Of a stretch of DNA of 12,875 nucleotides, positions 1 through 12,875 are shown piece after piece (position 1 is the stretch's first letter; each line of letters begins with the position of its first letter). A model generated the notes under the pieces. That model was not told where the DNA came from. It was given only the letters and a program-made list of their open reading frames with translations, and did no database searches. Position numbers and translations under genes: made by a program. Source of the DNA: Candidatus Sulfobium sp. (GTDB taxonomy: Bacteria; Nitrospirota; Thermodesulfovibrionia; Thermodesulfovibrionales; UBA6898); NCBI GenBank assembly GCA_037380845.1, contig JARRRI010000050.1:14883-27757 (forward strand), written 5' to 3'.

Positions 1-101
1 AATCCATTTTAAACGCAGACGATCAGGCAGAGGAAAGATGAGTATAATTTGGCAATGCTTTTAGCTGAAAACTGATGGCTAAGGCTGATACATTCGATTT
101 T

Positions 102-165
102 GTCTGCCAGCTTGCCAGCTTGTAGGCTTGTGAGCTTGCCGGCGTGTGTGTTTGTTAGTCTGTGA
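102..165. repeat. Degenerate 8-bp tandem array, 8 units (consensus about GCTTGYNA)
   Basis: Units read directly: gtctgcca gcttgcca gcttgtag gcttgtga gcttgccg gcgtgtgt gtttgtta gtctgtga. A looser ~7-bp array (tagctga aaactga tggctaa ggctga) lies at 62-88. Confidence 0.8.
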
Positions 166-196
166 GGGGCTGCGGTTAACGGAGAAGAAAGTTTTA

Positions 197-224
197 TTGA
201 CAATGGTATAAACAGTGTTATACT
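197..224 (+). promoter_or_regulatory. Sigma70-type promoter of the TA operon with overlapping palindromic operator
   Basis: TTGACA at 197-202, 16-bp spacer, TG-extended TATACT at 219-224. Inverted repeat GTATAA(206-211)-N6-TTATAC(218-223) overlaps the -10, as expected for antitoxin autorepression. Confidence 0.8.
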
Positions 225-230
225 AAACGT

Positions 231-479
231 ATGAAAACAGCTATATCGATACCGGACGAAATCTTTGAGGAAGTCGAGGAATTTGCAAAAGAACATCACT
301 GTTCAAGAAGTCAAGTATTCGTTATTGCAGTGAAGGAGCTTATGGAGAGAATCAGATCGAGACAGCTTCTGGATACATTGAACGAACTTTATGCCGACAT
401 CGAAACCCCGGAAGATAAGGCTTTGAAGAAGAAGGCTGTTGAACATTACAGGAAGAGGGTCTTGAAAGAACGATATTAA
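231..479 (+). CDS. Ribbon-helix-helix antitoxin (MazE/ChpI-like) of a type II TA system
   Basis: 82 aa; N-terminus MKTAISIPDEIFEEVEEFAK...SRSQVF is a typical RHH fold start; lies directly upstream of a MazF-like gene. Confidence 0.85.
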   Translation: MKTAISIPDEIFEEVEEFAKEHHCSRSQVFVIAVKELMERIRSRQLLDTLNELYADIETPEDKALKKKAVEHYRKRVLKERY

Positions 480-489
480 GGCCCGTGAA

Positions 490-846
490 TTGGACATAAG
501 GCAGGGAGACATATATTGGGTAGATTTCGGGGAACCAGCGGGATCGGGGACGGGTTACAGACATCCTCACGTGGTTGTTCAGAATAATGTGTTTAATGCC
601 AGCAGGATTAGGACAGTTGTGGTTTGCGCGCTTACCTCAAATCTCAAATGGGCGAGATCGCCGGGAAATGTATTGATTAAAAAGGGAGAGGCAGGCCTTC
701 CAAAGGACAGTGTAGTGAACGTATCCCAGATTGAGACAATAGATAAGACATTTCTTACGGAGAAGATCGGTACCCTGTCGGCGGCAAGAGTAAAGGAAAT
801 AATAGAAGGAATCGAGTTTCTGATAAAACCCCTGTCCATTGAGTGA
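490..846 (+). CDS. mazF: MazF/PemK-family endoribonuclease toxin
   Basis: 118 aa, TTG start; motifs RQGDIYWVDF, G-Y-R-H-P-x-VVVQNN, TVVVCALTS, GLPKDSVVNVSQIETIDK match PemK/MazF. Confidence 0.92.
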   Translation: MDIRQGDIYWVDFGEPAGSGTGYRHPHVVVQNNVFNASRIRTVVVCALTSNLKWARSPGNVLIKKGEAGLPKDSVVNVSQIETIDKTFLTEKIGTLSAARVKEIIEGIEFLIKPLSIE

Positions 847-890
847 CTCTGGCCAACAAGATCAGCTGCCCCTAAGACATCTGAGTTCGC

Positions 891-1043
891 GAAGATCTGA
901 ATTTTGATAACATAGATGTATAGCGGTTCTGCTTCAGGAGATACAACTATGACTTTACGGAGACTGTTAGATCCACTACAGTGCACGGCAACCTCACAAT
1001 CAGCGGCGGAACTGTGGTATTTGACAATGTCGCGATTCCATGA
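891..1043 (+). pseudogene. Decayed 3' remnant of a probable secreted-protein gene
   Basis: The frame from 891 reads EDLNFDNIDV* then YNYDFTETVRSTTVHGNLTISGGTVVFDNVAIP* (stop 1041-1043), with IAVLLQ in an adjacent frame between them. This resembles a recurrent C-terminal motif (EDL.F...V.L.GGY..DF....TT..G.LTI..GTV...N..I) that I recall from secreted proteins of Geobacter/Nitrospirota-like bacteria; not verified. Confidence 0.5.
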
Positions 1044-1078
1044 GATCGGGACTTCGATGCATTTTGCGAAAAGGGTCA

Positions 1079-1162
1079 GGGAGAAAGGGCCTTTTCCCTT
1101 CTCCCAAATAAGGGTATAATATGGGAAGTACAGCTCAGCTGTAGGCAGGAGAAAAAAGGAGG
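1079..1162 (+). promoter_or_regulatory. Putative promoter/regulatory region and RBS of the S74-domain gene
   Basis: Hairpin GGGAGAA..TTCTCCC (1079-1105), TATAAT at 1115-1120 with a poor -35, palindrome TACAGCT-C-AGCTGTA at 1129-1143, AGGAGG at 1157-1162. Confidence 0.5.
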
Positions 1163-1168
1163 ATTGCT

Positions 1169-2074
1169 ATGAAGATATGGGGTTTAAGAACAAGGTGGGG
1201 AAGCAAGAATAAAAAGACAGTATTTGCAGTCTGGGCAGTTGTATTTGGCTTGTGCCTGGCAGCCACGGCTTACAGTGCGCCTAAGCTGATTGTGAAGAAC
1301 GGCGATGGATCAGCGGATGTGTTTACAGTGGATTCTACAGGCGATATTTTTGCCGGCGGGACAGACGCAGTCAACGCTTTTCAGTTCCTCGTATCGGGTC
1401 ACACTGGCGGAGCGTCTCACTTACAGCTTACGACGAATCAAACCAACAGCAGGATCAGTCTAATAGCAAGCTCGTCAAATGACTTTGCCCCGCGTTTTCA
1501 GGCGGTTGGTCCTCAGGATACGGCCACGCCTGGCTGGGTTGTTTTCGACTATGGCTCAAACCTTTTCGATTTACCCTCTGCCGAATTCAGGTTGCGGCAC
1601 TATAGTACGTCAGGTGTCGTTAACATGATTAGAATTATAGGAGAAAATACGGTCTTATTTCCCACGGGAAATGTCGGCATAGGTGTGACGAGTCCGACTC
1701 ACTTGCTACAAGTGGGTGCCGGGGCCTATTCAGACGGCACGGGGTGGTATCCTGCCTGCAGCAGGGCCTATAAGGAAAATATCAAAGATCTTTCTGTTCA
1801 GGATGCCGTGAATACTTTGATGGGACTTACCCCTGTAACTTACAATTATAAGGTTGCTCCCGATAAAGAACGGGCGGGATTCATCGCGGAGGATGTGCCT
1901 GATCTCGTCGGAACAAAGGACAGAAAGAGCGTCGGCGAACTTGATGTTACTGCCGTGCTCACAAAGGTTGTACAGGAACAGCAAAGAATGATAGCTGAAC
2001 TTAAGGAAAAGGTGGCTGAACTGCAAAGAGAAGTAAAGATGAAAAACGGCTTTGCTTCACTAAACGCCAGATAG
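1169..2074 (+). CDS. Secreted tail-fibre-like protein with C-terminal peptidase S74/intramolecular chaperone domain
   Basis: Signal peptide (basic N-terminus, hydrophobic core, AYS-AP site), GNVGIG.TSP fibre motif, then CSRAYKENIKDL...L.PVTYNYK...GFIAEDVP and a C-terminal coiled coil; strong RBS. Confidence 0.85.
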   Translation: MKIWGLRTRWGSKNKKTVFAVWAVVFGLCLAATAYSAPKLIVKNGDGSADVFTVDSTGDIFAGGTDAVNAFQFLVSGHTGGASHLQLTTNQTNSRISLIASSSNDFAPRFQAVGPQDTATPGWVVFDYGSNLFDLPSAEFRLRHYSTSGVVNMIRIIGENTVLFPTGNVGIGVTSPTHLLQVGAGAYSDGTGWYPACSRAYKENIKDLSVQDAVNTLMGLTPVTYNYKVAPDKERAGFIAEDVPDLVGTKDRKSVGELDVTAVLTKVVQEQQRMIAELKEKVAELQREVKMKNGFASLNAR

Positions 2075-2114
2075 ACGAAGTAGCAATAATCTTCGGTGTG
2101 CTAATAAAGTTGAT

Positions 2115-2232
2115 GCAAGAAGTAAATTAGTGGAGGCAGTTGAGTAGTCAAGTACTTGATGACTTGCTGCTCAACTGCTTGACCTCTTGCCCAAGCGACT
2201 ACTTAACCACTTAATCATTCAACCACTCATTC
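2115..2232. repeat. Inverted and tandem 8-bp-period repeat region upstream of wzm (possible hairpin)
   Basis: GCAGTTGAG (2136-2144) pairs with CTCAACTGC (2170-2178); central palindrome TCAAGTACTTGA at 2148-2159; outer GCAAGA/TCTTGC; then acttaacc acttaatc attcaacc actcattc (2201-2232). Confidence 0.75.
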
Positions 2233-3081
2233 TTGTCTGATATTAACCAAGTCAATTTGAAATCAAAATTATCATATTTGGTGCGGGGGTTCGTGGACTT
2301 TCTGGCCACGCTCGTACGGCGTCGTTTTCTCATTTTCGAGATGGCGAGGAGGGACATTGCCACCCAGCACGTGGGTTCGATGCTGGGCTTCTTCTGGACT
2401 TTTATCAATCCGCTGATTACGATATTCATCTTCTGGCTCGTCTTCAGTGTCGGGTTTCGCATGAAGCCGAAACATAACGTTCCTTTTGTCGTATGGTTCA
2501 CTGCCGGTCTGGCGATATGGAGTACCTTCAGCGAGATCATCAACAGGTCGACCGGCATCATTATCGCGAACGCACCGCTGGTGAAGAAGGTAGTTTTTCC
2601 TCTCAGTATTCTTCCGGTAGTGAAGCTGGTGAGCTCATTCGTAACCCACATGGTCTTCCTGCTTCTGCTTGTCTGCCTTACACTTGCTTACAAAATGCCG
2701 TTCAGTATTTACTGGATCCAGGCTGTGTATTATTTCGCGGCAATGAGTGTTATGGCTCTCGGTCTGGGTTGGGTCACCTCCTCTATAAATGTTTTTGCGA
2801 GGGATACGGGACAGGTGGTCCAGCTTATGCTGCTCTTCGGTTTCTATCTGACCCCGATATTCTGGGACATCAGTATAATGCCAAAGAAAGCGCAGTTCTT
2901 TCTCAAACTGAACCCCATGTTTTACATCGTCCAGGGCTACCGCGATTCGTTCATCGATTTCGTACCTTTCTGGCATCACTGGCAGATGACTGTCTATTTC
3001 TGGGGTGTTGCCCTGTTCATCTTCGCGATCGGAGGAATCATCTTCCTGCGTCTCAGGCCACATTTTGCGGATGTATTGTGA
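2233..3081 (+). CDS. wzm: ABC-2 type polysaccharide export permease Wzm (start uncertain: 2233, 2257 or 2281)
   Basis: Hydrophobic 282 aa with RRDI...GSMLGFFWTFINPL, ANAPLVKKVVFP, FARD, FYLTPIFW, LNPMFYIVQGYR and terminal FADVL motifs. Confidence 0.95.
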   Translation: MSDINQVNLKSKLSYLVRGFVDFLATLVRRRFLIFEMARRDIATQHVGSMLGFFWTFINPLITIFIFWLVFSVGFRMKPKHNVPFVVWFTAGLAIWSTFSEIINRSTGIIIANAPLVKKVVFPLSILPVVKLVSSFVTHMVFLLLLVCLTLAYKMPFSIYWIQAVYYFAAMSVMALGLGWVTSSINVFARDTGQVVQLMLLFGFYLTPIFWDISIMPKKAQFFLKLNPMFYIVQGYRDSFIDFVPFWHHWQMTVYFWGVALFIFAIGGIIFLRLRPHFADVL

Positions 3082-3225
3082 GACCGGGACTCGGAACTTG
3101 TTACTCGGAACTGGGAAATAATAACGACAGGAAAGAGAGGGGAAATGGGGACCAGCGGCTGGGAACGACAGGCCTTTTTTGAAAAGACAGCCAGTGCCGC
3201 ATGCCCAGTCCCCAGTGCCGGTCTC
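3080..3225. repeat. Left flank of four-helix-bundle cassette: G-rich and C-rich 7-bp repeat arms forming an imperfect hairpin
   Basis: Heptamers actcgga acttgtt actcgga actggga (3089-3116); GAGACCGG (3080-3087) is the exact reverse complement of CCGGTCTC (3218-3225); C-rich arm at 3191-3225. Confidence 0.8.
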
Positions 3226-3228
3226 TAA

Positions 3229-3594
3229 ATGAAAGATCATAAAGAACTTGATGTATGGAAAAACAGCATGGATTTGGTTGCTCAGGTCTACTCGGTTACC
3301 CGTGAGTTTCCAAAAGAGGAGCTGTATGGACTTACGAACCAGATTCGAAGAGCGGCAGTATCGATCCCGTCCAACATCAGCGAAGGAGCAGCGCGAAACT
3401 CTGATAAGGAGTTTGTACAGTTTCTGCATGTCGCACTGGGCTCGGCTGCTGAGCTCGAAACGCAGCTACTCATTGCAAAGAGACTAAAATATATGAATCA
3501 GATCGATGTGTTGACTGATAACCTGAGTTCTGTTATGAAGATGCTTAGTGGACTTATTCGTCATTACAAGAAGAAGGCAGTGAACCGGGACTAG
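3229..3594 (+). CDS. Four helix bundle protein (23S rRNA intervening-sequence protein / Avd-like family)
   Basis: 121 aa with HKELDVWK..MDL...Y..T..FPKEELYGLTNQIRRAAVSIPSNISEG..R...EF.QFL..ALGS.AELETQL, the hallmark pattern of this family. Confidence 0.93.
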   Translation: MKDHKELDVWKNSMDLVAQVYSVTREFPKEELYGLTNQIRRAAVSIPSNISEGAARNSDKEFVQFLHVALGSAAELETQLLIAKRLKYMNQIDVLTDNLSSVMKMLSGLIRHYKKKAVNRD

Positions 3595-3627
3595 CGATCA
3601 GGGACAGGTAAAGAAGAAACGACGAAT

Positions 3628-5106
3628 ATGGAAAATAGCAAGAAATTATCAGCCACGAGTCACGAGTCACAGGTTCCGGGTCCCGAGTCCCGGATTACCA
3701 GTCCCCAGTCCCCGGTTACGAGTCCCGAAATTGCGATCAGTGTCCGCAATTTGTCTAAGAAATATCCCCTTTACGACAGCCCCCAGCACCGGCTTAGAGA
3801 GGCTCTTCATCCTTTCAGGAGGAAATATCACCGGGATTTCTGGGCCTTAAAGGATGTCTCTTTCGAGGTGAAGAAGGGCGAGAACATGGGCATCATGGGA
3901 AAGAACGGGTGCGGCAAATCGACGCTTCTGCAGATCATCTGCGGCGTGCTCCAGCCCTCGTTGGGCGACGTCCGGGTGAGGGGTTCGATATCAGCGCTTC
4001 TCGAACTCGGGTCGGGCTTCAATCCTGAATTTACCGGCAGGCAAAACGTATACATGAACGGGGCAATCAAGGGATTTACGAGGGAGCAGATTGACGAGAG
4101 GTTCGATGCCATTGCCGGTTTTGCGGACATAGGCCGCTTCATGGACCAGCCGGTAAAGACGTACTCAAGTGGAATGTATGTGAGGCTGGCTTTCGCCGCT
4201 GCGATAAATGTGGACCCGGACATCCTGGTGGTGGATGAGGCGCTGTCGGTTGGGGACGAGGCGTTCCAGCGCAAATGTTATGCGCGCATTCAGATGATCC
4301 AGGAACAGGGAAGCACCATACTTTTTGTTTCTCATAACGCATCGGCTGTAGTGGAGTTGTGCAAAAGCGCGATTCTCCTTGATCACGGTGAGCTTCTGTT
4401 GTCCGGAAAGCCGAAGCGTGTGGTGTCCAGATATCATAAGCTGCTTTATGCTCCTCCGGAAAGCATGGAGGCGCTGCGTGAGGAATATCGGCGGGAGCAG
4501 GTCAAGGGGACTGAAATTAAAAGAGGAGATGAAGATACATCGAAAGTGGCGTCGCCTAAAGATACGGCCGACGCGGAAGAGAGAAGTCCTGCTTTCGATC
4601 CTGCACTGGTGCCGAAAAGCACCGTTCAATACGAATCACGGGGAGCCCGTATTCTGAATCCCGGGATAACGACCCTCGATGGCGACCGGGTAAACATGCT
4701 GATTCATGGAGAGGAGTATATCTATCAGTACACTGTAAATTTTGAGGAGGAGGCATACAACGTCAGATTCGGCATGCTGATAAAGACGTTGAGAGGTCTC
4801 GAATTGGGCGGCATGGTTTCGCACACCGTCTCCGACGCCATTGAGTACGTGCACAAGAACGCCGTTGTCGAGGCGAGTTTCAAGTTCAAATGTCTGGTAG
4901 CGCCCGGCGTCTATTTTCTGAACGCCGGTCTTGTCGGGACCCGGGAGGGATCGGAGGTATATCTGCACAGGATCGTCGATGCCCTGATGTTCAGAGTTCA
5001 GCCGGAGCAAAGTCGGCTCGCAACCGGTACCGTTGATTTTTCAGTCGATGGAGAAAGCCCGAACGTACGTATATTATTGACTGAAGGAGTTATGACCGAT
5101 GAATGA
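3628..5106 (+). CDS. wzt: Polysaccharide ABC transporter ATP-binding protein Wzt with C-terminal (carbohydrate-binding-type) domain
   Basis: Walker A GKNGCGKS, signature YSSGM, Walker B ILVVDE, H-loop VSH, and a ~150-aa beta-rich C-terminal extension; follows wzm. Confidence 0.95.
   Translation: MENSKKLSATSHESQVPGPESRITSPQSPVTSPEIAISVRNLSKKYPLYDSPQHRLREALHPFRRKYHRDFWALKDVSFEVKKGENMGIMGKNGCGKSTLLQIICGVLQPSLGDVRVRGSISALLELGSGFNPEFTGRQNVYMNGAIKGFTREQIDERFDAIAGFADIGRFMDQPVKTYSSGMYVRLAFAAAINVDPDILVVDEALSVGDEAFQRKCYARIQMIQEQGSTILFVSHNASAVVELCKSAILLDHGELLLSGKPKRVVSRYHKLLYAPPESMEALREEYRREQVKGTEIKRGDEDTSKVASPKDTADAEERSPAFDPALVPKSTVQYESRGARILNPGITTLDGDRVNMLIHGEEYIYQYTVNFEEEAYNVRFGMLIKTLRGLELGGMVSHTVSDAIEYVHKNAVVEASFKFKCLVAPGVYFLNAGLVGTREGSEVYLHRIVDALMFRVQPEQSRLATGTVDFSVDGESPNVRILLTEGVMTDE
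3647..3730. repeat. Degenerate 7-bp tandem array of about 12 units inside the 5' end of wzt
   Basis: tatcagc cacgagt cacgagt cacaggt tccgggt cccgagt cccggat taccagt ccccagt ccccggt tacgagt cccgaaa; translates as SATSHESQVPGPESRITSPQSPVTSPE. Confidence 0.85.
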
Positions 5107-6478
5107 TCAAAACGAAAAGTCCAGAGCAATCTGTATACTTGGCATGCACCGAAGCGGCACGTCCGCGATCACGCGGGCGATAAACCTGCTTGGGGTATAT
5201 CTCGGCGAGGAGAAAGATATTTTTCCTGCGCTGGATTATAACCCGGAAGGGCTCTGGGAAAGGCGGGATTTCAATGACCTTCAGGGGAGGCTGCTGGCTG
5301 AGCTGAAGAGGACCTGGGACTTCGGGACGCCTCTGCCGGACGGGTGGCAGCAGGGGCCGGAAGTCAAACCTTTCAGGGACGAGTTGGTCTCTCTTATCAA
5401 GTCAAATTTTTCCGGCGTTCCTCTCTGGGGCTGGAAAGACCCGCGATCTACGATATTCATAGAGCTGTGGAAAGATGTCCTGAATGAGCTCGGGATAGGG
5501 CTGTCCGTCGTTTTTGCAGTGAGAAACCCTCTTGTCGTGGCGCGCTCTCTTCAGAGACGGGACGGATTCTCCCTCGATAAAGGCTTCGGTATCTGGTTCA
5601 GTTATAATATTGCCGCTCTGAGGTCAATAAAAGACATACCTGTGGCCTTCATTTCATATGATGGCTTTCTCGACGACTGGGAGCAGACACTGAAACGCAC
5701 TACCGATTGCCTGGCCATTGAGTGGCCGCAGGACACGGCAGGGCTTCGGGAAAAGATGGCTTCATTTATCAGGCCGGACCTCAGGCACAGTGAATCAACC
5801 GGAGAAGACCTGAAGAAAATTGGAGCCCCTGATCCTGTGAGGGAACTTGACGGGGTTCTGCGGCGTCTGCTGGCGGGTGAGCCCCTTGGTTCGTCGTCAA
5901 ATTGGACGACTGCCGAACGGCTGTGGGAGGCTTTTTCTTCCTATGCGAGATTCTATCAGTATGATATGACCGAAGTCTGGAAACGCAACGAGACTCTGGC
6001 CTTGCGGGAGGAGGAGGTGGCTGAAAGAGATCGTGTGTTAATTCAGAAAGGGCAAGAACTGGCCCGCAGGGAGGAGCAGCAAACTCAAAAGGAGAAAGAT
6101 CTGACTGAAAGGGAGCAGGAGCTGATTGAGAAAGGGCAGGAGTTCATTCAGAAAGGGCAGCAAATGATTCAGAAAGAACTGCGGCTGACCGAGAAGGAGT
6201 TGCAGGTGACTGAGAGAGAGATGCAGGTAGCCGAGGCAAATCGGCAGTTGCGACAAGTGGGCGAGATGGCCCGTCGGTTGGCCGAGCTGGACGGGCGGCT
6301 GGTCGAGATGGAACGTCAGTTGTCCGAAAAAGACCGGCGCTTGACGGAAAAGGCGAGGCTGCTGGACCAGAGAGAGCAGCGCGTCCATGATTTGATGAAT
6401 TCTTTGAGCTGGAAGATAACGGCCCCCCTTAGACGTCTGGCAGAGCCGTTTATCGGCAAGATAATGAGACATCATTGA
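5099..6478 (+). CDS. Sulfotransferase-family protein with long C-terminal coiled coil (WbdD-like architecture)
   Basis: PAPS-binding loop GMHRSGTS, WGWKDPR, RNPL..ARSL..R; heptad-repeat coil; C-terminal SLSWKITAPLR; overlaps wzt by 8 nt. Confidence 0.85.
   Translation: MNDQNEKSRAICILGMHRSGTSAITRAINLLGVYLGEEKDIFPALDYNPEGLWERRDFNDLQGRLLAELKRTWDFGTPLPDGWQQGPEVKPFRDELVSLIKSNFSGVPLWGWKDPRSTIFIELWKDVLNELGIGLSVVFAVRNPLVVARSLQRRDGFSLDKGFGIWFSYNIAALRSIKDIPVAFISYDGFLDDWEQTLKRTTDCLAIEWPQDTAGLREKMASFIRPDLRHSESTGEDLKKIGAPDPVRELDGVLRRLLAGEPLGSSSNWTTAERLWEAFSSYARFYQYDMTEVWKRNETLALREEEVAERDRVLIQKGQELARREEQQTQKEKDLTEREQELIEKGQEFIQKGQQMIQKELRLTEKELQVTEREMQVAEANRQLRQVGEMARRLAELDGRLVEMERQLSEKDRRLTEKARLLDQREQRVHDLMNSLSWKITAPLRRLAEPFIGKIMRHH
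5999..6250 (+). repeat. In-frame degenerate 21-bp tandem repeats (about 12 heptads) encoding the coiled coil
   Basis: e.g. attcagaaagggcaagaactg (6041), attgagaaagggcaggagttc (6125), attcagaaagggcagcaaatg (6146), attcagaaagaactgcggctg (6167). Confidence 0.8.
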
Positions 6479-6488
6479 TGGAAGTCAT

Positions 6489-7601
6489 ATGACACCAGAG
6501 AATCCTGAACTTAAGGCCCGGTTGATAGCATTCTATCTCCCGCAGTTCCACCCCATTCCTGAAAACGACGAATGGTGGGGCCCGGGCTTTACCGAGTGGA
6601 CCAACGTTGTCAGGGCGACGCCGCTTTTTGCGGGTCATCAGCAGCCTAACTTTCCGGCCGATCTCGGCTTTTACGACCTGCGGGTGGCCGAGTCACGGAT
6701 TGCCCAGGCGGAGCTTGCCGGCCGGTACGGCATCGAGGGGTTCTGCTACTGGCATTACTGGTTTGGCGGAAAACGCCTTCTGGAAAGACCGTTTGATGAA
6801 GTCCTCAAGTCCGGCGAGCCTGACTTTCCCTTCTGTCTCGCCTGGGCCAACCACACATGGTCCGGCATCTGGCACGGCTGCCCGGACCGGATACTGATTG
6901 AGCAGACTTATCCCGGAGTAGAGGACTTTACCGCCCACTTCTACGCCATGCTTGAGGCTTTTCGCGATAGGCGTTACATGAAGATCGACGGCAGGAACAT
7001 CTTCTGTGTTTATCGCCCGTTTGATCTCCGGGAGCCCCGGCTCTTTATGGACACCTGGCGGAAGCTGGCAGAGAGAGAAGGCGTCCCGGGGTTCTATTTC
7101 GTCGCCATTACGGACTATCCCTGGACGACACCGGGAGATGGCTACGATGCGTGCACGACGAATCCGCCGGTGGCGATGCTCACCTACCAGGGGATCAAGT
7201 CGATGAACGACCAGATCGTCAGGACACTCACGGACGAAAAGCCGTTGCTACCCCAGATTTACTCTTACGAAGCTTTCGTGCAAAATGCTTTCCCGACCAA
7301 GACACGCCGGGCGGAGTTCTACCCCTGTGTGGTACCTAACTGGGACAACACACCGCGCTCCGGAGTCAACGGCCTGGTGCTTCACGGTGCTACGCCTGAG
7401 CTTTATGCAGAACACCTCCGGGAAGCAGTAGGTCTCGTAGCTGACCGCGCTCCGGATCAGCGGGTTGTTTTTATCAAGTCCTGGAACGAGTGGGCCGAGA
7501 CGAACTATCTGGAGCCTGATTTGAGGTGGGGGAAATCGTATCTTGAAAAAACATCGTGTGTTATAAAGGTAGAGGAGGGGAAAGGTAGTAATGTCAGATA
7601 A
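6489..7601 (+). CDS. WbsX-family / glycoside hydrolase 99-like domain protein
   Basis: RLIAFYLPQFHPIPENDEWWG.GFTEW, DLGFYDLR, GFCYWHYWF, PFCLAWAN, PNWDNTPR, SWNEWAE..YLEPD motifs. Confidence 0.88.
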   Translation: MTPENPELKARLIAFYLPQFHPIPENDEWWGPGFTEWTNVVRATPLFAGHQQPNFPADLGFYDLRVAESRIAQAELAGRYGIEGFCYWHYWFGGKRLLERPFDEVLKSGEPDFPFCLAWANHTWSGIWHGCPDRILIEQTYPGVEDFTAHFYAMLEAFRDRRYMKIDGRNIFCVYRPFDLREPRLFMDTWRKLAEREGVPGFYFVAITDYPWTTPGDGYDACTTNPPVAMLTYQGIKSMNDQIVRTLTDEKPLLPQIYSYEAFVQNAFPTKTRRAEFYPCVVPNWDNTPRSGVNGLVLHGATPELYAEHLREAVGLVADRAPDQRVVFIKSWNEWAETNYLEPDLRWGKSYLEKTSCVIKVEEGKGSNVR

Positions 7602-10600
7602 AATCCGGTTCGTAATTATCGCTAACCCGAGGACGGGTACAAACCACTTGATCGACCTGCTCAACTCGCACCCGCACGTGACATGTCATCGGGAGGTTTT
7701 TCACCGGGATGCCGTATATCTGCTTGAAGGGACAAGAACGGACCTTGTCGGCAAACGAAACCAGGATCCGCTAGCCTTTCTTCAGGAACTCTACGATTCC
7801 AGTCCCACTCGGGCTTGCGGGTTCAAGATTTTCATGGAGCATAACGACAATGTGCTTCAAGCTGTCCTGCGCGACCGCCGCATTAAAAAAATTGTCCTTT
7901 ACCGCTCAAACCCTCTGGCAGTCTATTCGTCCGACAAAATAGCGGCAGCCGAGAATCGTTATCTGATTATGGAGAAGACTCGTGACAGGATCGACGCCGG
8001 AGCGAAAGACGGGTCACGCACCAAGGCTAAAGCGGCCTTTGATCGCGAAAAATTTGAGCTTTACTGGCGGGCCTATCAAGCTCACTATTCGCACGTGATC
8101 GATGTTCTGAATGAGACTAATCAGGACTATCTGTTCATGACTTATGAGGACTATATCAATGAGAGCCTTTTCAGGAGGGTGTTTCCGTTTCTTGGGCTGT
8201 CTCAACCGGTAGAGCTCCATACCCGCATGAAGAAGATGAACGCCAGCGATATCTTGTCTCGCTTTGTCAACGCGGATGAAGTTCGTGCGTATCTGAATGA
8301 AATCGGAAAACAGAATTGGGCGCAAGAGGCCTTCATGCTTTGGGCGCGGCCAGCAGGTGCAAGGAAGGCTGTTGACGAAGCTGCTATGACGTCAGTTCGC
8401 GGGAGCGAGCAGCACAAAGAGATTGTACGAGGGCCAGTTAGCGACTCCGATGAAAAAAAGGGAGCTGTAGAGAGATTGAAACCTGCCTTAACCGCTGGAG
8501 AAAGAAGGCAGACGCTTCTTTTTGTGGATTACGCAGTCCCTCATTACGACATGTTTGCCGGATCGCGGACAAACCTCATGTATCTTACCCTGCTGCTTAA
8601 GATGGGGCTGGACGTAAAATTGTTGCCGGCCGACTTCCGGCGGGTGGAACCGTATTCGTCCGAGCTGAATCAAAGGGGAATTGAAACGCTGGACGGCGAG
8701 TGGTACCGCGACAACTGGGAACGCTGGCTTCGGGACAACGGGCGGGAGATTGACTATGTCTTTTTTCACAAGCCCGATCCCGCGATGAAATTTCTGGACG
8801 CCGTCAAGCGGTATACCTCGGCTGCAATCATCTACCAGTGTCACGATCTCCATTACCTGAGGCTTCAGCGAAATGGTCAGGTGAAGAATGACGAATTGAT
8901 ACTTGCTAAAGCCGACCTTTATGAAAAGAAAGAAGATTACATATTTTCCAGCAGCGACGTTATCCTGACGTTCAGCGGGGTGGAGGAGAAAATGATCAGG
9001 GAGAAATTCCCGGATAAACAGGTTTTCACGGTCCCCCTGTTTTTTTACGAGGATGTGCCGGCACCTTGTCGTGATTTCGGCAAACGTCAGGATCTGTTGT
9101 TTGTGGGCGGCTTTGCTCATACACCCAACCGGGATGCTGTTTCCTGGTTTTCTACGGAGGTGCTTCCCCTCATAAGGCGAGAGATCCCGAAGATCGTTTT
9201 CAATGTAGTGGGTGCGGACCCCCCCAAAGATATTATGGCCCTGCGGTCGAAAAACGTGAGGATTCTTGGCAGGGTCAGCGAAGCGAAACTCAAAGAACTT
9301 TATGATACCGTCAGGCTTGTGGTGATTCCCCTGAGGTTCGGCGCGGGTGTGAAGGGGAAGACGGTCGAGGCGCTGTATTACGGCGCGCCGGTTGTTTCGA
9401 CTTCCGTAGGACTGGAGGGTATCAAGGGGATAGACCAGATATGCGCCGCAAAGGACGATCCGGCGGGATTCGCGGGTCAGGTCGTTTCATTATACGGAGA
9501 CGAGAAGAAGCTGGCGGAAATTAGCGAGCAAGGGGTATCTTTCGTCGCGGAGAATTTCACATCGCAAAAGGCTGCCGAACTGATGAGCGACGTCCTTTCT
9601 TCTGCCGGGAAGGAAGTGGCCGCGAGGATCTCAGCTTCGTCGTCGGCGAGGGTTAAAGAGGAGACCCCCCGGCTGATTGCCTTCTACCTCCCCCAGTACC
9701 ACCCGATCCCGGAGAACGACGAGTGGTGGGGAAAGGGTTTTACCGAGTGGCGCAACGTCGCGAAGGCGACGCCGCTCTTTAATGGGCACTACCAGCCGCA
9801 CATTCCCGCCGATCTGGGCTTCTATGACCTGAGGCTGGAAGATACGCGAATAGCCCAGGCGGAACTCGCACGGGAATACGGCATATACGGTTTTTGTTAT
9901 TATCATTACTGGTTCAACGGAAAGAGACTCCTGGAAAGACCCCTCAACGATATGCTCAAGTCAGGGAAACCGGATTTCCCCTTTTGTGTCTGCTGGGCCA
10001 ACGAAAATTGGACCAGACGATGGGACGGTGAAGACCGGCATATTTTGATGAAAGTGGAGTACAGCGAGGAGGATGACCGGAGACACATCCGTGAGCTCTT
10101 GACAATATTCGAGGATAGCCGTTACATCAGGATCAACGGTAAGCCTCTTTTCCTGGTCTACCGAACGGAGAACATCCCGGACCCTCGAAGGACAGCCGAG
10201 GTCTGGCGGGAAGAGGCGCGGAAGGCCGGTGTTGGTGAGCTTTACCTGGTAAGGGTCGAGAGTATTGGAAAAACTGATCCGCGGAGCATCGGCTTCGACG
10301 CCGCCCTTGAATTTGCGCCTGACTGGAACAATAAGGGATTCAGGGTACGGGCGAACAATAAGAAACTCAATGGAAGACTTAGTGACGTTGAGATTCCGGA
10401 CGACTTATGTGAAAAGAACTACGTCCACTATTACGACGAATTAGCGAATAATATGATGAAGAAGAAGTCTCCGGATTATACATGGTTCCGCTGCGTCACG
10501 CCATCATGGGACAATACGGCGAGAAGGCTGGAAGGCGCGCATATTTTCCTCGGCTCCAGTCCGGAGAAATATCAAAACTGGCTCAGGCAGGCCATGGATT

Positions 10601-11052
10601 TTACAAGGGACCGCTTGAAAGGGGATGAGAATGTTGTTTTCGTCAACGCGTGGAATGAATGGGCGGAAGGAAATCATCTGGAACCCGACCGGCAGTTCGG
10701 GAAATCGTACCTGGAGGCGACTCGCAGAGCGCTGGAAGGAGCGACATTTGGGCTGGATGGGGCGTCAATAACGGCAGCTTACGATTCGCCCCTCCCGCGT
10801 TTCGTTGACGATGGCGGGCGGGAATTATTTCCTGAACTTCAAAAATTGCTGAAAGACCGGCGGGAGAGAATAGGCCGACTGGAGGTGAGGCTTGCCGAGA
10901 AAGACCGGCTCCTGGAAAAATGTGAGTTCCGGATTTTAGACAGGGAGGCCCGTATTCGTGACCTTCTCGATTCCGCAAGTTGGCGAGTGACCAGACCTTT
11001 GCGTCGTACATACGATATAATGCTAAAGGCGAGGGGGAAGAGTCTCGACTAA
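7591..11052 (+). CDS. Multidomain glycan synthesis protein: Stf0-like sulfotransferase + GT4 glycosyltransferase + WbsX/GH99-like domain + short coiled coil
   Basis: PRTGTNHL..LLNSHP (sulfotransferase, ~7591-8340); FVGGFAHTPNRDAV and PLRFGAGVKGK.VEA (GT4, ~8510-9600); RLIAFYLPQ...AWNEWAEG (~9667-10735); C-terminal SASWRVTRPLR. Confidence 0.88.
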   Translation: MSDKIRFVIIANPRTGTNHLIDLLNSHPHVTCHREVFHRDAVYLLEGTRTDLVGKRNQDPLAFLQELYDSSPTRACGFKIFMEHNDNVLQAVLRDRRIKKIVLYRSNPLAVYSSDKIAAAENRYLIMEKTRDRIDAGAKDGSRTKAKAAFDREKFELYWRAYQAHYSHVIDVLNETNQDYLFMTYEDYINESLFRRVFPFLGLSQPVELHTRMKKMNASDILSRFVNADEVRAYLNEIGKQNWAQEAFMLWARPAGARKAVDEAAMTSVRGSEQHKEIVRGPVSDSDEKKGAVERLKPALTAGERRQTLLFVDYAVPHYDMFAGSRTNLMYLTLLLKMGLDVKLLPADFRRVEPYSSELNQRGIETLDGEWYRDNWERWLRDNGREIDYVFFHKPDPAMKFLDAVKRYTSAAIIYQCHDLHYLRLQRNGQVKNDELILAKADLYEKKEDYIFSSSDVILTFSGVEEKMIREKFPDKQVFTVPLFFYEDVPAPCRDFGKRQDLLFVGGFAHTPNRDAVSWFSTEVLPLIRREIPKIVFNVVGADPPKDIMALRSKNVRILGRVSEAKLKELYDTVRLVVIPLRFGAGVKGKTVEALYYGAPVVSTSVGLEGIKGIDQICAAKDDPAGFAGQVVSLYGDEKKLAEISEQGVSFVAENFTSQKAAELMSDVLSSAGKEVAARISASSSARVKEETPRLIAFYLPQYHPIPENDEWWGKGFTEWRNVAKATPLFNGHYQPHIPADLGFYDLRLEDTRIAQAELAREYGIYGFCYYHYWFNGKRLLERPLNDMLKSGKPDFPFCVCWANENWTRRWDGEDRHILMKVEYSEEDDRRHIRELLTIFEDSRYIRINGKPLFLVYRTENIPDPRRTAEVWREEARKAGVGELYLVRVESIGKTDPRSIGFDAALEFAPDWNNKGFRVRANNKKLNGRLSDVEIPDDLCEKNYVHYYDELANNMMKKKSPDYTWFRCVTPSWDNTARRLEGAHIFLGSSPEKYQNWLRQAMDFTRDRLKGDENVVFVNAWNEWAEGNHLEPDRQFGKSYLEATRRALEGATFGLDGASITAAYDSPLPRFVDDGGRELFPELQKLLKDRRERIGRLEVRLAEKDRLLEKCEFRILDREARIRDLLDSASWRVTRPLRRTYDIMLKARGKSLD

Positions 11053-11182
11053 CCCCTAAAGGTAAGTCAGGTCTTACGTTCACGTTGTGAAAACCGTGTG
11101 ACAAAGACCACTGGATCACCTAAAAGAAACTGAAATAGCCAGGACTTCAAGACTGAAAGTGCTGATAGTAAGGAGGTAGTGG

Positions 11183-12079
11183 ATGGCAGACAACTCAGCG
11201 GGAATTTCCTCGTTCGAAAAAACACATTACCCATTTACCTTTGCCGCTCCACCATCCACAGAAATAATTGACAGCATGAAGTTGCTCTTCTGCCCCGTGT
11301 GTGGAGCGACGGCCGATATGCAGCCATTTACTGATAACGTGCGGGAGTCGGGTATCTGTTGCAACTGCGGATCGTGGAACCGGCAGCGCTTGATGGCAGT
11401 ACTATTAATGCATGTCATTGAGCGGGTAACAGGCGTTCGTCTTACACACGTTTCATCGCTCGAGGTGCCTGATACTCTCCAAATCTTTGGTGCCGAATGG
11501 TTCGGTGCTCTTCACAAAACTCTACGTCGCTTGAAGGGCTATAGGTGGAGTCGCTATTCGGGCCCTACGCACAAAAGCGGTGATGTGATAGATGGCTGTC
11601 CCCATCAGGATCTTCTGTCAACATCATTCCTCGACAATCAATTTGATATCGTTTTGACCGCCGACGTTTTGGAGCACATTCCGGAACCATACTTAGCTCA
11701 CCGGGAGATATACAGAATTTTGAAACCGGGAGGGGTTCATATTTTTACGGTCCCCTCAAACATGAACAACCCTTTAGATGATCAGCGTGCTGCGCTTGCC
11801 AATGGTGAACTGATTCGATTAAAGCCACCCGAATGGCACGGCAAAGAAGTGGACTCAAATCTCGTGTATACTGTTTTCGGGCTTGAGATGATTTGTCATC
11901 TGTGGTCTCTTGGTTTCTTTGTGAGGTTTTATGAAATCTCTAGCCCCGGCAAGGGCATTATTGGGCCGAGAGCCGTCGGGTTTGAGGCAACTAAACATCA
12001 TGAACCGCTCTTGCGGGAAATCCCAGAAGGCCTAAGAAGTCAAAGCAGTCTTCAATTTAATAAAGCGAAGATCGAATGA
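11183..12079 (+). CDS. Class I SAM-dependent methyltransferase with N-terminal CxxC..CxxC motif
   Basis: CPVCG...CCNCGS; QDL..TSF.DNQFDIVLTADVLEHIP...EIYRILKPGG..IFTVP; RBS AAGGAGG upstream. Confidence 0.85.
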   Translation: MADNSAGISSFEKTHYPFTFAAPPSTEIIDSMKLLFCPVCGATADMQPFTDNVRESGICCNCGSWNRQRLMAVLLMHVIERVTGVRLTHVSSLEVPDTLQIFGAEWFGALHKTLRRLKGYRWSRYSGPTHKSGDVIDGCPHQDLLSTSFLDNQFDIVLTADVLEHIPEPYLAHREIYRILKPGGVHIFTVPSNMNNPLDDQRAALANGELIRLKPPEWHGKEVDSNLVYTVFGLEMICHLWSLGFFVRFYEISSPGKGIIGPRAVGFEATKHHEPLLREIPEGLRSQSSLQFNKAKIE

Positions 12080-12128
12080 GCAACAAAAAAGAGAAGCTTT
12101 AATGGCGTGATCCTGGTGTTTGGGGGAA

Positions 12129-12318
12129 GGTCAGAAGGAGTGTGTATTTCTACATGAGGCGGATTATCACGGGACTTTTCGCCTTTTATTATGGTTATGA
12201 CATAGTTGATCTTATTTACGAATCTTCCGGATTAATTACAAAGATTTTTGTGATCGATAATTTGTATTATGGCATACGAGCCGAACTTATCGAAGTTCTC
12301 GTCAGTATAAAGCCGTAA
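12129..12318 (+). pseudogene. Probable frameshifted C-terminal remnant of a second, related methyltransferase
   Basis: One frame gives VFLHEADYHG (12144-12173; compare LIRLKPPEWHG in the preceding gene). The ORF 12154-12318 gives YGYDIVDLIYESSGLITKIFVIDNLYYGIRAELIEVLVSIKP*, which parallels the upstream FGLEMICHLWSLGF...GI.G...F...K tail. Confidence 0.55.
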
Positions 12319-12347
12319 GCAAGAAGGTTTTTTGAGGGAATTCGGGA

Positions 12348-12782
12348 ATGGCCGAGGAGCATTTCAAAATATTGGATAGTCAGAATCTGAGGTTGGAGAA
12401 GGGGGAAAAAAGATCGTCTTATTTATTTCTTTTGATCCCTATTTTTTTCCTGGTGATCGGGCAGACTAGTTCAAAATACGGTGCGCTGCTGCTCGCAAAC
12501 AGCGGGGCCTCTCGTATGGAGATTTTATACCATTTAAATATTTATATTTTTATCGGGTATATTTGTCTGTTTTTGAGAGGGATTGTCTGGTTGGTTATTC
12601 TGAGGAAGTTTGAACTTTCATATGCATATCCTTTCTTAAGCATATCGCTGGTTGTTGTTCTGCTGTTATCAAACCGCCTTTTTGGAGAGGCCATAACGAC
12701 ACTTAAGATAATTGGCTCTTTTCTTATTGTCATGGGAGTGCTTGTTATGAGCAGGTCAGGTGAAGGCAAGTCGCAATGTTGA
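12348..12782 (+). CDS. EamA/SMR-like small membrane transporter (ArnE/ArnF-like flippase subunit)
   Basis: Four hydrophobic segments; W..ILRKFELSYAYPFLS and LFGE.IT..KIIG..LI..GV motifs. Confidence 0.8.
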   Translation: MAEEHFKILDSQNLRLEKGEKRSSYLFLLIPIFFLVIGQTSSKYGALLLANSGASRMEILYHLNIYIFIGYICLFLRGIVWLVILRKFELSYAYPFLSISLVVVLLLSNRLFGEAITTLKIIGSFLIVMGVLVMSRSGEGKSQC

Positions 12783-12875
12783 AGGACTATCTATATATTT
12801 TTCTTATGGTGTTTCTTACAGTAACCGGTCAGCTGATAATAAAGAAGGCTGCCATGTCCTTTCGAAGCGGAAAAA
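12776..12875 (+). CDS. Partial (5' end) second EamA/SMR-like subunit
   Basis: ATG at 12776 overlaps the previous stop (ATGTTGA); MLKDYLYIFLMVFLTVTGQLIIKKAAM has the TV.GQL..K first-helix motif; runs off the window. Confidence 0.7.
   Translation, partial: MLKDYLYIFLMVFLTVTGQLIIKKAAMSFRSGK

Follow-up and report, generated by a model that had tools for sequence, protein, structure and literature searches.

A four-helix-bundle (PF05635) gene packaged between inverted heptamer arrays at a wzm–wzt junction

Layout of the wzm–wzt junction

The window (the whole 12,875-nucleotide stretch of Candidatus Sulfobium sp. DNA that was analysed) carries wzm and wzt separated by a small gene and a set of repeat arrays, all described here on the + strand. 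The host gene wzm (2233–3081) is an ORF matching PF01061 and encodes an ABC-2 permease, with an uncertain start codon. Its stop codon is abutted by the first arm, G1 (3080–3116), a G-rich array of degenerate GGGACTC-type heptamers, and the C-rich arm C1 (3191–3225) closes a first hairpin unit with G1 in the local fold. Within this unit is a short second G-rich run (3146–3168), which was absent from the original prediction. The four-helix-bundle gene follows (3229–3594, 121 amino acids, PF05635/TIGR02436), and its stop codon is overlapped by a second G-rich arm, G2 (3580–3607). The last arm, C2 (3647–3730), is C-rich and has about 10 heptamers, with a period-7 array of 10.4 copies at 3656–3728. 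The predicted order of G-arm, C-arm, gene, G-arm and C-arm between wzm and wzt is thus confirmed at these positions.

The gene for the ABC ATPase, wzt (3628–5106), is an ORF matching profiles PF00005 and PF14524 (Wzt_C). Its start codon lies inside the loop of the second hairpin unit, so that the first 33 codons form an arm-derived tail: C2 reads in frame as the Wzt N-terminus, and ends at the point where conserved Wzt sequence starts. The four-helix gene has no Shine-Dalgarno-like site. A 27-codon leader ORF with such a site (3145–3228) has its stop immediately 5′ of the four-helix ATG; it was considered as a coupling device and set aside as probably incidental, because the related locus L156 has no conserved copy.

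A promoter scan of 2000–3900 returned no sites, no terminator-like site was found within the cassette, and Rfam gave no matches. The ORFs of the window and their profiles revealed no transposase in the cassette, and none of the 11 window ORFs scanned encodes a reverse transcriptase.

The four-helix-bundle protein

The 121-residue protein scores 135 bits against PF05635 (cut-off 33.8) and 134 bits against TIGR02436 (cut-off 24). It matches Xcc0516 (2gsc) with an E value of 9e-28. The predicted structure has four helices (pLDDT 93), and the model aligns to 2gsc with a TM-score of 0.89 and to Avd, the accessory protein of diversity-generating retroelements (DGRs), with one of about 0.76. The family assignment that was made originally, and the structural kinship to Xcc0516 and more distantly to Avd, are therefore borne out. 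The bundle is shared with Xcc0516 (2gsc), BT_0352 (2rld) and Avd (4dwl, 8ub7). The protein is nevertheless distinct from DGR Avd, since it reaches 24.3 bits against the Avd profile NF033474, where the cut-off is 80, and no reverse transcriptase accompanies it among the scanned window ORFs.

Comparison with the gene in L156 gives dN 0.038 and dS 0.60, from which it is concluded that the protein is under purifying selection. As 2gsc is a pentamer (PMC4990558), the protein is likely to be a pentamer by analogy, and it may bind its own repeat unit. Viral contigs searched with six peptide patterns contained no relative of the protein.

Complementary arms across the PF05635 family

Homologs were collected from 155 loci, of which 133 had a full-length profile match and 119 remained after dropping duplicates and loci with flanks shorter than 300 nt. 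Flanks were taken as complementary at a score of at least 32 under neutral scoring, which is above the 95th percentile of non-cognate pairs. By this measure 98/119 homologous loci have complementary flanks, against 27/2596 ORFs of the window's own genome; these 27 include two other PF05635 genes, and the window's gene was probably dropped from them by an overlap filter. The arms are therefore a property of the family, as had been anticipated. Their period is 7 in 73 of the 98 armed loci. The purine-rich arm comes first in 84 of the 98, an order that is uninformative about strand, since reading an inverted pair from the opposite strand gives the same arrangement. The 5′ arm starts within 20 nt of the upstream stop codon in 61 of 93 loci (a raw count, with no null distribution). 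The simple two-arm form is found in 69/119 loci; the additional arms described here are likewise seen at this same site in L078, L156 and L169.

Protein similarity predicts the repeat unit. Arms were cross-compatible in 86% of 36 protein pairs at 70% identity or above and in 0.7% of 1241 pairs below 40%, with the pairs being related by kinship and so not independent; plain co-inheritance would also give such a correlation. The genome has three PF05635 paralogs, each with its own repeat unit and matching arms, and Geobacter homologs at 68% identity have the same unit as this window, at other sites. Only in 43 of the 119 loci did the locus's own arm outrank every other partner. A protein tree of 39 close homologs left 19/36 forks open, and the order of events was not read from it.

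Within the genome, the repeat unit of the window is found only at this gene. Arrays of 6–9-mers are numerous genome-wide; most of them have no PF05635 gene, many of the array types lack a matching one, and some small genes outside PF05635 also have arms. Because unmatched arrays are common and the window's unit is unique to its gene, the protein does not appear from the sequence to be seeding copies in this genome.

Turnover at the wzm stop codon

The same junction was surveyed at the level of the order in 317 genomes, 18 of which have a close wzm and 17 of these a readable downstream region, which was classed by eye. Full-length four-helix genes are present in 4/17, three with this unit (one with its ATG changed) and one with a GTGAAT-type unit, and relics or interrupted copies in another 4/17. 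One junction has arms plus genes that look toxin–antitoxin-like by their motifs, and one has such genes with no arms. The remaining 7/17 are free of any insert, including a pristine stop–start junction in L184, so that the empty sites looked for in relatives do exist.

Of 20 metagenome loci, four end before the end of wzm and three are distant, leaving 13 that are close and readable. This subfamily occupies 4/13, other PF05635 genes with other units 2/13, and a relic 1/13. Arms with no gene are seen in 5/13, one of them holding, in 9-mer arms, a fragment that looks GxxExxY-like by its motif, and 1/13 has no arms. In L159 the same cassette runs into a gene that looks glycosyltransferase-like by its motifs, and the arm is again translated.

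A quick wzm tree of 35 rows, with several long branches and 17/32 forks open, contains well-supported sisters that differ in junction content (L157/L158 and L163/L165, with L159 beside them). L156 appears to be a recombinant. In a three-way comparison it sides with L005 across wzm (129 versus 68 sites), and from the four-helix gene on it sides with this window (245 versus 102 sites after 3100), the sites not being independent of each other. The switch in affinity occurs at about 3100–3200, which places one crossover within the first hairpin.

Among the closest relatives the junction is filled or, in L006 and L009, has lost internal sequence, a pattern in keeping with vertical decay; relics arise through deletions of this kind. 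There was no recent near-identical pair of filled and empty sites among the relatives examined, and no target-site duplication at this locus. TAA is present on both sides in L178, compared with the pristine TAA-ATG junction of L184; this may be chance, and a family-wide test was not significant. Mobility is thus suggested by the patchy states among genes that are 54–79% identical. These junction states support the predicted gain and loss of a cassette with no transposase of its own, and it is concluded from the sequence comparisons that the cassette is a real package, which comes and goes at this wzm stop.

Arm C2 is read as the start of Wzt

Sixteen distinct wzt loci could be matched. In eight (this window, L005, L007, L009, L104, L156, L169 and L171) 20–49 codons separate the nearest in-frame ATG from conserved Wzt, and neither GTG nor TTG intervenes; in the other eight the distance from that ATG is 2–3 codons. 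Indels in C2 among the four closest orthologs are of 21 and 42 nt, which is three and six heptamers, and keep the frame; the non-coding stretch 5′ of the four-helix gene varies freely, from 34 to 178 nt. In this window the ancestral wzt ATG has become ACG, and an ACG two codons on has become ATG. Since the indels keep the frame, an in-frame start has been re-made and there is no later start codon, we conclude on these comparative grounds that C2 is coding and is read as the N-terminal tail of Wzt. A cut in C2 would consequently remove the wzt start.

Several other ideas about this junction were considered. A Shine-Dalgarno-like site is found at 5/26 near starts, compared with 36% of 1328 control genes (p 0.10, a crude test and not significant), and the stop context before the next ATG is seen in 18/26 cases, compared with 58% in controls (also crude, and not significant). 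These counts lend no significant support to replacement of the Shine-Dalgarno site by the 3′ arm or to duplication of the stop codon before the next ATG. Fusion of Wzm to Wzt through ribosome hopping was also considered, with nothing in its support.

Pairing of the arms

The original prediction was that 3085–3107 is complementary to 3663–3685 at 20/23 positions, with two of the differences being G-U pairs, in a helix that would loop out the whole gene. The count is correct: there are 20 Watson-Crick pairs, two wobble pairs and one mismatch. The best inverted repeat of the window joins the same arms in a different register (3085–3117 with 3695–3727), and the minimum-energy fold pairs 3085–3098 with 3714–3727. 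This does loop out the gene; imposing the original register makes the fold 10.9 kcal/mol less stable than the best one. None of 500 base shuffles was as stable as the helix, and none of 20 shuffles was as stable as the region as a whole (z −2.0). When whole heptamer units were shuffled instead, 98/1000 were as stable. The long-range G1–C2 helix is thus present in the predicted fold, but the expectation that it would stand out from shuffles preserving the heptamers is not upheld. Its longest Watson-Crick run is 6 bp, and a 17-bp helix is possible if wobble pairs are included.

In local folds, G1 is paired to C1, and G2 to C2. For the first unit, 3075–3091 pairs with 3214–3230 at a mean pair probability of 0.91, and the ends of its two arms form a perfect inverted repeat of 8 bp (3080–3087 with 3218–3225). 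Neither this inverted repeat nor the position of the wzt start codon ahead of C2 formed part of the original prediction. Because of this local pairing and the 8-bp ends, the layout is best read as a gene with one hairpin unit on each side, and the pairing over long range as a result of both units sharing a repeat. Strong pairing is predicted around the wzt start. Among orthologs of this junction, the window's own arms pair no better than same-unit arms of the orthologs, and there is no locus-specific covariation; complementarity sorts by unit type and not by locus.

Selection on the arms as stems of the sense-strand RNA would be expected to leave more G·U than A·C mismatches. The G·U:A·C counts are 43:57 in the stems of 92/119 loci, 178:208 in 98 gapped alignments, and 10:10 at this site in six orthologs. 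Stems of tRNAs from the same genome (36/37 tRNAs) served as a control and gave 23:2 (Fisher p 8e-6); they replaced terminator-like hairpins, which provided only 3 informative mismatches. The G-U pairs that had been put forward as a sign of an RNA stem therefore carry no such meaning, either family-wide or here. On this comparison, the missing excess fits symmetric DNA ends, or arms that are unselected after insertion. It may also be compatible with occasional cleavage of untranslated mRNA.

The genome does have an RNase III gene. Contigs from four DNA runs, in which rare variants are dropped by assembly, contained no joint skipping the cassette. With C2 translated, a helix that is similar to unit shuffles, and no G·U excess, the predicted RNA processing of the cassette in the manner of an intervening sequence (IVS) is not supported. 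The cassette most likely stays in the mRNA, the operon being transcribed straight through to give an intact transcript.

Relation to known systems

The nearest precedent is the ORF-bearing IVS of 23S rRNA (Coxiella, Leptospira; PMC4990558), which shares the protein family and has complementary termini enclosing the gene. In Coxiella burnetii the IVS sits in helix 45; its ORF belongs to this family too and is preceded by heptamer repeats, and RNase III cuts the stem of 28 bp at the ends of the IVS (PMC4990558). The present cassette also has complementary termini enclosing an ORF, although these are generic to the repeat unit. It differs in lying in a protein-coding operon, between PF01061 and PF00005/PF14524 genes with no Rfam match, rather than inside an rRNA gene, and in having four arms, one of them read as part of the following gene. 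In Coxiella the ORF is in decay (PMC4990558), in contrast to the purifying selection seen here. In addition, an IVS is cut out by RNase III with no rejoining of the ends and leaves its host molecule functional after removal, whereas here there is no start codon past C2 and excision would be harmful. The cassette is IVS-like in build, yet it is not a member of the IVS class.

Very similar repeats have been described elsewhere. In Xanthomonas and Nostoc, GGGAATC and GGGGA(C/T)T heptamers are G-rich just after stops and C-rich just before starts, often as inverted pairs, of which Xcc has 70; in Xanthomonas the starts and ends of transcripts are more frequent at these repeats (PMC4692102, section 15). 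One GGGAATC array begins 6 nt downstream of the bccP stop codon and extends across the start of XCC0516 (PMC4692102, supplement 2, row 15). XCC0516 itself appears there as a neighbour in the supplementary table, with no partner arm listed, and has no mention in the main text. Paired heptamer and octamer arrays in Geobacter metallireducens were read as regulator sites (PMC2700814); 12 of the 19 supplementary files of that paper had no match to S23 or intervening. TAACTGA repeats occur before starts (PMC4679880), the PF05635 family being unmentioned in the passages covered and the supplement. These repeats have nearly the same unit and placement as ours, the inverted pairs often lying between co-oriented genes, but in the parts covered all three papers describe them without a cognate gene. 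Further related literature includes PMC3936711, PMC10053308 and 10.1101/2024.02.27.582315. The arrangement of a PF05635 gene plus arms in operons is unstated in the literature searched, in which subscription journals are mostly missing. The cassette thus belongs to a widespread packaging of a known protein family, apparently undescribed as a packaging.

REP/RAYT elements, MITEs and integron cassettes likewise place hairpin units at gene junctions, occur filled or empty, and change their cargo at a given site. Like an IS or MITE, the cassette has terminal inverted repeats, in the form of the perfect 8-bp G1–C1 ends and the degenerate arms. It differs from all of these in that no transposase or recombinase was found in the cassette and no known site by Rfam, and in that the arms are degenerate tandem arrays whose unit differs by subfamily, with no target duplication seen.

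Interpretation and alternatives

We give about an even chance to a cassette that acts at the level of DNA, with two inverted-heptamer hairpins, operon read-through, and exchange at the arms. On this reading a promoterless-looking PF05635 cassette sits directly after the wzm stop, its gene flanked by the hairpin units G1...C1 and G2...C2. Translation of wzt would initiate at 3628, with the ribosome reading C2 as a dispensable tail. The arms would act as symmetric DNA ends, and cassettes would be gained, replaced and lost at operon gene junctions, leaving empty hairpins behind. Movement would probably rely on the arms as sites of host recombination or of template switching, and the protein, likely a pentamer, would recognise its own repeat unit and so favour its spread. 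Against this, the fold resembles that of Avd, a relative that binds RNA, and has no known catalytic site.

The fold instead lends itself to an RNA-level regulator, in which the pentamer would bind the arms in intact mRNA as Avd does, set the pairing of G1 or G2 with C2, and tune the translation of wzt or the decay of untranslated mRNA. A stem-loop with flipped-out bases is bound by pentameric Avd (10.1101/2023.10.23.563531), and the structural kinship to Avd, the closeness of the 5′ arm to upstream stops (61/93, again the raw count), the strong predicted pairing around the wzt start, the transcript ends and starts at Xanthomonas repeats (PMC4692102) and the purifying selection on the protein all point in this direction. 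We nevertheless think it unlikely, if the strongest of the competitors, since there is no sense-strand G·U excess or locus-specific covariation, and the junction also functions when it holds different units, different cargo or no insert; moreover the leader ORF is not conserved, and the Shine-Dalgarno and stop–start coupling tests were not significant. Slightly less probable is that the repeats are neutral litter, kept complementary by template switching, and the gene an accessory hitchhiker in a recombination-prone glycan locus. The many 6–9-mer arrays with no PF05635 gene, the arms at other small genes, and a helix no better than unit shuffles would suit this well, and template switching is reportedly able to homogenise inverted arms. 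It does not sit easily with the difference between 98/119 and 27/2596 armed loci, with a unit that tracks the protein subfamily across phyla (as in the Geobacter homologs), or with the restriction of that unit to this gene in the genome.

Excision in the manner of an IVS, in which RNase III would cut a stem formed by G1 and C2 and so release the gene, has a clear precedent in Coxiella, with the same family, heptamers and an RNase III-cut stem (PMC4990558). The genome encodes RNase III, the 17-bp wobble helix is possible, the minimum-energy fold loops the gene out, and in L042, L176 and L178 an ATG after the arm would make cutting harmless. For this window we regard it as improbable: a cut in C2 separates wzt from a start that selection has kept, translating ribosomes would be expected to melt C2, and the helix has its 6-bp limit on Watson-Crick runs, its standing among unit shuffles, and no G·U excess. 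With the arm translated into Wzt and no RNA-stem signature, RNase III excision cannot be the general purpose of the arms.

The DNA-level reading links a widespread family of unknown function, PF05635, to heptamer repeats that have been published without a cause. The association of gene and unit leads to the prediction that each subfamily should bind its own unit. rRNA intervening sequences would then be a special landing site, and the turnover of cassettes at one wzm stop, together with the crossover in the first hairpin, suggests a route by which surface-glycan loci could be reshuffled. A wider and distinctly speculative proposal, which we hold to be doubtful, is that pentamers of PF05635 proteins spread their own heptamer hairpins in a sequence-specific way, as a transposase-free family with filled and empty forms. 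They might then explain the 7–8-mer inverted arrays of many bacteria that are so far unexplained, provide crossover points that shuffle the genes of glycan loci, have become ORF-bearing IVSs on landing in rRNA, and be the stock from which DGR Avd was recruited.

A second such unit may have been present on the other side of wzm. A gene-less 8-mer hairpin at 2126–2235 (+ strand), with a fold of −34.5 kcal/mol, matches an arm of L166, where a PF05635 gene lies between 8-mer arms immediately 5′ of wzm. The hairpin is likely to be the relic of a second PF05635-family cassette with a different repeat unit.

Repeat hairpins with and without a PF05635 gene

The window contains an 8-mer hairpin immediately 5′ of wzm (2126-2235), with no gene inside. 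In the related locus L166, a PF05635 gene is enclosed by 8-mer arms like these at the matching position 5′ of wzm, and in another, L158, a PF05635 gene with such arms is placed 3′ of wzm. Arrays of 8-mers and inverted 9-mer arms also occur in series at gene junctions on the window's contig, C50, both within the window (60-170) and at C50 1944-14883. Part of this series is a gene flanked by 9-mer arms (C50 13184-13570), which we take to be GxxExxY-like.

A second PF05635 gene in the source genome, on contig C44 (36745-37173), has 6-mer arms, and its neighbours on both sides are presumably molybdenum-cofactor-like genes. The third copy (C44 28400-29000) is broken, and its arms differ from the 6-mer ones. 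An empty hairpin built of the 6-mer unit is found away from the C44 gene, on contig C6 (47870-48001).

In related locus L021, a heptamer-armed PF05635 gene is situated amid repeated CRISPR-like units. Members of the family are reported from cas loci in PMC3936711.

Genes around wzm and wzt

The wzt gene of related locus L006 appears to start at an ATG within a remnant of the four-helix gene. In L007, the first four Wzt residues are identical to those of the four-helix protein.

The Pfam domain scan identified, 5′ of wzm, a small ORF with a PemK/MazF-like toxin gene (231-846), likely a type II toxin-antitoxin pair, and a protein, probably secreted, whose C-terminal domain is an intramolecular chaperone of the Peptidase_S74 type (1169-2074). 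On the 3′ side of wzt, the same scan gave no Pfam match for a 459-aa ORF (5099-6478), in which 21-nt repeats at the C-terminal end encode a coiled-coil-like stretch; the protein is probably similar to a sulfotransferase that carries a chain-length ruler. This ORF is followed by two WbsX glycosyltransferase domains (6489-11052; Pfam scan), which are 73% similar to each other across 300 nt, one being within a 1153-aa fusion that also has sulfotransferase-like and GT1 domains.
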